Shown: positions 1-64,000 of the stretch, in pieces
Layout of the letters: the number at the start of each line of letters is the position of its first letter
How positions within the stretch are numbered: the stretch's first letter is position 1
IMG/VR virus record: IMGVR_UViG_3300046662_000041
Coordinates: 1 to 64,000 of that record
Direction: 5' to 3' (one strand)
Source of the DNA: a virus
Lineage: Duplodnaviria; Caudoviricetes
DNA length: 64,000 nucleotides
The notes under the pieces: model-generated
Database searches by the model: none
Seen by the model: only the letters and a program-made list of their open reading frames with translations
What the model was told of the DNA's origin: nothing
Position numbers and translations under genes: made by a program

Positions 1-608
1 ATCGAAAAGAGCATGCCATACGGTCGGTTTGAAATCTTCGCAGGAAATGCAGCTAAAGCTACTGATCTCCATGGATATCAGTATGTTCTCCCATGCAATA
101 GCTGTGTGGCTTCGCGATGTCCAGCAGTTCGTCTGTCAGTGTCTTGGTCTCTTCTGCGGGTGGCGCGTTGTTAACTGGCTGTGTAGCGGTGGTTTCGGCC
201 GCGCGTTAGGTCGACCCGGATCCTGAAGAGCGATCTCCACTCACCGGCCGCATCATCGCGTTGAAGGGATGCCTCGGCGGCCCTCTTCTACCGCGATGGC
301 AATCTGTACGTCTGCTATTAGGTCAGCGGCTTGTTGCAGGCGTGCCAGTTGCTCTTTTGTTGCAGTAACTATTTCATATGCCAAGACTCCTAAGCCTGTG
401 AATCTCCTCCTGCTCGGAAGGCATCTAGGGCTTCGGCGACCTTGTCTCGTAAGGCCGGCCACTGTTCCAGAGTCCGCAAACCAGCGTAGCGCAGATCACC
501 CTCAGGCATCTCCGTATCCCAGCGCTCGTACACGATTTGGCTTGCGATCCTTATTGCTTCTTGTGTTGGCATTTCCTCACCTCTTTAGCGGGAGCATGGA
601 TTTTGAAG

Positions 609-1007
609 CTATGGGCGGTTTGGCTCGATCTTCGGCTTGCACTCTTCACAGCCGCCGATCCTGTGATTTGTGGCGTTGCCTTGATCGTGGAATTGCTCGT
701 TCGACCCTTTGGCGGCCTGTACAGCCCAAATCATTAGATTCGCAACGATGGCAGCGTATTTCTCGATACGAGCAAGCCCCTCGAGATTGAGCAAGTGTCC
801 ATCTTCGATGTAGCTGGGCGTTTCCGCATAAACGGCTTTCAGCTTAGCGAGGTAGACATCTGTGAGTACAAGCCACTCTTCAAAAGGGCGGTTTGGCTCT
901 GTCAAGCTTGGCCAGGCCTTTGTCTGATATTTGCGGGCATCGATCAGCTTCCCGATGGCTTGCTCGAAGGTCAGATATTTCACATCTTCATTTCGTCGAC
1001 TCATCAT
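609..1007 (-). CDS. hypothetical protein
   Basis: 132-aa ORF with AAAGGAG RBS, co-oriented with neighbours; no recognised motif. Confidence 0.6.
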   Translation of the reverse strand: MMSRRNEDVKYLTFEQAIGKLIDARKYQTKAWPSLTEPNRPFEEWLVLTDVYLAKLKAVYAETPSYIEDGHLLNLEGLARIEKYAAIVANLMIWAVQAAKGSNEQFHDQGNATNHRIGGCEECKPKIEPNRP

Positions 1008-1021
1008 TTTACTCCTTTTGA

Positions 1022-1189
1022 CTATTTCTCTCCAAATTCTTCAATGATACCAATCAGCTCTGCGACAAAGAGCAGCCAGAAGATCAGCCCAAGCGTTGCG
1101 GTGGTATAGTAAGCAGACATTCCGACAATGCAGCCGAAAATCCTGATCCCGCTCTTCACAAAACTGATTTTCTTGTGGCGACTCATCAT
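1022..1189 (-). CDS. small membrane protein
   Basis: MMSRHKKISFVKSGIRIFG...LFVAELIGIIEE, two hydrophobic segments; start moved to ATG 1189 (uncertain). Confidence 0.55.
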   Translation of the reverse strand: MMSRHKKISFVKSGIRIFGCIVGMSAYYTTATLGLIFWLLFVAELIGIIEEFGEK

Positions 1190-1306
1190 AGCTTTTCTTT
1201 GATGCTCACAATCAGCACCTGTACAGTGTTGGACGTTGCAGATATGATGAACGGCTGGCTTCCGCGTACTCCTCATAAACTCATCTCGGCTGTTCTCGAA
1301 AGCTTA

Positions 1307-2203
1307 TCACAATCCATCTGTTATTCCTGGCTGTGAAGGGAATGTCTTCAACGGTGATTTGAACTTCAGGAGCACGACGTCATTAGGAATGATCTCAACA
1401 GCTCCGACAATCACAAGCTGTCTGAAAAGCTCTTTGTGTCCATTAGTGAACTTGATTTCGATGTCAAATGAGAGTCCAGAGCGAATAGCACGAAGCACTT
1501 TTTGCTGACCAAAATCTTTTGGGATGTAATTCGCTTCAATTGTGAGTTCTTTGCCGATCAGCACCTTGCGGATCTCTGCTATTGCAAGCCCGTCGATCAT
1601 CACTTCAGTTCCCGTTCCAAACGCAAAAGCTTGACTTCCTTTAGGTGAGGGCGTGCAGCCATACTCAATCCAGAATTGATTAGCTCGAAGCTTGAGCACA
1701 GACTTACCGTTAGCAATTTTAACAAGCTCATTCGCGAGAGCTTGAAGCTCGCGATACAAACCGAAATTCTGTTGTCCGCAAGCTTGCGTGGCTTTACGCT
1801 GGAGATGATCTGCGAGCTCGCGGACTGCTGTAGCCTGCTGTTCAATTCGAATATGCTCTACGAGCTGCGTTATATGGAGTGTCTTGCCTATCCGCCGCGA
1901 CATTTCCTGGAATACGTTTGGATCAAAATGAAAATTGATACTTGTGTGCTGCTTTTCAATAAAAGCTTTTTCGAAAAAAGCAAAGTTCCTTTCAGACGCT
2001 AACTTACTCATCGAAGCAGCAATGAATGCATCTTGAGCAAGCTGCTTGAGATATTCTGCAAAACCATTGCCTGTGGCTGCAACATACATATTCGCAAAGC
2101 GCTTTTCAAAGAATGGTCCGTTGTTCGTGCTCAACCACCATTTCTCGAAGAGAGCTTTTGCATTATCACGGGCTTCATCAAAACCTTCCGTTGGGTTACA
2201 CAT
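1307..2203 (-). CDS. hypothetical protein
   Basis: 298-aa ORF, GGAGG RBS, overlaps upstream ASCH stop. Confidence 0.6.
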   Translation of the reverse strand: MCNPTEGFDEARDNAKALFEKWWLSTNNGPFFEKRFANMYVAATGNGFAEYLKQLAQDAFIAASMSKLASERNFAFFEKAFIEKQHTSINFHFDPNVFQEMSRRIGKTLHITQLVEHIRIEQQATAVRELADHLQRKATQACGQQNFGLYRELQALANELVKIANGKSVLKLRANQFWIEYGCTPSPKGSQAFAFGTGTEVMIDGLAIAEIRKVLIGKELTIEANYIPKDFGQQKVLRAIRSGLSFDIEIKFTNGHKELFRQLVIVGAVEIIPNDVVLLKFKSPLKTFPSQPGITDGL

Positions 2204-2621
2204 TCGCTAGCCTCCAATGTAAAGTATCGATTTCTGCAGCATAGGAGCTAGCAGGTGGTGTCCACTGCCAGCCGTAAGCTTGGCCGCCCTTTGCTGGCAC
2301 AGGAGAGGGAAATTTGGTTATGAGCTTTAGCAGTGCACCGTAGCGCCCTGATGTAAAATCACCAAAGGCATCTGGTGGGAAATCAATGTGGGGGAATTGA
2401 GCTACCGATTCGACAAGCACAATGCCGAGGATTACACCGCGTGGAATTGCATGCCAAGTATAACCGAAACGATCGCATGCTTCCCGATCGACCTGCAGGC
2501 CAGCATGAATAGCAACAGGCCCTCTCCAGTGTGTGAAGAGAGGCTTTGGCCGCGTCTCGATGGTTTTGCGGCCATCAATGATAAGGCTGGCCCACGGTTG
2601 CCAGAGTGTGAGAGCTTTCAT
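2196..2621 (-). CDS. ASCH/PUA-like domain protein
   Basis: MKALTLWQPWASLIIDGRKTIETR...RGPVAIHAG...PRGVILG ASCH signature. Confidence 0.9.
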   Translation of the reverse strand: MKALTLWQPWASLIIDGRKTIETRPKPLFTHWRGPVAIHAGLQVDREACDRFGYTWHAIPRGVILGIVLVESVAQFPHIDFPPDAFGDFTSGRYGALLKLITKFPSPVPAKGGQAYGWQWTPPASSYAAEIDTLHWRLANV

Positions 2622-3541
2622 TTCGGTTCGTAAATTTCTGCCACTATCGATTTACGCCCAGCGAGAATCTGCGTCGCAAGACGTGTATGGCCGTCGAGGA
2701 CGATGTGCATATCCCCTGATTTGAGGACGTGAGGTAAGGCATCCGGCGCCTCGTCGATATAAGACGACATTCCCTTCTTTGAGAGCCAGTCTTGGGTGGG
2801 AGCAAGTGAATTAGCAGGAATTTCCTTCGTGGCTTTATAATCTAAGCCGAGACGATCCGGCTTATCTACTTCAGCCTTAGTGAAAACGTCTGCAGATTTA
2901 AGATAGAGACCTTCCGGTTCACTTACCTTAGCAAGTGCTCTGTGAGCTATCTTACGCTCCGTATCGTTCAACTGCTTCGTCTTACCTTCGCCGCGTTTCA
3001 AACCACCCGATCCAAATCTGCCATGTTCATCCCGAGGCTGATCCTCAGAATAGCGTACATCAGGATGCGGCATCCAGCCGCGTTGCTCAAAGTATAGGCT
3101 ATTCGGCCACGAGCGCTTAATTTCTTCAAGCTTCTCGTCTGATTCAGCTCTAGTTGACCCAAAATTATCTCTTGCGTGCTTCCCAAACTTGGCAAGTGCA
3201 TCGCTATCAGCAAGCCCATTTGTGTTTTGAACCTTGACCTCACCAGTGCTTTTATGAACAGACAAGATAGCTTCACCCGGCTTCAAATCAGCGTCAGGTG
3301 ATTTGCCGAGATAGGTCGGCAAACCAGATTTAGAGTATTTGATAAAGACAGTAGGGCGAGCAATCTCTTCTGAGCTAGCCGCGCCAGTACCACCTTCAGC
3401 AACTGTAGCATCTGCTGTCGCTACTACTCCAAATCTGCCGTGTTCATCGCGCGGCTGATCATCGGAATACCGCTCTTGCCAGCCAGAGGGATAACGTCGT
3501 TCAAGATCGAGCAGCATTTCTGGTGTGTAGCCTGAAGCCAT
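2618..3541 (-). CDS. protein with two YSxDQPRDEHGRFG motifs and C-terminal ParB/Srx-like domain
   Basis: Motifs at 3428-3469 and 3011-3052; C-terminal LAPTQDWL...PHVLK...IVLDGHTRL; GGGAGG RBS before ATG 3541. Confidence 0.7.
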   Translation of the reverse strand: MASGYTPEMLLDLERRYPSGWQERYSDDQPRDEHGRFGVVATADATVAEGGTGAASSEEIARPTVFIKYSKSGLPTYLGKSPDADLKPGEAILSVHKSTGEVKVQNTNGLADSDALAKFGKHARDNFGSTRAESDEKLEEIKRSWPNSLYFEQRGWMPHPDVRYSEDQPRDEHGRFGSGGLKRGEGKTKQLNDTERKIAHRALAKVSEPEGLYLKSADVFTKAEVDKPDRLGLDYKATKEIPANSLAPTQDWLSKKGMSSYIDEAPDALPHVLKSGDMHIVLDGHTRLATQILAGRKSIVAEIYEPK

Positions 3542-3557
3542 ACAACCTCCCAACCTG

Positions 3558-3755
3558 TTACAGTTGAGACTCGCCAGCCGCTTGAAGATGCTTTGCAAAT
3601 GATCGCTCAAGCTTCAGAAACCGTTCCCACAGAGGGGCGATCTGCTGAATGCCAGATGCATAAGAATAATAGACGGCAAGCTGTTTGAGCTGCTCGTCTG
3701 TACGCTCGGTTACTACAACCTGCTCGATTGCTTTTGCTGCTCCACCGTTGATCAT
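3558..3755 (-). CDS. hypothetical protein
   Basis: ATGA-coupled to upstream gene, AGGAGG RBS. Confidence 0.55.
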   Translation of the reverse strand: MINGGAAKAIEQVVVTERTDEQLKQLAVYYSYASGIQQIAPLWERFLKLERSFAKHLQAAGESQL

Positions 3756-4195
3756 ATTTCCTCCTGATACACTTTGAGTCGATAGTTGCCTTTACGAGCG
3801 AGAGTAATCATGTGGGCTGTACCGCTGCTTTTTCCGTCCCAAAAAGCCAGCACAACATCTGGCTTTTCTGTCCGCAGCATTTCCGCATTACGGATGAATC
3901 CAGCGCGCCTTCCAAGATGATGCCAATCTGCTGGGTATGAAGTAATCGAGATTCCGAGTTCCTTTGCAGCTTGATCTGCCAAGCCATCTGCACCAGCCCA
4001 TATCGGCCGCTGCTTATACGGCGCGATATTTCGCATCGGGCAAGCTCCGTGTACAACATGAGTGGCGTGCCAGTCTATCAATGCCGACCGAATGATTCCC
4101 TTGTCGGTCCACCCTCGGCTTCCGGTAACGAGTACTTTAACCAGCATCGGCAGCGGATAAAGCTCAAATCCAGAAAGCAAATTTGGGGTCAGCAT
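3752..4195 (-). CDS. SLOG family (DUF2493/YspA-like) protein
   Basis: VLVTGSRGW...VVHGAC...GADGLA...PADW...RAGFIRNAEML...AFWDGKSSGT. Confidence 0.85.
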   Translation of the reverse strand: MLTPNLLSGFELYPLPMLVKVLVTGSRGWTDKGIIRSALIDWHATHVVHGACPMRNIAPYKQRPIWAGADGLADQAAKELGISITSYPADWHHLGRRAGFIRNAEMLRTEKPDVVLAFWDGKSSGTAHMITLARKGNYRLKVYQEEI

Positions 4196-4210
4196 TTATG
4201 AAGCCTACGT

Positions 4211-4726
4211 TTATGTCGGCTGACTTTCAGTTATCTCAAGGACCGTTGGCGATCCACCAATTGTCGTGAAGTTCGACACGGCTGTCAAGCCATTACTTGA
4301 GTCACGAACTGTGATGAAGCCTGTTCCCAGCCGGCCGATTGACGGCGACTGTGGAGGTATGAACTGAGTGCCAAGGCCGTCGATATCGTCCACCAGCACG
4401 CCTAGCGATGTATCGTTTAGCTCAAACGTGAATGGGCCAGCCGCGGATATCGTGAAGCCATCTGCATCAAGCTCATCTTTGACTCGGATCTTGTATGTCT
4501 GTTTATCTGTGAGAGTGACCATCTTCGCTCCTATGATTTGGTTGTTCAGTATTATGAAAAGCTCGAGTGTAGGCCCATTTATTGTTGGTTTCCCTAACTG
4601 TGCGATGGCGATGCGGAGAGCCTCAATCGCATCTTGCAGATCACGAAAGTTCGCATCACAATCCCATGTATAGGTACCGTCCTCTGCAATCGTGAAACTA
4701 AGAGGACCGCGAAGCTTGAGATTCAT
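4211..4726 (-). CDS. hypothetical protein, beta-rich (possible Ig-like) C-terminus
   Basis: 171-aa ORF with Thr/Gly-rich alternating beta pattern. Confidence 0.45.
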   Translation of the reverse strand: MNLKLRGPLSFTIAEDGTYTWDCDANFRDLQDAIEALRIAIAQLGKPTINGPTLELFIILNNQIIGAKMVTLTDKQTYKIRVKDELDADGFTISAAGPFTFELNDTSLGVLVDDIDGLGTQFIPPQSPSIGRLGTGFITVRDSSNGLTAVSNFTTIGGSPTVLEITESQPT

Positions 4727-4759
4727 CGGCTTCTACTTTAGCGTGGAGCAGCGATTCAA

Positions 4760-4927
4760 TCATTCCTCTTCCTCACCTTCGATCTGCTTTTCGTAGATCA
4801 CTTCTTCGGCATCAGAGATGTATTCCTGCAGCTCTTCATCAATGAGGTCGGAGTGAGAATCGTGCAGATGTTCCATCGCTGCATCCCTGGTCTCGAATTC
4901 TTCGCCATCCAGCTTACAGTTCAACAT
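4760..4927 (-). CDS. small acidic protein with degenerate C2H2-like finger
   Basis: MLNCKLDGEEFETRDAAMEHLHDSH; GGAGAG RBS; start reassigned to 4927. Confidence 0.5.
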   Translation of the reverse strand: MLNCKLDGEEFETRDAAMEHLHDSHSDLIDEELQEYISDAEEVIYEKQIEGEEEE

Positions 4928-4962
4928 CAATCTCTCCAGAGTGAGAACTGCAAGCGCCAAGC

Positions 4963-5469
4963 TCATCCAGCATTGCGAAGCCTTGGCTCTTCGGCGCACA
5001 TCATCCGAACATCTTCGATCAAAAGCCCCAGATAATTCTCGCCCACCGGCTTATGCTCACCATAACGGCGACAGCCAAAACAAACACCCCAGAAAGTGTC
5101 GTGCCAGTTGTTTCCTTCAATAAGCTGAGCATCGTATGTATCCAGGAGCCGCTGACGTAGAGGCTCATCCCCAAACTTCACTCGCTGAATCGCGTACATT
5201 TCGTGAAGCTTAATTTGATTCCAGTCTTGCCGAAGGGGAATCGTCTTGCCAACTTTCTTCGCTTTATAAGGATCTAGAATCATTGCCACAAGCTTGTGAA
5301 TCTCGGGATCGTTGGTCTTCTGTGCTTGATAAGCAATTTCGCTGGCATTGAAGCACACGCCATTATACATGATTGGCTTGATGTACATATTCGAAAGCCA
5401 ATCATAATGGCCGCGGAAGCAATCAATCGAGGCCTTCACTCCTACAGGCCGATAGACAAAAGGATCCAT
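4963..5469 (-). CDS. NADAR (YbiA/DUF1768) family protein
   Basis: FRGHYDWLSN...SEIAYQAQK...AKKVGK...RQDW...KF...LIEGNNWHDTFWG...GENYLG. Confidence 0.9.
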   Translation of the reverse strand: MDPFVYRPVGVKASIDCFRGHYDWLSNMYIKPIMYNGVCFNASEIAYQAQKTNDPEIHKLVAMILDPYKAKKVGKTIPLRQDWNQIKLHEMYAIQRVKFGDEPLRQRLLDTYDAQLIEGNNWHDTFWGVCFGCRRYGEHKPVGENYLGLLIEDVRMMCAEEPRLRNAG

Positions 5470-5697
5470 CGCAGCAACATCACCCCTAATGTTCCCAAAC
5501 CTAGGCAGATCACAACATTTGCCCAGCCGACGATCCTATAAGCTGGATCAGGCACATAGTGAAACTGCTCAGCAGACTGTGCGACGCATTTGGCGGACTC
5601 AGTGCAAGGTCCGTTGAAAATATCCAGCAGCCACTCCGCCGGGAAACACAAGTTAGAGACTGGCTCCGAGTAAACCGGCCACCGAAATCGGATTCTG

Positions 5698-5910
5698 CTA
5701 AGCAGCTTTGCATACATAGAGAACTACCACCGGCCGAATCCAATCGGCTTGCTCGTATCGATATCGCACCTGCTGGATCATTAACAGCGGCTGGCCGGGC
5801 AACTGAAGCGTTTCACCCTTTCGTGGCACAGCAACAGTATACATAACATGGATGACATTTTCAGACCAGTCGCGAAGCTCAAGTGGTATGGCACCGGTCA
5901 TAGTTGACAT
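5698..5910 (-). CDS. hypothetical protein
   Basis: GGAGAG RBS, coupled small ORF, ends in AA. Confidence 0.5.
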   Translation of the reverse strand: MSTMTGAIPLELRDWSENVIHVMYTVAVPRKGETLQLPGQPLLMIQQVRYRYEQADWIRPVVVLYVCKAA

Positions 5911-6089
5911 CTCTCCACTTCGTTGTAGTCATCCGTGCAAAGCAGCGTTGTGGCGCCTGGTACGTCGAGCTGTTGGCGGACCATATTAAACCACGCTTGA
6001 GGATTGCGATCTTGCTCTTTGCGTGAGCCGATCCCACACCTATATCCGCGTGATCGAGCCCCACTTGGCATTTGGACGCAGACGATCAT
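5898..6089 (-). CDS. hypothetical protein
   Basis: ATGA-coupled small Cys-containing ORF. Confidence 0.45.
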   Translation of the reverse strand: MIVCVQMPSGARSRGYRCGIGSRKEQDRNPQAWFNMVRQQLDVPGATTLLCTDDYNEVERCQL

Positions 6090-6415
6090 CTGCCCAGATC
6101 CTGATCGTAAACCTGTTGTGCATCCAGAAGAGCTTTACGTGCCTGTTTTTCTGACCACGTAAAATCAGGTGTCTTCACACCAAAGCGTTTGCAGGCGGCC
6201 AATAGTGGCCTTTCAACGCTGATGACCTCGGCAGGCAAGAAATAATCGCGAATCACACGCCACAAAGCAACTGCACGAACTGTTTCTTTGTAATTAGAGA
6301 AGCGAAGAATGAGAGCATCATTTTCTGCAGCCAGCTCTCTGACTAGCTTGACCAACAGGTTACGCTCAACACGAAGGCGAGCCAGTTCTGCCGTATTAAA
6401 CAGTCGCTCAAACAT
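6086..6415 (-). CDS. hypothetical coiled-coil protein
   Basis: GGAGG RBS before ATG 6415 (MFERLF). Confidence 0.6.
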   Translation of the reverse strand: MFERLFNTAELARLRVERNLLVKLVRELAAENDALILRFSNYKETVRAVALWRVIRDYFLPAEVISVERPLLAACKRFGVKTPDFTWSEKQARKALLDAQQVYDQDLGR

Positions 6416-6431
6416 CTTTCCTCCAAACAAA

Positions 6432-6657
6432 TCGGCCAGTCTACTGCGCAGCGCTTCCTAGCCTATTGGCTCCACTGTCCTGCGTTTCGACTGGCCGCAA
6501 AGCTTCATCTGATTATCATTTCAGAGACCAGCTCAGTTGATTTTCCGCATAGTTGCCTCCCGTGAAAACAGCAGCGGACGCCAGCAGGCCTTTGACAGGC
6601 TTGTGTGGGATCTGGCATCCGCTGATTCATTCGAGGTGAGTCTCTCGAGCTGTTATT
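6432..6657 (-). ncRNA. putative structured ncRNA or 5' leader
   Basis: Non-coding gap downstream of a promoter; stems CAGCGGAUGCCAG/CUGGCGUCCGCUG and CGGCCAGUC/GACUGGCCG with nested stems. Confidence 0.5.
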
Positions 6658-6680
6658 AAACTGCGTTTCTAAGCCCAAGC

Positions 6681-6709
6681 AGCATCCAGCAGCAAAGGAG
6701 ATTTGTCAA
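6681..6709 (-). promoter_or_regulatory. sigma70-type promoter
   Basis: TTGACA (6709-6704), 17-nt spacer, GATGCT (6686-6681). Confidence 0.6.
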
Positions 6710-6717
6710 GGAAATTC

Positions 6718-7422
6718 TTAGCGATTATCTCCTAAACCTTTGAGTGTGCCACGCTCTGCGCGGCTTTGCAGCTTCTCAAGATTCCGTTTCGCAATCGTAT
6801 CGAGTGGCACGCCGAGCTCATTAGCAAGCTGTGAAAGATACCAGCAGGTATCACCAGCTTCATCAAGAATTTTGTCACGGGCTTCGGGCGTGTCAGCGTC
6901 TCTGAGAAGCTTCTTCACTTTGTTTGCAACCTCACCAGCTTCACCTGCCAGCCCTAATGCACAATAAACAATTCCCTGAAGTGAGTCTTGGCCTGGATAA
7001 ATTGCAGTAGCCCAGGCCGCCGCCTGATAACTTCGAAACGTCACGCCTGCATTATTTTCAAGCAGCTTCACTGCTGCATGCTCGGGATAGCATTCGTGAG
7101 CCACGAGCTCTTCGTATGAAAAATATTGCATGTCACTGATCTTCGCCGGCTCCATGATCTGTGCCTCAAACTGTGAGGCTGTTAGTGCGAAATAGTGGCC
7201 GATCCACATATCGCCAAACTTCTCATGCTTGAAGATTCCGATCAAGCGCAGCCCGTCTGCCTGGAGACCAGTCTCTTCCTCGAGCTCACGGGCGGCTGCG
7301 GCGATCGGCTGCTCACCTTCGTTTACCTTGCCACCAGGGAAGCCCCAATAATGCAGCTTCGAATGATAAAAGGTGAGATACTTATCGTCTTTTGGGATGA
7401 TTATTGCGGCGTAACTTGGCAT
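6718..7422 (-). CDS. Nudix hydrolase-MazG-like NTP pyrophosphohydrolase fusion
   Basis: Nudix box GGKVNEGEQPIAAAARELEEETG; MazG motif LGLAGEAGEVANKVKK...DEAGDTCWY...NLEKL. Confidence 0.92.
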   Translation of the reverse strand: MPSYAAIIIPKDDKYLTFYHSKLHYWGFPGGKVNEGEQPIAAAARELEEETGLQADGLRLIGIFKHEKFGDMWIGHYFALTASQFEAQIMEPAKISDMQYFSYEELVAHECYPEHAAVKLLENNAGVTFRSYQAAAWATAIYPGQDSLQGIVYCALGLAGEAGEVANKVKKLLRDADTPEARDKILDEAGDTCWYLSQLANELGVPLDTIAKRNLEKLQSRAERGTLKGLGDNR

Positions 7423-7559
7423 ACTTTCTCCGTTTCTTCAGCTTGAGCCAGTTGACAAAATTCAACCCAGCAAAGTCGGCAAGCTGATGCATCAAACTGC
7501 CGACGAAGAGGAATACAATGCCGATCAGGATCTTAATAATCCTGTCATCAAGATCCGGC

Positions 7560-8093
7560 TTAGTTGTTAGGAGCATAAACGAGGGGCGTATGTGTGAGCT
7601 CGAAATCAAGAGCCATCGGCAGTAAATAGCCGAGGTTGGTCATCACGGGCTCACTGTGCCAGCGTGACAACGCGCCCTGCACGGTCAATGAGACGTTACG
7701 AACATCCACCAGCTCGTCCGTTATCGTCTTGGCTTTCCATATCGTGTCTGTGAAAGTTCGGAAGAACGCGCAAACGCCCTTGGGCTGGTGGACGGTTGCG
7801 AAGTGGCCCCACTCTTCTGCACCGATCTTGAGTCCAGTCTCTTCCTCGAACTCGCGAATGTTCGCTTCCAAAGCCGTCTCGCCTGGCTCCACATGACCAC
7901 CGATCCCGTTGTACTTGCCAGCTTGCCAGGCCGGCCGATTCTTCCGAATCAACACGACGTACTTGAAGTCCACGCTGAACGCAAAGCCAACGCAATACTT
8001 CGGCTCAGGGACGACCGCAGGCTCCTTTGCACCCAATATGACCGCAATGTTGACAGGCTGTGCCGTTGATTGCTTCGTTGTATCTTGGAACAT
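7560..8093 (-). CDS. Nudix hydrolase (MutT-like)
   Basis: GGHVEPGETALEANIREFEEETG Nudix box; KNRPAWQAGKYNG phage-type motif. Confidence 0.9.
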   Translation of the reverse strand: MFQDTTKQSTAQPVNIAVILGAKEPAVVPEPKYCVGFAFSVDFKYVVLIRKNRPAWQAGKYNGIGGHVEPGETALEANIREFEEETGLKIGAEEWGHFATVHQPKGVCAFFRTFTDTIWKAKTITDELVDVRNVSLTVQGALSRWHSEPVMTNLGYLLPMALDFELTHTPLVYAPNN

Positions 8094-8382
8094 GTTGTCC
8101 GTGTCTCCTCGCTGCGCGATATTCGAGCAGCCAAATTGTCGTTCCCACTAGCCGAATAGAAATCCAGGTTTGCCACGAGGGCAGTTGACGATAGACCCAG
8201 TTGAGCCTATCGTAGCACGCACGCAGCACTTCCTGCGTCGTCGTGCCAGGATGCCGGCCAATATTGCCAGGGTAAGCAGCCCCTTGACGTTTCACGAACG
8301 TGATCCTGTGCAGCTTACCGTAACCAGAATGGTTATCCAATACGCGCAGAGAATAGATATGGCCAGGATCAACTATCTTCAT
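8005..8382 (-). CDS. Tad1-like (Acb2/Tad1 hairpin) protein
   Basis: GHIY...ITF...GTTTQEVLRACYDRL...WLLEYRAARRHG resembles the Tad1 pattern; divergent. Confidence 0.5.
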   Translation of the reverse strand: MKIVDPGHIYSLRVLDNHSGYGKLHRITFVKRQGAAYPGNIGRHPGTTTQEVLRACYDRLNWVYRQLPSWQTWISIRLVGTTIWLLEYRAARRHGQHVPRYNEAINGTACQHCGHIGCKGACGRP

Positions 8383-8456
8383 CGGGAGGCCTTGGTCCTA
8401 GAAACCAAATGACAAAGATCAATGTGCAGACCCAGGCGAGGAGCCCACGCAAAAGA

Positions 8457-9002
8457 TCAAGAGTTGCTTCGGGCCCAAATGTCTGGAAGATTGCGCTCGC
8501 GTTCGTCAAGGTCCATTCCATAGCCATAGACAAATTGGTCAGGAATCGTAAAGCCAACGAAGTCAGCATTGTGAGATATGAGGCGGCGGCTTGGCTTATC
8601 GAAGAGGACGCATGTTCTAATCTGCATCGGATCGTACTGATTAAGGTCATGGCAGATCTTCTCTAGCGTCTTGCCTGTGTCCAAGATATCATCCACAACG
8701 AGTACATTGCGGCCCTTAAGGCAGTCAGAGTTAGGAAAGTCTTGCCCGAGATACACTTGCCCAGATGTCGTGCCACGATAGCTCGAAGCACGAATAAAAT
8801 CCAGATAGATCGGAGCCTTGATTTCTCGAAGTAAATCTGCACAGAAGATAACGCCGCCGCGAAGGATACAGATCACGGTCAGCGGCTGGTCGATCAGCTT
8901 CCCAAAGAAATAGCTATCGATCTCGCGCCCAAGTCCACGAACGCGAAGCTTAATTTGACTTTCTGTGAAGAGCCTTTCGATCCCCATATGCATATTCACC
9001 AA
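8457..9002 (-). CDS. hpt: hypoxanthine/guanine phosphoribosyltransferase
   Basis: ILRGGVIFCADL, ASSY, VLVVDDILDTGKTL PRPP loop, FVYGYGMD...RNLP; start may be 8987. Confidence 0.93.
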   Translation of the reverse strand: MVNMHMGIERLFTESQIKLRVRGLGREIDSYFFGKLIDQPLTVICILRGGVIFCADLLREIKAPIYLDFIRASSYRGTTSGQVYLGQDFPNSDCLKGRNVLVVDDILDTGKTLEKICHDLNQYDPMQIRTCVLFDKPSRRLISHNADFVGFTIPDQFVYGYGMDLDERERNLPDIWARSNS

Positions 9003-9321
9003 TAATACAGAAAAGTTTTATGCCAAGACTGAAGCCGCCGCGAAGAGTTGCCTTACGCTTCCGGACGGCAGCTATCTCGATCGGGCGGACAAGGTGAGCC
9101 AATTGATATGCATCAAGAACATCAAGCAGATCGGCAATCGCGTCCTCGCGTTGCCATTGAACCCTTGAAGCATAGATCTCGTGTGCAGCCTCAACAAGCT
9201 TTTGACCAAGAGCTTTTCGATAAGCTTTCCCTTCGAGTTGCTTGAAGATGCACTTCGCTCCGGCGTGCTCGGCGGCGTCCACGACTCTGTCACGGACAAG
9301 GCTCCAAGGGAATGCTATCAT
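8950..9321 (-). CDS. degenerate MazG/PRA-PH-like pyrophosphohydrolase
   Basis: LVRD...KLVEAAHE...ADLLDVL...K...RGGF; some acidic residues of EExxE are missing. Confidence 0.6.
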   Translation of the reverse strand: MIAFPWSLVRDRVVDAAEHAGAKCIFKQLEGKAYRKALGQKLVEAAHEIYASRVQWQREDAIADLLDVLDAYQLAHLVRPIEIAAVRKRKATLRGGFSLGIKLFCIIGEYAYGDRKALHRKSN

Positions 9322-9741
9322 TTATGCCATCTTCCAGCCGGCTTCGGTGCCGACGACTGGATGCCAGATCGGCTCGGTGCGCTCTTTGGCTGTGTCAAGC
9401 TGCATCTCGACTAAAACCGGAACAAATGTAAGTGCATCTGCGGTCCAAAACCGTAAACCATCAGACACCAAAAACACTCCCGCGGCGAATGGTCGTGCAA
9501 CACGATGAAGGAATGAAGACTGTGCAAGCGCTTCATAAAGCTTCAATCCTTTCCGCTGACAGAGTAGACACTCAAATGGTCTATTTCCATGCTCGCAAAC
9601 TATCTCGCCAGCTTTGAAAGTGGTGTGCCCCGCGGGATTCGGACCCGCAACCTGCCCATTAGAAGTGGGCTGCTCTTTCCCTTGAGCTAAGGGCACGATC
9701 GGTGAAGTGACGCTAGTTGCGTGTTTGTGCTTTTTGCTCAT
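9322..9741 (-). CDS. hypothetical protein with CEHG...CxxC motif
   Basis: GGAG RBS before ATG 9741. Confidence 0.55.
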   Translation of the reverse strand: MSKKHKHATSVTSPIVPLAQGKEQPTSNGQVAGPNPAGHTTFKAGEIVCEHGNRPFECLLCQRKGLKLYEALAQSSFLHRVARPFAAGVFLVSDGLRFWTADALTFVPVLVEMQLDTAKERTEPIWHPVVGTEAGWKMA

Positions 9742-9838
9742 CAGATAGCTCCAATGTCGTTTCTGCACCACATTCACAAACGTATCGGCCACCGGGTCTG
9801 CGCCGGACCTCGCCGCCACATTCGGGGCAAGAAATCAT
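9713..9838 (-). CDS. small zinc-ribbon protein
   Basis: MISCPECGG...YVCECG. Confidence 0.5.
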   Translation of the reverse strand: MISCPECGGEVRRRPGGRYVCECGAETTLELSDEQKAQTRN

Positions 9839-10020
9839 GCGCAGATTCAGCTTGCCCTTCTTCAACCAAACAGTGACCGTGCTTTCATATTCCCGCATGG
9901 CATTCACACTCGCAGCCTGGCTCAGCTATAGATGTCTCACAGCCACACTGCATGCAGCGCCAAGCCACGACATTCGTTGATGATTTCGCGGCCGAATGCT
10001 CGTGAAAGACATAAGGCGCT

Positions 10021-10269
10021 TCAGGATCCTGATCCTGCTTGTGGCCCGGCTGGCGTGGGATTCGAAACGATAACACTTCCGCCATCTTTGTCATAATGAT
10101 TTTCCTGCACCGAGTGGCCTAGAGCAAAGCCCATAATCGTGGTCACGAAACCGATATAGATCGGGTCAAGTCTGTGGAAGATGTGAAGGACAGTGCCGGA
10201 GGCTGTGAAGAAGAGCAGGTATGCGTGGGTCCGGCCTCCCAGGTAACCTGCAAGCTTGGTAAAATTCAT
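10021..10269 (-). CDS. holin-like two-TM protein
   Basis: 82 aa, two hydrophobic helices, AGGAG RBS, near the endolysin. Confidence 0.5.
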   Translation of the reverse strand: MNFTKLAGYLGGRTHAYLLFFTASGTVLHIFHRLDPIYIGFVTTIMGFALGHSVQENHYDKDGGSVIVSNPTPAGPQAGSGS

Positions 10270-10281
10270 CAGTGTAGACTC

Positions 10282-10725
10282 CTAGTGTTGCTGTACATTG
10301 TCAAGCGGAAAATCTCTTATGCAACCGTTTTCTAAGACTGGCCGCATTGGCTTGCGATCACCTTGACCGTGCTGACTACCTGTCTTGCGGTCGTGGCAGC
10401 TCTTACAGAGTCCGTGAAGATTCTTCGGATCATAAAATAGCTTTGGGTCGCCACGATGATCTTTGATGTGGTCAGCTACAGTCGACGGATCTCTATTGCA
10501 TTCAGTGCAGATCGGCTCGCGACGTAAAATACAGGCCCGTAGGCCTTTCATCGGGTGGCGCCAGCGTGCAGAATCGTAGAGATGCCGCCACTCTTTGTGT
10601 TGATCTTTTAGCGGCGCAGCATCGGGTACATTGCACTTTTCACACTTCGACCCTTCGATAGCGAGGCCACTACAACCTGGTGTTTTACACGCGGTTGGCG
10701 GTCTTAGGTTTGGGAGGTTTGTCAT
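10282..10725 (-). CDS. HNH endonuclease (packaging-associated type)
   Basis: PICTEC...VADHIKDHRGD..LFYD..NLHGLCKSCHDRKT. Confidence 0.9.
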   Translation of the reverse strand: MTNLPNLRPPTACKTPGCSGLAIEGSKCEKCNVPDAAPLKDQHKEWRHLYDSARWRHPMKGLRACILRREPICTECNRDPSTVADHIKDHRGDPKLFYDPKNLHGLCKSCHDRKTGSQHGQGDRKPMRPVLENGCIRDFPLDNVQQH

Positions 10726-11133
10726 TCAAGCTCCAAATAAACTTTAGCTTTCGTGAACAAATCACTCTCAATGTAGCCAATGAGAATGTTACATCGCCGA
10801 TGAATTAGCCCGCGAACCTCACCAGTAAGATGCGAATGATCGACGTGCGCCTCGTCGAGTGTTAATGGCTTCTGGCAAAGTTTGCACACCACCTTGCGCT
10901 CCGTAACGCTTACGTTTATCATCGAGCGTAATACCGTAAGCATGTTTCAAACGCGCGCTCTCATAAAGATCAGCAGCGCGTACCATGTACGCTGCCGTTT
11001 TATCAGCACACGTTTGGCATGTGAGACGATCTGGTCGCGGCGCATTCCCACACTGAAAGCAAAGATTCTTACTTTGTCTTTCTGCCTTGCGTTTTGCGTA
11101 CTGTGCCGCTCTGTCTGCGTGTTGGCTTCTCAT
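10722..11133 (-). pseudogene. frameshifted endonuclease VII-family gene
   Basis: YGITLDD...QGGV (frame 1) joins CKLC...VDHSH.TGEVRGLIHRRCN (frame 2) at ~10885. Confidence 0.75.
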
Positions 11134-11229
11134 TGAAAATCTCGGACCATTGCGCTTGCGTCAGCTTACTGCCTCCGGTTGGAAACGTTGCTGACTTTGC
11201 TCCACTTGCTAAAGCGTCACCCTTTGCCA

Positions 11230-11652
11230 TTATTGCACCCACTTTTGAGGATGATATTGAAGTACAACTGCCACTCCGCGCTGCTCAATCTCTTCAGGCG
11301 TCTCTTCTTCCGGGACTGCGACTACACTGATGTCCGTTATTCTTTCACTGGAAATGTGCCGGGCCTCCAGTGGGTCAGGAAAGTAGAAGACACCGCCTTC
11401 GCCGCGGATCCTCGCCAGCCGGTTGATTAGGTAATCGTGGAGCTCTTTGGGATCCGAATAGTAGAAGCGATTTGGAAAGATGTACTCCCAATGCTCTTGC
11501 GGCTCACGCAGGAGCGCTTTGATTATTATCCTGGCCTTCAATGAATTCCTGCCTTTCAGCTTCTCTGCGACGGAGCAAGCCGGCCACTTCTTTCCCACCT
11601 GCGTGATCCCATTTGTCGAATTCTGCGGCAGCAGCAGTGAAGTTTCTAGCAT
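11230..11652 (-). CDS. hypothetical protein (true start probably near 11510)
   Basis: ORF overlapping the endolysin 3' end; stop is TAATG-coupled to the next small ORF. Confidence 0.4.
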   Translation of the reverse strand: MLETSLLLPQNSTNGITQVGKKWPACSVAEKLKGRNSLKARIIIKALLREPQEHWEYIFPNRFYYSDPKELHDYLINRLARIRGEGGVFYFPDPLEARHISSERITDISVVAVPEEETPEEIEQRGVAVVLQYHPQKWVQ

Positions 11653-11962
11653 TCACAAGCTTTAGTAACGTGCTGCTCTCAAAGGATCCGCTACCGAGAT
11701 TGAAGGTAAAGTCCACAAGAGCATCGAACTCAGCCTGAGTAAGCTGCACCTTGACAATGTGATTCACAAATGCGGTAGCCCAAGCTGTGTCGGCAGTTAG
11801 CCAAGCCTCCGCCTGGGCCTGCGTGCACGTGTCACCTTGCTTGACGCCCACTGTATGGCCGTATCCTGCTGTCCAGCGGCCGACCTGATCCTGATAGGCA
11901 ATCAGGCGACAGCCTTCGAAGCTCTCTATTAATGCTAATCCGCTCTTTGAATAATTCATCAA
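11504..11962 (-). CDS. endolysin, GH24 lysozyme
   Basis: IESFEGCRL.AYQD..G.WTAGYGHT (E-x8-D-x5-T triad), FDALVDFTFNLG, GLLRRREAE. Confidence 0.95.
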   Translation of the reverse strand: MMNYSKSGLALIESFEGCRLIAYQDQVGRWTAGYGHTVGVKQGDTCTQAQAEAWLTADTAWATAFVNHIVKVQLTQAEFDALVDFTFNLGSGSFESSTLLKLVNARNFTAAAAEFDKWDHAGGKEVAGLLRRREAERQEFIEGQDNNQSAPA

Positions 11963-12029
11963 GACATCACTCCCACAACTAAAGTTTCCGCCGATCTACT
12001 TTGATCCTGGTAGGTAACCAGACGGCAGC

Positions 12030-12176
12030 CTACGCCTTGCTTCGAGTAATCCATTTTCCGTTGACCTTCCTGTATGTGTTTGCAGTTGTGTCGCTAGGCC
12101 GTTTACAATGATGGCACCATGGCCAATAGGAATCATCCCAATCGTGAATCCCAAGCCAGCACAATAGATTACGCAT
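12030..12176 (-). CDS. small phage protein (LCWLGIHDW...CxxC), not in ORF track
   Basis: Manual translation MRNLLCWLGIHDWDDSYWPWCHHCKRP..., 48 aa. Confidence 0.5.
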   Translation of the reverse strand: MRNLLCWLGIHDWDDSYWPWCHHCKRPSDTTANTYRKVNGKWITRSKA

Positions 12177-12603
12177 CGATCAGTGGGCAGTCAACGCAAT
12201 GCACATGGTTAGGACAATCACATGCTGGTGTCCTGTGTGGCAGCGGACAATAGCAGCCACTAATCGCGGCTAGTACCAAAAGGAAGAGAAGCTTTCTCAC
12301 AGGTCACCTCGTGGACGATCTTGAAGCCACCGCCAGCAGGAAGCGCGACATTCTTAAGAGGCATAGTCGGAAGCATGCCTTCGACAGAATCCGCACTCCC
12401 AATCTTCATTCTGAGAATGTCAACCTCAGGGCCGTCCTCGGCCGGATCCTTCATCTCAAGAATCGCGATGACTTCGTCCAGTGCCACCAAGGCACCATGC
12501 ACGCGTTTGGCAAGGATGCTGGAATGCGGCAGGCTATCGTACGCGACCTGATATCTATCACGAAGCTCTTTGATCACTAAGATTTTGTCGAGCATTGAGT
12601 CTC

Positions 12604-13680
12604 CTATTTTCCTTGCATCTTTTGGTTGACGCGCAGGAGCCCGCCAACCGTTGCTGGCCACTCAAGACCTGTATCAAAAGCACTTGGAGGCGCACTGTGC
12701 GAGATAATATGCAAGGCCTCTGCAGCTTTCATACTTCCGTGCTTGATCACCTGATTCTTCAAGAGAGCAGCGACGATCGCCCTGATTCCGCGTGCAGCTT
12801 CCGGCCGCCCACCTGTCGAGTCATCCTTATCGACAAGCTCTTCACCTTCGGCGGTATCACCGGGCTCATCACTCTTTTTCTTGAAGGCTTCTTCAAGCTC
12901 GGCCAGGAGCGTTTTGACGGCTTTGCACGGCTGGCCCCACACGTTGCCATCCTTGTCCCATGACCCAGCCACCACAGCTTTTGCGATCTCGAAGTGATTC
13001 GAAGAATACGTCTGGAGCTGGCTGTTGATTGCATCCTTGTAGTCCATGCCATTATGATAATTCTCGAAGGCATTAAGCAAAGGCCGCGGCTGATCCAGGT
13101 GCTGGCGGATAGCCTCTGATTCGAACTCGATGAATTCGCCGTGCCCCAGATGTGCGGCGGCACGCTGCAATAGGTCGTGGATATTCTTCTTATTCATCCT
13201 GCCAAGGTGAAACACCTGGCACCGTGACACCAGCGCAGGCAGGATCTTGTTGGTCTCAGTCGTGCAGATGATCCAAAGGGTCGCCGAGTTGGCGGCCTCG
13301 AAAGGTTTCAGCAGGACGTTTTGGGCATCTTTCGTGATCTGATGGGCTTCATCCAGGATGATCACACGATACTTGCCACGCATCGGATACGTGTTGGTTT
13401 CGTCAACGAGGTTGCGGATATCCTCGATCTTGCGGCAATGCGCGGCATTAAGCTCGATCCCGTCCGGCTCTTCATCAGCAGGAAAGTCCCAACCCTGGAC
13501 TGCCCGTGCAATAATCTTGGCTAGGGTGGTCTTTCCTGTGCCTGGCGGGCCGACAAACATCAACGCACGTGGCACTTCACCCTTGTCCAGTTTCGTTTGC
13601 AACGTCTTGACGACGTCATCGTGTCCGATGATCTCATCAAACTTTGATGGCCGGAGCGTGATACCGAGCTGAGAATCCAT
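12604..13680 (-). CDS. clamp-loader AAA+ ATPase (DnaX/RFC-like)
   Basis: RPSKFDEIIGH, GPPGTGKTT, ILDEAH, SRC motif; AGGAG RBS before ATG 13680. Confidence 0.9.
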   Translation of the reverse strand: MDSQLGITLRPSKFDEIIGHDDVVKTLQTKLDKGEVPRALMFVGPPGTGKTTLAKIIARAVQGWDFPADEEPDGIELNAAHCRKIEDIRNLVDETNTYPMRGKYRVIILDEAHQITKDAQNVLLKPFEAANSATLWIICTTETNKILPALVSRCQVFHLGRMNKKNIHDLLQRAAAHLGHGEFIEFESEAIRQHLDQPRPLLNAFENYHNGMDYKDAINSQLQTYSSNHFEIAKAVVAGSWDKDGNVWGQPCKAVKTLLAELEEAFKKKSDEPGDTAEGEELVDKDDSTGGRPEAARGIRAIVAALLKNQVIKHGSMKAAEALHIISHSAPPSAFDTGLEWPATVGGLLRVNQKMQGK

Positions 13681-13773
13681 TCGATGATCTCCTGGGAAAG
13701 TAGTCGTGGGCTGCGGACAAGTGTTGGTCTCGACAACACTCCTGCTAAGGAAGTTCACAGCCCACGAATTCGG

Positions 13774-14385
13774 TTAGGCTGCCTGGGCCTGAATAATCTT
13801 GATCTCACTCGGGAAGCGAAGGCCGCGATCAATCAACCGTAGCGTCACTTCTGTATTATCTAAGTGGCAGACACCACCATAAAGTCGAGCTTGAGGAATT
13901 TGAGCATGAAGTGGTCCGCGGTGTCCAACCTTGCCAGCCGTAATGATCGGAAAGGGTGCAGCTCCGGAGAGAAGATAGGGAAATATAACTCCCCAACTCT
14001 TGCCCCAGCGGCCGGGTGAGGGTTTGAAAGCAACCTGTTCCCTTGTTCTTGCTGCATAATACGTTTCGAACTCGTGTGCAGCTTCTTCTGTTGGAATAAT
14101 GGGTTGTGCAAGATGCACGTCATCCATGATCGCGACGAGATATTCCACGGCTTGCACAATGGCAGCCTCCGTCAACCGAGCTGTCTCTTCAATGGCTTTC
14201 TGCTTCGCTTCTTTGCGAAGCAAAGATTTCGATGTGGCCACCTTAACTTTTTCGCTGGCGATCCAGAATGACCTTCCAACTTCACTCTCAACGAAGCTGA
14301 GGCATCCTGACTGCTCGAGTAGTTTGTGAATTCCTTTTTGACCTTTGACGAAAACAAGCTGCTCGATGGCTGTTTCGATAGTCAC
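13774..14385 (-). CDS. hypothetical protein
   Basis: 203-aa ORF, AAGGTG RBS, downstream of a GTAC-box promoter; ends QAA. Confidence 0.65.
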   Translation of the reverse strand: MTIETAIEQLVFVKGQKGIHKLLEQSGCLSFVESEVGRSFWIASEKVKVATSKSLLRKEAKQKAIEETARLTEAAIVQAVEYLVAIMDDVHLAQPIIPTEEAAHEFETYYAARTREQVAFKPSPGRWGKSWGVIFPYLLSGAAPFPIITAGKVGHRGPLHAQIPQARLYGGVCHLDNTEVTLRLIDRGLRFPSEIKIIQAQAA

Positions 14386-14446
14386 TTGGCACCTTTCAAC
14401 GTATCACTGTGGATCAATTGCGGGGACGCGCCTTTGATCTACATGC

Positions 14447-14489
14447 AGCATATCCCATATCCCGTTTTCATGCAATAGTACTTTCGTAC
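14447..14489 (-). promoter_or_regulatory. GTAC-box promoter, copy 1
   Basis: GTACGAAAGTAC-TA-TTGCAT-N17-TATGCT. Confidence 0.75.
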
Positions 14490-15970
14490 TGAATTGCAGT
14501 GTCTGATGCGTAGGCACGTGGCTGATCCTTGACATCCTCGTTGGAGTATTCTTGCCACTTAAGATTCGGCGGATCGATCGCCTGCTCCAAGATCTCTTCA
14601 TCAAAGTGCACACCGCGGCGTTGCCAGTGCCGGGTAACATGATCTGCAAGCTTGACATCTGCTCGGATCGCTTCCTGGCCAAACCAGTATGCACCGGCTT
14701 CCAAAGAACAGACTTCTGGCTGGGCTTCATCGTGACCGGCTTCAGCCTTCCCGCAAAGCTCGCAAAGTGGCACTGCAACTTCGTCGAAGTCGAAGGGCGG
14801 CGGATCATATTTGAATTTATGGTTACTGGCCGGCCGATCCTTACTTCGGCACTCGATGCTGAACTTGTCATCGTGAATACAAGCAAGCTTACCGTGAATG
14901 CAATTAAACTGTTTCCAACCGTCAACCTTCTGGCGCGTCTGCATCTGCTGGCCATCGAAGTATCGATAACCACAATTCTGTGCTGCCCAAAGCCACCCTG
15001 TACTGTCCACAGAGAAGAAGGGATACGCCTCCATCATCTCCTGACTCGAGATGCCCAGGCCATGAATTCGCCAGCGCTCCCACTCATTCATTCCGCCCTT
15101 TCGAGCCATGTCACGTAAGATGCAAAAGCATTTATCCAGCCACACCATCTTAACGTCGACACGAGAGCCGTCGACCTTCGGTGCAAGGCAGAGGCGCTCG
15201 CCCACATTCACTTCCTCAGCTAACTTCACAAGCCATTTGAAATCATCACCACGATGGAAGGTCGGGATACATGGCACGCCTGCGGCTTCCATCTCTTTCC
15301 AGTTGCGATAGCCTTGATCGCAAGCGACCTCGAGCTCGCTTGGTGTCGGATATTTAGGAGGAGTTGCAGTCACGTCAGCATAAGAGCCAGCAATGACGTC
15401 TAGGCCGATAAACTCGATCTGGCAGACGGCCTTCTCTTGCATCTGCTTTGCGTAGGAAATATAATCCTTGAGGTCAATTGGCTTGCCTTGACGCCAGGCC
15501 GTAAAAGCACCAGAATCAATCAAGAGGTGATATTCAAATTGCTTTGTAGCGAAGTCCTCGGCCAATTGTTGTGCGCCTTTGTGGGCATTGGTGCACAGGA
15601 GATTGTGCTCTCCTGTTTCCTCACAGACCTCGCGCTGCAGGTCAGGGCCCCAATTGCCTGCGATGAAAAGCTTCATATCGTCTTTGCGGTCCCTTGTGGA
15701 GAAGTGATCTGCCGTCATCTTAGACGTGTTGTGACCAAATGAGCAAAGGATATTTTGTACGCCACCTGCACGCGATGACTTCCAGAGATCGTCACCGTTG
15801 CCGAGCCCCGCTACGAAAAGCTCCATTCGCTCTTTCCCTTCGGCCAGGATTCGTGCTGTCTCACGTGCATTGCTCCAACCCGCTGAAAGCAGGACATGGG
15901 CGGCACCGGACGCGTAAAGTTGCTTCCGCTGCCCGATGCCACCTAATGATCCTGCGATAAATAGTCTCAT
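14468..15970 (-). CDS. DpdA/TGT-like 7-deazaguanine transglycosylase
   Basis: LIDSGAFTAW, GLDVI, PTFHRGD, IHGLG, PFFSVDSTGW TGT-barrel motifs; downstream of folE/queE/queD. Confidence 0.75.
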   Translation of the reverse strand: MRLFIAGSLGGIGQRKQLYASGAAHVLLSAGWSNARETARILAEGKERMELFVAGLGNGDDLWKSSRAGGVQNILCSFGHNTSKMTADHFSTRDRKDDMKLFIAGNWGPDLQREVCEETGEHNLLCTNAHKGAQQLAEDFATKQFEYHLLIDSGAFTAWRQGKPIDLKDYISYAKQMQEKAVCQIEFIGLDVIAGSYADVTATPPKYPTPSELEVACDQGYRNWKEMEAAGVPCIPTFHRGDDFKWLVKLAEEVNVGERLCLAPKVDGSRVDVKMVWLDKCFCILRDMARKGGMNEWERWRIHGLGISSQEMMEAYPFFSVDSTGWLWAAQNCGYRYFDGQQMQTRQKVDGWKQFNCIHGKLACIHDDKFSIECRSKDRPASNHKFKYDPPPFDFDEVAVPLCELCGKAEAGHDEAQPEVCSLEAGAYWFGQEAIRADVKLADHVTRHWQRRGVHFDEEILEQAIDPPNLKWQEYSNEDVKDQPRAYASDTAIQYESTIA

Positions 15971-16375
15971 TCGAAGATTGGCGGCTGGAGGCCTGAACTC
16001 AGAACATTTCGCTCATAGGCACTGAAGTCACTCGGGAAACGAGATATAGTTGCAATGCCTCGTTTGATCAGCATGAGTGGAAAGTCAGGACCGTGTATGA
16101 CGGCGTTGGCCGTCTTCGAACACGACGCCTGAAGGAAGCGTATGAGGATCCAAGCCATTGATACCAAATCTTGTTTCCCAACGACACGCCAACTTGTTTC
16201 GTAGCTGCAGGACGAATCCCTGCAGGAAGAGGCTTGGCAGATATTGCTTCTCAACCAGTACAACGTGCCTGGCCTTTGAGCCCAAAGTAGACCCCGATAT
16301 CGGGGCCTACCTTGAGCAAGTGTTCCATCAGCTTAGGGCTAATCCGGTTAACGCGAGGAGCAGACTCGTGAAACA

Positions 16376-16720
16376 TTAGAGTGTGCTCTTTCTTCTGATC
16401 TCAGCAAGCAGATCATCCGATATATTTTCTACAAGCAAGGCACGTTCCGCGGGCCGCATGTAAAACGGCTTTCCAGCAGGGCCTTCGATTGCTGCACCCG
16501 ACGCGAATCTGCAAAATCGTTGGAAATTCTTCGCCACCAATTCTCTGATGAAGACATTGCGTGCCTCCTCAGTGGCAAAGACACTTTCGATTTTTGCATA
16601 TTCTGCTTTCGTAATGCGGCGCCCCACTACAGTCGCCAGGCCCTTTTCAAGCAACGCCTGTGCTACTTCGTTGGGGACGTGATACTCTTTCTTATCGTTC
16701 TTCAGTTGAATGTTAGCCAT
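16376..16720 (-). CDS. hypothetical protein
   Basis: AGGAG RBS, 114 aa. Confidence 0.6.
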   Translation of the reverse strand: MANIQLKNDKKEYHVPNEVAQALLEKGLATVVGRRITKAEYAKIESVFATEEARNVFIRELVAKNFQRFCRFASGAAIEGPAGKPFYMRPAERALLVENISDDLLAEIRRKSTL

Positions 16721-16763
16721 AGAGGCTCCTATTCTAGATTTGCTGCGTACGTGCAGCGACCGT

Positions 16764-17339
16764 TTAGTCTCTTATCAGAGACATAAATTCTTGACGCGCT
16801 GAATCACTATCTTTGAAAGCTCCTCGCAATGCACTGGTCACCATCGAACTACCGTGTTTATTTGCTCCTCTCATACACATGCATAGGTGTTGAGCTTCAA
16901 TCACGACACCGACTGCGACGGGTCCCAAATGCTCAACGAGTGCATCAGCGATTTCATTCGTTAGCTTCTCCTGAATTTGCAATCGCCTGGCGAAACAGTC
17001 CACCAGCCGCGCAAGTTTTGAGAGTCCTACGACTCGCTCTCCTGGAATATATCCGACATGAGCCTTACCTCTAAAGGGCAACACGTGATGTTCACAGACA
17101 CTAGAAAAGTCGATATTTTTGCACAGCACTATCTCATCAACTTTGAAACCTTCTTGATCAAACTGCCGAGCGAGAATAGCAGCCGGATCCTGTGCATAAC
17201 CCGCGTACAATTCGGCCCAGCTCTTAACGACGCGTTTGGGTGTATCCACCAGCCCTGGCCGCAATTCATTAGCTGGCTCGATCAACAAAAGCATTCGACG
17301 AATCAATTCTTCGGCTACTGCCTGTTCAAACGAAACCAA
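16764..17339 (-). CDS. folE: GTP cyclohydrolase I
   Basis: [37 protein letters not shown]. Confidence 0.97.
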
Positions 17340-17354
17340 GTTGCCCTCGATTCC

Positions 17355-18149
17355 TTAGCGGAAAAGTAGATATTTGTGGAGTTGTGGCATCACACGGAAG
17401 CGCGAGCCGGATCGCTCCATCACAAGCCGCGTCAATGCGGCGAGGTCTTGCGAATATGTGTGCTCATTCATCGGCACGGTCCTGATCGAGATAGGCTCGC
17501 CAGGTACCGACCGGTCGGCAGTGTTGACGATACAACCGCGATCATAAGGCTGAAAGAAAATTCGCTCATCGGGAATCAATGAGTGACCGTTGCGCTTCCA
17601 GCTATCAATCTTGGCTTGGAATTCAAACACACGGTCTGCATCTTCCTTGATGAAGGGGTCCAGCACGTACTTGATCTGACACTTGTCTGCCGTGAGAGCG
17701 ATATTCTCATAACAGGTCTGCCAGGAGAATTTCTCGTCGCGGCCAAGTGTCCCGACCTTTGGAGAGAAGCTAAACAGGTCAAGGCGATGGGCCAGATCCA
17801 TATTTCGAATCGGCACTGCAGCATTGCTCTCAACCGTCATTGTATAACAGTCGGACAAGATCGACACAAGGCTTGCCAGCATATTCTGCCACAATAGCGG
17901 CTCACCACCTGTGAAAACGATATGATGCGCTTTGTGACTGTTGATTCGATTCCTCACTTCCACGATCGGTATTTCTGACCACTCATCCCAGACCGTATCA
18001 CAACCTGGGCATTCAAGGTTACACATTCCGGTCCGGACAAAAGTACTGGGGACGCCGGAGTAGATGCCTTCGCCCTGCACCGTTTCCATTAGCTCGACCA
18101 GCTTAAAGAAGCCTGGACGAAGACGAATATCACTCTTATACTGCGGCAT
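17355..18149 (-). CDS. queE: 7-carboxy-7-deazaguanine synthase (radical SAM)
   Basis: QGEG, CNLECPGCDT (CxxxCxxC), TGGEP, SPK, PQLHK. Confidence 0.93.
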   Translation of the reverse strand: MPQYKSDIRLRPGFFKLVELMETVQGEGIYSGVPSTFVRTGMCNLECPGCDTVWDEWSEIPIVEVRNRINSHKAHHIVFTGGEPLLWQNMLASLVSILSDCYTMTVESNAAVPIRNMDLAHRLDLFSFSPKVGTLGRDEKFSWQTCYENIALTADKCQIKYVLDPFIKEDADRVFEFQAKIDSWKRNGHSLIPDERIFFQPYDRGCIVNTADRSVPGEPISIRTVPMNEHTYSQDLAALTRLVMERSGSRFRVMPQLHKYLLFR

Positions 18150-18421
18150 CGATCCTCCCGATCTTTACAGACACAATCCATCCGGCTTTGCGCAATTTGC
18201 GGATGGCATCGAATAGAGCGTTTGCTTTTGAGAGACTCTTCGGTTTCTTTATGATTTTACTTCTAGCCATTGTCATCTTTTCTTGAAAAATCCTGATTTC
18301 CAGTAAGGTCGCCAAGCCCATCGGCGTCCATTCGCATGATTGAACTTGCCCCACATGCTGTCATAGTAGATCACGACCGATCCTGCTCCAAAGAAAGCTC
18401 CAAGTGCGAAGATCAACAGTT

Positions 18422-18826
18422 TCAAGGCTTCACCTCGGCCCAGCTTATGGGCGTTTCTTGCAGCCGGACCTTTGAGAGTGCCACACCATGTGCTGCAAAG
18501 GGTATGATCAGCAACTGCGCAAACAGTTGCACCAAATTCTCGGCCGTGGTGACGTTGTCGGTTTCGGGGTTAAGATTGAAGTACGGACGAAGCACAACGT
18601 TGAGATCCTGATGGTCGACCTTGTCGAGAATCGTTTCCTGCACAATATCTTTCAGGAAGTAATAATCTAGCACCATCGATTGGCCAGACGAGGGAGCAGT
18701 GATGGGATCGCCGGAGACCTCCACCTCAAGGATATAGGTGTGGCCGTGCGGCCTGGAGCACTTCCCATTATGGCGGCCCAAACGGTGTGCAGCATCAAAC
18801 GTAAATCTACGACCAATTGTAATCAT
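18422..18826 (-). CDS. queD: 6-carboxytetrahydropterin synthase
   Basis: FDAAHRL...CSRPHGHTY...DHQDLN...TAEN...ET. Confidence 0.95.
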   Translation of the reverse strand: MITIGRRFTFDAAHRLGRHNGKCSRPHGHTYILEVEVSGDPITAPSSGQSMVLDYYFLKDIVQETILDKVDHQDLNVVLRPYFNLNPETDNVTTAENLVQLFAQLLIIPFAAHGVALSKVRLQETPISWAEVKP

Positions 18827-19012
18827 TTGGATGAGGAATCCTCTGTGTGATAAGTCGTCAAGTCAACTGCTAATTTGACTAAAATCACGATTGCCCATAG
18901 TGCAAAGAAGATGCTGAGGAGTACAGCAAAACTCTCGCCTGTAACTAGAAAGTATTCGTGGCAGTTGTAGGCGGCAAATGTACAGGCGCTCGCTAGAAGC
19001 CAGTGACTGACC

Positions 19013-19375
19013 TTAGTCGACAGAATCGTCTGCATGCCCCTCGTGACCCTGAGGAAAATTGTAGAAATCGGCCTTGATGACAGCCACTTCAACGGCAAGA
19101 TCACCATAGCCATCTTCCTTCCATCGGATCACATGCTTTCCGTCATCGGATGCGATAATTGACGTCCATAACCCAGCAGCTCCATCGAGCTGCATAGCCT
19201 CCCAATAGCAACCTCTGCTTTCGGCAAAGCCTTGAAGATCCTGAGCTGGTGTCAAATCGTCCGCAGTATAAGTGTCATCCTGCCCGCGTGCAGCCGCGAG
19301 CATGCATAGCATTGCGACGACCACAAGAATGATAATTCGAGGGACGAGGTATTTCTGATGTGGTGTCATTGTCAT
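19013..19375 (-). CDS. secreted or membrane-anchored hypothetical protein
   Basis: N-terminal hydrophobic signal-like segment, ATGA-coupled. Confidence 0.55.
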   Translation of the reverse strand: MTMTPHQKYLVPRIIILVVVAMLCMLAAARGQDDTYTADDLTPAQDLQGFAESRGCYWEAMQLDGAAGLWTSIIASDDGKHVIRWKEDGYGDLAVEVAVIKADFYNFPQGHEGHADDSVD

Positions 19376-19905
19376 CCTGCGTGTGCAATACGGACGGCGT
19401 TGCCAGGCACGAGATCATTGTTGATCCGTCTGGAGGCTTTCTGTCTGCGGAAGGCAGCCCTTCGTGCTAAGATTGTTGGCTTATCCACAATTTGTTGGGC
19501 TTTCTTCAAAGCCCAAGCTTGGACGCGAGTAACCGTTGCTTGATCGATAGGCTTGATGTTTTCTTCGCCGGCCTCTTTTGCTCGTGCGGCCGCAATGGTG
19601 AACTCTGCTCGCATGCCGACGCCAAGGAGCTCAGGTACAAGCTGGGCCATACGAATTAGCCTATGACTGCGATGCGGCCGCAGCCGTCCCTTACCGTGCG
19701 GCATCGCAAGCCGGCCAAAACGATCAGTTGCATAGCGGATGTATGTGCCTCGGCCTTCTGCTGGGACTGCAGGATTCTCATCAGCTTTCAGCCCCTGGGC
19801 CTTTTGCAAAATTGTCCGGACGATATCTTGCCAGGCCTTAAGCTGCTCTTCACGCAGGACAGCAGGCTCGCTTTCGGGCTTACTCGCTAGCTTGATTCTC
19901 GCCAC
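19372..19905 (-). CDS. basic hypothetical protein
   Basis: GGAGG RBS, GTG start, 177 aa. Confidence 0.6.
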   Translation of the reverse strand: MARIKLASKPESEPAVLREEQLKAWQDIVRTILQKAQGLKADENPAVPAEGRGTYIRYATDRFGRLAMPHGKGRLRPHRSHRLIRMAQLVPELLGVGMRAEFTIAAARAKEAGEENIKPIDQATVTRVQAWALKKAQQIVDKPTILARRAAFRRQKASRRINNDLVPGNAVRIAHAG

Positions 19906-20203
19906 TTGATCCCTCCATTATGGGTACGTCGAGATTAACAACAGCGATGCCGTGTGCTGCCACCACCTGCTTGAAACGTGTGATGGTTTCCTTGAGCTCA
20001 TCAGTTTCTGCTTCTGCTCCATTCAAAGCGAGACCGCGATCGTCATAGTCGGCTAGAAGCTCACGCACCCGGCCCATATCACCGATGTGCAAGCCAGCAT
20101 CGATATTGATGCGGAGTGCTTTGATAGCTTCCGTGCGCGTCTCGACGTGTACTTCCTTTTGCGTTTTGACAGCACTAGCCCGGGCAGTTTTCGAAATGCT
20201 CAT
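19880..20203 (-). CDS. hypothetical protein
   Basis: AGGAGG RBS before ATG 20203 (MSISK). Confidence 0.6.
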   Translation of the reverse strand: MSISKTARASAVKTQKEVHVETRTEAIKALRINIDAGLHIGDMGRVRELLADYDDRGLALNGAEAETDELKETITRFKQVVAAHGIAVVNLDVPIMEGSSGENQASE

Positions 20204-20211
20204 CGAGCCTC

Positions 20212-20352
20212 CTAAAATGTGACTGATGCAATCACAGCAAACGATCCTAGCCAATAGATGCCGCGGTGCCAGTCTCGCTGAAAGAAGTACGCGATGCTGG
20301 CCGCGAGGCACTCGACGCAGATCACGATGGAGATGATTTTTCCTGGAGCCAT
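20212..20352 (-). CDS. small two-TM membrane protein, not in ORF track
   Basis: Manual translation MAPGKIISIVICVECLAASIAYFFQRDWHRGIYWLGSFAVIASVTF, 46 aa. Confidence 0.6.
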   Translation of the reverse strand: MAPGKIISIVICVECLAASIAYFFQRDWHRGIYWLGSFAVIASVTF

Positions 20353-20365
20353 TAGAAGATTTGAC

Positions 20366-20395
20366 ATCCTATAGTGAAAGCCAGATTCCTGTCAA
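20366..20395 (-). promoter_or_regulatory. sigma70-type promoter
   Basis: TTGACA-N18-TAGGAT. Confidence 0.6.
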
Positions 20396-20398
20396 GCG

Positions 20399-20587
20399 TT
20401 ATTTGACAAGCCGCAACACTGAAAAAGGTATACTGAAACTATTGGCCCATGTTGTTTTCATTCGTGGATGAAGCCGGACAAGGACCTTACCATCGCCACA
20501 AACCATTGTCAGTAGCGTGACTTTCGTACCCTTCGGCACGACACGATCCGACGATCCTCTTACCACTTCATAGACTTTGTCTGTCAT
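20399..20587 (-). CDS. hypothetical small protein
   Basis: ATGA-coupled to the SLT gene. Confidence 0.5.
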   Translation of the reverse strand: MTDKVYEVVRGSSDRVVPKGTKVTLLTMVCGDGKVLVRLHPRMKTTWANSFSIPFSVLRLVK

Positions 20588-21153
20588 GGCTGCACTCGCA
20601 GTTCGGCCACAAGCAGGACCTTGTCGGCGTATCCACTATCACAGGATGGGCAACCAACTCCTAGGCCATTGTAATGGTGAAGGCCTTCACGCACGCCGTG
20701 TTGCCGCGTATAACCTGCTAGGATCTCAGTCCCTTTCTGAAGATTGAAAGCCGGATCCTCAAGCTGAAGGCGGTTAATATGCCAGATTCGACTCACTTGC
20801 ATCAAACCAACCGCGCCTTCACTGGACACAACCTTCGGTCGACAAGTGGATTCAACTATCACCACGGCCGTTACAAGCCGGACAGGAAGCCCATGCCGGT
20901 GTGCAGCACGTGCCGTCAATTCCGCATAAGTATCACTGCAGCCGTGCGCCAGGTACAACATCCTTGCGATCCTGGCAGCAAGTTTGATCTCTTTCTCGAT
21001 TCGCTCTTCACGAAGTTCCAGAGTAATGGTGCCAGGCGTTTGTTTGATTGTCTGGATCCGTACTGCCCGCGGCCCCGGTTCATTGGCTACTTGCTCTATC
21101 AACAGGCCAGTAGCGATGATGAGAAGGAATACGATTATTAGTGTGCGTTTCAC
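20584..21153 (-). CDS. membrane-anchored lytic transglycosylase (SLT)
   Basis: AVVIVES, SEGAVGLMQV, N...G...L, HYNG; N-terminal TM; AGGAGG RBS before GTG 21153. Confidence 0.9.
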   Translation of the reverse strand: MKRTLIIVFLLIIATGLLIEQVANEPGPRAVRIQTIKQTPGTITLELREERIEKEIKLAARIARMLYLAHGCSDTYAELTARAAHRHGLPVRLVTAVVIVESTCRPKVVSSEGAVGLMQVSRIWHINRLQLEDPAFNLQKGTEILAGYTRQHGVREGLHHYNGLGVGCPSCDSGYADKVLLVAELRVQP

Positions 21154-21233
21154 GATCTCCTCCTGCTGCCTGGTATAATTGCAAGCCAGATCAGCACGCA
21201 TAGAACGATGAGCAGCACATATGTCATATGAGC

Positions 21234-21277
21234 AGCATAAGCAAAATGCCGCGGCAGTGGCAATAGTACGAAAGTAC
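21234..21277 (-). promoter_or_regulatory. GTAC-box promoter, copy 2
   Basis: GTACTTTCGTAC-TA-TTGCCA-N18-TATGCT. Confidence 0.75.
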
Positions 21278-21451
21278 TCCTTCAAGGCTTTGGATAGGCA
21301 AGGAAATACTTCGTGCTCCACTTGCCTGTGGCTTCATCTTGCACAGAATCAGTCCACTTGATAACCTGCCGCTCACAACGGTCATTACTACGGGAAAGAC
21401 GTTGAAAGGTATTGAGCCACTGCTCTTTGTCCGACATCATTAGCTCTTCCA

Positions 21452-21985
21452 TTATTTGCGTGTCCTCGTCTGATAGTACTCTGCTTCCAGCAGATGCAGA
21501 TTGCTCGGAAACGGCCCCGCCTTGAAGCGACCGCCAGTGATGAGCTCGATAGTCAGGTCGTACCGTTTCTGCAAGCCCTTCAATTCTGGCGTGGCTCGTG
21601 CAGGACTCGCGTTATCCAGGACATCTGCAATCTTCACGATCCGGCCGAGCGGATGCTCGTTACAACGCAGTGTGTAGTCACGATACGTTTCATTCTCTCG
21701 ACGGCTCACTGCATCGACTGCTTCACTGATTCTCAAACCGAAACAGCATTGGATATCTTCCAGCGTACGCCGTGTATCCTCGACAACATCATGCAAGACA
21801 CCGACGATCATATAGAGCGGATCAAGCGGCTCGAGTGCCAGCATGACGCGGAGTGAGTGGCCAATGTACATATGCCCTGTCTTATCAACCTGCCCGCGGT
21901 GGGCATTAGTCGCAAAGACAATCGCATCATTTATCAATTTGCTATTGTGGGCCTTCTCGATTTCGGTTTCGTACTGAGTCATCAT
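21452..21985 (-). CDS. HD-domain hydrolase, Mesh1/small-alarmone-hydrolase-like
   Basis: AH.GQVDK.G..YI.H, LHDVVEDT, VKIAD..DN. Confidence 0.8.
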   Translation of the reverse strand: MMTQYETEIEKAHNSKLINDAIVFATNAHRGQVDKTGHMYIGHSLRVMLALEPLDPLYMIVGVLHDVVEDTRRTLEDIQCCFGLRISEAVDAVSRRENETYRDYTLRCNEHPLGRIVKIADVLDNASPARATPELKGLQKRYDLTIELITGGRFKAGPFPSNLHLLEAEYYQTRTRK

Positions 21986-22326
21986 TCCTCCATTGAAGTT
22001 TCTAGGTCCTCGAAAAGGTCTGGTTGGAAGAAGCGCCTGATAATTTCCTTCGCAAGCTTGCCGTCGCTAGCCGGAATGTTTTGCAAAGCTAGCCGACTCT
22101 TCCATATACGGCCGGGCGGCGACTCGAGCACGAAAACCTTGTGCACGCAAATCGGGCCATAAAGCACACCATTGACCTCCCAGCCGCGCTTAAGATGCTT
22201 CCCACAGCGTGCACATCGGCCAGCCTTGTTGTCGACCGCGCGCGGTGAGGTGACTGCAACGTGCGGACGGTCATCAATCATGCGTACTTCTCCCATGATG
22301 GGAAGTGGCGAAGAAGCCACAACCAA
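21982..22326 (-). CDS. zinc-finger (CxxC...GPIC) hypothetical protein
   Basis: CARCGKHL...YGPIC; QPDLF near C-terminus. Confidence 0.55.
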   Translation of the reverse strand: MVVASSPLPIMGEVRMIDDRPHVAVTSPRAVDNKAGRCARCGKHLKRGWEVNGVLYGPICVHKVFVLESPPGRIWKSRLALQNIPASDGKLAKEIIRRFFQPDLFEDLETSMEE

Positions 22327-22363
22327 ATCCAGGCGTTGAGCTCTGGCTTTCTCATTACTGACC

Positions 22364-23242
22364 TCACATGTCGATCGGATCGCGGAAGCCTAAGAATACT
22401 GGAAAGCGGGGCCGGTCTTTACTCCCAGTCGGAAAGTACTTGAATTTAATAATCTTGCCAACGAGCATATCGCGGACCTTCCAGAAGGCGATCCGTTGTG
22501 CGGCATCCAGTCCTGTGCCGATGCTGAACTCGACGCCGGCGTACTCGCTGCCTTCCACTCCACGGACCTCAAATGCTCCGAGGTCACCATGACCGGTCAA
22601 GTTTTCCTTATGAGATGACCGGGCAGTCTGGCCAAGAAGATTGTGGATTGCAATATTGTCGTTCCGCATACGTTCATTAGTGTCCAATATAACGGCCTCT
22701 CCGTCAAGAAATCTTTTCAGTTTCAGCAGATAGCCTTCATTGGTAGTGCTGCGGCCTTGCTTGTACGGTCCGTTGACAGACCGGATCATCACACCTTCGT
22801 ATCCTTCCTCTACACGAGCGATTTCGTAAGCTCGCAATTCGTCTGTGTCGTGGACTGCAATATGCGGCACCACAACGATCCCTGGCCTGCCATTGAGCTT
22901 GCAGACGGTTTCGTAACGTGTCATAAAGCCGCCAGCGGCCAGAAAGTTATCGAAAACGTAGAAACGAATCTGCGTCGGCTCACCATCCTCACTCATCGCG
23001 GCCGAAACCGTATTGCGATAAGGATCGTCAATCGGGCTACCAAGGATGAGTTCACCATCAGTGCCCTCTGGCAGTCCACGGAACAAGCGCTGCACATATG
23101 CGTTGGGAATCGGCTTGAGTTGTCTGGAGACGAGCTGGCCAGCAATAACCAAGGCGCGAATGCCGTCCAGTTTGGGTGAGACGATGACAGGAAAGGTCAC
23201 CGAGCCAGGCACTTCACATTTACCAGCAAGCATTGGTTTCAT
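22364..23242 (-). CDS. ATP-dependent DNA ligase
   Basis: SPKLDGIR (motif I), DGEL, EGYEGVMIR, LLKLK, PRFPVF. Confidence 0.95.
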   Translation of the reverse strand: MKPMLAGKCEVPGSVTFPVIVSPKLDGIRALVIAGQLVSRQLKPIPNAYVQRLFRGLPEGTDGELILGSPIDDPYRNTVSAAMSEDGEPTQIRFYVFDNFLAAGGFMTRYETVCKLNGRPGIVVVPHIAVHDTDELRAYEIARVEEGYEGVMIRSVNGPYKQGRSTTNEGYLLKLKRFLDGEAVILDTNERMRNDNIAIHNLLGQTARSSHKENLTGHGDLGAFEVRGVEGSEYAGVEFSIGTGLDAAQRIAFWKVRDMLVGKIIKFKYFPTGSKDRPRFPVFLGFRDPIDM

Positions 23243-23251
23243 AATGCCTCC

Positions 23252-23334
23252 AGCATACCATGCTGCGGAATTTGCAGCAATAGTACTTTAGTACCAAAAT
23301 ACTGATAGCACTTTCGTACCAAGTACAAAATTAC
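23252..23334 (-). promoter_or_regulatory. GTAC-box promoter copy 3 (ligase) plus two extra boxes
   Basis: GTACTAAAGTAC-TA-TTGCTG-N17-TATGCT; extra boxes at 23308-23319 and 23323-23334 in the divergent intergenic region. Confidence 0.75.
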
Positions 23335-23347
23335 AGGATCCTACCTA

Positions 23348-23377
23348 TTGTCAATAGCCTGATAGAGCCAATATAGT
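23348..23377 (+). promoter_or_regulatory. sigma70-type promoter
   Basis: TTGTCA-N18-TATAGT upstream of the HTH gene at 23447. Confidence 0.6.
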
Positions 23378-23446
23378 CGCGGCGTTGGTCTCGCATGACC
23401 GTCCAATTGATCGGCCGGCATGTCCAACTGCTAAGGAGAAGTTAAA

Positions 23447-23839
23447 ATGCTTCGAAAAACTACGGGCCTGCATCGTCTCGATTCCTCGAAGGTCAAGCAG
23501 CTCTACGCCAAGCTGAAAAATATCAATGCTGTTGCAGCAGAAGTCGGCGGATCCTACATGGGAGTCCGTCGAAATCTGCTTGCGCAGGGCATCAAGCTTG
23601 AGTCCACGCGTCGTGTTGCTGGCACGCCTGCAACCGCGGCTACACGCAAGACTGTGGCATCAGGCAATGGTGGAGGCCGCTTGTCCCGAGAGGACATAGT
23701 CGCGGTGGCGCGTGGTGTTGCGTCTGCTGTCTTGGGCAGCGCAACCCTTCAAATCCAACCCAAAACTCGTGAAGAGTTGTGGGAGTCGATTGAACAAGGT
23801 GTCACATCCGGTTTCAAAGAAATCGGATTTCGACCTTGA
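23447..23839 (+). CDS. HTH DNA-binding protein (SYMG family paralog 1)
   Basis: INAVAAEVGGSYMGVRRNL HTH pattern; AAGGAG RBS. Confidence 0.75.
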   Translation: MLRKTTGLHRLDSSKVKQLYAKLKNINAVAAEVGGSYMGVRRNLLAQGIKLESTRRVAGTPATAATRKTVASGNGGGRLSREDIVAVARGVASAVLGSATLQIQPKTREELWESIEQGVTSGFKEIGFRP

Positions 23840-24240
23840 ACATTATGGGGGCGCCTGACTGGCGCCCCCATTTTACCAAAATGGACAGATGTAGTATCTG
23901 CGGCGGCCCTTTCCTGGCACGTGATCACGCTGGCAATACGATAGAGCGTCGCCATTGGACCAGACGATTTCCTGATTACGAATTGTGTGGCAGATGCTGG
24001 CGAAATCTAACGCTCTTCATCAACAGCGCGATCCAAGAGGAGCTAATGCCAATGATCCACTATCACATCGAGTGGGATGATGATATCAAAGGAAAGCACA
24101 TTGATTATTATCCATTTGACTCAGAAGTCGAAGCCCGTAATTCGGCCGCTAGTCTTGTGCGTCCTCGTGAACGCTGGTCAATTCAAAAGTTTGATGGTCA
24201 ATGCTTTGGCAAATGTCATTTACCGAAACAGGAGACATGA
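23836..24240 (+). CDS. hypothetical Cys-containing protein (possibly two ORFs)
   Basis: CxxC...CxxC; internal GAGGAG RBS near 24038. Confidence 0.45.
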   Translation: MNIMGAPDWRPHFTKMDRCSICGGPFLARDHAGNTIERRHWTRRFPDYELCGRCWRNLTLFINSAIQEELMPMIHYHIEWDDDIKGKHIDYYPFDSEVEARNSAASLVRPRERWSIQKFDGQCFGKCHLPKQET

Positions 24241-24503
24241 TGCCTATAAGATGAGAAGAGATGAGTAATGGCAACAAAAGTGGCAAGGTTACATCGGGCA
24301 CGGCATTTAGGTCAGCCTCGTATAAATCAACGGCACGGCATTTTCAAGAATGGAGGCGACCGAGGGATCCACGAGCCATCTCTCGATCGCCTCGGCGGCT
24401 AGTATGGCCCACGCGTCACCAAAGCTTGCTTCCTCACCGATCATACCGGCTTCGTTGCACCAATACCAATCCACTTTTGCCAATGGAGGGCTGAACACGC
24501 GTC

Positions 24504-25196
24504 TCATCGGCCCGGCTGCCTTGGATACGGAATCTGACATCGCAATTGTGCTCCGAATGACATTCGCCACTGCATATCAGCGATTGGGACTCGATGGACC
24601 TTACTTGGCAGGCAGACATCGTGCACTGTGATATAGTTATTATCGTAGCGTGGCCCTGGCGATCGCATCCTATACCGCTCGTCTTTGAAACAAGGGATCT
24701 GTGAGTCCCGTAGCGCCCAGCACACCTGTAAATCTTCACCACGAAGTGATTTCGATTGGTCGGCGGCTGCCCACACGTCCGCTATGAACTGTGCCTGCGT
24801 GACAAGTGCGGCCGCGCGTGCCGAAAGCCAATAGCCAGGACCGCCGGATGCATACGCATTGATGCCGGGGTCATAACTAAAGTAGCCGAGATAATCATGC
24901 GACGCATAATCAGAAGCAAGCAATCTCTCGATCTGGACATAAGTGTCTGTATCACATTTGAAAATGTTTGTGTATCCATTTTCTAATGCCCACCGCAGCA
25001 TCGCCTGCGTCTTGAAGGGCAGATTGACGAAGTCATCCGCCGCATCCAAGACAATAATGTCCTCGCGATCCTTTCCGCAGCCGTGGCCACGAAAGAATTT
25101 ATAATCGGCTTGAGTACCAGCAAGAAATGTAGCGAGCTGCTGGCTTTCCAACTCATAATCGCGCTTACAGCTTAGAATTGCGATCAGTGGCTTCAT
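24504..25196 (-). CDS. GT31-like (galactosyltransferase/Fringe) glycosyltransferase
   Basis: LPFKT, FKCDTDTY (DxD), ASGGPGYWLS, ED. Confidence 0.8.
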   Translation of the reverse strand: MKPLIAILSCKRDYELESQQLATFLAGTQADYKFFRGHGCGKDREDIIVLDAADDFVNLPFKTQAMLRWALENGYTNIFKCDTDTYVQIERLLASDYASHDYLGYFSYDPGINAYASGGPGYWLSARAAALVTQAQFIADVWAAADQSKSLRGEDLQVCWALRDSQIPCFKDERYRMRSPGPRYDNNYITVHDVCLPSKVHRVPIADMQWRMSFGAQLRCQIPYPRQPGR

Positions 25197-26854
25197 CGCC
25201 GTTTCCAGGACTCCCATACCCAAGGATAGCAGAAGCGCTGTTCGTGTGTTAAAGAAAGAGCAGACCGGATTGCATCTCGGCGAGTATCTGCATCAGGAAC
25301 AAACCGATGGAACTGGATCTGGAGATTCTTAATCATCTTGATGTAGCCTGTGCTAATAAGCCGCGGTATAATCTCGAATTCTCCCCCTTCACAGTTTAAG
25401 CTCATCAGATCAATCTCCCAATGATGGAAGCTGCTCGCATCTTTAAGCTCGATAATCTCAGGAACTGGAGCACCATAAATAGGATCCACTGCTAACTGCT
25501 GCTGATCCGGACCTCCGCGAAATGCGCTCGAATTCTGTCCCTGCTTGTATAAGGTAATGGTCTTCGTGATATTGGAAAGACCATAATTAAGAACCTGAAC
25601 CTTGGGATTGTCCTTAAAGCGGTGGCAGATTGCATCGAAAAATTCCTTCACAGGCTCAAAAATCCGCACTCGTGGATTGTAGCGCCGGATTATATCGTCA
25701 GAGAATGTGCCGCGATAGCCTCCGACATCGAATACCAGACTGTCCTCATTAAGGTCGTAAGTCTTGGTATCCTCGTGATCAGAGTATTTGCCCCAATAGT
25801 TCTGCTGGAGCATTTCGTCGAGAGTCTCATCCAGCGATTTCGTGATTGACCAATTCGGATAGTGTGCTTGAAGCTTGCGCAGATCGCTAATATAACAAAC
25901 GTGATCGCCAACGCGGGCTTCTTCAACATATTCGGTCTTAACCTTCAGGCCTGTCTTTTGCTCAATCAGAGCAATAGCCTCAAGGATGGAGATGCTGTTT
26001 TGCCGGCCGCCACCAATGTTGTATGCCTCGCCCGGCCGCGGTGCCTTAATAATCTCTTCCATGGCGCGCAGTACGTCATTGGAGTGAATGTTATCGCGGA
26101 CCTGCTTGCCCTTGTAACCGAAGATCCTGTACGTCGTACCAGTGATTGCACACTTCACGAGATAAGACAGGAAACCGTGCATCTCGACGCCAGAGTGCCC
26201 TGGGCCAGTCAAGCAGCCACCACGGAGGACAACCGTCTTTAGGCCGTAGCGAGCATAATCGCGGACCATACGATCCGCTTCGAGCTTGTGAAGGCCGAAG
26301 GTCAGCTCTTGATCCTTGTCGTCAATCTCCAGTCCTTCACTTACACCTTCAACCGTATCAACACCTGCCGGCTGCACCATATTGTGCGCATAGTCGTACC
26401 GTTCATTCAGCTCCCAAAACTTGCACCAGTTTGGCGAGTTGCCATAAATCTTGTTGGTGCTCATAAAGATGAATACTGCATTCGGATTGTGCTTCTTGGC
26501 ACCCTCAAGAAGATTCTTCGTGCCAAGCACATTAACGTGATAGTCAAGCTCCGGATTTTCCCGTGCCTTGTCGTGCGACGGCTGCGCTGCACAGTGAATG
26601 ATCGCATCGTACGGTGCGCCTTGAAAAACGTAGTAATTCAGTGCGTAGCCATCACAGATATCAGTCTCGTGGTGCTTGTAGTTTGGCACATTGTGCGCCA
26701 CGCGATGAAGATTCCATAGCGTATCTCCGGCAGGACCAAAGAACTGCGCGCGCATATTGTTGTCCACGCCAACAATCTCGTGGCCACGTGTCCCAAAATA
26801 CTCCACGGCCTCGCCGCCGATAAGGCCGCAACTGCCAGTGATCAAAATCCTCAT
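25193..26854 (-). CDS. NAD-dependent sugar epimerase fused to FkbM-family methyltransferase
   Basis: ITGSCGLIG, AAQPSHD, STNKIYG, GKQVRDNIH; C-terminal FDVGGYRG...FEPV...NCEGGE. Confidence 0.9.
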   Translation of the reverse strand: MRILITGSCGLIGGEAVEYFGTRGHEIVGVDNNMRAQFFGPAGDTLWNLHRVAHNVPNYKHHETDICDGYALNYYVFQGAPYDAIIHCAAQPSHDKARENPELDYHVNVLGTKNLLEGAKKHNPNAVFIFMSTNKIYGNSPNWCKFWELNERYDYAHNMVQPAGVDTVEGVSEGLEIDDKDQELTFGLHKLEADRMVRDYARYGLKTVVLRGGCLTGPGHSGVEMHGFLSYLVKCAITGTTYRIFGYKGKQVRDNIHSNDVLRAMEEIIKAPRPGEAYNIGGGRQNSISILEAIALIEQKTGLKVKTEYVEEARVGDHVCYISDLRKLQAHYPNWSITKSLDETLDEMLQQNYWGKYSDHEDTKTYDLNEDSLVFDVGGYRGTFSDDIIRRYNPRVRIFEPVKEFFDAICHRFKDNPKVQVLNYGLSNITKTITLYKQGQNSSAFRGGPDQQQLAVDPIYGAPVPEIIELKDASSFHHWEIDLMSLNCEGGEFEIIPRLISTGYIKMIKNLQIQFHRFVPDADTRRDAIRSALSLTHEQRFCYPWVWESWKRR

Positions 26855-27588
26855 GTCTGCCACCCTTTCGGATACTCGCCGTTGACGATAAACATTTGTG
26901 TCGCGTCATGTCGGACGGCATGCAAGCGTCCCATCCATTCGGCAAGGCGATATAGCTTGATCAAGTTTGATTGACTCCAGAAAGTTAGTGGCCCGTTGCC
27001 ATAGCCCTTGTCGACACAAGTTGACAGTGTATGAAGATGTGGTGTGAGCACCTGGCCGATCCACAGATCCTCGGAGTGAGGATACGGTGAGATCCATGCA
27101 GTGTACCCTAGCAAGCCTCGATACGTGCGCTCACTATATGCAGCAACGCCAGCATTTACAACGAGCCTAGCAGCTTTCATACTCAGCCACGAAGCGCTGC
27201 CTTGCACGAAGCCGTATACATTTGGAATGCCTGAATATATCTTGCCAAGGTAACCAACCACAGCACCTGCGTAGTCGTATGCCGCATGCCCACGAAGCTT
27301 AAGCTCTGCAACATTGACATACGTATTTGTGTTGACCTTTAAGATCGCTTCGTAGCCTTGCTCAATACACCACTTGAGCATGGCCTCCACTTTCCATATC
27401 AGTGAATCTTTATCATCCGGCACATCAAGCCGAATTTCATCAGCACGCAGCTCTTGGATTCCGCGACCGACGAAAAAGCGTAGGTCCGCCCAGCCTGTCA
27501 GATCTGAGCCCCACGTGTCACGAATAGCTTGGTGATGTCCATCGCGCCCGTGAAGCTCACAACCCATTATGGCGGCAATAATTCTCAA
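26851..27588 (-). CDS. GT31-like glycosyltransferase (DxD replaced by NTN)
   Basis: AIRDTW, LRFFVG, ILKVNTNTYV, WLS, EDLWIG; GGAGGAG RBS before TTG 27588. Confidence 0.7.
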   Translation of the reverse strand: MRIIAAIMGCELHGRDGHHQAIRDTWGSDLTGWADLRFFVGRGIQELRADEIRLDVPDDKDSLIWKVEAMLKWCIEQGYEAILKVNTNTYVNVAELKLRGHAAYDYAGAVVGYLGKIYSGIPNVYGFVQGSASWLSMKAARLVVNAGVAAYSERTYRGLLGYTAWISPYPHSEDLWIGQVLTPHLHTLSTCVDKGYGNGPLTFWSQSNLIKLYRLAEWMGRLHAVRHDATQMFIVNGEYPKGWQT

Positions 27589-28405
27589 CGCTTCTCCTCC
27601 ACGTTCCATTTGGATCTGCGGGGCCATGGTGGCGATTGTATTGGTGCTGAATTACAAAAGGCTTGCCGCCTGCTTCTGTAAAGACGCGACCAGTTTCCTG
27701 TTCGAAGAATGGCATTGGAATCGTCCAGATCGCCGGATCGCTTGGCGAAAGGAAGATGCCAGCCGTGGTGATGAAAGCTTCACTCGGCTCGGGGATTCGA
27801 ATGATCGACTTGAAGGGCTCAGTCCTGGCCACCACATTGAAAAGCCCTTGGTCGATTCCCTGCATCGCACTAATGCCGCGCATCTTGTCAACCATCGTTT
27901 GAAACAGGAATTCCATCGCTTCGGCGGAGCCGCCGATCGTGCCGCTGCAGAGGACCTCTTCTTCGCGGAGCTGATGGTACCGCTGCTCTGGCACCAGCAT
28001 CTTAATCCAGATATCGTTGATGTCCTGATGCTTGATCAGCCAGCCTTCTTTGATCGCAACGAGCTGAAAGCCACCCATTGCATTCTGGAGAGCTGGGCCT
28101 GGATTTGTCTGGAAAACGACGTCGCACACGTCCGTCCAAAGGACGTTGCGAAAAGAGCCACGAGCCGCGTGCAAGAAAGACAGTGCAGGCGCGTAACGGC
28201 CTGTCTGGAAATGAACGCTAGGATTCGTCGTCGTGTGATAGACTTCGAAACCGTGCAGCGTTAATGCATCAACCGTATCGGCGGCAACGTTTTCAACAAG
28301 CATCACCTTCCGACCTTTGAAGCCGGAGTCACCGAGTGACTTAACGTACACGTCGAGATCGGCCCAGCGACGATCCTTGATGACGGACAGGATCAAATCT
28401 TGCAT
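27557..28405 (-). CDS. GT-A fold glycosyltransferase
   Basis: WTDVCDVVFQTNP, CSGTIGG, DQGLFN, HQYNR. Confidence 0.75.
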   Translation of the reverse strand: MQDLILSVIKDRRWADLDVYVKSLGDSGFKGRKVMLVENVAADTVDALTLHGFEVYHTTTNPSVHFQTGRYAPALSFLHAARGSFRNVLWTDVCDVVFQTNPGPALQNAMGGFQLVAIKEGWLIKHQDINDIWIKMLVPEQRYHQLREEEVLCSGTIGGSAEAMEFLFQTMVDKMRGISAMQGIDQGLFNVVARTEPFKSIIRIPEPSEAFITTAGIFLSPSDPAIWTIPMPFFEQETGRVFTEAGGKPFVIQHQYNRHHGPADPNGTWRRSVENYCRHNGL

Positions 28406-29226
28406 GCTGCCCTCAATCCTGCCTCAGTGAACAACGGATAGTATCCAATGTTTGCTCGAAGATATTCCGGGAGCCGCAGATCATCCGTCGGCCGAAACTC
28501 GCGACGTCCTTCACCTGATCTATGATATAGGTCGCGGCCAGACAATACGTCATCGATCAAGGACTCGCGGCCGCGGCAGACAGCAAGTTTAATCGTATCC
28601 TCGCAAGCATGCGCAAAGCTGCGAATCTTATTCTCAATTCGATCGATGCCCCCAAAGTAGCTGAAGTGCCAACCACCATCGGGAATTGCTGAAACATTGT
28701 CACGCTGATTTCTGATAGCTTGCGGTCCACCTGCATTTCGAATCTCTCGCACAGTTCCCACAACCGTACCGTGCCAGATGCCAAGATAATTATTCACGTC
28801 ATAGTAGAAAAAATCTTGCGACAAAGAATGCAGACCAATACCCAGCCGCTGCAGATTACCAGCAATTGTTGAGGCGCGAGGAATCTCATCACAATCAGAG
28901 ATCAGCAAGATATCATTATCATTCGCAAGTTCATTAGCGTCAATGTAACGTAGAATCGAATCGCGATGGAAATTCTCTCGTGGCCAACTGCAGTTTGCAC
29001 CAGTATGTTGTGGCTCAAGATTTGCAAGTCCACGATAGAAAATCTTATCTTTGAATCTTTCAAAACGGCCTAAATTCTTGAGCAAAATTGGTTCATGTCG
29101 CCCCGGAGCACCGTGCGGCTCAAGACTTTCGATAATGATAAAGCGATCTACGACCGAGGCGAGCTCATGCAACCGGATCTCAAGGAGATCAAGTTCATTG
29201 AAGAATAAAATTGCATCAATGATCAT
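28393..29226 (-). CDS. GT17 (MGAT3-like) GlcNAc transferase
   Basis: FFNELDLLEIRLHEL...VVDRFIIIES, SDCDEIP, GGWHFSY. Confidence 0.88.
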   Translation of the reverse strand: MIIDAILFFNELDLLEIRLHELASVVDRFIIIESLEPHGAPGRHEPILLKNLGRFERFKDKIFYRGLANLEPQHTGANCSWPRENFHRDSILRYIDANELANDNDILLISDCDEIPRASTIAGNLQRLGIGLHSLSQDFFYYDVNNYLGIWHGTVVGTVREIRNAGGPQAIRNQRDNVSAIPDGGWHFSYFGGIDRIENKIRSFAHACEDTIKLAVCRGRESLIDDVLSGRDLYHRSGEGRREFRPTDDLRLPEYLRANIGYYPLFTEAGLRAACKI

Positions 29227-29759
29227 TATGCATACCAGATTGCGCCAGTGCCAACCTTGTGGCCTGGAACGAACTCATTTATCGCTTGAGCTACACCATC
29301 CCACTGTCGATCGTGGCCGCAGAGTAATCCGCCAGGAGCCAGCCGGAGCTTCCATGCAACAATGTCGGCAACCACTGAAGCATAATCGTGTGACGCATCG
29401 AGGAAGATCATATCGAAGTAGCCGCGCAATTGCTTGGCCGCTTCGATTGAAGGCAATTTGACGACGATCACGTTATTGAGATCGATCAGATTTTTGATGA
29501 ATATTTTGTAGAGCCAGTCTTCCTCGTGATCAGCAAGCTCGCGCGCCATTTCTACCTCGCCGACGCTACCGGCAAAGGTGTCAATGCAGTAAACTGTGCC
29601 GGCTGTATTGTCGGCCATTGCACGTGCTGTACAGCCTTTGTACGATCCCACCTCGACGATCGCGTGACGCTGGCTTGCTTGTGCTGCAAGCCAGGTGAGC
29701 TCATCCCGTCTTTCTTGACAATCATAATCCGAGATTGCCATTGCTTTATCGATATTCAT
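29226..29759 (-). CDS. class I SAM methyltransferase (Methyltransf_24-like)
   Basis: VEVGSYKGCT, CIDTF, FLDASHDY, PGGLLCGHD. Confidence 0.88.
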   Translation of the reverse strand: MNIDKAMAISDYDCQERRDELTWLAAQASQRHAIVEVGSYKGCTARAMADNTAGTVYCIDTFAGSVGEVEMARELADHEEDWLYKIFIKNLIDLNNVIVVKLPSIEAAKQLRGYFDMIFLDASHDYASVVADIVAWKLRLAPGGLLCGHDRQWDGVAQAINEFVPGHKVGTGAIWYA

Positions 29760-29761
29760 GG

Positions 29762-30331
29762 CTACTCCTCAAACGCTGGAATGTTGTAGAGTCCCGAGCG
29801 ATGCATAATGATCTCACCGGTGCGGTACTCAATGTGCCAGTAATTATCGCCGCCAAAGTCAACGTCGCTAACCTGGCCAAGAAACTGATCAAGGCCCATC
29901 ATGTCGTCCACAACGATTAACGCATCCGGCCGAAGCGTGGTGATCACTCGAATCTCATCAGGAAGCGGATTACCATCATCAGCCGTATGTGGGCCGCTCG
30001 AATGTGCGTCGAGCCAGAAAATGACTGGCCCAGCATGTACATCTTGGCCAAGAATCGCGTGCAGCGCGTGGCGACTTGTCCCATAATAGCAGTGAATATG
30101 CTTGAAAGGCTGAAGATATTTGAACGATCGCTCAAACAGGCCAGCATGAAGTTCGACCGTGTAGATCGCATCAAAGTCTTTGCGCAAATTGTAAGGTGTG
30201 ACACCTTCACACGTGCCTGTCTCGACCAGCGTCTTTATGCCAGTGGTCTGCCCAAGCCAACGAAGGAGATCGATTTTCCACTGACCCGAGACTGGATCCG
30301 GCCACTGCTTAAAGTTTGGGGCACCTTTCAT
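29762..30331 (-). CDS. SAM-methyltransferase-like protein
   Basis: VETGT, FWLDAHSSG, IVVDD. Confidence 0.65.
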   Translation of the reverse strand: MKGAPNFKQWPDPVSGQWKIDLLRWLGQTTGIKTLVETGTCEGVTPYNLRKDFDAIYTVELHAGLFERSFKYLQPFKHIHCYYGTSRHALHAILGQDVHAGPVIFWLDAHSSGPHTADDGNPLPDEIRVITTLRPDALIVVDDMMGLDQFLGQVSDVDFGGDNYWHIEYRTGEIIMHRSGLYNIPAFEE

Positions 30332-31341
30332 TTTCCCTCCATCACAAGGTCAACTGCTTTGAAAACGGCAGTGAGACGGTTAACATAGGTATGCTTGGCT
30401 GCGACATAGTCCATGAGACCGTGAAGTTCGTCAAGCGACGTTGTCCGTAGCCGCTCACGCGCGATGTTAAATAAAAGGTAAGGATCTGGATTACAAATTA
30501 ACCTGCCGCCGAAGAGCCGATTAACTTTCTCTGAATTCGTCACACCAAACTGACCGTAGCTAATGTTTTTGAAAATTCGGCACGGTGCATATCCTTCTGT
30601 TAAGTGGTGCGAGCCAACTATTGCGGGTGCGAAGTACGATTCGCGCACCAAGCGAATGTTCTCTTCAGGACTAACGACCTTCTGATGACCGAGCCAGGTG
30701 TATCGATCGTCAACCTGGCCGGCACCAAGGTGCCGAAGCTCGACTCCATTGTGGGCACACGCAGTCCCAAAACGGTTGATCTCAACTTCATTAACTCGCC
30801 AATAAGTGCCCACATAGTTAATCACCCGGCTTTCCAGATTCAGTGGGCGAGCCCCAGCTTTCATCTGCTCAATCTCTGGCGGCGTAAGATCAGTCGCCCA
30901 CCGAAAATCCATGTGGTTCCAAGCTGGGAAATAAGGTGCATCTTCTCCGACCCAAATAGCTTCTGGTCGATTGATCGGACGGCGCCCGAATGGCTGAGAA
31001 TCATCATAAGCATATGTCCAGTCGATAAAGACATTCCAGCTCATGTGCCCTCGAAGGCCCCAAAATTTATCACGCACAGGTGCATAATCTGATCCACCGT
31101 GGACCATATAGAAGCAATCCTGCCGTGCAGGCAGTTGCGGCGCCACGTCGTGATTGGTAATGAAGAAGGTATTCGGCCGATCGACGTCAACGCCGGATCC
31201 GGCATCGAGCCAGGTGACATCTTTATCCGGAAACATGTACTTCAGCCCACGGAAGAGGCCGTCGTGAATATGACTGTGGGTGTGATAAGAGTTTTTGAAG
31301 CCCCACACAACATAGTGATCGAAATTCATAAGCGAATCCAC
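30328..31341 (-). CDS. putative GT-B fold glycosyltransferase
   Basis: HTHSHIH, WATDL.P.EI, PCRIFKNISYG, HTYVNR. Confidence 0.6.
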   Translation of the reverse strand: MDSLMNFDHYVVWGFKNSYHTHSHIHDGLFRGLKYMFPDKDVTWLDAGSGVDVDRPNTFFITNHDVAPQLPARQDCFYMVHGGSDYAPVRDKFWGLRGHMSWNVFIDWTYAYDDSQPFGRRPINRPEAIWVGEDAPYFPAWNHMDFRWATDLTPPEIEQMKAGARPLNLESRVINYVGTYWRVNEVEINRFGTACAHNGVELRHLGAGQVDDRYTWLGHQKVVSPEENIRLVRESYFAPAIVGSHHLTEGYAPCRIFKNISYGQFGVTNSEKVNRLFGGRLICNPDPYLLFNIARERLRTTSLDELHGLMDYVAAKHTYVNRLTAVFKAVDLVMEGK

Positions 31342-32159
31342 CTATCAGGTATGATGTCATGTGAATCTTCTTGAGCTTTCTGGTCCAAAAACCAACGCTT
31401 CGGCGCGATCACGATCCCATCAGCATCTGCATGACCTAGCCACGCGCCCCACCAACTATACGAGCTATTTGCCATGATCGCATGCTGGCAGGCACTCATC
31501 AAGTGGAGCTCCAAGTCCTCGCGGCCGAGATGGCCCTTCACAGTCCGATCAAAGTTGCCGGCCACGACTGTGCGATGCTTGAGCTTGAAGTTCTCCTCAC
31601 ACCACCCTGGCTCATCCGAGAAGACGAAGAAGCAAGGATCCTCAACCTGACGTGCGATCAAATCCGCGGCCGCATTGTAGTAATCCATTCCAAGTGTGCC
31701 GTGGAAGGAATTGTTCACGTAATCAGTGCGGCGAACCGTGAGAAACACACTCTTGCGCCCTTCACTTTGAATGTGGCTCAAAGTCGAAGCAGCATGCGGT
31801 GTCAAGTCGCCTGCCGGCCTAAATTTTGCTTTGAATTCTTCCTTGAGCTCCATGAAGTACTTCTCGGTCTGCCAATAACCAACCATCGAAACAGGTACGC
31901 CAGCAGGAGCATTCAATTGCTCGGGTCTGTAGGGTAGACCCTCCTCACGAATAATGTGGCCATTCAAAAGATTATAAGGCAGATCCTTTGTCCCTGTGAA
32001 GAGATCCAGCGAGAACATCCTAAATTCGTTTGGTGATTCAAACCGTGAGCGATCAAGCATCAAAATACTATCACGCTTCCTGGCCAGCGCGAGGCCTGCC
32101 GCGTACTGAAACATCTGATTCGCGCAGCCACCCATCAAATAAGTCGTGACAGCACTCAT
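31326..32159 (-). CDS. GT11 alpha-1,2-fucosyltransferase-like
   Basis: GGCANQMFQYA, GYWQTEKYF, VRRTDY, FSDEP.W, NSSYSWWGAWL. Confidence 0.92.
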   Translation of the reverse strand: MSAVTTYLMGGCANQMFQYAAGLALARKRDSILMLDRSRFESPNEFRMFSLDLFTGTKDLPYNLLNGHIIREEGLPYRPEQLNAPAGVPVSMVGYWQTEKYFMELKEEFKAKFRPAGDLTPHAASTLSHIQSEGRKSVFLTVRRTDYVNNSFHGTLGMDYYNAAADLIARQVEDPCFFVFSDEPGWCEENFKLKHRTVVAGNFDRTVKGHLGREDLELHLMSACQHAIMANSSYSWWGAWLGHADADGIVIAPKRWFLDQKAQEDSHDIIPDRWIRL

Positions 32160-32488
32160 TTGATTTGCCTCTCAGCCTTGCGGGCCTTCTTCATTATTTC
32201 CTTGACGATAAAAGGCTGCATCTTCGGCCATTCTTCAGTGCGGCTTAATCCACGTCTGACATAGAACTCGAAGCATATTGCACGATGCCATCGAGTGTAA
32301 ATCCACACGTTCCAGCCAATAGATGGTGCATAGCAATCTGTGCAGACTGGAATAATAGAAAACACTTTCCACCATACCCATGTCACGGGTCCGTGCGTAT
32401 GATTTTTGAATATGATGGTCGGAAAGTATAAATTGACGGTTTCAATGTTACGCGCCCAGGCAGGCCACAAGGAAATGCTTCGAATCAT
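32156..32488 (-). CDS. Trp-rich hypothetical protein
   Basis: ATGA-coupled at both ends within the cassette. Confidence 0.5.
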   Translation of the reverse strand: MIRSISLWPAWARNIETVNLYFPTIIFKNHTHGPVTWVWWKVFSIIPVCTDCYAPSIGWNVWIYTRWHRAICFEFYVRRGLSRTEEWPKMQPFIVKEIMKKARKAERQIK

Positions 32489-33207
32489 TGATTGATCCCC
32501 TTGACATTGTAATTGTACCGTGCGTGCATCCATCGCGGGTCGAACTGGCGCCGCATGCCTTGCGCGCAGTAGTGGCTGGTAATCCAAGTTGCCCACGGCG
32601 CATTGTCGTCTACAAGACCGTACTCCGGATTATGCCAAGCCTTTAATTCGCCACGCTGAAAATATGGTCCGAGCACCTGGCCAATGACACGATCCTCTGC
32701 CCAATCACCAGTATCGTGCGCATTAACAATTAACTGGGCCGCTCGACGAGAAAGCCAATAGCCATTGCCGCCGGAAATCCATGCCCAATACCGTGCATAT
32801 TGATTTCCGTAATGAGGATGTCGCGGATGCCAAGGACCTGGATCGCCAACCGTCGCATCAGGTTGGCCTATTGGACCATTAAAGAACCCAACAAGGTCAT
32901 ACGCTTCAAAACCTGACTTCAGCAGCCGATCAGGGCGGACATAGGTGTCTGTATCGCATAAGAAGATGAAGTCGTAATCGGTTTCCAGAAACCAACACAG
33001 GATCGCCCGGGTCTTATGCGGCAATGCCATGTAATCGTCGGGGCAATTGATCCGTACCTCATCCGGTTGGAGATTGACCGTCCCTTGGCCGACGAAGAAA
33101 CGGACGTCTGCCCCTTCAACGTCCTTGACCCATGTATCCCGTAGCGCCTGGTGGAAGCCGTTGAGAGCGTCTCGCTCACAGCCCTTGATTGCAAGCAGAA
33201 GCTTCAT
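32485..33207 (-). CDS. GT31-like glycosyltransferase
   Basis: ALRDTW, DDYMALPHKT, CDTDTY, SGGNGYWLS, WAED. Confidence 0.82.
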   Translation of the reverse strand: MKLLLAIKGCERDALNGFHQALRDTWVKDVEGADVRFFVGQGTVNLQPDEVRINCPDDYMALPHKTRAILCWFLETDYDFIFLCDTDTYVRPDRLLKSGFEAYDLVGFFNGPIGQPDATVGDPGPWHPRHPHYGNQYARYWAWISGGNGYWLSRRAAQLIVNAHDTGDWAEDRVIGQVLGPYFQRGELKAWHNPEYGLVDDNAPWATWITSHYCAQGMRRQFDPRWMHARYNYNVKGINQ

Positions 33208-33995
33208 GCTTTTTCAACTCCGCCTCCGAACATCACGTACTCCCGTATCCCGCGTTTCACGAAGCAGGGCCGCTCCGGCCGCCTTGCACGGCCACGGAAC
33301 CCTGCATACCGTGGATCAGTCTTCTTATAAAGCTGCTCACGTATGTTGACATCCGTGACATATACAACCTTATGGCCGGCCCGTTTCACGTCCACAAAGA
33401 ATGCACCGTGCTCACCGCCGCCGATCTTGACATCGTTATCCCAAGTGATTTTATCGGGGCCAGGACCTAAAATACTTTTGCGGATCAATGAATAGTTGAC
33501 CGTAAGATCACACAGATGATACTCGACACCCGCAACAAAGCGGGGCGCATTGAAGCGAATATACTGCTCGATGATCCTGCCACCTTGATCGATCAACCAG
33601 CCCTCGTAGCGATAGCCATTGACGCGGCCGCTTGCGATTGCAATCTCTGGATCATTATCCAAGACTGTGACCAATCGCTCGATGCCACGTCGTGCAGGAC
33701 CGAAATCGAAATCGTCCGAGCCGATCAAAAGGTATGGCCGCTCACAGACGGCGGCGCCTTTGTTTGATTTGTAGCCGAAGCCCGAATCAAAGGCGCATTG
33801 AATAACGATGTGCCCTTGTTGTTTCAGCATCGTGTACGCCTGTAGCTTGGTAGCCGTCATATCGCCATCATCAACGATGATCATCTGGAGCTCAGGATAC
33901 TGATCAACAATAACACGGACTGTCTCAGCAAGATATTCATCTCGCAAGAAAGTCTTGATCAGTACAGCCACTTGCTCCAAATCAGGCTTGTACAT
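33204..33995 (-). CDS. GT2-fold glycosyltransferase (B4GALNT/GT12-like motifs)
   Basis: IKTFLR, IVDDG, SDDFDF, CDLTVNY, EHGAFF. Confidence 0.8.
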   Translation of the reverse strand: MYKPDLEQVAVLIKTFLRDEYLAETVRVIVDQYPELQMIIVDDGDMTATKLQAYTMLKQQGHIVIQCAFDSGFGYKSNKGAAVCERPYLLIGSDDFDFGPARRGIERLVTVLDNDPEIAIASGRVNGYRYEGWLIDQGGRIIEQYIRFNAPRFVAGVEYHLCDLTVNYSLIRKSILGPGPDKITWDNDVKIGGGEHGAFFVDVKRAGHKVVYVTDVNIREQLYKKTDPRYAGFRGRARRPERPCFVKRGIREYVMFGGGVEKA

Positions 33996-34740
33996 GTTGC
34001 TTGCTCCGGTCCGGATGATCCGTTGGTGGATGCATTAACTCACTCTCTGAAACTTCGACGCGGCGTACGCCCATCACAGGAATCCTCACGTCAGGCAATC
34101 GTGGAAGGACTATCTCACTGTGCAGACGATGCATCTCCCGCATTTGCAGTGGTGTAAACTCACAAAAGGCTGCCGCGTGGCGTGCACTGGTACGTATAAT
34201 GGTATAAGGGTCAAGTGGCGGACAGAGTGGAGCCAATATATTTCCAATCTGCGTGCCTAGGATACCTTCATTGGCTAATACATTCCCAACCCAACGATCC
34301 TCTGCCCAATCACCATTAAGTCTTGCATCTCCTACAATTTTTGCAGCAAGATGATTAAGTCGATAGCAAAAGCCACTAGCATATTCAGCGGCATACCCGC
34401 CGGATGGTGAACGGAAGCGCCCCACGTATGCATAGCGTTCCTGTAGGCTTCCATTAGGGACCTTCAATAAAAGTGAAGGCACAACGTAGATATCATCATC
34501 AACCTTCCAGATATGGTCATAGCTTTCTTGAGCTGCCCACGCAAAAAGCTTCTTAACCTTCTCAGGCAACCCGCTATAATCATCTGGTGCATCGAGTAGC
34601 ACTTCATCATCTGCGATACTTGTTCCGGCATGAAAGAAACGCACATCTGCACCGTGCACCATCTTTTTCCAGGTGTCACGCACGGCATTCCTGCGCTCGA
34701 CATTGGCAGCGCATGAGAGGACCGCAAAAAGCACTCTCAT
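33982..34740 (-). CDS. GT31-like glycosyltransferase
   Basis: RRNAVRDTW, DDYSGLPEKV, KVDDDIY, ASGFCY, WAEDRWVG. Confidence 0.85.
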   Translation of the reverse strand: MRVLFAVLSCAANVERRNAVRDTWKKMVHGADVRFFHAGTSIADDEVLLDAPDDYSGLPEKVKKLFAWAAQESYDHIWKVDDDIYVVPSLLLKVPNGSLQERYAYVGRFRSPSGGYAAEYASGFCYRLNHLAAKIVGDARLNGDWAEDRWVGNVLANEGILGTQIGNILAPLCPPLDPYTIIRTSARHAAAFCEFTPLQMREMHRLHSEIVLPRLPDVRIPVMGVRRVEVSESELMHPPTDHPDRSKQHVQA

Positions 34741-35423
34741 CGTGGCTCCAGAATCACCCGCGGCTTACGATGGGTGCGAATATATGTTGGATAGTAGCGA
34801 TCCATTGCTGTCTGCATTGGGACAAACATTTTCACGTCAAGCTCGCCGAAGACTGCCATCCAACCCATACGTGAATCGGAAAGCCAAATCTTGACAGGAT
34901 CCGGAATGCCACCCAAAAGAGCACGATAATGATAATGATCATGCATCGGCCGAATGCCAGCACTGTAAAGTGTTGTGCCGGTCCAGCGATCTTCATTGGT
35001 GTCTGCTGTTAGTGGTGCATTCGCGATTGTAATCATTGCCTTGCGACTTAGCCAATACGCATACCCACTACAATATGGAATTTCTTGGCTGGGACGGACG
35101 TTGCCAACGTAGTCGTGAGGAGCAACAGGAACTTGAAGCAAGCGATCAACATTTACCCAGCAATCGTCATCTACCTTGAATAAATAATCAAAATCATGTT
35201 CGAATGCCCAGCGGCAGATTGCTTGGACCTTGGCAGGCAACGAAAGATAGTTGTCGGCCACATCGAGCTGGATCCCCGATGCAGGCATTGGATAATGCCC
35301 AACAAAGTGATGAATCTCAACACCAGATGGCCATGTACCGCGTGCCCACGTAGCCCGCTGGGCATCAGCGCGTTTTACATAAATTGGGTCATTACAAGTG
35401 GCAATAGCGATAAGCGTTTTCAT
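34737..35423 (-). CDS. GT31-like glycosyltransferase
   Basis: QRATW, DNYLSLPAKV, KVDDDCW, CSGYAYWLS, EDRWTG. Confidence 0.85.
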   Translation of the reverse strand: MKTLIAIATCNDPIYVKRADAQRATWARGTWPSGVEIHHFVGHYPMPASGIQLDVADNYLSLPAKVQAICRWAFEHDFDYLFKVDDDCWVNVDRLLQVPVAPHDYVGNVRPSQEIPYCSGYAYWLSRKAMITIANAPLTADTNEDRWTGTTLYSAGIRPMHDHYHYRALLGGIPDPVKIWLSDSRMGWMAVFGELDVKMFVPMQTAMDRYYPTYIRTHRKPRVILEPR

Positions 35424-36247
35424 TCAACGCCACCGAAAACTTCATCGAATGATGAGGACGAAGTGGCACCTGGGGAAGTCCCGCCACCTTGCTGGTTGGT
35501 TGTAGCCTCTTTTCCGTCCTCACCACTGATATCATAAAGATGTGACAAGCTCTGTTGCCAGGTACCGTGAAGCCTTGCCAATACCTGCCGCACATGCGGT
35601 GATTTCAAGCCGAGCTCTTCTGCAACCGTGACGCTATCCCAGCCGAGCCGATAATATAAGTACACGACTGCAATGAGAACCTCGGCGTGGCCTTTCTCGG
35701 TCAGCACAAGATCCGTATCCAGATTCTGAATCTGTATCTCGAGATTCCGCAGCTTCTTGTGCGTCAGATAATCACGAGCAATTTCTGCTGTGACAGGAAG
35801 CTGACCATTGATTTCCTTCAAAGAGATAAAGAGCTGAATAATTTGATCATCATCCATCTCTATGAGATTGCTGTGACTAATTACGTAGTGCTCGTCGATC
35901 CAGCAGTTAAGGAGCTCCCGTTTGCGGGGTGCATAATTGATTGCTGCTTGACGAGCAACCGCAAGACGCTCGATTAACGTGAGGCCGGCCGGAGGATGGC
36001 AGTAGAATCTTTCTTCGAGGTGCGTGACCAGCAGGACCCTAAGAAGCTCGTTAGAAACTGCCCATTTAGGAGTCGAGAGCCGTCTTTCCTGCGTCCGGAC
36101 ACGCCTGACAGTATGCATCCGTGCGTAGTCCGCAAAACTGATCCCACTTTCAGCAGACACTGCACGCGTCCCACGGCCGGCATACTTAACACCCGGCTGA
36201 GGCGTAGCAAACGCGTAGCGATCGAAACTAGGTGACGCCCAATTCAT
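35420..36247 (-). CDS. putative transcription regulator with C-terminal sigma-region-4-like HTH
   Basis: VVYLYYRLGWDSVTVAEELGLKSPHVRQVLARL; ATGA-coupled start at 36247. Confidence 0.6.
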   Translation of the reverse strand: MNWASPSFDRYAFATPQPGVKYAGRGTRAVSAESGISFADYARMHTVRRVRTQERRLSTPKWAVSNELLRVLLVTHLEERFYCHPPAGLTLIERLAVARQAAINYAPRKRELLNCWIDEHYVISHSNLIEMDDDQIIQLFISLKEINGQLPVTAEIARDYLTHKKLRNLEIQIQNLDTDLVLTEKGHAEVLIAVVYLYYRLGWDSVTVAEELGLKSPHVRQVLARLHGTWQQSLSHLYDISGEDGKEATTNQQGGGTSPGATSSSSFDEVFGGVE

Positions 36248-36636
36248 TCTTTGGATGACCGTGGTGCAGCGTATTCGGCGCCACAATCAGCGCAACGCCA
36301 GATTCGCTTCTTGTCTGTGCTGTAGTGAATCCCACTGCCACAGTCAGGACAAATGCCTGGCTGTGTATTGTTGGCCCTTAGATTTTGAGGAGCTTGAATC
36401 TCATATTCTTTGCCACAGTGGCGGCAAGTCCCGTTGCCTGACACCGTGAGGATCGTCCCACACTCGGGACACTTCGGAAGTTTGCCAGTCTCAGTTAAAG
36501 CCAGCGCTCCGCGGCGATTGAACTGTGGCTTTTGACCACTGGAAACTGCACCAAGCTGAGGATTACAGATACCGCAGTAAATACCTGTGCCTTCAGGATC
36601 GTAAACGCTATGTGGACATTTTCTTATTTGGTCCAT
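36244..36636 (-). CDS. multi-zinc-ribbon protein
   Basis: Several CxxC/CxH pairs. Confidence 0.7.
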   Translation of the reverse strand: MDQIRKCPHSVYDPEGTGIYCGICNPQLGAVSSGQKPQFNRRGALALTETGKLPKCPECGTILTVSGNGTCRHCGKEYEIQAPQNLRANNTQPGICPDCGSGIHYSTDKKRIWRCADCGAEYAAPRSSKE

Positions 36637-36998
36637 TGTGGTGACCTGTCATGCTTCCCGCCAATTCCTGTATGACACTGCCTGCATAACGTCTGGCAAT
36701 TCGCGACACTGATCTCTCCACTTCTATATTCACCCCTGCTTACTTCAACACAAGTGCCACGAGCAACTCGCTCATCCATCTCCAACTCATCCCAAATACC
36801 GACCTTGCCACACACAACGCATCGAAATTCATCGCGCTTAAATACCTGCGTCCTGATCCAGTGCTTCGCCCACTTCTCATCAATTTGAACGAGGACGCTA
36901 TCATCCGCGAGATCTGCTTGGCAGGCTACCTTATAATTTCTGAAGATCCGGATCGGCAGGCCTTCAAGGTTGTTGAGCTCCACCCATGCTTGTGCCAT
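36624..36998 (-). CDS. HNH-like protein (catalytic His absent)
   Basis: RDEFRCVVCG...EMDERV...NCQTLCRQCH. Confidence 0.65.
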   Translation of the reverse strand: MAQAWVELNNLEGLPIRIFRNYKVACQADLADDSVLVQIDEKWAKHWIRTQVFKRDEFRCVVCGKVGIWDELEMDERVARGTCVEVSRGEYRSGEISVANCQTLCRQCHTGIGGKHDRSPQWTK

Positions 36999-37368
36999 TG
37001 ATAATCTCTCTTAATAGCTCGACGTTGCGCGGATATCTGAAACCCAGCCACTCAAGCGCGCCCTTGAAGACATTGCATTTTGTACAGCAAGGCACCACGT
37101 TCTCGAATGCATAGCTTTTAAGATTGTCTATGCGGTCAAGACCAATACCCGCTTCGGGTAATTTCCCTCCGCAGTATTCACATTGTTGCCTGCTGATTAA
37201 GGCTGCGTATTGCCCCGGAGTAAGAGACCATTCGATACCGCGCTGCTTCGCGCGCGACCTTCCAGAATTGAATCTGCCCTTAACAGTTCGTCTGTTTACT
37301 CTATTTGATTCAGAATACATCGCTTTATGCCCCAAGCGATAGTTCCGTTGATAAGTTTTACGATCCAT
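36964..37368 (-). CDS. HNH-type homing endonuclease
   Basis: AKQRGIEWSL, CEYCG, GLDRIDN..SY..ENVVPCC.KCN. Confidence 0.8.
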   Translation of the reverse strand: MDRKTYQRNYRLGHKAMYSESNRVNRRTVKGRFNSGRSRAKQRGIEWSLTPGQYAALISRQQCEYCGGKLPEAGIGLDRIDNLKSYAFENVVPCCTKCNVFKGALEWLGFRYPRNVELLREIINGTSMGGAQQP

Positions 37369-38077
37369 AGACGTCTGAGCGATAAGTGCCGGAGAATTCT
37401 TGTGCAAAAGCCAGGAAGATTGATTTCCGCTTCAGCCAGTCCGGCATCTCTTTTGGAAGCCCCAGCTTCCTCATTGCAATCTCCACACCTTCAACAAAAG
37501 TCTTTCGCTCGTCTGTAGTCAGAAATGCCCCGCCAAAGTCAAACCAAGCTCCCTTCGGCAACTCTCCGGGCACAAAATTGTATGTCTGGTGAGCAAGGGC
37601 ACGAATCTCGGTCACACCAATCTTCTCGTCTAGCGCCGCGGAAATCAGTTCTGCTGTGACTGGCTTGCCTGCTCGCTTCGCGGCAGCGGCAATTTCGTGT
37701 GCCTTCGTGATGCCCATCCGATCAAGCTCATCTTCAGTGAGATTTCCTTGACCGAAGATTTTCAGAAGCCGCTCGGCGACCCCAACATAAGAATAGAGCT
37801 GCTTCGAGCTGCGACCAAACTTCTCCTGAATCGAAATCAGATAACTGTTGAAACTGGTAAACCGGAGCTCGCGCCACACCTGATGGTGCTTGCAAGTAGC
37901 CAGAAGGGAGGCCAAGCGCGCGTAGCCTCGAGAAAGTTTATACTCTCCCTCAAGGACCGCAGCGACCTCCGCGTCAATGGCCGCATGCAGGACGACGGCA
38001 GATGCAGAAATCTCAACCGTAAGTGTATCAGGAGCCAAATGCTTATGCTGCTTTCTTCTCTTCGGCCTTCGCAGCAT
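37358..38077 (-). CDS. hypothetical DNA-binding-like protein
   Basis: WRELRFTSFNSYL...GITKA helical pattern. Confidence 0.55.
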   Translation of the reverse strand: MLRRPKRRKQHKHLAPDTLTVEISASAVVLHAAIDAEVAAVLEGEYKLSRGYARLASLLATCKHHQVWRELRFTSFNSYLISIQEKFGRSSKQLYSYVGVAERLLKIFGQGNLTEDELDRMGITKAHEIAAAAKRAGKPVTAELISAALDEKIGVTEIRALAHQTYNFVPGELPKGAWFDFGGAFLTTDERKTFVEGVEIAMRKLGLPKEMPDWLKRKSIFLAFAQEFSGTYRSDVYGS

Positions 38078-39161
38078 CCAACATAGGCATAATCAACTCT
38101 TGGTCCCCGGGCACCTTTGGATTGCTAAACTTCACCAGATGCTTTGCATCGATGAAGTCTATTGAGATGGGCCCGTCAATCTGACCGCTGGCATCCAGTA
38201 CATATTTCGGATTGATCTTCAATTTGATGGCCTCGCCTGTAACCGTGGCACCTTCCGGAGTATCTTCGGATTCTCCTGCAACGCTCGCACTTGAGAGTAC
38301 GAAACCGCTGCTGTCAGCAGTCATGTAGATCGCGGCATCATCACCCTCGCCGGCAACCACTTGTGTGATCGAGATTGATCGCTTGAAGTTATCCGTGGAC
38401 ACCGCAACATTGGTCTTAAAGGTGACGTTAAGCAGTGCACGCTCATAGGCAGGAAACTTGACAAGGCTCTTCCGGATCAGCAGTTTTTCTTTGCCGGTCG
38501 TCAGGAAAAGATTGGTTTCGGATTCGGTGAATTCAACATCCACGTCATCACCGGTCATTTCCTTGATGAGTGGAAATGCGTCCTTAACCAACATAATCTT
38601 GAAGGTCGGCAATGCATATGGCACGTCCGAGATCGCAATGCGGAAGCCATCGGTGGCAACGCCGCGGAGCTGAGTCCCGTTGCTCTCAAACTGGATGACC
38701 GGTTGTGCATACCGCCCCTCTTTCGAAGGGACAGCATGCTCGATCTTCCTAATCAACATTCGTAGCACGCTGAGCTTGATGTGGTACTTCCCTTCCGGTT
38801 TCGTCTCAGGAATCGGAAACTCTGCCACAGGAACCGTCGGCAGCTTCGCTTTGAACTTGCCGGATTTGAGATTCAGCACATTGCCATCTACGTCGATCGA
38901 AATGGTTTTGTCACTCGGCAAGAGGTCCAGAAATTCTTGAGTCCGCTTGGCGGGCAACAGGAAGGATCCAGTGCCCGTCGTAGTGACCACAACCGTCTGG
39001 ATGATGCTCATCCCTAGATCGCTTGCTGTGATTGTGGCGATCGACCCATTGACATCAATCTTGGCATAGCTAAGGACTGGAATGGTGACCTTCGCCTGCA
39101 CGACACCCAAGGCCTTCTTGAGCACGCCAGACAATTCCTTCACAGATAATTCAATTTTCAT
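38043..39161 (-). CDS. dnaN: sliding clamp (Pol III beta-like)
   Basis: TIPVLS, ASDL, VATDGFRI, FPAY, INPKY, IMPM; AAGGAG RBS before ATG 39161. Confidence 0.92.
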   Translation of the reverse strand: MKIELSVKELSGVLKKALGVVQAKVTIPVLSYAKIDVNGSIATITASDLGMSIIQTVVVTTTGTGSFLLPAKRTQEFLDLLPSDKTISIDVDGNVLNLKSGKFKAKLPTVPVAEFPIPETKPEGKYHIKLSVLRMLIRKIEHAVPSKEGRYAQPVIQFESNGTQLRGVATDGFRIAISDVPYALPTFKIMLVKDAFPLIKEMTGDDVDVEFTESETNLFLTTGKEKLLIRKSLVKFPAYERALLNVTFKTNVAVSTDNFKRSISITQVVAGEGDDAAIYMTADSSGFVLSSASVAGESEDTPEGATVTGEAIKLKINPKYVLDASGQIDGPISIDFIDAKHLVKFSNPKVPGDQELIMPMLDAAKAEEKKAA

Positions 39162-39185
39162 CTTTCTTCTCCTTGAGGATTCCGG

Positions 39186-39215
39186 ACTATAGACTGAATC
39201 TGGGCCCAAAGTCAA
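39186..39215 (-). promoter_or_regulatory. sigma70-type promoter for dnaN
   Basis: TTGACT-N18-TATAGT. Confidence 0.65.
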
Positions 39216-39220
39216 GCTCT

Positions 39221-41224
39221 TTAACCAAAATCTTCTGGCTCGCCTATGTCGTGATGCCGCTCTTCGTGCGACCCAGCTTCCTGCTCAGGCCGGTTGGTCT
39301 GCTCAACAAATAAGCTATTCTCTTCTTGTAGAAGCAGCCGGACCTGTGGTTTGCCAGGACCTTTGAAACGAGTCTTCTTTGCAAACAAGCCCGTCTCAAG
39401 CTCGAGGATATCGTCCGGATCCTGACCATCACGCTGTGGCCGCCGATTCCTGTGCAGAAGGTAGATAGCTGCTGGAATGTCTCGAATCTCGCGGCTGCCT
39501 CGAAGGACGCCGTGCTCATTCTTTTTCAGGTTATCGATCCCCTCGGCTTCGGCGTTGGATTGGCAGATCAGCACGAAGATCGTACCGTACTTGTTTCCGA
39601 GAGCCTCGAGCCTCTTGATCATGGAGCCTTCGGCTTGAACCTGATTCATCTTGCTACCATCTGCAAAGATCAATCTGTGAAAAGTGTCGATTGCAAACCG
39701 TGTGGCGCCAAGGGTCCGGATCGTATTCTCGAGGAAGTCCAAAATCTCCTGCTCTGACTGGCCTATCACGTTGTGCCCGACATAGAAGCGGAAATCAACA
39801 CCGTTCTGCTTGGCATCAGCTTCAAGAATATCAGCCGCCTCAACGAAGTACTTCCGATCCATTCTGCCTGTGCGGCGGAGGCCACCCATCTTTGGTCCGA
39901 CTGTCTGACTTGTAACGAGGGCCAGGTACTCGTCGTCACGGATTTCTGGTGAGAGATCAACGACAACCTCACCGCGGATCGCTTCGTTGGTTAGGATCTG
40001 CGTCTTAAACATCGACTTGCCCGTGCCAGAATAGGTCGAATAGATGATCACAACGCCGCCGCGGGGTGTGTACGTCATCCGATCGACATTTTGCAGTGTC
40101 GGCGGAAAGTGCAGCCGGACAGGATCTGCGCCCATATCGGTCCCTTCGGTTGCACGTAATCTCTCATTCAATGGGACGAAGCCTTCGGGAGGCGCTTCCT
40201 TAGCTTTTTTCGACAATGCAGCAACTTCAAACTGAAACTTGCCTAGATCACCACCGCAAGCATTCATAAAGAAGTCGTTTGCGTCTTTCGTACCTTCGGG
40301 CCATACAAGCCAATGTGTGTTACCATCGAGCTCTTTGAGGAGCTTTCGCATATATTCATTCCCAACGCCGCCGTCATTATCTCCTGCCAGGAATATACGC
40401 TCCGCAAGTTTAAGCTTAATTCGAGATTGAGTGGTGATATCAACTCCCGCACTTGGGCAACTGACAGCCCTGAATCCGGCCTGTTCCAGGATGCAAGCAT
40501 CGAACTCACCTTCAGTGACGTACACAGGCTCGAGAGGGTTGATAGTATCCACATTGAACAGAGCTCTGGAGTCCATGTTGTTGACCTGGCTGAAAACTTT
40601 ATCCACGATTGAGCGAAACTTGATTGCAATGATGCGGTCATCGTCAATTCGTGGGATAGCAATCCATCCTTTCGAACGGACTGCATCACAACCGTCCTTA
40701 ATCCTGTAAATATGGGTTTGGACGTAACCGAGCTTCCGATTTCGGATCTCATCGTCTTGAATGCCTCGCACTTTTCTGAGCCAGTCAAGTGCTGCTTGAT
40801 TGGCCCATAATGATTTGATTGCTCTGCTTTCCCATTGCTCAAGTGTGTAGACTGTCTTGGGTTTTTTCGACTCGATCGCACTGAAGTTTTCCTGGACCTG
40901 ATGGGCACCTTCAATCCACTTCGTATTCTCTGAGAAGTCACCGTCAGTGCCATCGACAATCTGCTTCAACTTTTGGATTGCCAGAGCCGAGTCACAATGA
41001 TCAAACAGCTCTATGAATGTGATGACGTCTCCACCTTTGCCACAGCCGAAGCACTTCCACAACCAGGTACCTTGCTTTGTATCGAGATGGAAGCTTGGCG
41101 TCTTATCCTCGTGAAAAGGGCACCGTGCAATGAAGCCTGCACCTTCCTGTTTCAAAGGCCAGCGGCCACCAATGATAGCTGGCACATTTGCACGCTTCTT
41201 TATTGCGTCAAGATCCTTGGGCAT
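39221..41224 (-). CDS. primase-helicase (CHC2 zinc finger, TOPRIM, SF4 helicase)
   Basis: CPFHEDKTPSF...CFGC, TEGEFD, DND, KDAND, SGTGKS, LRGS. Confidence 0.92.
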   Translation of the reverse strand: MPKDLDAIKKRANVPAIIGGRWPLKQEGAGFIARCPFHEDKTPSFHLDTKQGTWLWKCFGCGKGGDVITFIELFDHCDSALAIQKLKQIVDGTDGDFSENTKWIEGAHQVQENFSAIESKKPKTVYTLEQWESRAIKSLWANQAALDWLRKVRGIQDDEIRNRKLGYVQTHIYRIKDGCDAVRSKGWIAIPRIDDDRIIAIKFRSIVDKVFSQVNNMDSRALFNVDTINPLEPVYVTEGEFDACILEQAGFRAVSCPSAGVDITTQSRIKLKLAERIFLAGDNDGGVGNEYMRKLLKELDGNTHWLVWPEGTKDANDFFMNACGGDLGKFQFEVAALSKKAKEAPPEGFVPLNERLRATEGTDMGADPVRLHFPPTLQNVDRMTYTPRGGVVIIYSTYSGTGKSMFKTQILTNEAIRGEVVVDLSPEIRDDEYLALVTSQTVGPKMGGLRRTGRMDRKYFVEAADILEADAKQNGVDFRFYVGHNVIGQSEQEILDFLENTIRTLGATRFAIDTFHRLIFADGSKMNQVQAEGSMIKRLEALGNKYGTIFVLICQSNAEAEGIDNLKKNEHGVLRGSREIRDIPAAIYLLHRNRRPQRDGQDPDDILELETGLFAKKTRFKGPGKPQVRLLLQEENSLFVEQTNRPEQEAGSHEERHHDIGEPEDFG

Positions 41225-42230
41225 TTGTTTCCTCAGGGAAGGACGTGGTTAAGAAATCTTCGCCGCTGGGCTCGACGTCGCTTATGCTGACCGTGCCATC
41301 TTCGCGCTTGACGGATGGATGCTGCTTGTAATATGCGTCGAGCGCTGTTGCATTAGTTGCGTCGATGATTTCAGTGGTCAGCTTCTGGCGAGCAGTGTTG
41401 AGTGGAATTACCTTGCCCATGTATTCTTCTGCCACTTTGACAAATTCAGGGAGTGGCCACGGCGTATCGATAAATTGACCGCAGTCTTGAATCCAAAGCT
41501 CGAAAGCAGGTACCATCAGGTCAGCAGAGTGATTGTCGCAAAGTCGCTCCCACTCCTCGGGATATTTGCTTGGATAGCGGCAGACGGCGGCAGGGCCCTT
41601 AACTTTGATCCATGCTCTTTCAAAATGCTTGTGAATTGCCTTCGCACTCGTGCCAGGATACTGATGTCGCTTGAAGAATCCTGGCTGACCTGATTTTAGA
41701 TTGCTGGCTGTGTCAATTGGTTGATGTTGTACTTCGTCGAGCACGCTACCGACAGAAGAAACCGCAGTCCTAATCCCTCCCTTATCCTTATCCAAATCCA
41801 AACCAATACCCTGTGCGAAGTTTTCGCTAGTTTGGGGCTCGTTACTAGCTAGTCCATCAGCTTCTGGAAATAAGAAACGCTTTCCTCTTGCAAACTTATA
41901 CCACTCGCCGCGAGGAGGAAGGCACTCATCACCGTTCGTCCAGTAACCCCATCGCTTACCTTCCTTATCAGTTCGTGTTAACAAAAGTCCACAGCGGGTA
42001 AACTCAGCAAGCATTGCCGCAACTCTTTCGACCGTCCATCCTCCCCGTCCGTTGATTTGTCGTGCTGGGGCATAACATGCCGCCCAAACTTTCTGAGGGT
42101 CACACTCAAACGTGCCATCACAGAGTGCCAGCGCGTGAATCCAAGCATACTCTCCCCTAAAGGCATCAGGCTCGACCTTACGGAGCTTGTCTGACGTCCA
42201 GGCTTTATCACTAAAGAGACGCTTTGGCAT
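41208..42230 (-). CDS. putative replication initiator/replisome organizer
   Basis: MPKR...WTSDK N-terminus and GLDLDKDKG linker typical of phage initiators; upstream of primase-helicase. Confidence 0.6.
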   Translation of the reverse strand: MPKRLFSDKAWTSDKLRKVEPDAFRGEYAWIHALALCDGTFECDPQKVWAACYAPARQINGRGGWTVERVAAMLAEFTRCGLLLTRTDKEGKRWGYWTNGDECLPPRGEWYKFARGKRFLFPEADGLASNEPQTSENFAQGIGLDLDKDKGGIRTAVSSVGSVLDEVQHQPIDTASNLKSGQPGFFKRHQYPGTSAKAIHKHFERAWIKVKGPAAVCRYPSKYPEEWERLCDNHSADLMVPAFELWIQDCGQFIDTPWPLPEFVKVAEEYMGKVIPLNTARQKLTTEIIDATNATALDAYYKQHPSVKREDGTVSISDVEPSGEDFLTTSFPEETNAQGS

Positions 42231-43414
42231 TATTCCTCAATTGACTGGTCAAGCCACTCCTCACCTAATCTTGTGAGGAATTTGTCGCGGCCTTCAGGAT
42301 CGCGGCCGCAGATATATCGCATATCACAGTGCGGACACTTCTCGTCAGGGAAGCGCACTCCTGGCTCCATCGGATAAAACTGCTCTTCATGCGAAACGAC
42401 CATCTCAACCGTCGTCAGACCCACAAGTCGGCCCATCTCCTCGATCGTTTCCTCTGGTAGTCTGGCGGCACCAAACTGGAGACGTTGCTTGGAGAGCATA
42501 CGAGACGGGACAAGCATCGCCTTGCCTTCATTCAGAAATTTCTTAGATGCCACATCTGCAATTTTTCCCTTTAACGCATATCCGTCAGCCCCATTCGTTG
42601 CCTCATCATAAGCCCGCTGGACGTCACCAGTAGAAATCCATACTGAGTCACCATCCTTGTCCAGGACGAAAAGCTCTTGGCCAGCTTGGTACCTGCCAGC
42701 CGCCTCAAGCAAGGTTATGCGACTCCCACACTTCATACCGTGACTCTTCTTTACAAGCCAGAGGAAGGCAACGTCATACTCCTGTTTCATCCACGCGTAT
42801 TCGATTAACTGCGGATCCAATGCGACAAACATTTCCACAAGATCCTTGCTGGCCGTCTTGATATCGATCAAGACCGTGCGCTTGTCCGGCGGATAGGTTT
42901 CCAGGGCCGGCAGCATCGAGTGATGTGGATACGTTTGGCAGATTACGTCAAGGATTGCTGTGTTGACGATTCCTGCGTAAGACGTGCCAGGAAATACCTC
43001 TTTCCATAAGGGCACCTGAAATCGTGCATTCTGCATCGGCAACTTAGGGTAGCGAAGCTCAAAGATCCGCATCAGCTCTACGCCACATCTCAGCAGATTC
43101 TCCCAACTCTCTTCAACGTTGGAATACTCGAGCTTCGGAAATTCCGGCAGGGCCTGGATGTCATGCCACAGCTCAGCAAACCGCATTACACCGCCGAAAC
43201 CTCCGCTTTCAACGTGAAAGCGAATCGCGTCTTCAATCTTGTGGCCAAAATAAGTCGCTGCAGCTAATCGCTTGGCCCGATAGCCCAGCACATACTGAAG
43301 CTGAAACTGCCGCTTGCAAAACTTAAACGATTTTCGAGCGCTGTAAGAGCCCGAGGCCTTGAAGGTACCGTCAGGTTTGACGTATAGTATGCTGTGGGCG
43401 TTGGGCATTTGCAA
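42230..43414 (-). CDS. PD-(D/E)XK (RecB/Cas4-like) nuclease
   Basis: SYS...C.RQF, ILD...IDIKT, QL..Y, C-terminal CPHCD...C. Confidence 0.8.
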   Translation of the reverse strand: MQMPNAHSILYVKPDGTFKASGSYSARKSFKFCKRQFQLQYVLGYRAKRLAAATYFGHKIEDAIRFHVESGGFGGVMRFAELWHDIQALPEFPKLEYSNVEESWENLLRCGVELMRIFELRYPKLPMQNARFQVPLWKEVFPGTSYAGIVNTAILDVICQTYPHHSMLPALETYPPDKRTVLIDIKTASKDLVEMFVALDPQLIEYAWMKQEYDVAFLWLVKKSHGMKCGSRITLLEAAGRYQAGQELFVLDKDGDSVWISTGDVQRAYDEATNGADGYALKGKIADVASKKFLNEGKAMLVPSRMLSKQRLQFGAARLPEETIEEMGRLVGLTTVEMVVSHEEQFYPMEPGVRFPDEKCPHCDMRYICGRDPEGRDKFLTRLGEEWLDQSIEE

Positions 43415-45221
43415 TCATCACATGTAGAAAATCAGGCTCACTCAGGTCCGCTGCAAGAATATGGCCGCGAATGTATGGCGATGGCACTGTATTGCAAGAG
43501 ATGTGCAGCTCTTTGGCAGCTCGACTAATTGCAACAAAGTAGATCCTTGCTTCTTCGTCAGGATCACCATTGATATGTGGCAGCACCTCGTCGTTAACAC
43601 CTACCACATAAACACTATTCCACTCTTTGCCTTTGCTTTGGTGAATCGTCGAAAGGGTCAATCGATCCTTAGAAGTCGATCTGGTCGCGGCCTTAGCCTT
43701 GAGGCAGGAGTAAACAAAATCGAAGAGGCTAGACTTATTCTCAGCCATCCGCAGTAGCGTCCGCACGTTGTCAGCCGGATTGTTATCAATGGCGTCTTCA
43801 TCATCTTCGTAATGGTGCAGTATGGAGAAATTAGTGATGATGTTTCGGAGTGCATCTTGTGCGGCCTTCCCGCGGATTGACTTTGCAGTGTCCTGCAGAC
43901 GGAAGTGGAGGTCAAGCACTTTACTGGTCTGCTCGTGATCGGATACCCGAAACTTACCAAGCAACTGTGCGAAGGTCGTTTTACCAATGCTCCCGCGTTG
44001 CATGTCAGCGAGTGCGTCGAGTGTCTCACCCTTCTTGATAAACCGCGTGCAGTCGAAAGGGCTCTTGATAATCGTTTTGATGACGTGGTCGGTGGGATTG
44101 ATGAAGTACTGTGCGAAAGCGAGCGTGCAATTCACTTCCTCTTGGTGGAAGAAGCCCGACTTGCCAAGCAGTCTGTATTTGATATCTTTCTCACCACATA
44201 GACGCTCAAATGCAGCAAGCTGACGGTTGGTCCTGGCCAGGATGGCCGTCTGCTCATGCGAGCCCATTCCTTCGATGATCTTTTGGGCTTCGAGGTCGTC
44301 ATCAGCATAACGCACGAAGGTTGGCTCAACACCATAAGGATTCCGCGTCCGCATCTCTGTCTTCACGGGCGCAACTGACATCATGTACTTCACGATCGCG
44401 CCCGTTGACCGATAATTCTCAGGCAGGTAAAGCAGTCGGCCGTTTGGAAATCGTTCGATGAATCTTGTCGTGAGCCCCTCCGGATCTGAGCCACGCCAAG
44501 AGTACATATTCTGATTTGGGTCACCGACGCAGAAGACATTACCGTGACGCTGCGTCAAAAGCTGGACAAGGCGCCATTGTACTTCATCATTGTCCTGGGC
44601 CTCATCGCACTGGACATAATCCATCTGATGTCGCTCAAGGATATCGCTGCGGCTCTCTAGCAACCGCACGGTCTCAATCAGGATCGAATCGAAGTCCAGC
44701 TTGCCGATCTGCTTGCACTTCTCTTCATAACGCTCATAGATTTGTGCATAGGCTTCGCCAAACTCACCGTCAGCTTGGTCCCAGGCTTTTTCAGGTGACA
44801 TGTTGTGCCGTTTGAAGCCACTGATCGCTGCCTGTACATCTCGATACTTCAAACGCTTGGAAGCTTGCTTGATGAGCGGGACAAGGATTTTGAATTGCTC
44901 GAGAAGTAAGGGCCAGTGACTTACCTCAAACGAGAATTCTTCCCGCTCGCGAGTCACAAAATCCAATGCCCAGCCATGGAATGTCCGGAAGATCCGCGGC
45001 TTGTTAGGTCCGGGAACGTACTTTGATCGCGCTTCAAACTCCTTAGCTGCTTCCTTCGTGAAAGTCAGGCCCAGAAAGCTCGAAGGCACAGTGCCTTCAT
45101 TAAGGATTGCTCTAGCGCGGAATGAAAAGACTGTGGTCTTTCCGCTTCCAGGAATGGCCGTAACGTTGTAAGCACCGTGCCGGGTCGCGATCGCAGCCCG
45201 TTGCTCCGCATTTAGATCCAA
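43371..45221 (-). CDS. UvrD/PcrA-like SF1 helicase
   Basis: PGSGKTT, TFH, DEAQD, GDPNQ, NYRST, TIHQSKGKE, RI.FVAISRA. Confidence 0.95.
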   Translation of the reverse strand: MDLNAEQRAAIATRHGAYNVTAIPGSGKTTVFSFRARAILNEGTVPSSFLGLTFTKEAAKEFEARSKYVPGPNKPRIFRTFHGWALDFVTREREEFSFEVSHWPLLLEQFKILVPLIKQASKRLKYRDVQAAISGFKRHNMSPEKAWDQADGEFGEAYAQIYERYEEKCKQIGKLDFDSILIETVRLLESRSDILERHQMDYVQCDEAQDNDEVQWRLVQLLTQRHGNVFCVGDPNQNMYSWRGSDPEGLTTRFIERFPNGRLLYLPENYRSTGAIVKYMMSVAPVKTEMRTRNPYGVEPTFVRYADDDLEAQKIIEGMGSHEQTAILARTNRQLAAFERLCGEKDIKYRLLGKSGFFHQEEVNCTLAFAQYFINPTDHVIKTIIKSPFDCTRFIKKGETLDALADMQRGSIGKTTFAQLLGKFRVSDHEQTSKVLDLHFRLQDTAKSIRGKAAQDALRNIITNFSILHHYEDDEDAIDNNPADNVRTLLRMAENKSSLFDFVYSCLKAKAATRSTSKDRLTLSTIHQSKGKEWNSVYVVGVNDEVLPHINGDPDEEARIYFVAISRAAKELHISCNTVPSPYIRGHILAADLSEPDFLHVMIANAQRPQHTIRQT

Positions 45222-45402
45222 CTATTCCTCTAGTTTCTTCCGCGGCAGATTAAGCGGTTGAGCGTAGACATGCATCACTGGAGATTGTACAGGACCACAA
45301 GAGCTGAATTCTGGGGCGTGGCACAAATCTGACAGTCGCTCGGCTTCGATTCGTGAACGCGCCGACAAAGCGACAAAAGGCGGCACTCCACGCCCTAGAA
45401 AT

Positions 45403-45831
45403 TTAGAAAGGAATATCTTCGTCGCTAATCTCAGTACCCGTTGGGCCACTGTCATTTTTTGTCCCTTCATATGCTTCAGCAGGTGGAGCTTCGGGCTTGG
45501 CACCACGCTCGCCACCGCCTAGCATTTTGAGCTCACGGGCCACAATTTCTGTGGAATAATGGGTCACGCCTTCTTTCTCCCACTTCCGCGTCTCAATCTT
45601 GCCCTCGATGAAGACTAACATGCCTTTCGTGACATACTGCTGAACAATTTCGGCCAATTTTCCCCAAGCGACAATACGGTGCCACTCTGTCTTTTTCTGC
45701 TTATCACCGTTGCGATCCTTGTAGGATTCATCGGTAGCCACGGAGAAGTTGCAAACGGCTGTGCCGCTTTGTGTGTAACGCGTCTCGGGATCTTTTCCCA
45801 ATCTTCCAACTATTATGGCCTTGTTCACCAT
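45403..45831 (-). CDS. ssb: single-stranded DNA-binding protein
   Basis: NKAIIVGRLGKDPE...TEWH...C-terminal DEDIPF; AAGGAG RBS. Confidence 0.97.
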   Translation of the reverse strand: MVNKAIIVGRLGKDPETRYTQSGTAVCNFSVATDESYKDRNGDKQKKTEWHRIVAWGKLAEIVQQYVTKGMLVFIEGKIETRKWEKEGVTHYSTEIVARELKMLGGGERGAKPEAPPAEAYEGTKNDSGPTGTEISDEDIPF

Positions 45832-46211
45832 ATTTGACTCTCCTTGAATGTTTGAATACGATGGCAATTTGAGCAAAGAATCTTACACTTTTTCGCTTCG
45901 GCTTGGATCGCCGCAAGCGTCATGTATTTGGCGATCATGTGGGCGATCGTGAATCTTTTCAGGTGTCGCTTGACATGATGAAAATCTAAAGCAGCGTGGT
46001 GCTTCTTGAAACCACATTTATAGCAGCCCTTTCTTAACTTATAGCCGCGAGCCCACTTTCGAAGAGCAAGTAAATGTCGCTTCCGCCACCGCAAATTTCG
46101 TTTTCTTCGAAGGTTGGTACTCTTCGGCCTAGCCTCATATTTCTTGCGCCAGCGGCGTCGGGCAGGGCGCTGCTCATATTCACGCTGCCAAACTTGTTTA
46201 TTGAAACTCAC
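45825..46211 (-). CDS. HNH endonuclease
   Basis: CYKCG...LDFHH...KC.ILCSNCHR. Confidence 0.85.
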   Translation of the reverse strand: MSFNKQVWQREYEQRPARRRWRKKYEARPKSTNLRRKRNLRWRKRHLLALRKWARGYKLRKGCYKCGFKKHHAALDFHHVKRHLKRFTIAHMIAKYMTLAAIQAEAKKCKILCSNCHRIQTFKESQIW

Positions 46212-47434
46212 TTGCCTTTCAGGATCGCGAGCGTTTCAGCAGGCTTGCCGGCTTCGAGTTTGGACAGGACAGCTTCCCAATTTTCGACCGTGCCATATTG
46301 AATGTCACTGACGCCGAGGGCCTTCCTTAGATAAGGTAGGACCAATTCGGAGCCATTTTTGCAACCAGCCTTCGGCAACACATCACGCACAAGCTTCGTG
46401 CACCGTGCCGTGAAGATTTTGAATTTGATAGGATCACATTTCTGCATAGGACGGCAGTGGCGAGTCTCGGAGCTATCCGGAATCTTTGGAATGCCACCGG
46501 TCGTGGATGGGGCAGACTCTGTTTTCGGGGCGCTCTTCGTGATTGAAGGCTGCGTTACAAAGACATCTTTTGGGAATAACGTTGTCTCCATCTCTTTCGG
46601 TGGAGGCGTTGTGCTTTCAAATGGTGAAGGTTGAAACATCATCGCTGGCAAATCTTCATCAGTGCCAACATAAGCGGTTGGTGGCTCTTCTGTTGCCGCC
46701 GGAATTGGCGCAGGCTCTTCATCGAAGATCGAAGGTGGGCCGGCCGCAGGGGCCGGCTTATCTTTTTTGATATGCTCGGCCTGTGAATCAGTTTGCTTGT
46801 TGACCTCAGCAGAGAATGTAGCCAGAGCTCTTTCCGTTAATGCTTCAGATGGTGCTGGTATACCTGGTGGTGATAATATAGGCATTTTGAATTCGGTTTC
46901 TTCTGCTGAGGCATGATTCACTCGGGGCACCTCGACTTTCACGGGCTCAGCAGCCTTAATCGTCGACACCTCCGTCTCCTCATCCAGCAGACCGATCCCG
47001 GCCAAAGCAATCGTCAAACGGCGATGAGCCATCGTCTCTGCAGCCAGGAAAGCGTTTGCTTTGGCTTGGCCATACAAGCCGGTCAAATCGCGCGCGCCAC
47101 TGGCAACTTCTGTGCGCGTGAAGGGCAGGGTATTTAGAAAGGCTCCAGAATTACTGACCGATCCTGTCACCGTGACAACAACCACATTGTCGATGACTTG
47201 TACATGCGCAGCAGAAATGCTGATGACGCGATTGTGTCGTAGTTGCTGGGCGCCTGGCTTTCTGATAGCAAGATGGACCTTGCCTTGCTCGTCCGTGAAA
47301 AAGCCAATCGGGGAGGTCAAAGGATTGAGGCCAAAAGAAGTGCAGACTTCGTTGTATAACGTCGTGCGTGCTGCTTCGTCTAGACTACTGAGATCACCGC
47401 CAGCCAACGCACGATCAATTAACATTTCGGGCAT
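46208..47434 (-). CDS. single-strand annealing protein (RecT/Redbeta-like) with Pro-rich linker
   Basis: GDLSSL...VC..FGLNPL...ANA..AAET.A.RR; next to ssb, UvrD and the nuclease; GGAG RBS before ATG 47434. Confidence 0.65.
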   Translation of the reverse strand: MPEMLIDRALAGGDLSSLDEAARTTLYNEVCTSFGLNPLTSPIGFFTDEQGKVHLAIRKPGAQQLRHNRVISISAAHVQVIDNVVVVTVTGSVSNSGAFLNTLPFTRTEVASGARDLTGLYGQAKANAFLAAETMAHRRLTIALAGIGLLDEETEVSTIKAAEPVKVEVPRVNHASAEETEFKMPILSPPGIPAPSEALTERALATFSAEVNKQTDSQAEHIKKDKPAPAAGPPSIFDEEPAPIPAATEEPPTAYVGTDEDLPAMMFQPSPFESTTPPPKEMETTLFPKDVFVTQPSITKSAPKTESAPSTTGGIPKIPDSSETRHCRPMQKCDPIKFKIFTARCTKLVRDVLPKAGCKNGSELVLPYLRKALGVSDIQYGTVENWEAVLSKLEAGKPAETLAILKGK

Positions 47435-47542
47435 TAGGACTCCAAAAGGTAGGGCCGTTAGATACCGGCCCATTGTGTATTATGTAGCAAGTTTTGGGAT
47501 GATCTACCTGCCTTAATAAGAAGTCAAGCGATTTTCTAACCA

Positions 47543-47586
47543 GTACTAAAGTACTATTGCCACAATCATCAGCTCGCATATATGCT
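47543..47586 (+). promoter_or_regulatory. GTAC-box promoter, copy 4
   Basis: GTACTAAAGTAC-TA-TTGCCA-N18-TATGCT. Confidence 0.75.
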
Positions 47587-47611
47587 CCTGTAAGATGAAA
47601 GAGGAAACAAA

Positions 47612-47809
47612 ATGATGGGAGCTTCATATAAAACCAAGAAAGAGCTTAAGCTGGCGATTGGGCAGCAGTTGCGCTATGAGGAAACTTCATTCTTTGGTCT
47701 GGAATACAAAGATAATGGTCAATTCTCTGTAGTAGGGCCATCGCCAACGGAACGTAAGTGGTATGCCCGCGTCACGATAAAAGATGGTAAGATAGTGAAG
47801 GTGGAATAG
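47612..47809 (+). CDS. small conserved-type phage hypothetical protein
   Basis: YKTKKELK..IGQ.L.Y.ETS.FG.EY...RKWYA; GAGG RBS. Confidence 0.7.
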   Translation: MMGASYKTKKELKLAIGQQLRYEETSFFGLEYKDNGQFSVVGPSPTERKWYARVTIKDGKIVKVE

Positions 47810-47857
47810 TCAATAAAGTGCTTGACAAACGAATCAGCACCAGAGAGGATGCAAAGT

Positions 47858-48562
47858 ATGATAACTTATAAGCGTGACCCCGCCACAGGACAGTACATTA
47901 AGTCGGGCGAGTTTGCAGCGGCAGTTTCCGAAGTCAAAATCAAAATCGATACTGGATCACCATTTGGTTCCTATACCCTAGCCCAGGCCACTGCAATCGT
48001 TGAGGAAGCAATTGCCAAGGGCCTAGTGAAGAAAGACTCCTATTCAATCGTTGGCATGCCGGAGAAAGAGCTGTCCGGTGCAGCGGCCGCAGCGAAGGCC
48101 AAACACGCAGCGAAGGTGGCCAGCGGTGAGATCAAACCCAAAGAGCCGAAAGCGCCAAGAGCGCCACGAGAAAAGAAGGCTCCGAAAGGTTATCAGAAGA
48201 AGGAATTGACCGAGGAAGAGCGACAACGCGTCAACGCCATTCAAGCTGAGAAGAATTTGACCGATGTGAATGAAGCGGTCAAGCTCTTACGCACCGAGCA
48301 ACGCATCGCTCGCTTGGCCGCTGCACGTGCCGCCAATCCAAACAGTCCAGTAGGCAAATCGAAACTGGATCACGAAAAGATCGCACAAATGGCCAAGAAT
48401 GGGCTCACAGTCGGTGCCATCGCAAAGGCTTTCGGTGCATCATATATGGGAATTCGTAACTCATTGCTATCTCACGGGCACGAGCTTCCAGTAGCACCGA
48501 AGAAGCAGAAAACTGCTTCACAGGCCCTACAAGCGACGGAGGTGACACCGCAGGCCTCCTAG
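47858..48562 (+). CDS. Lys/Ala-rich protein with C-terminal HTH (SYMG paralog 2)
   Basis: TVGAIAKAFGASYMGIRNSL; TTGACA-N17-GAGGAT promoter at 47822-47850 suggests a leaderless start at 47858. Confidence 0.75.
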   Translation: MITYKRDPATGQYIKSGEFAAAVSEVKIKIDTGSPFGSYTLAQATAIVEEAIAKGLVKKDSYSIVGMPEKELSGAAAAAKAKHAAKVASGEIKPKEPKAPRAPREKKAPKGYQKKELTEEERQRVNAIQAEKNLTDVNEAVKLLRTEQRIARLAAARAANPNSPVGKSKLDHEKIAQMAKNGLTVGAIAKAFGASYMGIRNSLLSHGHELPVAPKKQKTASQALQATEVTPQAS

Positions 48563-48660
48563 GCCTGGCCGCCCAAAATCGCGTGTCAAAGTCCTGTTTT
48601 ATCAGTAAGTTACAGGCCCAGTTTTGTGCAGTAGGACGTAAAATCTGAAAAGGAGATCCT

Positions 48661-49251
48661 ATGGCATTTACCGAAGCACAAGAAGCGAGGATCGCCGCGA
48701 TCATGTCCGAGCGTGGAATTGCACGCAAGGCCGCGCTGAAAGTTCTCAACGCGGAAAACAAGGCCGCTGCGACCCAGAATATGGCCACGGAGGATGACAT
48801 CGCTGCAAAAGTGGCGAATGTCAAAGCCGTGCAAGCTACACTCAAACTAGCGAAGGATGAGCTCAAGGCCGCGCGGGCGGCAGTGAAAGTCTCAGCCATT
48901 GCTAATAAAGAAGCCATCCTGGCCGAAAAAGCAAAAGCTAAAGCGGACAAGAAGGCTGTACGTGAGCAAAAGAAGGCTGTCGCACAGGTCGAGAAAGCGG
49001 CCGCCAAAGAACAGCGGGCCAAAGCTCGAGCCGAAGCGAAGGTGAAGAAGGCCGCCGAGAAGGCTGCACAACCAAAGAAGCAGCGTGAGTCCAAACTGCC
49101 CGTGGAGCAGATCACGACGCTCTATAAGGCAGGGAAGACGATCGGAGCTATTTCGAAAGAGACTGGGTCAAGTTACATGGGCATCCGCCTCTTCTTGATC
49201 CGGACCAAGCTCTTCGGCACGGTAGCAGCGCCGGCAAAAGTCGCAGCGTAG
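48661..49251 (+). CDS. histone-H1-like Lys/Ala-rich protein with C-terminal HTH (SYMG paralog 3)
   Basis: K/A/E-rich helix; TIGAISKETGSSYMGIRLFL; AAGGAG RBS; ends KVAA. Confidence 0.8.
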   Translation: MAFTEAQEARIAAIMSERGIARKAALKVLNAENKAAATQNMATEDDIAAKVANVKAVQATLKLAKDELKAARAAVKVSAIANKEAILAEKAKAKADKKAVREQKKAVAQVEKAAAKEQRAKARAEAKVKKAAEKAAQPKKQRESKLPVEQITTLYKAGKTIGAISKETGSSYMGIRLFLIRTKLFGTVAAPAKVAA

Positions 49252-49286
49252 GCCAGGCAACACAAATCTAAACGAGAAGGAGAAAG

Positions 49287-49460
49287 ATGATGGCGAAAGC
49301 AAAAGGACACAAAGCAACTGGCAAGAGCATCAATCATGGCCGCGTTGTCAAGCTTTACAAGAAGCTTGGCAAATCGATCAGTGCCGTGGCCAAGCGTATC
49401 GGCGCGTCCTACATGGGCGTCCGCCGCGTGCTGGTCATCGAAGGCACGATCAAAGGATAA
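49287..49460 (+). CDS. minimal HTH protein (SYMG paralog 4), not in ORF track
   Basis: Manual translation MMAKAKGHKATGKSINHGRVVKLYKKLGKSISAVAKRIGASYMGVRRVLVIEGTIKG; AAGGAG RBS. Confidence 0.85.
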   Translation: MMAKAKGHKATGKSINHGRVVKLYKKLGKSISAVAKRIGASYMGVRRVLVIEGTIKG

Positions 49461-49554
49461 AGTGCTTGCTAGTTCCTGAGGAATTAGCTGGTGGAGGCGG
49501 GCAGTACGTAACAGCATGAGGAGTCGTGCTGCCCCACATTTTCCGAGGTGATTT

Positions 49555-49950
49555 ATGGCATTTGATCCACGGCATCCGAATGACCCAGAAAACGAATTGC
49601 GCTACTCCGAAGATCAGCCACGTGACGAGAAGGGGCGCTTCGGATCCGGCGGATCTGCTGCCGAAAAAGCTAACAGTGTGAATGAGCATGAGGCTGCTAC
49701 GAAACATCACATGAAAATGGCCAACAAAGAAGAAGCAAAGGCCAACGAAGCCGAAAGCAAAGGCATGCACGGCGCGGCAGCCTCGCATAAGCAGGCCGCG
49801 GATGCACATATTGTTGCAGCAAGTAAACATGCCGAAGCAGCGGACATGCACAGATCCCTAACACCGTTTTCAGGAAAAGGATCAGTGGATGCGGCAAACG
49901 CGCACAGTGCTTATGCTCGCAATGCATCTCAGGCTGCTAACGCGAAATAA
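49555..49950 (+). CDS. His/Ala-rich helical protein with RYSEDQPRDEKGRFG motif
   Basis: GAGGTG RBS; motif shared with gene 2618-3541; repeated HxxAAxxH. Confidence 0.75.
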   Translation: MAFDPRHPNDPENELRYSEDQPRDEKGRFGSGGSAAEKANSVNEHEAATKHHMKMANKEEAKANEAESKGMHGAAASHKQAADAHIVAASKHAEAADMHRSLTPFSGKGSVDAANAHSAYARNASQAANAK

Positions 49951-49954
49951 CAAG

Positions 49955-50410
49955 TTTCGGTGCAACGATTAGCGGTTCCTAGGAGCAATCCTTTTGATAC
50001 TGGGAAAGCAACTCCATCTCGCCAGGATAGGGAACACGCCGTCAGAATGCCTGGATGCATCGATTAACGCACGTAAATGTCCTATGGTCGCTCAACCGGA
50101 CACGGGTGCAAATCCCGTCGGCTCCACCAACTTGCTTCCGCGTCAGATGAGCCGAAACTACTCTACGGAGAGACGGTCGCTGGCGGGAGCAAGACTGCGG
50201 GGCCGAACTAGATTCGACGGGTGAGATCGATGGTAGGAAGCTCGTGCCGACAATGGCCACCGTCGCTAATCGTGGACCAAACAATAAAAGCGAAGCGAAT
50301 GCTCGCGAAGGTGATCGCGTTTGTCGAGGCTCCGGTGCGCTCATACGCCCCGGTCGCAGTGGCAGCGTAAATTGCCGGTGGAGGCTGCCCGAAAAGGTGG
50401 CCTCCGCACT
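49955..50410 (+). ncRNA. ssrA: circularly permuted (two-piece) tmRNA
   Basis: Acceptor piece ends CGGCTCCACCA at 50129; coding piece starts GGGGCCG at 50199; G3.U70 pair; helix 2 pairing, pseudoknot 1 and tag ORF 50290-50370; outer ends approximate. Confidence 0.92.
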
Positions 50411-50415
50411 TCTTG
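50378..50415 (+). terminator. terminator-like hairpin ending the tmRNA coding piece
   Basis: GTGGAGGCTGCC-CGAAAA-GGTGGCCTCCGC followed by ACTTCTT. Confidence 0.6.
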
Positions 50416-50434
50416 TCAAGTAAATACACAAAAC

Positions 50435-50463
50435 TTGACATAATGCTTGTGATTCTGGATGAT
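50435..50463 (+). promoter_or_regulatory. sigma70-type promoter of the nitrilase-polA operon
   Basis: TTGACA-N17-GATGAT; implies a leaderless start at ATG 50471. Confidence 0.6.
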
Positions 50464-50470
50464 CCCTCCT

Positions 50471-51541
50471 ATGCCTACCGTGAGAGTTGCTAGCTCCATC
50501 CCTCGACAGTTTTGGATGCAATCAGAGAAATTGGCTTGGCTCGACACCGCTATTGCAGCTAACTCTTGCGATCTGTTTCTAACATCGCAAGAATTCGTTG
50601 GCGGCGGTTCGTGTCAGGATTTGTGTCGCCGCAAAGGCTGGCAAACTGATGACGTGCCTGTGACTCCTGCCTGGCTTAGTGAGCATGTCGGCGGCCTCTG
50701 CCAGAAGCATAATGTCCACATCGGTTTCGGTGCCACCGTCAGCCGTGAAGGCATCAACACAGAAGATTATCTTTACTTCGATCCGACAGGAGAGCTGCTA
50801 GGATATCATTCAAAGATAGCACTTCCTGTCCAGGATAGCATCATCAATAATGGTGCATCACAGGTTACTCCGGAGACAAATTTCGAGCGGGCCACCAGCA
50901 TTGTCGAGATTCCAGCACTCGGCCTGCGCGTCGGCACCGTCTTCTGCTGGCAGATTTTCTTTTCCGATTTCTTCACAGAGGTCAAGCGCAACCGTCCCAA
51001 CCTGCTAGTCAACTGCATTAAATTTGCTCCACGAGCATGGTATCAGAAGGATGTGGACCCTGCAGGCCGAAATATACGGAGTGGTTTCTCGCAGGAGACA
51101 GGTAGTAGCAAGCCAGAAGACGATGCCCTCGGCTGGATTGACAAGCTCCGTTTCGAATCTCGGTACAAGGAATTCCCTATAGCAGTCACGTGCAATACGT
51201 GGTCAGCAGGGGCAAAATACCTGGCTCTGGTTGGCTGGGTGGATGAGGTCACGAAACACACGCACCTCGAGAATCTTCCGTCGGTGGCAGAAGCAGAACG
51301 CGTGATTGTGACGGAGTTCGATCCCAGCCTTTATGCCGAGCTTGAGCACTTGAGCTTGGGTGTATATGCGCGTTTCAAAGGCGATTGGGCAGCTTTAATG
51401 CAAGGCACAATGCGGCGAAAGGCTATCAGGATTGAGCAGCGTTGCCGGAGTGGTAAGACTGCCGAGCAGCTCGCCAAGTACCGTGCCAAACCGAAGCCAG
51501 CTAAATCTGTAGAGACACTTCAGCCAGGGATTTTTGACTAA
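50471..51541 (+). CDS. carbon-nitrogen hydrolase (nitrilase superfamily)
   Basis: CDLFLTSQEF (Glu), YFDPTGELLGYHSKI (Lys), RVGTVFCWQIFF (Cys) give the E-K-C triad pattern. Confidence 0.75.
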   Translation: MPTVRVASSIPRQFWMQSEKLAWLDTAIAANSCDLFLTSQEFVGGGSCQDLCRRKGWQTDDVPVTPAWLSEHVGGLCQKHNVHIGFGATVSREGINTEDYLYFDPTGELLGYHSKIALPVQDSIINNGASQVTPETNFERATSIVEIPALGLRVGTVFCWQIFFSDFFTEVKRNRPNLLVNCIKFAPRAWYQKDVDPAGRNIRSGFSQETGSSKPEDDALGWIDKLRFESRYKEFPIAVTCNTWSAGAKYLALVGWVDEVTKHTHLENLPSVAEAERVIVTEFDPSLYAELEHLSLGVYARFKGDWAALMQGTMRRKAIRIEQRCRSGKTAEQLAKYRAKPKPAKSVETLQPGIFD

Positions 51542-53628
51542 TGCCACAAGAAGCTTTCTTCTCCGCTAGTGAGATGGCCGAGATGTCTAGCGGTTTGTGT
51601 CCTCCTGCCCCTAAGGATTATCACCTCCCGACGTCATTCCCGTGTCTCATCAAAGCCGCACGCATCTGCTACGATATAGAGACCTTCGATCCAAACATTG
51701 GCAAGAAGGGCGCCGGCACCTACCGTAAGGATGGCAAGATCATCGGCGCAGCGATCGCGGCCTGGGACCATAACGACGTCTTGATGCATGCCGAGTATTA
51801 TCCTGTCGCCCATCGCAGCGGACCAAATCTTGATGAGGATAATGTCTTCAGTTACTTTGCAAACCAGATGGCTTTCTTCGAAGGCGAGCTGATCGGTACT
51901 AACTTACTGTATGATATGGACTGGAGCAGCTCCAAGAAAATCAAGGCTCCTTTTGCAAAATTTCGTGATGTCCAGTTTGCTGAAGCACTCATCGACGAGC
52001 TCGCCTTCAATTACAAGCTAGAGACGCTCAGCCAGAAGTATCTCGGTCACGGTAAAGTCAAAGATCATTTCGCTCTCTTGTACGGCCCTGACTACATTCA
52101 GCGCTTCCACGAAGTGCATCCTGGGCATGCCCGATTGTATGGACTCGGTGATGTCTTCCAGCCTAAAGAAATTCTTGACCTACAGTACCGTGAACTTGGC
52201 CGGCTCGGCATGCTAGATCTCTTCAATCTCGAGTGTCGGCTGATGCCACTGCTCTTGTATATGAAAGAGCAAGGCGTCCGTATCGATATGAAGCGGGCGA
52301 TGGAGATCAAGAACATCCTTGAGGAGAAACGTGCTGCGTGTTTGAAGGCTGCTTCCAAACTGGCTGGCGTTGAGCTCACGGTCGAAAATATGGGCAGTCC
52401 GAAGCTGCTAGCCTACATCTTTGAGAAACAGGGTATCATTATTGCCAAAGCCAAGAAGGGTGGCATCAGCATCACAGGCAAATGGCTGCATCATCTCTGT
52501 ATGTGCAAGAAGAAGGATGCCGAAGGAAACCTCATCGATAACCAGGATTGCGGCCACTTAGGCAGGCTGCTTGAATCTGCGAATAAGTATGACAAAGCAA
52601 AAGAAGTCTTTGTTGATAGTTACATGTTTGACTTCGCTGTAGATGGGCGGATCCATGCTGACTTCCACCCGTTGCGGAAGGCGGATGATGATGATGACTC
52701 TGGCACAGAGTCCGGCCGCTTCAGTTGCTCACATCCTAATCTTCAAAACATCCCGACAAGAGATGAAGAAATCGGACCGATGTGCCGCTCTTTGTTTATC
52801 CCCGAGGAAGGGGCAGAATGGTGGGCAATAGATTACTCACAGATTGAGTATCGCTTTCTGGCACATAGAGCACTTTGCTTGAAGCCACTTAAGGGTGACG
52901 GTGATCACGCGCGCCGCAGAAAAGCCGCAATCGAAGCAGCACAGTTAGTCAAAAAGATGTATGAAGAAGATCCAAATACAGACTTCCACGAAGCCGTCAA
53001 ACAGTTGACTGGTCTCAAGCGCAAGGATGCGAAAAACTTCAACTTCAGGCTAGTGTATGGCGGCGGCAAGGTCGGCGCTGCACAAGTCCTAGGCATGCTT
53101 GACAAGGAAGGAAAGCCAACCAAGGAATTTGAGGTTATTTGGGAGACGTATCATGGCAAGGCGCCTTTCATCAAGGAGCTGCTTGATGAGAGCATGGCAC
53201 AGGCGCAAAACGACGGCGAGGTCCGCACGATTCTTAATCGCCGCACTCAGTTCGAATTTTATGAACCGGCTGGCAAGCGTGTACAAAAAGGTGGCTCACT
53301 CCCTTTGGCTCAAGCGATCGAAAAATGGGGCTTCGATCTGCAGCGTGCCAATACCCATAAGGCACTTAACCGCGAACTGCAAGGATCCGCGGCAGATCTT
53401 ATTAAGATGGCGCTTGCTTTGGCTTGGGAGCAAGGTGTCTTTACATCGACAAAAGACTTCACGATTGCTCTGCAGGTCCATGATGAAGGTGATGGAAGCA
53501 AATTTCCAACCAAGCGCGGCGAAGAATGCTATCAAGAACTGAAGCACACAATGGAGAATGCATTGGTCTTGAACGTGCCAATAAAAGCTGAAGGTGGAAT
53601 AGGAAAGAATTGGGCAGAAGCGAAGTAA
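51541..53628 (+). CDS. polA: family A DNA polymerase with 3'-5' exonuclease
   Basis: YDIET, NLLYD, GRFSCSHPNLQNIP, DYSQIEYR, K..NF...YG, QGSAAD, QVHDE. Confidence 0.96.
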   Translation: MPQEAFFSASEMAEMSSGLCPPAPKDYHLPTSFPCLIKAARICYDIETFDPNIGKKGAGTYRKDGKIIGAAIAAWDHNDVLMHAEYYPVAHRSGPNLDEDNVFSYFANQMAFFEGELIGTNLLYDMDWSSSKKIKAPFAKFRDVQFAEALIDELAFNYKLETLSQKYLGHGKVKDHFALLYGPDYIQRFHEVHPGHARLYGLGDVFQPKEILDLQYRELGRLGMLDLFNLECRLMPLLLYMKEQGVRIDMKRAMEIKNILEEKRAACLKAASKLAGVELTVENMGSPKLLAYIFEKQGIIIAKAKKGGISITGKWLHHLCMCKKKDAEGNLIDNQDCGHLGRLLESANKYDKAKEVFVDSYMFDFAVDGRIHADFHPLRKADDDDDSGTESGRFSCSHPNLQNIPTRDEEIGPMCRSLFIPEEGAEWWAIDYSQIEYRFLAHRALCLKPLKGDGDHARRRKAAIEAAQLVKKMYEEDPNTDFHEAVKQLTGLKRKDAKNFNFRLVYGGGKVGAAQVLGMLDKEGKPTKEFEVIWETYHGKAPFIKELLDESMAQAQNDGEVRTILNRRTQFEFYEPAGKRVQKGGSLPLAQAIEKWGFDLQRANTHKALNRELQGSAADLIKMALALAWEQGVFTSTKDFTIALQVHDEGDGSKFPTKRGEECYQELKHTMENALVLNVPIKAEGGIGKNWAEAK

Positions 53629-53630
53629 AT

Positions 53631-54269
53631 TTAATGTACTTCGAAGTAATCTCTATACAATCGATACCGTCTTAGAAATTCAGCCACAGCCAACCCATCC
53701 GGATGGATGCACTCCATCGGCGGGTACTCCCGTTGATACTTCAAGCACAGCTCCTCTGCTTCAGGGTCACGCCGATAAATCTGTTGTAGTGCTTGCGTGC
53801 CCACAGAATATACCTCTCCTCGAAGCGCCCGTCGATCTGCAATTTTAATCTCACGGTGCATTTCTCCAGTCTCTTTCGGGAGCCCAAGATGTTTGATAAT
53901 CGCAATACGGATCTTCTTCTCCATCGCCTCGATTTCGGGTGTCTTGACAGGCTTCGGAAGATCGCCCGTGATGCATTCAGAGGAGTCGTGCAAAAGCCCA
54001 TACAACTTCAGTCGCTTTGGTAGCATATCGCAAACGACAAACGTGTGGAGAACGACCGGCCACCAGCTCATCCCGGCACCTGCATATCGCCCCTCCCGAG
54101 ACAAACTGATAGCGATGTCGTGAATTCCCGGAGCCACGTCAGGGAAAGCGATTCTGCCACTATACGTGTATAGACTCTGCCTGCGCTTTAGCAAGTTCAA
54201 CCTCGAAAAGGAATTCTGCAACGGAGCCGACACGAGGAAGATCAACATGATGGTTATAGGGCTGGTCAA
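53631..54269 (-). CDS. HD-domain 5'-nucleotidase (YfbR/YfdR-like); true start likely ~54200
   Basis: DIAISLSREGRYAG, LH, LLHDSSECITGDLPKPVK, AD. Confidence 0.85.
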   Translation of the reverse strand: MTSPITIMLIFLVSAPLQNSFSRLNLLKRRQSLYTYSGRIAFPDVAPGIHDIAISLSREGRYAGAGMSWWPVVLHTFVVCDMLPKRLKLYGLLHDSSECITGDLPKPVKTPEIEAMEKKIRIAIIKHLGLPKETGEMHREIKIADRRALRGEVYSVGTQALQQIYRRDPEAEELCLKYQREYPPMECIHPDGLAVAEFLRRYRLYRDYFEVH

Positions 54270-54750
54270 GTAGATATGCCTTGTGGCCTAGAATGCCCTG
54301 GCAATCCTGTACCGTGCTCGGTAGATCGTCAAGGCTAAACTGGATTCCTTCGTCAATAATGATCTGACGCTTTTGGCTACTGTGATCAACGACAATGACT
54401 TTGGATAAATCGGGACCGAGACCTTGCTCTATAAGCCAAAGCTGACTTTGAATCACGGTACTTGCGCCGGTAGCAGGCGATCGCGCTGTGATATAATAAA
54501 CATCATCGTCATTGAATCGATCTAGGAAGTTGCGAAGCTCTCCAGCACCTTCGTGTGCCGGCATATGGATCCATGCGTTTTCAAAGCTAAGCATATAGCT
54601 GAATGCTTCGTTCCATTGCTCCTGTGTAATTCCATCCAGGAACGACCACGAAGTGTGCTCAAGCTTCTTGTGAAAGAGTTTCTCAATCATTGCAGAAGCC
54701 GGCGTCGACATGTCAACAAGGACACCATCAAGATCGAAACTGATTTTCAC
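54160..54750 (-). CDS. HAD-family 5'(3')-deoxyribonucleotidase-like
   Basis: FDLDGVLVD, ITAR, K, LDD, PYN. Confidence 0.85.
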   Translation of the reverse strand: MKISFDLDGVLVDMSTPASAMIEKLFHKKLEHTSWSFLDGITQEQWNEAFSYMLSFENAWIHMPAHEGAGELRNFLDRFNDDDVYYITARSPATGASTVIQSQLWLIEQGLGPDLSKVIVVDHSSQKRQIIIDEGIQFSLDDLPSTVQDCQGILGHKAYLLDQPYNHHVDLPRVGSVAEFLFEVELAKAQAESIHV

Positions 54751-55193
54751 AGGATAGCTGCCACTCTTGCAGCCATCTTATAGAGATCTGGGAGCATTGA
54801 AGCCACTATGCTTTTGCTATATGACACATTGCCTTGATCCCATTCGTATGCACATTGCTCTGCATACATGATTGCGTCAAGAATCTCTTGAGCAAAATCC
54901 ACAACAGCATCACGTCCATTGCACGCGCGAAGATAGGTGCCATATTTCGCTCTGCCCATTTCGGCACGTTTGATCAAAGCATTCTTCACAAGATGAATCG
55001 CTTTGGCAAAATCATCTTCAATCTTATTCCGATCATCAAAGGCTCTATTTCCAGCCATAATCATCCGGTCGCAGCGTGCAGTAGCCAAGTGGAGAATGAT
55101 TTGACCTTCACCAACCGGAGCTGGCTCGTGTGTTGCAAGCTTATCCGGAATGTGTTGAGGATCTTGCCCGCCGCGTGCTGCATATTCTGTCAT
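54747..55193 (-). CDS. all-alpha NTP pyrophosphohydrolase-like phage protein
   Basis: RAEMG..KYGT.L...NGRD..VD..QE.LD...Y. Confidence 0.55.
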   Translation of the reverse strand: MTEYAARGGQDPQHIPDKLATHEPAPVGEGQIILHLATARCDRMIMAGNRAFDDRNKIEDDFAKAIHLVKNALIKRAEMGRAKYGTYLRACNGRDAVVDFAQEILDAIMYAEQCAYEWDQGNVSYSKSIVASMLPDLYKMAARVAAIL

Positions 55194-55759
55194 GGCATCT
55201 CCGTATCAAGAATATAGTTGAAAATTGCTTCGGCAGTGTACTCAAGCAGAAGCCCCTTGCCCGTTATGTTCGTGAGATAGTAATCGGCTGGCCAGTGATC
55301 TAAAGCCGTCTCAGTGATATGATTTGGGTCACGCGTCACGCTGATGAATGGTGAACCGTCAACGTTCAGGCGATTAAGCCGGATGATGTGGCCACCTTTT
55401 TCACGGAGTGCTGTGCCTTCTTGAGGGAAACGGATATTGGGTGTGATAATGACATCAAACTCCGAATGCTCGTCAATGTACTTCACGACCTTATTCGACC
55501 AATAATTCTTGTCGACGGTATCCCGCATCCTGGACCCCTCGAAGACCAGGACACGGACCTGCTCATCGGTGCATTGCTCTCGTGTGATATCAGGCTGGAT
55601 CATTCCAAGAGCTTGGCAATGAGCAAGGATCATCTTGCTAATCTCGACGATCTCACATTTGAGACCCTTGGCTTCGGCGGCTTCCTTCATAATACGTGAA
55701 GTGGCTGTCTTGCCTGCTTCTGCCTTGCCAGAAAGACCGATTACGATTGGGTGGTGCAT
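55190..55759 (-). CDS. deoxynucleoside monophosphate kinase-like
   Basis: GLSGKAEAGKT, RFPQE, HITETALD. Confidence 0.85.
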   Translation of the reverse strand: MHHPIVIGLSGKAEAGKTATSRIMKEAAEAKGLKCEIVEISKMILAHCQALGMIQPDITREQCTDEQVRVLVFEGSRMRDTVDKNYWSNKVVKYIDEHSEFDVIITPNIRFPQEGTALREKGGHIIRLNRLNVDGSPFISVTRDPNHITETALDHWPADYYLTNITGKGLLLEYTAEAIFNYILDTEMP

Positions 55760-56766
55760 TCGGCAGGAGCCTCCTCTTTGAATTGCGGTGGAGCAAAAGC
55801 CTTTTCACGGGCGGCCGAGTATATAGCTTCAGTTAGTAAAGAGTCAAGCCTTAACCGATCGATTGCGCCTTCGCGTCCGTTGCCAAGGTGCTCTTCTCCA
55901 AAATAAAGATTCGAGCCCTTCTTCGTGATGACTTCAAGTGCAATTGCTGGATCAATCAGATTTGCTATCGGCTCGAAACCATCGCCGTAAATCTGATCAA
56001 CTTCAACTTCTTTGAAGGGCGCTGCCACTTTATTTTTGACGAACTTAATTTTTGTCTTGCAGCCAATATCCTCGTTGCCGCGTTTGATATGTTGCCCTGG
56101 CCGTACTGTCAAACGCATTGACGCAGCAAATTGCAGTGCCAAACCCCCGGGCGTTGTCTCTGGACTACCGAACATCACACCGATTTTATTGCGGATCTGG
56201 TTGATGAAGATCAGCACAGTCTTGGTACGCGACACAACGCCGCCAAGTTTGCGAAGTGCTTGAGACATAAGGCGAGCTTGCATTCCCATTTGCGGCTCGC
56301 CCATCTCACCTTCCAACTCTTTCTTCGGCACGAGGCCAGCCACAGAATCAACGATTACAATACCAAACTGCTCAGATTTGATTAGCGTCTCGGCAACCTC
56401 GAGCGCCTGCTCACCATTGTCTGGCTGGCTGACGATCAAATTATCAACGTCAACGCCGAGGCGGCGTGCGTAGACTGGATCTAATGCATGCTCCGCATCG
56501 ATGAAAGCGGCTGCTTCACCGTGCTTCTGTGCGTTGGCTAACGTCATCAGCGTAAGCGTAGTCTTGCCTCCGCTATTAGGCCCAAAGATCTCGATGACGC
56601 GGCCTCGAGGAAAACCGCCGACGCCTGAAGCGATGTCGATGCCGAGCACACCAGTCGGAATCACTTCGACATTAAGGCGGCGGGATGATCCGAGACGGAA
56701 AACTGTGCCCGCACCATGCTGCTTCTCGATCTGCGTGAATGCTGCCTTGAGCTTGTCTTTATCCAT
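55741..56766 (-). CDS. recA: RecA recombinase
   Basis: GPNSGGKTT, FIDAEHALDP, QPDNGEQALE, QARLMSQALRK, INQIR, KNKVAAPF. Confidence 0.97.
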   Translation of the reverse strand: MDKDKLKAAFTQIEKQHGAGTVFRLGSSRRLNVEVIPTGVLGIDIASGVGGFPRGRVIEIFGPNSGGKTTLTLMTLANAQKHGEAAAFIDAEHALDPVYARRLGVDVDNLIVSQPDNGEQALEVAETLIKSEQFGIVIVDSVAGLVPKKELEGEMGEPQMGMQARLMSQALRKLGGVVSRTKTVLIFINQIRNKIGVMFGSPETTPGGLALQFAASMRLTVRPGQHIKRGNEDIGCKTKIKFVKNKVAAPFKEVEVDQIYGDGFEPIANLIDPAIALEVITKKGSNLYFGEEHLGNGREGAIDRLRLDSLLTEAIYSAAREKAFAPPQFKEEAPAECTTQS

Positions 56767-57207
56767 TTAGTAATCACCGTAGCAGCAGCCCGAAGGGCTA
56801 GAGCCTGACTCAGCAATCTTTTTGTTGAGATCGTCGTAATCATCAAGCATGATCAGGATGCGTTGCCACTGATCAACAGGGATCTGAGCATATTTCTTGT
56901 TGAAGCCCACGGCCGTCTTGCCTTTCTCGGTGCGTAGGGCCCAATAATGGGCAAAGATGGATCCGCTCACGGTCGCGATTGTATAGAGGATGCCGGCGAG
57001 AACCTGATAATAGTGACCGCTCTTACCACTTAAGTATGCGAAGAGTGGACCGAACATAAGCATTTGGCTGAAGATCCAGATGCCGTTTGAGAAGATGCTT
57101 GCCTTCAAGTGGCGTAAGAGTGAGCCGGACGCGCGTGCCCGGCTCACGTAAGTAAAGCTGATATTCTGAAAGAAGAGGACTGCCATCCAATACAACCATC
57201 CAGTCAT
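56767..57207 (-). CDS. membrane protein (3 TM)
   Basis: Hydrophobic helices, QN.SFT.VSRAR motif, AAGGAG RBS. Confidence 0.7.
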   Translation of the reverse strand: MTGWLYWMAVLFFQNISFTYVSRARASGSLLRHLKASIFSNGIWIFSQMLMFGPLFAYLSGKSGHYYQVLAGILYTIATVSGSIFAHYWALRTEKGKTAVGFNKKYAQIPVDQWQRILIMLDDYDDLNKKIAESGSSPSGCCYGDY

Positions 57208-57208
57208 T

Positions 57209-57532
57209 TTAACTCCTTTTTGGATAATGCCAGGTGCCAGTCATGTGCTTGCCGACCGGCTGCCAGTTATCACATGTGATGTTTGAAGGCATTGTGCCTT
57301 CTTCCGGTACAGAAGTGACCCAGTACGTGTCGTGGCCATCGAGAAAGACTTGACCGTTGATGCCCGGTGCATCACCAAACTCGTGGTCCCAAACCTTCAC
57401 GATCAGCAGCGGATAGATATCGCCGATGCTGACATTATTGCTCGACGTGTCACCGACTTTAGTTCTGCGAGCATTTATTGTATCGATGTCATACTTCGAA
57501 AGAGTGTAAAGGACCAAGGTATTTTGCATCAC
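57209..57532 (-). CDS. hypothetical protein
   Basis: GGAGG RBS; NGQVFLDG.D.YWVTS. Confidence 0.65.
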   Translation of the reverse strand: MMQNTLVLYTLSKYDIDTINARRTKVGDTSSNNVSIGDIYPLLIVKVWDHEFGDAPGINGQVFLDGHDTYWVTSVPEEGTMPSNITCDNWQPVGKHMTGTWHYPKRS

Positions 57533-59136
57533 TTCCTCCCGTGCTGACGTTCGTATTCACCAGCAAACTCACCGTAAGGATTCCAATCCCGTGCTTCCTT
57601 CTGGACATGCGTGCAGTTGATGAAGTACTGGAAGGTCTGCAGATGCTTCTCCGTCACACCGAAGAGTTGCTGGCCGGCTGGGATCGGCTCTAAACCCCAA
57701 TTGACGCCCAATTCATTCTGACCGTTGAGTGATCCGTTTGAGATCAGCCGCGGAAAGGTCACAGGCACGTGAATATCGCCGATACATGCTCGTGCAAATG
57801 TTGCACCTTGCAGTCCATTTTTGTGGCGAAACTCTGGGCTATCAAATAAAGATCGTACTGTCTTGAGAAACGCATCCATGCTCTTAACTTGCATGTCGGG
57901 GCTATTCTTATATCCGACCTGCATGCCGTGTGCGAAGAGATGACGGTGGCCGCGAATGTCTTCGAAAATATATGGCGACATCCCCTCACGAATCGTGACG
58001 CGCGGCGTATTCTTAAATCGCTCAATCAGCATCTGGTAGATCAGCCAATCAAAAGTACGTTGCGATTGATATTTCATCGGCATATTGAAGCATGTCGATT
58101 CCCTCATGTGATTTCCACAAGTGAAGAGCAGTACAACCTCTTCCACAACGCGGACACCAGTGATCGGGTCAGGCACCGTCAACTGCAGCAGATCGTCAAG
58201 GCCAAACTTCAACATCTTAAAAGTGAAGTCGACCTGCGGCCCAATGAAAAGTGCATTGCTAACCGGGGCATCGTGAAGGTCACCATTGCCCATATCTCCG
58301 CCGTACCAGATATAAAGCTTCTTGATTGGATACATTGCACGGTGCATCGTGAGGATCTGCTTTGCCTTCTCGATCACATACCCAAAGCGATTGCCAGCAA
58401 CAGGCAGATCATATTCCGGAAATCCGCTGGTATCTCCTGGTCTGATCACATCACCAAAATGTGTGTCACTGATCAGGAATACAGCGTCCTCTGTGTGCCC
58501 TTCGTTAATGGGCAGCTTCCATTCAGGCATCTTGGCATGGCTGACCTGCGTCGTCGTCAGATTGACTGCACCAAGCTGCTGCGTGATATCGCGGATTTGC
58601 TGGAGGGCTTCCTCGTAAGAAGCCGTGCTGATCAGAAGTTTTTCACGATAGCGCTTCTCAGCCCCAAGGGACATCGAAAGCCGTTTGTTGAGCTTAAGAA
58701 GCTTTGCGTTTTCGCCAGCCAAGTCATCCTTCTGCTCCTCTGTAAATATACGAGTCAATATGGCGGAAACAGCATAAAGCTCTTTATGATCGGCAATGTA
58801 CTGCTTATTGGTCTTAGAAGTTTTATCATCCTGTTTCGTTATCGTGGCGGTCTGTTCAGCAATGAAGCCCATATCCCATTTGCGAGCAGTGAATTCCTTA
58901 ACCCGCCAGACCGTCGTGTCAATCTCGAATGCCTCGATAAGTTGCTCTAGGGTATGGATCCGCGTCTTCGGAATGGAAATTGTACGCTTACTGCCGGTCG
59001 TGGTATCTTTCTGCGGTTCTGAGGTCGGAGGAAGTATACCGCGACCTTGTCCTTGGCATCCGCAAGTTTTGTTTCGAGCGTCATACAGCTTTTCTTTATT
59101 ACAGGCAGGACACACACGCTTAAGCATTGTTGGCAT
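57529..59136 (-). CDS. calcineurin-like metallophosphoesterase
   Basis: SDTHFG, GGDMGNG, GNH, AHG, GDIH; N-terminal Cys cluster. Confidence 0.85.
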   Translation of the reverse strand: MPTMLKRVCPACNKEKLYDARNKTCGCQGQGRGILPPTSEPQKDTTTGSKRTISIPKTRIHTLEQLIEAFEIDTTVWRVKEFTARKWDMGFIAEQTATITKQDDKTSKTNKQYIADHKELYAVSAILTRIFTEEQKDDLAGENAKLLKLNKRLSMSLGAEKRYREKLLISTASYEEALQQIRDITQQLGAVNLTTTQVSHAKMPEWKLPINEGHTEDAVFLISDTHFGDVIRPGDTSGFPEYDLPVAGNRFGYVIEKAKQILTMHRAMYPIKKLYIWYGGDMGNGDLHDAPVSNALFIGPQVDFTFKMLKFGLDDLLQLTVPDPITGVRVVEEVVLLFTCGNHMRESTCFNMPMKYQSQRTFDWLIYQMLIERFKNTPRVTIREGMSPYIFEDIRGHRHLFAHGMQVGYKNSPDMQVKSMDAFLKTVRSLFDSPEFRHKNGLQGATFARACIGDIHVPVTFPRLISNGSLNGQNELGVNWGLEPIPAGQQLFGVTEKHLQTFQYFINCTHVQKEARDWNPYGEFAGEYERQHGRK

Positions 59137-59151
59137 TGGAATCCTCCAGGT

Positions 59152-59946
59152 TTAGAGAGGTAGGCTGACGTTGCCAAAAGCAGTCGGCGAAACTGAGCCA
59201 GATGATCCGCCGCGGGAAGTCAACATCCGGCCGATGTAACCGACAATAATACCACCGATAAACCAGTGCAACTTACTCTTGCGTGCGTCTGCACGAATCA
59301 AATTCTTGTCATCTTCGCAAGTCTTGTTTGCTTGAATGATTTGCGCGTCAAGACCATCAATTTGCTTGTGCAGGCCAGTGTTAAGGTCCGTAATGGCCGC
59401 AAGGTCCGTGGCTTGGTTGGCAAACTTTGATGTTAGGTCCTTCAGATCACTTTGAAGTTGCGGCACCTTTTCGAGAGCCACGACAGTCTCTTGAGCGGCC
59501 TGGCCTGTGACGGTAAAACCTTGGCCACTCATCGCAATGGCGGCCGGAGGGACATTCACAAGTGCGATCCAGCGATTGCCTAGGTCAGGAAGCGGGAGTG
59601 CACGATCAGCAATCTCTTGCTGCTTCTCGGCATTGTCACGTGCCTGAATGGATGCATCAAGTTTGGTATTCAACGCCACAATCTGGATCTTCAAAAGACT
59701 TTCTTGCTCTGCGGCCTTCTGGTTGGCTTCAGCGACGGCTGTGTTAGTCTGGACCAACGTCGTAAGCTTTTCGTGATCGATCGCCGACTGTCGGATATCA
59801 CGACGATCCATGTAGTCCAGGACCTTGAAAGTAAAGAAGAGGCCGGACGCCGCAATCAGGAGGATAACAACGAGCTTTTCATGTGCGATGACGTACTTGG
59901 AAATCTTACTCAATTCAGACGGAGAGACAGGAATGGTGTTACTCAC
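59152..59946 (-). CDS. spanin-like coiled-coil membrane protein
   Basis: N-terminal TM, long coiled coil, C-terminal hydrophobic segment. Confidence 0.5.
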   Translation of the reverse strand: MSNTIPVSPSELSKISKYVIAHEKLVVILLIAASGLFFTFKVLDYMDRRDIRQSAIDHEKLTTLVQTNTAVAEANQKAAEQESLLKIQIVALNTKLDASIQARDNAEKQQEIADRALPLPDLGNRWIALVNVPPAAIAMSGQGFTVTGQAAQETVVALEKVPQLQSDLKDLTSKFANQATDLAAITDLNTGLHKQIDGLDAQIIQANKTCEDDKNLIRADARKSKLHWFIGGIIVGYIGRMLTSRGGSSGSVSPTAFGNVSLPL

Positions 59947-59971
59947 TGTTACCTCTTGAAGGAATTTTGGG

Positions 59972-60000
59972 ATCGTACAACTAATCGTTCAGATTGTCAA
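59972..60000 (-). promoter_or_regulatory. sigma70-type promoter
   Basis: TTGACA-N17-TACGAT. Confidence 0.65.
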
Positions 60001-60269
60001 GTCCCATTTGTCGTCTGCGATTGGATTCGTTGGAAATCAAGTTCACCCAATATGCTCGTGAAGATAATACTTCGATCATTGAACTACAACACAGACACAT
60101 TGTGCCAGGCATAGCACCTTCGATAGCCAGCGTATCCAACGGCCAGCCGCAGAGCTTGCAGAAGTGTTTGCAAGTGCTCGCATCAAAACACCAGACTTCC
60201 CAATTCTTGGCCTGCTTCTCAACAAATGAGAGGCGATCGAAGGCGATCTTGCCTAGGATCCTGAGCACG

Positions 60270-61235
60270 TTAGACCTTCTTAATCTGGACATCAACACTT
60301 GCGTGGTCTTTCTTCGTGCTCGTCAAACGATAACCAGCATTCAGCCAGCGATCGATGTAGACCCTTGCCTTGTAATAATGTTTCTCTTCAAGGCCAAAGC
60401 CTAAAGTATTGACTGTGAACTGATAGCCAGCAATCGTGAAGGTCGGATTTGCACTCTTGTCTTGCAGCTTGAATGGATGCTGTGGTCCAAAGTATTGTTT
60501 GAAATCAGATTCAGAGATAACGATGGGTGGCTCGATAACCTTGTGTGTCACTGGATGATTAAGAAAGGCAGCAAAGCGCTCGATCGGTTCCGCTCCAATG
60601 CCCACATTGACAGGCAGACCGTTTGGATCGTTATATTGATCTACCGTCAGTCCGATCACCGTATCGGTGCTAGCCAGGATGATCGGGGAACCAGAAGCGC
60701 CGCCTGTACCAAACACCTGGACCAAGAATTGTCCTGGCACTGAGAAAAATCCTTTAGCTGTCGGACCGGACGAAACGTAACCGCGGCTGAGTTGTTTTGC
60801 AGCACCCATGGAAAAGTTCGGATTGATGATCGCGTCGCCGATCGCTATATCCACTGAAGAGCCGAGCTTCAGTAACGGATATTCCTTGTCTGTTTTCAGC
60901 TCAAAGATGGCAAAGTCGAAGTCCTTGTCCATTTCGTACTTTATCACAGTGACAGGCGTCTCTAGGCCATCGATGTCTTCAGCAACAGAGTAGGATTGTG
61001 CACCACTCGATTCGGCAACGCAGTGGCCTGCACTTAACAGATCATAACCACCGTCGATCTTCTGGTAAGCCCATGTCGTACACAAGAAACGCTCGTCTTT
61101 ACCTTTATGGCCGTACAAAGCAAAGGTCGCTTTGAAGAGATCGCCATCAGAGCCCCGCGGAGATTGAACTGCTAAAATTGGCAGAGCCAGAAAGCACGAA
61201 AGCAGACTCAGAAAGCACGAAAGAGAAACTTTCAT
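60270..61235 (-). CDS. secreted trypsin-like serine protease
   Basis: Signal peptide; SAGHC, DFAIF, GGASGSP catalytic triad motifs; GGGAGG RBS before ATG 61235. Confidence 0.85.
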   Translation of the reverse strand: MKVSLSCFLSLLSCFLALPILAVQSPRGSDGDLFKATFALYGHKGKDERFLCTTWAYQKIDGGYDLLSAGHCVAESSGAQSYSVAEDIDGLETPVTVIKYEMDKDFDFAIFELKTDKEYPLLKLGSSVDIAIGDAIINPNFSMGAAKQLSRGYVSSGPTAKGFFSVPGQFLVQVFGTGGASGSPIILASTDTVIGLTVDQYNDPNGLPVNVGIGAEPIERFAAFLNHPVTHKVIEPPIVISESDFKQYFGPQHPFKLQDKSANPTFTIAGYQFTVNTLGFGLEEKHYYKARVYIDRWLNAGYRLTSTKKDHASVDVQIKKV

Positions 61236-61240
61236 TTTTA

Positions 61241-61669
61241 TTACCCTCCCGACGTTGACATTACAGAGCACTTGGCGTCGATCTTCGGCGGCCCAAAATT
61301 GATTGAGCCCTCTGCTCGCCGTCGTTTCCTATCAAGAGTATGTCTGCGCTTCATCGATGTGCTTACACGGCCAGGCAACCCGTAGTGTGGACCGCCAAAT
61401 GCTTGCCGTGCCGGAGGATTCTCTGCGTAGGTTAAAGCATTGCGCAGAAATTCAAGGTCAATATCTTCTCCGAATGATTTGTTGCATCGGAAGCAAAGCA
61501 GGCCACGAATTTCTCCCGTCGCGTGGTTGTGATCAGTATAGATTGGGCCATCAGGGTCGAGAGCTTTGCCGCAGCAACCGCATTTGCCTTTCTGGAAGTC
61601 CCAGATCGCTTGCCATTGCTCAACCGTCAAACGAAACATCCGCTTGAGATAGGCAGCTTCTGGGGGCAT
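61241..61669 (-). CDS. endonuclease VII-family protein
   Basis: QKGKCGCC...DHNH.TGEIRGLLC.RCN. Confidence 0.9.
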   Translation of the reverse strand: MPPEAAYLKRMFRLTVEQWQAIWDFQKGKCGCCGKALDPDGPIYTDHNHATGEIRGLLCFRCNKSFGEDIDLEFLRNALTYAENPPARQAFGGPHYGLPGRVSTSMKRRHTLDRKRRRAEGSINFGPPKIDAKCSVMSTSGG

Positions 61670-61701
61670 GAGCCTCTCCTAAATCGTTAACTTTGTCAAG
61701 A

Positions 61702-62004
61702 CTAAAATTGAGGCCAATGAATACCCAGCTTTGTAGCAGCCATCTTCAAGAGAAACACGCCACCCGTTGTGATACCGGAAATGTAGCCAGCACGCCATGT
61801 GGCTTTCTCTTTGAAGGTATCGAAAGCATCTTTATCAAGCTTGCTCGCAATCGAGGTTTGAAGGCTGAGCTGAATACCATCAACAAAAAGACGGTCGTAC
61901 ATCTCTTTTTGCGTGGCTGCAAAAGTTTCTTGAGCTTGAGCCATTCGCGCGCACGACTGAGCGATGTCATAAACACGTTGATCGAGAGTTTGATTGTCTG
62001 CCAT
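61702..62004 (-). CDS. small coiled-coil protein with C-terminal TM (holin-like)
   Basis: Follows the tail genes; C-terminal hydrophobic segment. Confidence 0.45.
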   Translation of the reverse strand: MADNQTLDQRVYDIAQSCARMAQAQETFAATQKEMYDRLFVDGIQLSLQTSIASKLDKDAFDTFKEKATWRAGYISGITTGGVFLLKMAATKLGIHWPQF

Positions 62005-62008
62005 AGCA

Positions 62009-62662
62009 CTATCCCATGATAATCACTTGTACTCCACGGCTGCTACTGGCTGCTGGGCTTTGAAACACCAGCAAGATTGCACCCCAAGTATTTGAGATGC
62101 TATAAGTGCCACTGTATGCAAAGGTTGCAGCTACTTGGTTGAGCTCGTCTGAGGTTTCTTGGTTACCAGAGGTGAAGCCGCGACGAGTAAAACCACCACC
62201 TTCCGTGAAGGTCATGCTATTCGTACCGCTGCCGACGAAACCGACTACTAAATTATTTGTGGCAGATGACGTTACATTCCCGGTACTAATCGCCGTTCCA
62301 GTTCCAGTTCCAGTGTTAGCGCCTATCAGCGGACCCGAAAGATCAAGTCCGCTATACTCCTCTGCAAATCCTCCAACAAAAGAACTCGCTGCAATGGCGA
62401 CTGTAATCGTATTCGCGCCAGCTCTACAATTCTTCACATAGTAGCCATATATCCTCGTTGAGCCGAATGTCAACGTACTACCTGCTTGCACCCAGCTATT
62501 CCCTTGCGAGTCAGTTACATTTGAAATCGTGCTTCCATACACGATAAAGAACAGCACCAAAAGATTTCCGGCGATATTATTCGAACTGTAAGCAAACGTA
62601 AAGCTCGTGCCAGGCTGAGCGCCTCCGATAGTCCCTTGAATTTGAACAAACGCTTGTGCCAT
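62009..62662 (-). CDS. tail-associated beta-sandwich protein
   Basis: AGNLLV...VTDSQGNSW...EYSG pattern; G/S/T-rich; in the tail module. Confidence 0.6.
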   Translation of the reverse strand: MAQAFVQIQGTIGGAQPGTSFTFAYSSNNIAGNLLVLFFIVYGSTISNVTDSQGNSWVQAGSTLTFGSTRIYGYYVKNCRAGANTITVAIAASSFVGGFAEEYSGLDLSGPLIGANTGTGTGTAISTGNVTSSATNNLVVGFVGSGTNSMTFTEGGGFTRRGFTSGNQETSDELNQVAATFAYSGTYSISNTWGAILLVFQSPAASSSRGVQVIIMG

Positions 62663-62663
62663 T

Positions 62664-63698
62664 TTAGAACCTATATCCTTGTAGCGTTAAGCCAACGTTC
62701 GCAAGTGTCGCATCAGCAGTTGCTGGCCCGTCAATCTCGAGTACATCTCCTGCTACAAAAGACGCATCCGAGGCTTGCGTCCATACACCTGTTGTGCCTG
62801 ACACGGAGAAGACCACCGTTGCGAAAGACACACCGCCCTTTTTGAATGTATATGTTGTAGAGCCAGTCGCAGCCGTGTTGGCAACTGCAAAAGAGTTTGG
62901 CGCACTTGTTGGAAAGATACAAGGGCGATCCATCTTGAGATAAAGCAGTACTTGGTTGTTAGTCCCTACGCCAGGTGCAAACACGCCCACGCTAAGCGGC
63001 CGCGGCGTCCCAGAAAAGTAATTGATGCCGTCTGTCGTGATGAGTGTGCAATCACCTTGATACAAGACGACATTTTGTGCTTTGCCATCTATATTCAAAC
63101 CGTTTCGAGCGATCGTTAGGGCACCTGTGTTGATATTCTTGACAATCACGGCCCATATCGCACTAAAGGGTATCGCTGAAAGTGTGTATGTCAATGCAGA
63201 GCTTGAATCAAACGTGATAACCTGACCAGCGTCGCCTGCCTGTGCGGACGTGCTTGCTGTCTTTCGCAGGTCGCCGCCGAAGCCACCCGACAAAGAGCTA
63301 CTGCTAGAGGCAATCACGTCGACATTAACACCATCACAATATAAGATCGTATAGGCAAGTAAAGGCACGCTTACCACTTGACTGTCAGACACGAGTGCAA
63401 TCCGGCCAAGCAATGCTGTTTGGAATACAAGAGGCTCGCTGGTCTGGTTAGAAACGATGTACAGCTTTTTGGATGATGGCAGAGTTACAATGCCTGTGCC
63501 CGCGAAGAAGCCAGTGAAGTGAAAGACCATATTTGACACTGCGTCAGCAACCGGCAAAATGAGTGCCGAGCTCACCATGTTTTCAGTGACAATGTTAGTC
63601 AAAGCGAGATCGAGACCATCAAATGCACCATTGGCCGTGACCTCTTTTTGAGTTTGGGCTGCAGCAATATGCATCAGCGCAAGATTTGGTGTACTCAT
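62664..63698 (-). CDS. tail fibre/adaptor protein (GTA DUF2793-like N-terminus)
   Basis: TPNLAL...AQTQKEVT.N.A...LD. Confidence 0.7.
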   Translation of the reverse strand: MSTPNLALMHIAAAQTQKEVTANGAFDGLDLALTNIVTENMVSSALILPVADAVSNMVFHFTGFFAGTGIVTLPSSKKLYIVSNQTSEPLVFQTALLGRIALVSDSQVVSVPLLAYTILYCDGVNVDVIASSSSSLSGGFGGDLRKTASTSAQAGDAGQVITFDSSSALTYTLSAIPFSAIWAVIVKNINTGALTIARNGLNIDGKAQNVVLYQGDCTLITTDGINYFSGTPRPLSVGVFAPGVGTNNQVLLYLKMDRPCIFPTSAPNSFAVANTAATGSTTYTFKKGGVSFATVVFSVSGTTGVWTQASDASFVAGDVLEIDGPATADATLANVGLTLQGYRF

Positions 63699-63715
63699 GT
63701 TATCTCCCTGCGGTG

Positions 63716-64000
63716 TTACACATTGGCAGTAGCTTTGAAGCCGCGGCCAATGATTCCGGAATTCTGGTAGACATTTATTTTGATGCTAGCTTGTACTATA
63801 CCGAAGTCAGCGATCTGCTGTGCGGCCGTATAGCTAACTAAAGGTGAAGACAAGGCAGAGAACGTCCGCACCACAGTGTTACCATTCAAGATTTCTACGT
63901 CATAGGACTCAGAGAGCTCACTGACGGGGACCGTACCAATCCCCTCAAGCCAGTCACCACCAATCCGCGTGCGTCGCACCCAAGTGATGGTCAGATTCTT
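63716..64000 (-). CDS. GTA-type tail/host-specificity protein, C-terminal part (truncated by window)
   Basis: WVRRTRIGGDW...VP.SE.SESYDVEI...YTAAQQ.ADFG...GRG. Confidence 0.8.
   Translation of the reverse strand, partial: KNLTITWVRRTRIGGDWLEGIGTVPVSELSESYDVEILNGNTVVRTFSALSSPLVSYTAAQQIADFGIVQASIKINVYQNSGIIGRGFKATANV

Follow-up and report, generated by a model that had tools for sequence, protein, structure and literature searches.

A probable circularly permuted tmRNA gene with an atypical tag frame in the replication module of an IMG/VR Caudoviricetes phage

The virus record IMGVR_UViG_3300046662_000041 (Duplodnaviria; Caudoviricetes) is a 92,923-bp linear IMG/VR sequence, about 83% complete, and the window analyzed here comprises its first 64 kb. 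A putative gene for tmRNA, an RNA that frees stalled ribosomes, stands at the end of a short block of small plus-strand genes resembling regulators (47822–49950). Around it lie genes encoding SSB, an HNH endonuclease, a UvrD-type helicase, a primase-helicase, a sliding clamp, a dNMP kinase, RecA and a 5′-deoxynucleotidase; directly downstream is a gene with a nitrilase fold (50459–51541, +), followed by polA. The rest of the record encodes the large terminase, portal, head protease, major head protein, tape measure and tail proteins. Together with the surrounding replication module, these genes agree with the initial annotation, which had taken the RNA to be phage-borne. The record contains one tRNA only (Arg-TCT), and a tyrosine integrase was not found in it.

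The nearest isolates according to PolA (about 39% identity) are Nanhaivirus phages of Dinoroseobacter and Pseudanabaena, while TerL and the major head protein are at most 38% and 31% identical, respectively, to proteins of phages of Ralstonia, Burkholderia and Rhizobium. Neither R5C nor Pan1, which are relatives at the level of polA, carries a permuted tmRNA. Metagenome relatives of the neighboring nitrilase-like gene are represented by five distant loci (54–59% identity), and no tmRNA lies within 5 kb at three of them. The absence of tmRNA from R5C, Pan1 and these distant relatives suggests that the gene is accessory. Single-protein and alignment-based searches of IMG/VR yielded no confirmed relatives of polA or of the nitrilase-like gene.

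Several other features of the record deserve mention in their own right. A DpdA/TGT-like gene (phrog_887) is located at 14468–15970 (−) and is also carried by the Nanhaivirus relatives. The nitrilase-fold gene upstream of polA has about 47 metagenome homologues with 35–74% identity. A match to CyVA-1 RNA (RF02965; 45315–45394, −; 42.6 bits at a cut-off of 41.4, E 2.9e-06) sits between the SSB gene (45403–45876) and the UvrD-type helicase gene (43371–45221).

ARAGORN, applied to the 64-kb window, makes a single permuted tmRNA call (“tmRNA*”) at 50037–50461 (+), with the 3′ tRNA domain at 50091–50129 and the 5′ domain at 50199–50225. The Rfam covariance model RF04321, a general model for permuted tmRNA by which pseudoknots are unscored, matches 50069–50370 in a search of the whole window with 91.9 bits (cut-off 47, E 2e-16). 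The match covers the full model (positions 1–213 of 213), and all 31 modelled pairs are canonical, none being flagged otherwise; 15 of them belong to helix 2 and four to stem 1 of the pseudoknot pk1. This match quality is far above chance for a permuted tmRNA. The standard-order model RF00023 finds the 3′ half alone, with 18 bits, so the gene order is truly permuted: the 3′ tRNA-like half comes first and a 69-nt hairpin spacer separates it from the 5′ tRNA-like half, after which come helix 2 and pk1, the tag frame of 26 codons and, last, a hairpin resembling a terminator (Table 1). When the two pieces were rejoined by script in the standard order, ARAGORN called a standard tmRNA with a tag identical to the frame placed by the Rfam alignment. 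Cofolding of the two putative pieces on energy alone reproduces the acceptor stem and helix 2 along with most of the T-arm, and the fold of the whole precursor is better than those of shuffled sequences (z −2.4).

The ARAGORN call and the RF04321 score thus bear out the circularly permuted, two-piece tmRNA that the initial annotation had read from the letters, and the ARAGORN run it had proposed indeed reports a permuted tmRNA on the native sequence and a standard one on the scripted join. Every element it named is present in the sequence, with slightly corrected coordinates. The Rfam comparison of the native sequence, also proposed there, divides: RF04321 is clearly positive, the alphaproteobacterial model only just reaches its cut-off with a local match, and the betaproteobacterial and cyanobacterial models are negative.

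Table 1. Elements of the putative permuted tmRNA and associated signals. Positions are those of the 64-kb window.
Feature	Position	Strand	Sequence or pairing	Basis
Candidate promoter of the plus-strand block 47822–49950	47557–47586	+	TTGCCA-18-TATGCT	Consensus scan only
Acceptor piece, minimum extent	50069–50129	+		RF04321 alignment; ARAGORN 3′ tRNA domain; cofold
T-arm	50102–50118	+	ACGGG 50102–50106, loop UGCAAAU 50107–50113, CCCGU 50114–50118	
Acceptor 3′ strand	50119–50125	+	CGGCUCC, then discriminator A50126 (A73) and encoded CCA 50127–50129	
Intervening segment, 69 nt	50130–50198	+		Treated by the covariance model as the loop closing the acceptor stem
Coding piece, 5′ end	50199–50247	+	Acceptor 5′ strand, D-loop analogue AACUAGAUUCGAC, helix 2 5′ strands	RF04321; ARAGORN 5′ domain; cofold
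Acceptor 5′ strand	50199–50205	+	GGGGCCG	Read from sequence
Helix 2, inner part	50218–50225 with 50092–50099	+	One G·A mismatch	
Helix 2, middle part	50228–50238 with 50080–50090	+	One G·G mismatch	
Helix 2, outer part	50243–50247 with 50069–50073	+		Read from sequence
Pseudoknot pk1	50248–50278	+		Stem 1 modelled by RF04321; stem 2 read from sequence
pk1 stem 1	50248–50251 with 50262–50265	+	CGAC/GUCG	RF04321
pk1 stem 2	50255–50260 with 50272–50278	+	GGCCAC/GUGG(A)CC, 6 pairs, A50276 bulged	Sequence reading
Tag frame	50290–50370	+	Resume codon GCG 50290–50292; 26 codons, AKRMLAKVIAFVEAPVRSYAPVAVAA; stop UAA 50368–50370	
3′ hairpin	50378–50407	+	12 pairs (8 G-C), then ACUUCUUGUC	Promoter/terminator scan; persists in the centroid fold of 50037–50410

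The acceptor stem comprises seven pairs including G3·U70 (G50201·U50123), and the sequence reading and the cofold agree that all alanine identity elements are present: this pair within a 7-bp stem, A73 and the 3′ CCA. The 5′ start of the acceptor piece differs by method, being placed at 50037 by ARAGORN, at 50054 by the alphaproteobacterial model match and at 50069 by RF04321. The initial annotation had begun the RNA at 49955; the part from there to 50036 is outside all model matches, and the region 49951–50068 has no significant fold (z −0.56), so this extension is not retained. A cofold also proposed a 27-pair duplex between 50037–50070 and the tag frame (50317–50352), which we rejected as no better than that of shuffled sequences (z −1.26; 114/1000 as good).

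The spacer between the two pieces forms a stable hairpin (−31.7 kcal/mol, z −3.86, 0/200 shuffles as good), in which 50131–50141 pairs with 50184–50194 and additional inner pairs form; in the precursor this stem stacks on the acceptor stem. No sizeable reading frame is present within the spacer. The tmRNA has a single pseudoknot, pk1. Equivalents of PK2–PK4 were not found, only 40 nt being left after the stop codon and no significant fold occurring upstream of helix 2.

The promoter scan found no sigma-70-like site between 49951 and 50068, and the tmRNA may be co-transcribed with the plus-strand block from the candidate promoter upstream of it. Judging by its predicted structure, the 3′ hairpin resembles a terminator, and the transcript or the coding piece probably ends there. 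An antisense ORF overlapping the locus (50042–50521) has no PHROG match and was treated as spurious.

The tag frame is the least conventional element of the locus. Its resume codon GCG lies 11 nt after pk1, is preceded by AACAAUAAAA and falls on the consensus resume codon GCa in the Rfam alignment, in which GCAGUGGCAGCGUAA falls on the consensus frame end. ARAGORN, given the native sequence, keeps the same frame and starts it six codons earlier, inside pk1. An alternative resume codon GCG at 50295 (frame A-N-A) was discarded, as this frame runs for 45 codons through the terminator hairpin and lacks an xAA end. The 26-residue tag starts AKRML and lacks the usual AN(D/N/E) beginning; it combines an alanine resume codon and a hydrophobic xAA-stop end (AVAA), as expected of a tmRNA tag, with an atypical body. 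ARAGORN, whose tag list does not contain the peptide, returns “Tag not identified”. By comparison, about 75 tags predicted by ARAGORN in permuted tmRNAs from IMG/VR have 9–15 residues and an AN(D/N/E/T) start, with one other odd type among them. An open frame of 27 codons is in itself not unlikely by chance alone. The other non-canonical ARAGORN tag, EKKNDYKIIIGRPA, is found in two IMG/VR permuted tmRNAs, L016 (10039–10525, −) and L091 (3869–4355, −), where the resume codon may be mis-set.

No protein encoded in the 92.9-kb record (about 83% complete), the one sequence in which SmpB was looked for, matches PF01668 at E ≤ 1. Host SmpB would therefore be needed, in line with the initial annotation, which had seen none in the window and had proposed reliance on the host protein; SmpB is present in nearly all bacteria (PMC11915505).

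Among the clade-specific models, the alphaproteobacterial one (alpha_tmRNA, RF01849) gives the best score, a local match to model positions 40–236 of 355 with 50.1 bits at a cut-off of 50. The beta_tmRNA model (RF01850) scores 47.0 bits, below its cut-off of 84, and the cyano_tmRNA model (RF01851) scores 31.2 bits, below its cut-off of 70, matching the tRNA-like domain only (positions 51–126). Comparable values are obtained for the permuted tmRNAs of isolated phages whose alpha- or betaproteobacterial hosts are known: PHB04 has 60.8 bits on the beta model, and Kikimora, Kabachok, Bajun and CcrPW have 40, 46.8, 57.4 and 66.8 bits, respectively, on the alpha model. Several other permuted tmRNAs from IMG/VR match RF04321 only. 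As isolated-phage tmRNAs are also weak on the clade models, such divergence is the norm for phage copies. On RF04321, CcrPW, Bajun and PHB04 reach 90.4, 87.9 and 104.5 bits, respectively, vs. 91.9 for the tmRNA studied here.

The T-arm with the acceptor strand is identical at 32 of 33 positions to the tmRNAs of the Brevundimonas jumbo phages Kikimora and Gurke. Within the core, the most similar sequences reach about 80% identity and represent a mixture of alpha-type, beta-type and unassigned copies; nothing aligns beyond the core. The 456-nt stretch produced no blastn match in 50,697 phage records. Exact and degenerate patterns derived from the 5′ half, helix 2 and pk1 yielded no match in IMG/VR, or a single one (L121) that we attribute to chance, since it has no acceptor stem and nothing is called there by ARAGORN. 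Neither of two pattern scans covering 185,579 species genomes returned a match, the patterns being so narrow that absence in bacteria is not implied. A close relative was thus not found in phage isolates, in IMG/VR or in the narrow scans of species genomes. In sequence, the core looks most like the alphaproteobacterial type, which makes this type the best guess for the origin of the gene.

A scan of IMG/VR for the same type of T-arm and acceptor motif selected 102 viral contigs; ARAGORN called a permuted tmRNA in most of them, and several of these genes are inside tRNA arrays of large phage contigs. Two observations concern the genomes of the isolates. In the Brevundimonas phages Kikimora (ON529857.1; L116 669–1014) and Kabachok (ON529852.1; L117 669–924), RF04321 matches of 57.7 and 57.1 bits lie beside tRNA-Cys; both are unannotated in the records and missed by ARAGORN. 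In the Brevundimonas phage Bajun (ON529858.1; L118 1–138, −), a partial match to GOLLD RNA (RF02032; 43.8 bits at a cut-off of 150), cut by the locus end, adjoins the tmRNA and tRNA region.

Judging from its sequence and predicted pairing, the locus encodes a phage circularly permuted tmRNA (ssrA), whose mode of action is most likely that of the two-piece tmRNAs known from bacteria such as Caulobacter. The precursor would be transcribed either from its own, unrecognised promoter or as the last unit of the plus-strand block starting near 47557, and would end at the 3′ hairpin. By analogy with Caulobacter-type tmRNAs, the spacer would be excised, with host RNase P cutting 5′ of G50199 and the upstream piece being trimmed to CCA50129. 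The acceptor stem (7 bp) and helix 2 (about 20 pairs) would then hold the two pieces together. Through G3·U70 and A73, host AlaRS would charge the RNA with alanine, and with host SmpB and EF-Tu it would then reach ribosomes that have stalled on broken mRNAs. Translation would resume at GCG50290, appending (A)AKRMLAKVIAFVEAPVRSYAPVAVAA, whose -VAA end would mark the product for ClpXP-type proteolysis. Processing, charging and tagging are modelled here on established knowledge of tmRNAs. The phage would likely benefit from ribosomes being freed while host mRNA is degraded or cleaved in infection. The gene was probably gained as an accessory element from a host or another phage in which it was already permuted.

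The atypical tag raises the question of whether this RNA still tags proteins at all. A captured tmRNA that has lost this function could be decaying, or it could act through its tRNA-like domain only, competing with the host tmRNA for SmpB and alanylation, comparable to the inhibitory, CDS-less tmRNA-like RNA of mycobacteriophage DS6A cited in PMC11915505; phage tmRNAs may also counteract host tagging (PMC5648845). The length and composition of the tag, which ARAGORN does not identify and which differs from the roughly 75 shorter viral tags starting with AN, fit such a loss, as do the weak scores on clade models and the missing PK2–PK4, and no close relative was found that could show purifying selection. 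Nevertheless, all 31 modelled pairs are canonical, and pk1, the A-rich spacer, the alanine resume codon at the usual distance and the ...AVAA-stop end are intact. Some of these features would probably be missing from a gene in decay, so their preservation argues against decay, and we regard the non-tagging explanation as unlikely. The same peculiarities could also belong to a minimal two-piece lineage maintained by phages, with pk1 as its only pseudoknot, a stable excised hairpin spacer and a redesigned 26-residue basic/hydrophobic tag that gives rescued proteins a fate other than that conferred by AND...LAA tags, possibly originating from a separate permutation. We offer this proposal as speculation and consider it rather improbable; if true, the tag could, for example, be recognized by another protease or with no need for an SspB-type adaptor.

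The provenance of the probable permuted tmRNA can also be read in other ways. The initial annotation had suggested an independent permutation event, i.e., the rearrangement of a one-piece tmRNA within the phage lineage, which would be compatible with the poor fit to all three clade models, the empty pattern scans of species genomes and the periphery unlike that of other tmRNAs. However, PHB04, Kikimora and Kabachok are equally weak on the clade models and several IMG/VR copies are recognized by RF04321 only, the core resembles alpha-type and phage copies, including the nearly identical T-arm and acceptor strand of the Brevundimonas phages, and narrow scans with a zero result cannot show absence. 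No one-piece relative was found as a possible ancestor either. With no positive evidence in its favor and with the alpha model giving the best clade score, we consider a separate permutation in this lineage very improbable. Concerning the DNA itself, tmRNA genes are common integration sites. Host flanks are frequent in IMG/VR contigs, and many of the 102 motif contigs are short with the tmRNA near an end, so the gene might be host DNA (an attachment-site remnant or a prophage flank) or a product of chimeric assembly. Yet the contig is 92.9 kb long and the gene is found 50 kb from its start, flanked on either side by phage replication genes and further out by virion genes; it is complete rather than a 3′ fragment, a tyrosine integrase was not found, and an arrangement with a closed acceptor stem and 91.9 bits on the permuted model would not result from a mis-join. 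Host DNA or a chimera is accordingly the least credible origin, with hardly any chance of being correct: the gene is complete and belongs to a genuine phage genome, rather than to flanking host DNA or the remains of an attachment site.

The tmRNA studied here is one more divergent example of an established class of phage ribosome-rescue RNAs, permuted phage tmRNAs being already in print, and it opens no new question. It illustrates that a permuted tmRNA can occur in a siphovirus-like phage of medium size that has a single tRNA, and can be located in the replication module rather than in a tRNA array. Only the long non-canonical tag, the lack of PK2–PK4 and the singleton status go beyond routine annotation. 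If the tag is really used, this natural variant could help to find out which parts of a tag are important for proteolysis and why phages bring their own tmRNA.

The initial annotation knew phage tmRNAs as one-piece molecules, a view which is outdated: in a screen of 18,146 phage genomes, Buchholz et al. (2022) found 133 distinct tmRNAs, 53 of them permuted, mostly in aquatic phages (PMC9004378), and many more occur in IMG/VR. The permuted tmRNAs in Table S1 of that study belong to phiCbK-like and Colossus-like Caulobacter phages, Synechococcus myophages, pelagiphages, Lacusarx (Sphingobium), PHB04 (Bordetella) and others (PMC9004378). The tmRNA database of 2025 holds 79 phage sequences (PMC11915505). 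One-piece phage tmRNAs, such as those of mycobacteriophage cluster C (e.g., Bxz1) and of Streptomyces and Lactococcus phages (PMC9004378), are likewise phage rescue RNAs presumably acting with host SmpB, but they have the standard gene order, unlike the gene studied here.

Bacterial two-piece tmRNAs are closer in organization. The Caulobacter type was described by Keiler, Shapiro and Williams in 2000, as cited in PMC9004378. With the alphaproteobacterial tmRNA (RF01849), the phage RNA shares the gene order, the pk1 layout, an AUAA-type context before the resume codon and the tag end AVAA. It differs in the T-loop (UGCAAAU instead of the alpha consensus GGCgGUA) and in the tag, which is not of the ANDN type, and it lacks the conserved 3′ region of the alphaproteobacterial type (GGCAACAGAAAC and its neighbors, as in locus L098). 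With the two-piece tmRNAs of RF01850 and RF01851 it has the tRNA-like domain and the gene order in common, both scores being well under the cut-offs.

The most similar systems are the permuted tmRNAs of isolated phages of Caulobacter and Brevundimonas, of Lacusarx, the pelagiphages HTVC008M and Mosig, Melnitz, the Synechococcus myophages and PHB04 (PMC9004378, PMC5648845). In most of these phages, with genomes of 90–350 kb, the tmRNA is placed within a tRNA array, whereas the phage studied here, with a genome of about 93 kb or slightly more, has a single tRNA elsewhere and a tmRNA located in a replication/regulation module. The tags of the isolated phages are of the AN(D) type with 10–17 residues, unlike the tag found here, and the tmRNA of the OM43 phage Melnitz contains a glutamine riboswitch in its 3′ domain, while none was found in the tmRNA of this record. 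What they have in common with the tmRNA studied here is the gene order, the core recognized by RF04321 and the acceptor stem GGGGCCG/CGGCUCC.

Follow-up and report, generated by a model that had tools for sequence, protein, structure and literature searches.

A phage genome carries, immediately upstream of polA, a gene for a C-N hydrolase, and elsewhere genes for a DpdA-like DNA guanine transglycosylase and the enzymes FolE, QueE and QueD. The question raised by this locus is which substrate such a hydrolase would act on, and where in the cell it would do so. Eight bases of the 7-deazaguanine type have been described from phage DNA (PMC10516641), and the initial annotation of the locus suggested that the hydrolase processes a 7-deazaguanine derivative, either at the replication fork or in the nucleotide pool. 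The window, that is, the whole stretch of 64,000 nucleotides that was analysed, is part of a 92.9-kb virus record which is 83% complete. The favoured reading, with a probability of about 0.55, is that the enzyme is a hydrolase partnering DpdA in phage 7-deazaguanine DNA modification, which would act on the 7-substituent of the base and is perhaps held on the sliding clamp. The features on which the argument is based are collected in Table 1.

Table 1. Positions of the genes, sites and motifs discussed in the text, numbered from the first letter of the window
Feature	Position	Strand	Remarks
Clamp-loader ATPase	12604-13758	-	
DpdA-like DNA guanine transglycosylase	14468-15970	-	phrog_887, E 4e-32; DSGAF motif
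Small ORF of doubtful reality	15967-16263	-	TTG start; stop overlaps the dpdA start (ATGA)
FolE (GTP cyclohydrolase I)	16764-17339	-	PF01227, 1.6e-66
QueE-like radical SAM enzyme (CDG synthase)	17355-18149	-	QueE PHROG, 1.2e-31
QueD	18422-18826	-	PF01242, 4.4e-29; CxxxHGH motif (CSRPHGH)
DnaN (beta sliding clamp)	38043-39215	-	proposed docking hub
Promoter-like site TTGACA-17-GATGAT	50435-50463	+	consensus match only
Open frame of the hydrolase	50459-51541	+	360 aa; residue numbering counted from 50459
Nitrilase-fold (C-N hydrolase) enzyme	50471-51541	+	356 aa from ATG 50471
Catalytic codon E45	50591-50593	+	
Catalytic codon K119	50813-50815	+	
Catalytic codon C163	50945-50947	+	FCWQ
C-terminal peptide TLQPGIFD	51515-51538	+	clamp-binding-like Q-x-x-I-F; end of basic, low-confidence linker
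TAATG overlap (gacTAATGcca)	51539-51543	+	hydrolase stop TAA 51539-51541, polA ATG 51541-51543
Family A DNA polymerase (PolA)	51541-53628	+	695 aa; PF00476, E 1.8e-52
PolA N-terminal motif MPQEAFFS	51541-51564	+	(Q)xx[FLM]F[ST] kept in >60 homologs

Fold and active site of the hydrolase

The Pfam match of the protein to PF00795 is marginal, scoring 23.3 bits against a cut-off of 23.2 and so just above the gathering score, while two homologs, P0003 and an ORF of contig L016, reach 40.9 and 29.5 bits. The AF2 model (pLDDT 88.6) is matched by Foldseek to nitrilases and cyanide dihydratases in the PDB with an E of 7e-15 and a probability of 1.0, and VIA-align gives Z values of 24–25 over ~260 residues with an rmsd of 3.5–4. 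Judged from the model, the nitrilase fold, an alpha-beta-beta-alpha sandwich, is secure despite the marginal Pfam score. Nitrilases stand at the top of the Foldseek list; all branches of the superfamily (nitrilase, amidase and carbamoylase) fall within 1 Z unit of each other, and an assignment to a single branch by structure was dropped because of this tie at Z 24–25.

The start of the gene at ATG 50471 agrees with the N-termini of the homologs (M-x-x-VRVAT). None of the residues E45, K119 and C163 varies among 24 homologs, and 24 of 25 more distant members retain them, so that fold and conservation agree with the catalytic triad read at the outset from the letters. The motif around the cysteine is FCWE in the wider family and FCWQ in the clade of the window; CWE is the hallmark of true (branch-1) nitrilases. 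Seven residues beyond the lysine, where a second catalytic glutamate would be expected, stands the invariant D126, which aligns with the Glu of a cyanide-degrading enzyme and is also Asp in most distant members; on sequence comparison, this aspartate is a family-specific variant.

The branch-1 nitrilases and cyanide dihydratases (8uxu, 9odt, 3wuy, 8c5i), which are the top Foldseek matches with Z up to 25.1, share with the phage protein the fold, the triad, the FCW(E/Q) motif and a helical C-terminal extension. Their sequence identity to it is only 11–14%, and unlike them the phage family has Asp for the second Glu, a basic linker ending in a docking peptide, and DpdA as its genomic partner.

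The family is small, with 49 representatives among 1.84 billion proteins, and its profile reached no ordinary metabolic nitrilase in that set at E <= 0.001. By tblastn, no homolog of the hydrolase was detected in 50,697 phage records, and PHROGs gave no match. The profile returned a single chance-level match (E 0.83) among PDB sequences, the BFVD search only one generic phage C-N hydrolase, and a literature search joining nitrilase or C-N hydrolase with deazaguanine or preQ0 yielded no paper describing the enzyme. Four members (P0003, P0035, P0050 and P0051) carry long N-terminal extensions in which no domain is recognisable.

Association with DpdA and the 7-deazaguanine genes

A DpdA-like gene adjoins the hydrolase homolog in seven other contigs (L002, L003/L014, L004, L007, L008 and L013). 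In L002 and L003/L014 the gene order by tblastn is DpdA - hydrolase - QueD - QueE - FolE, and shorter contigs carry sections of it: DpdA - hydrolase - QueD - QueE in L008, hydrolase - QueD - QueE in L012 and DpdA - hydrolase in L013. In L004 and L007, DpdA lies directly beside the hydrolase gene. QueD and QueE are also adjacent in four of the seven DpdA-flanked contigs, and FolE is found where the contig reaches that far. The adjacency to DpdA recurs among members of 27–60% identity and in both gene orders, and in two independent database proteins, P0049 (704 aa) and P0057 (627 aa), DpdA and the hydrolase are fused. A 630-aa ORF in L002 that looked like a fusion was discarded as an artefact, the DpdA match being in another frame.

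The initial annotation would have yielded to homologs occurring mainly in phages without deazaguanine genes; what was found instead are homologs that adjoin or fuse with DpdA, often near QueD, QueE and FolE, which strongly supports its view of an enzyme of 7-deazaguanine chemistry. Given these gene arrangements, the hydrolase very probably belongs to a 7-deazaguanine DNA-modification pathway. That the product is able to catalyse, belongs to a small and isolated nitrilase-superfamily branch and works together with DpdA is on balance favoured by its predicted structure, its conserved residues and its gene neighbours.

A function unrelated to the modification was considered, either as a general amidase or nitrilase with an auxiliary metabolic or detoxifying role, or as a counter-defence amidase that removes deazaguanine-protein conjugates; defence systems of the QueC family which conjugate deazaguanine to proteins are described in the accessible part of the literature. 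The 35 kb that separate the hydrolase from the dpdA cluster within the window would fit such a role, as would the lack of DpdA in the stretch of contig L005 that was examined and in the 7.4 kb upstream of the hydrolase gene of L006, which sits at a contig end. The recurrent adjacency to DpdA in distantly related members and in either order, the two fusions, and the tiny size of a family without links to metabolic nitrilases speak against it and make this alternative highly improbable.

The cassette of the phage itself is in line with a DpdA-dependent pathway. The closest relatives of its DpdA, which gave no match to the Pfam TGT family, are the annotated DpdA proteins of 9g-related coliphages (JenP1, SE1 and slur01), with 26–29% identity. 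QueD is the sole PTPS-family gene in the record, and DpdL is thus absent from it. No match to QueC (PF06508) was detected in the 92.9-kb record or in records G001 and G002, an absence which rests on three incomplete enzyme-bearing virus records (83%, 66% and 32% complete). QueC is present in none of these three, as against 28 of 48 other DpdA-bearing virus records; the contrast is not significant (hypergeometric p ~0.09) and is only suggestive of mutual exclusivity between QueC and the hydrolase. Among cellular genomes a family member was found in a single one, an Acidoferrales MAG, which also has a normal QueC and would point to Acidobacteriota of soil as possible hosts. The family is a concrete candidate for a missing step in QueC-less cassettes, being a cysteine hydrolase that partners, or is fused with, DpdA where relatives carry QueC.

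Proposed reaction and comparison with known systems

Taken as a DpdA partner, the enzyme probably performs an undescribed step in the making of a modified base, and the chances are even that its substrate is a cyano or amido side chain. The active-site cysteine would attack preQ0 at its 7-cyano group or ADG at its 7-carboxamide, to yield ADG or CDG, the nitrile being supplied by the host QueC from phage-made CDG. The resulting DNA would contain dADG, or uniformly dCDG, rather than dPreQ0. The model needs the host QueC, since a hydrolytic enzyme would have no obvious task if only CDG were made. Action on or beside DNA is suggested by the DpdA fusions, by the basic tails of some members and by the terminal Q-x-x-(I/L/F)-F peptide of others, while the nucleotide pool, offered earlier as the alternative site of action, gained no support. 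In this phage lineage the gene would have moved from the dpdA cluster to its position upstream of polA. As a tool, an enzyme of this kind might also find use in the conversion of deazapurines in DNA that bear a nitrile or an amide.

Among known enzymes, the one closest in function to the proposal is DpdC of the bacterial Dpd system, which, in the accessible text of its descriptions, turns dPreQ0 into dADG in DNA, converting the nitrile to the amide after DpdA and without ATP (PMC10164549, PMC5699537). DpdC is a DUF328 protein and the window protein is not, as a Pfam scan at E <= 1 gives PF00795 alone. DpdC comes from a bacterial restriction-modification island, and the same text reports no clamp-binding tail for it. 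DpdC yields the amide; the phage enzyme may instead yield the acid.

QueC, QueC* and Gat-QueC occupy the same slot of the cassette, by DpdA, QueD, QueE and FolE, and act on the same 7-substituent, be it acid, amide or nitrile (PMC6884629, PMC10516641). QueC is an ATP-dependent PP-loop enzyme which builds the nitrile, whereas the phage enzyme lacks a nucleotide-binding domain and, judged by its fold, should run the opposite way, by hydrolysis. The DpdL/DpdA3 systems, as in Cellulophaga phage phiST with dDG, likewise combine FolE, QueD, QueE and DpdA without QueC with one enzyme that decides the base (PMC10516641). DpdL is a QueD paralog with the motif LxxxHRHxF, whereas the single PTPS gene of the window phage has the true QueD motif, and the window DpdA is nearest to enzymes of the 9g-related coliphages that are classed in the literature as DpdA1, not DpdA3.

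The shared slot can also be taken to mean that the enzyme makes a nitrogen function rather than removing one. It could provide ammonia as a glutaminase, in the manner of the nitrilase-type domain of glutamine-dependent NAD synthetase, or it could hand the 7-substituent on to ammonia or an amine by way of a Cys-thioimidate or thioester intermediate, giving in the latter case an amidine (dG+-like) or an N-substituted amide, possibly an undescribed base. Glutaminase domains and the acyltransferase Lnt both belong to the nitrilase superfamily, and the route by which QueF-L makes G+ from preQ0 passes through a Cys-thioimide. A fusion to DpdA would suit channelling, the Asp at the second-Glu position could alter the handling of water, and the hydrolase fills the position of QueC or Gat-QueC in related cassettes (PMC6884629, PMC10516641). 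However, the cassettes contain no recognisable PP-loop, ATP-grasp or other ATP-using enzyme for activation, so that a carboxylate such as CDG could not be amidated; an acceptor-binding domain is not evident, and the best Foldseek matches are hydrolytic nitrilases. Both versions of this alternative are therefore quite unlikely, and hydrolysis of the 7-substituent is preferred.

The C-terminal tail and the replication genes

The annotated coupling of the hydrolase to polA is present in the sequence as the TAATG overlap, an arrangement that by its layout is one of translational coupling. The pair was also described as a two-gene operon with its own promoter, which is less well borne out. The promoter is a consensus match, five such sites occur in the region against a mean of 4.1 in shuffles, which is no excess, and the pair forms the end of a longer plus-strand block (47.6–53.6 kb), directly preceded by a permuted tmRNA gene. 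Nor is the polA coupling a defining trait of the family. None of the 14 relatives whose context was retrieved has polA beside the hydrolase gene, and two enzyme-bearing virus records lack a family-A polymerase altogether. DnaN, PolA and hydrolase homologs occur on contigs of identical sizes (60386, 44370, 5153, 4894 and others), and the adjacency seems limited to the closest relatives of this phage, as judged from the equal contig sizes only.

Both terminal peptides are as annotated, the hydrolase ending in ...TLQPGIFD and PolA beginning with MPQEAFF, and the phage does encode its own DnaN, together with a clamp loader. In the AF2 model the pLDDT drops to 73 and then to 51 across the last 20 residues of the hydrolase. 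The strict motif occurs within the last 14 residues of 13 of the 60 members, whereas 2000 shuffles gave 0.35 on average and never more than 4, and a looser tail pattern fits 22 of the 60; the Q-x-x-(I/L/F)-F tail thus recurs across the family far above chance. A sizeable subgroup has instead a motif-free, basic tail with a net charge of +8 to +9. The tails of other members (..SLFDNF, ..SFFDDF) resemble the C-terminus of RB69 gp43, SLFDMFDF (in full KKASLFDMFDF), a tail that binds gp45. Like the bacterial QL(S/D)LF peptide and the RB69/T4 polymerase tail, the family has a flexible linker followed by a short terminal Q-x-x-(I/L/F)-F or S-L-F-D-x-F. The known clamp peptides are found on polymerase, ligase and repair proteins, whereas here the candidate peptide is on what would be a base-modifying enzyme.

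Tethering of the hydrolase to the clamp is proposed tentatively on the strength of these motifs, and PolA, DpdA or an SSB-type protein are other possible partners of the tail. In this proposal the phage DnaN would perhaps hold the enzyme beside PolA, whose N-terminus carries a conserved QxxFF motif of its own, and modification would follow the replication fork. If clamp binding is true, bacterial viruses would offer a parallel to DNMT1 and PCNA, a base-modifying enzyme fastened to the replication clamp, and this would help explain how a post-replicative transglycosylase system keeps pace with replication.

The tail may have another purpose if the enzyme works on the pool of free bases, returning the preQ0 and ADG of the host to CDG as a single substrate for DpdA, with the extension serving oligomerisation or another partner; host tRNA queuosine synthesis may then be starved as well. 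Enzymes of the nitrilase family usually act on small molecules, and their C-terminal extensions are mostly oligomer contacts. The route through FolE, QueD and QueE stops at CDG, and phage DpdA enzymes are able to insert CDG without preQ0 (PMC10516641). Against this, the motif lies at the extreme end of a variable and poorly ordered linker, like a docking peptide and not an oligomer interface; the strongly basic tails of the other subgroup suggest contact with nucleic acid, and the gene is found in replication contexts (polA, clamp loader). Action on the free bases is accordingly considered unlikely, and action on or beside DNA is retained.

A more far-reaching form of clamp tethering is a toolbelt on the phage DnaN, on which PolA (QxxFF), the hydrolase (QPGIFD) and a DpdA-coupled adaptor (QPPIFE) would sit together and the inserted 7-deazaguanine would be converted on nascent DNA, yielding a base that is new in kind or in the way it is made. 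Examples would be dCDG or dADG by hydrolysis of the nitrile within DNA, or an amidine or N-substituted amide via a thioimidate. Such an assembly, with these products, is doubtful. Four ORFs of the window phage carry the terminal motif where ~0.8 would be expected. Among the four is the small dpdA-coupled ORF, which ends in GLQPPIFE, nearly identical to the tail of the hydrolase. The possibility that this ORF is a decayed copy of the hydrolase was rejected, as it has no profile similarity beyond the seven-residue tail. Of their 21 bases the two tails differ in 8, for the most part at third positions of codons, a pattern that speaks against recent duplication.

The hydrolase family and its active site

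The nitrilase-fold hydrolase of this phage matches the Pfam family PF00795 barely over the threshold (23.3 versus 23.2 bits) and has no match in PHROGs. Its structure model, computed from 24 homologs, has a pLDDT of 88.6 and a pTM of 0.88; a Foldseek check matched it to nitrilases and cyanide dihydratases (E 7e-15), and structural alignment with the whole nitrilase superfamily gave Z scores of 24–25, with the nitrilase, amidase and carbamoylase branches all tied. The Glu-Lys-Cys triad assigned in the initial annotation is borne out by residues E45, K119 and C163 (numbered from position 50459), which are invariant among the homologs; the triad persists in distant members, and an invariant Asp stands where nitrilases have the second catalytic Glu. 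Distant members carry PQE..GG, K.ALP.YD and FCWE, the last being FCWQ instead in the clade of the window phage. Sequence and model together mark the protein as a real member of the nitrilase superfamily that is probably catalytically active. A 706-aa metagenomic relative (P0050) has all three catalytic residues replaced (PAGF, SHSA, FVWQ) and a long N-terminal extension of no known type, and is probably a non-catalytic derivative.

The searches show a small, isolated family. When 1.84 billion representative proteins were screened exhaustively with a profile, 49 members and no ordinary nitrilase came up; a word-indexed search found 47 proteins, nearly all metagenomic, and no relative was matched in 50,697 phage records. 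The sole cellular genome with a member is a Candidatus Acidoferrales MAG, where the gene (locus L016, 9539–11024) is split into two frames, adjoins a phage-type integrase and a RepB primase, and probably belongs to an integrated element. This MAG has a normal QueC, and its genome gave no match to the DpdA profile.

Gene neighborhoods

The hydrolase and polA are the last two genes of a plus-strand block that starts near 47.6 kb of a linear, 92,923-bp virus record estimated to be 83% complete, whose first 64 kb make up the window. Homolog N-termini align at the ATG at 50471, the start also chosen in the initial annotation. Immediately before the hydrolase start comes a permuted, two-piece tmRNA gene, whose tag, as predicted by ARAGORN, is unusually long and ends in VAVAA. 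After it come a hairpin and the promoter-like site TTGACA-17-GATGAT, which is a consensus match only. The operon had been credited with its own promoter; the consensus match is present, but near the hydrolase such sites are no more frequent than in shuffled sequence.

Features of the window discussed in the text
Feature	Position	Strand	Remarks
DpdA-like transglycosylase	14468–15970	-	phrog_887, 4e-32; DSGAF motif
DpdA-like N-terminus	15600–15970	-	extension of ~120 aa
TTG-start ORF	15967–16263	-	98 codons; stop overlaps dpdA start (ATGA)
FolE	16764–17339	-
QueE	17355–18149	-
QueD	18422–18826	-	sole PTPS-family gene of the record; true QueD motif CxxxHGH
Small ORF	21982–22326	-	114 aa; QPDLFE near acidic C-terminus; Cys pairs as in zinc-binding modules
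Permuted tmRNA	50069–50370 (Rfam RF04321); 50037–50461 (ARAGORN)	+	91.9 bits (Rfam)
Hydrolase open frame	50459–51541	+	360 aa
PolA, family A DNA polymerase		+	695 aa; start overlaps hydrolase stop (TAATG)
PolA N-terminal module	51541–51650	+	~35 residues

The TAATG coupling to polA described initially, in which the hydrolase stop overlaps the PolA start, holds in the window phage, but polA stands beside the hydrolase in none of the 14 loci of relatives and the arrangement is lineage-specific. The closest hydrolase homologs, P0001 (74% identity) and P0013 (63%), are on contigs 5153 and 4894 bp long, and the closest PolA homologs, P0116 and P0112, on contigs of the same lengths and sources; homologs of the two proteins are likewise paired on same-sized contigs of 11021, 24806, 44370, 69631 and 73879 bp. 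Because the contigs match in size and source, the two genes appear to share genomes in the lineage of the window phage, and on the 5153- and 4894-bp contigs, if so matched, no more than about 2 kb can separate them. In more distant relatives the hydrolase stays with dpdA, and the simplest history would be that, in the lineage of the window phage, the hydrolase gene left the dpdA cluster and came to lie next to polA.

The 14 distinct loci were compared against every ORF of the window phage. L002 and L003/L014 have the order DpdA-like, hydrolase, QueD, QueE, FolE, all homologs of the window genes in the table; L008 has the first four, L012 has hydrolase, QueD and QueE, and L013 the DpdA-like gene and the hydrolase. 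The DpdA-like gene directly adjoins the hydrolase in L004 and L007, on opposite sides in the two. In two database proteins, P0049 (704 aa) and P0057 (627 aa), an N-terminal DpdA is fused to a C-terminal hydrolase. The two fusions are independent of each other, since they are only 38% and 27% identical to the window enzyme, respectively. With such neighbors and fusions, the homologs clearly do not occur mainly in phages without deazaguanine genes; on comparative grounds the tie of the hydrolase to the deazaguanine pathway is well supported. An unrelated amidase, or a counter-defence amidase, is an unlikely alternative; the association with DpdA argues for the deazaguanine pathway. No nitrilase-fold partner of DpdA is described in the papers searched.

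The window DpdA-like protein is 26–29% identical to annotated DpdA of 9g-related phages. Its N-terminal extension contains the segment M(R/E/K)LF(I/V)AG three times, and in L008 and L013 the corresponding end of DpdA carries repeated (V/I)RLA segments. The CxxxHGH motif distinguishes QueD from DpdL (PMC10516641), and since the single PTPS-family gene carries it, the window phage lacks DpdL. QueC was not found in the window phage record, and two virus records with the hydrolase (G001 and G002) lack both QueC and a family A polymerase. Of 48 further virus records whose DpdA is related, 28 have QueC and none has the hydrolase.

Terminal motifs and the clamp

The family's C-terminal 50 residues comprise a conserved basic helix (..MRRKA.RIE..), a variable, usually basic linker and a short terminal peptide. 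Of the 60 members that reach the C-terminus, 13 have the strict motif Q-x-x-[ILMFVW]-F among their final 14 residues (shuffling these tails 2000 times gave a mean of 0.35 and a maximum of 4), and 22 fit a looser pattern. Even very distant members show the motif, for example as ..NNQYKLF in the fusion P0057, ..GQLLLFDGGN and ..NQGRLFD... Many other tails (..SSLFDNF, ..SFFDDF, ..PIFDFDF) look like the end of the RB69 DNA polymerase, KKASLFDMFDF in the RB69 record, a peptide that binds the gp45 clamp. A subgroup (L002, L003, L008, L012, L013 and P0049) lacks the motif and has instead a conserved tail that is strongly basic (net +8 to +9); in the five loci it reads RLEAQLIGG.TR.DC.LKAAT..RQK.S, then a run of basic residues, and may bind DNA or DpdA.

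The window phage has its own DnaN and clamp loader, and the DnaN homologs P0096 and P0097 come from contigs of the same size as those of the hydrolase homologs P0005 and P0002, whose tails carry the strict motif. The PolA N-terminus, (Q)xx[FLM]F[ST]..E.A..SGG..PPAPK.Y.LP, is kept in >60 metagenomic homologs (P0110–P0179) and is therefore a functional element, not necessarily a clamp motif; it might serve for docking to a clamp or a helicase. Of the 133 ORFs of the phage, four have the strict terminal motif where about 0.8 would be expected: the hydrolase, PolA and the two small ORFs of the table. Taken with the rest, the hydrolase tail behaves like a docking peptide, for which the phage clamp would be the most economical hub, and the clamp tether proposed initially is plausible and gains statistical and comparative backing.

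The TTG-start ORF ends in GLQPPIFE and the hydrolase in TLQPGIFD, and eight of the 21 bases encoding these tails differ, most of them third codon positions; the rest of the two sequences shows no similarity. The ORF has an odd composition and no homologs were found; it could encode a short adaptor peptide or be no gene at all, and is a lead rather than a result.

Proposed reaction

The FolE, QueD and QueE route ends at CDG, and to our knowledge only QueC makes ADG or preQ0. Cys-Glu-Lys hydrolases are not known to act on a carboxylate, nor to amidate one that has not been activated, and the hydrolase/DpdA cassettes show no activating enzyme. An alternative is that the hydrolase supplies ammonia or transfers a group, yielding a new base. 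As the sole nitrile in 7-deazaguanine chemistry is preQ0 and the sole primary amide is ADG, hydrolysis of the 7-cyano or 7-amido group is the most likely task. The nitrile would be supplied by host QueC working on phage-made CDG, and the product would be dADG or uniform dCDG.

The nearest functional precedent is DpdC, which converts dPreQ0 to dADG in DNA without ATP (PMC10164549), although its protein family is unrelated to the hydrolase. The hydrolase could alternatively sanitize the free-base pool; action on or beside DNA is favored because of the DpdA fusions, the basic tails and the docking peptide.
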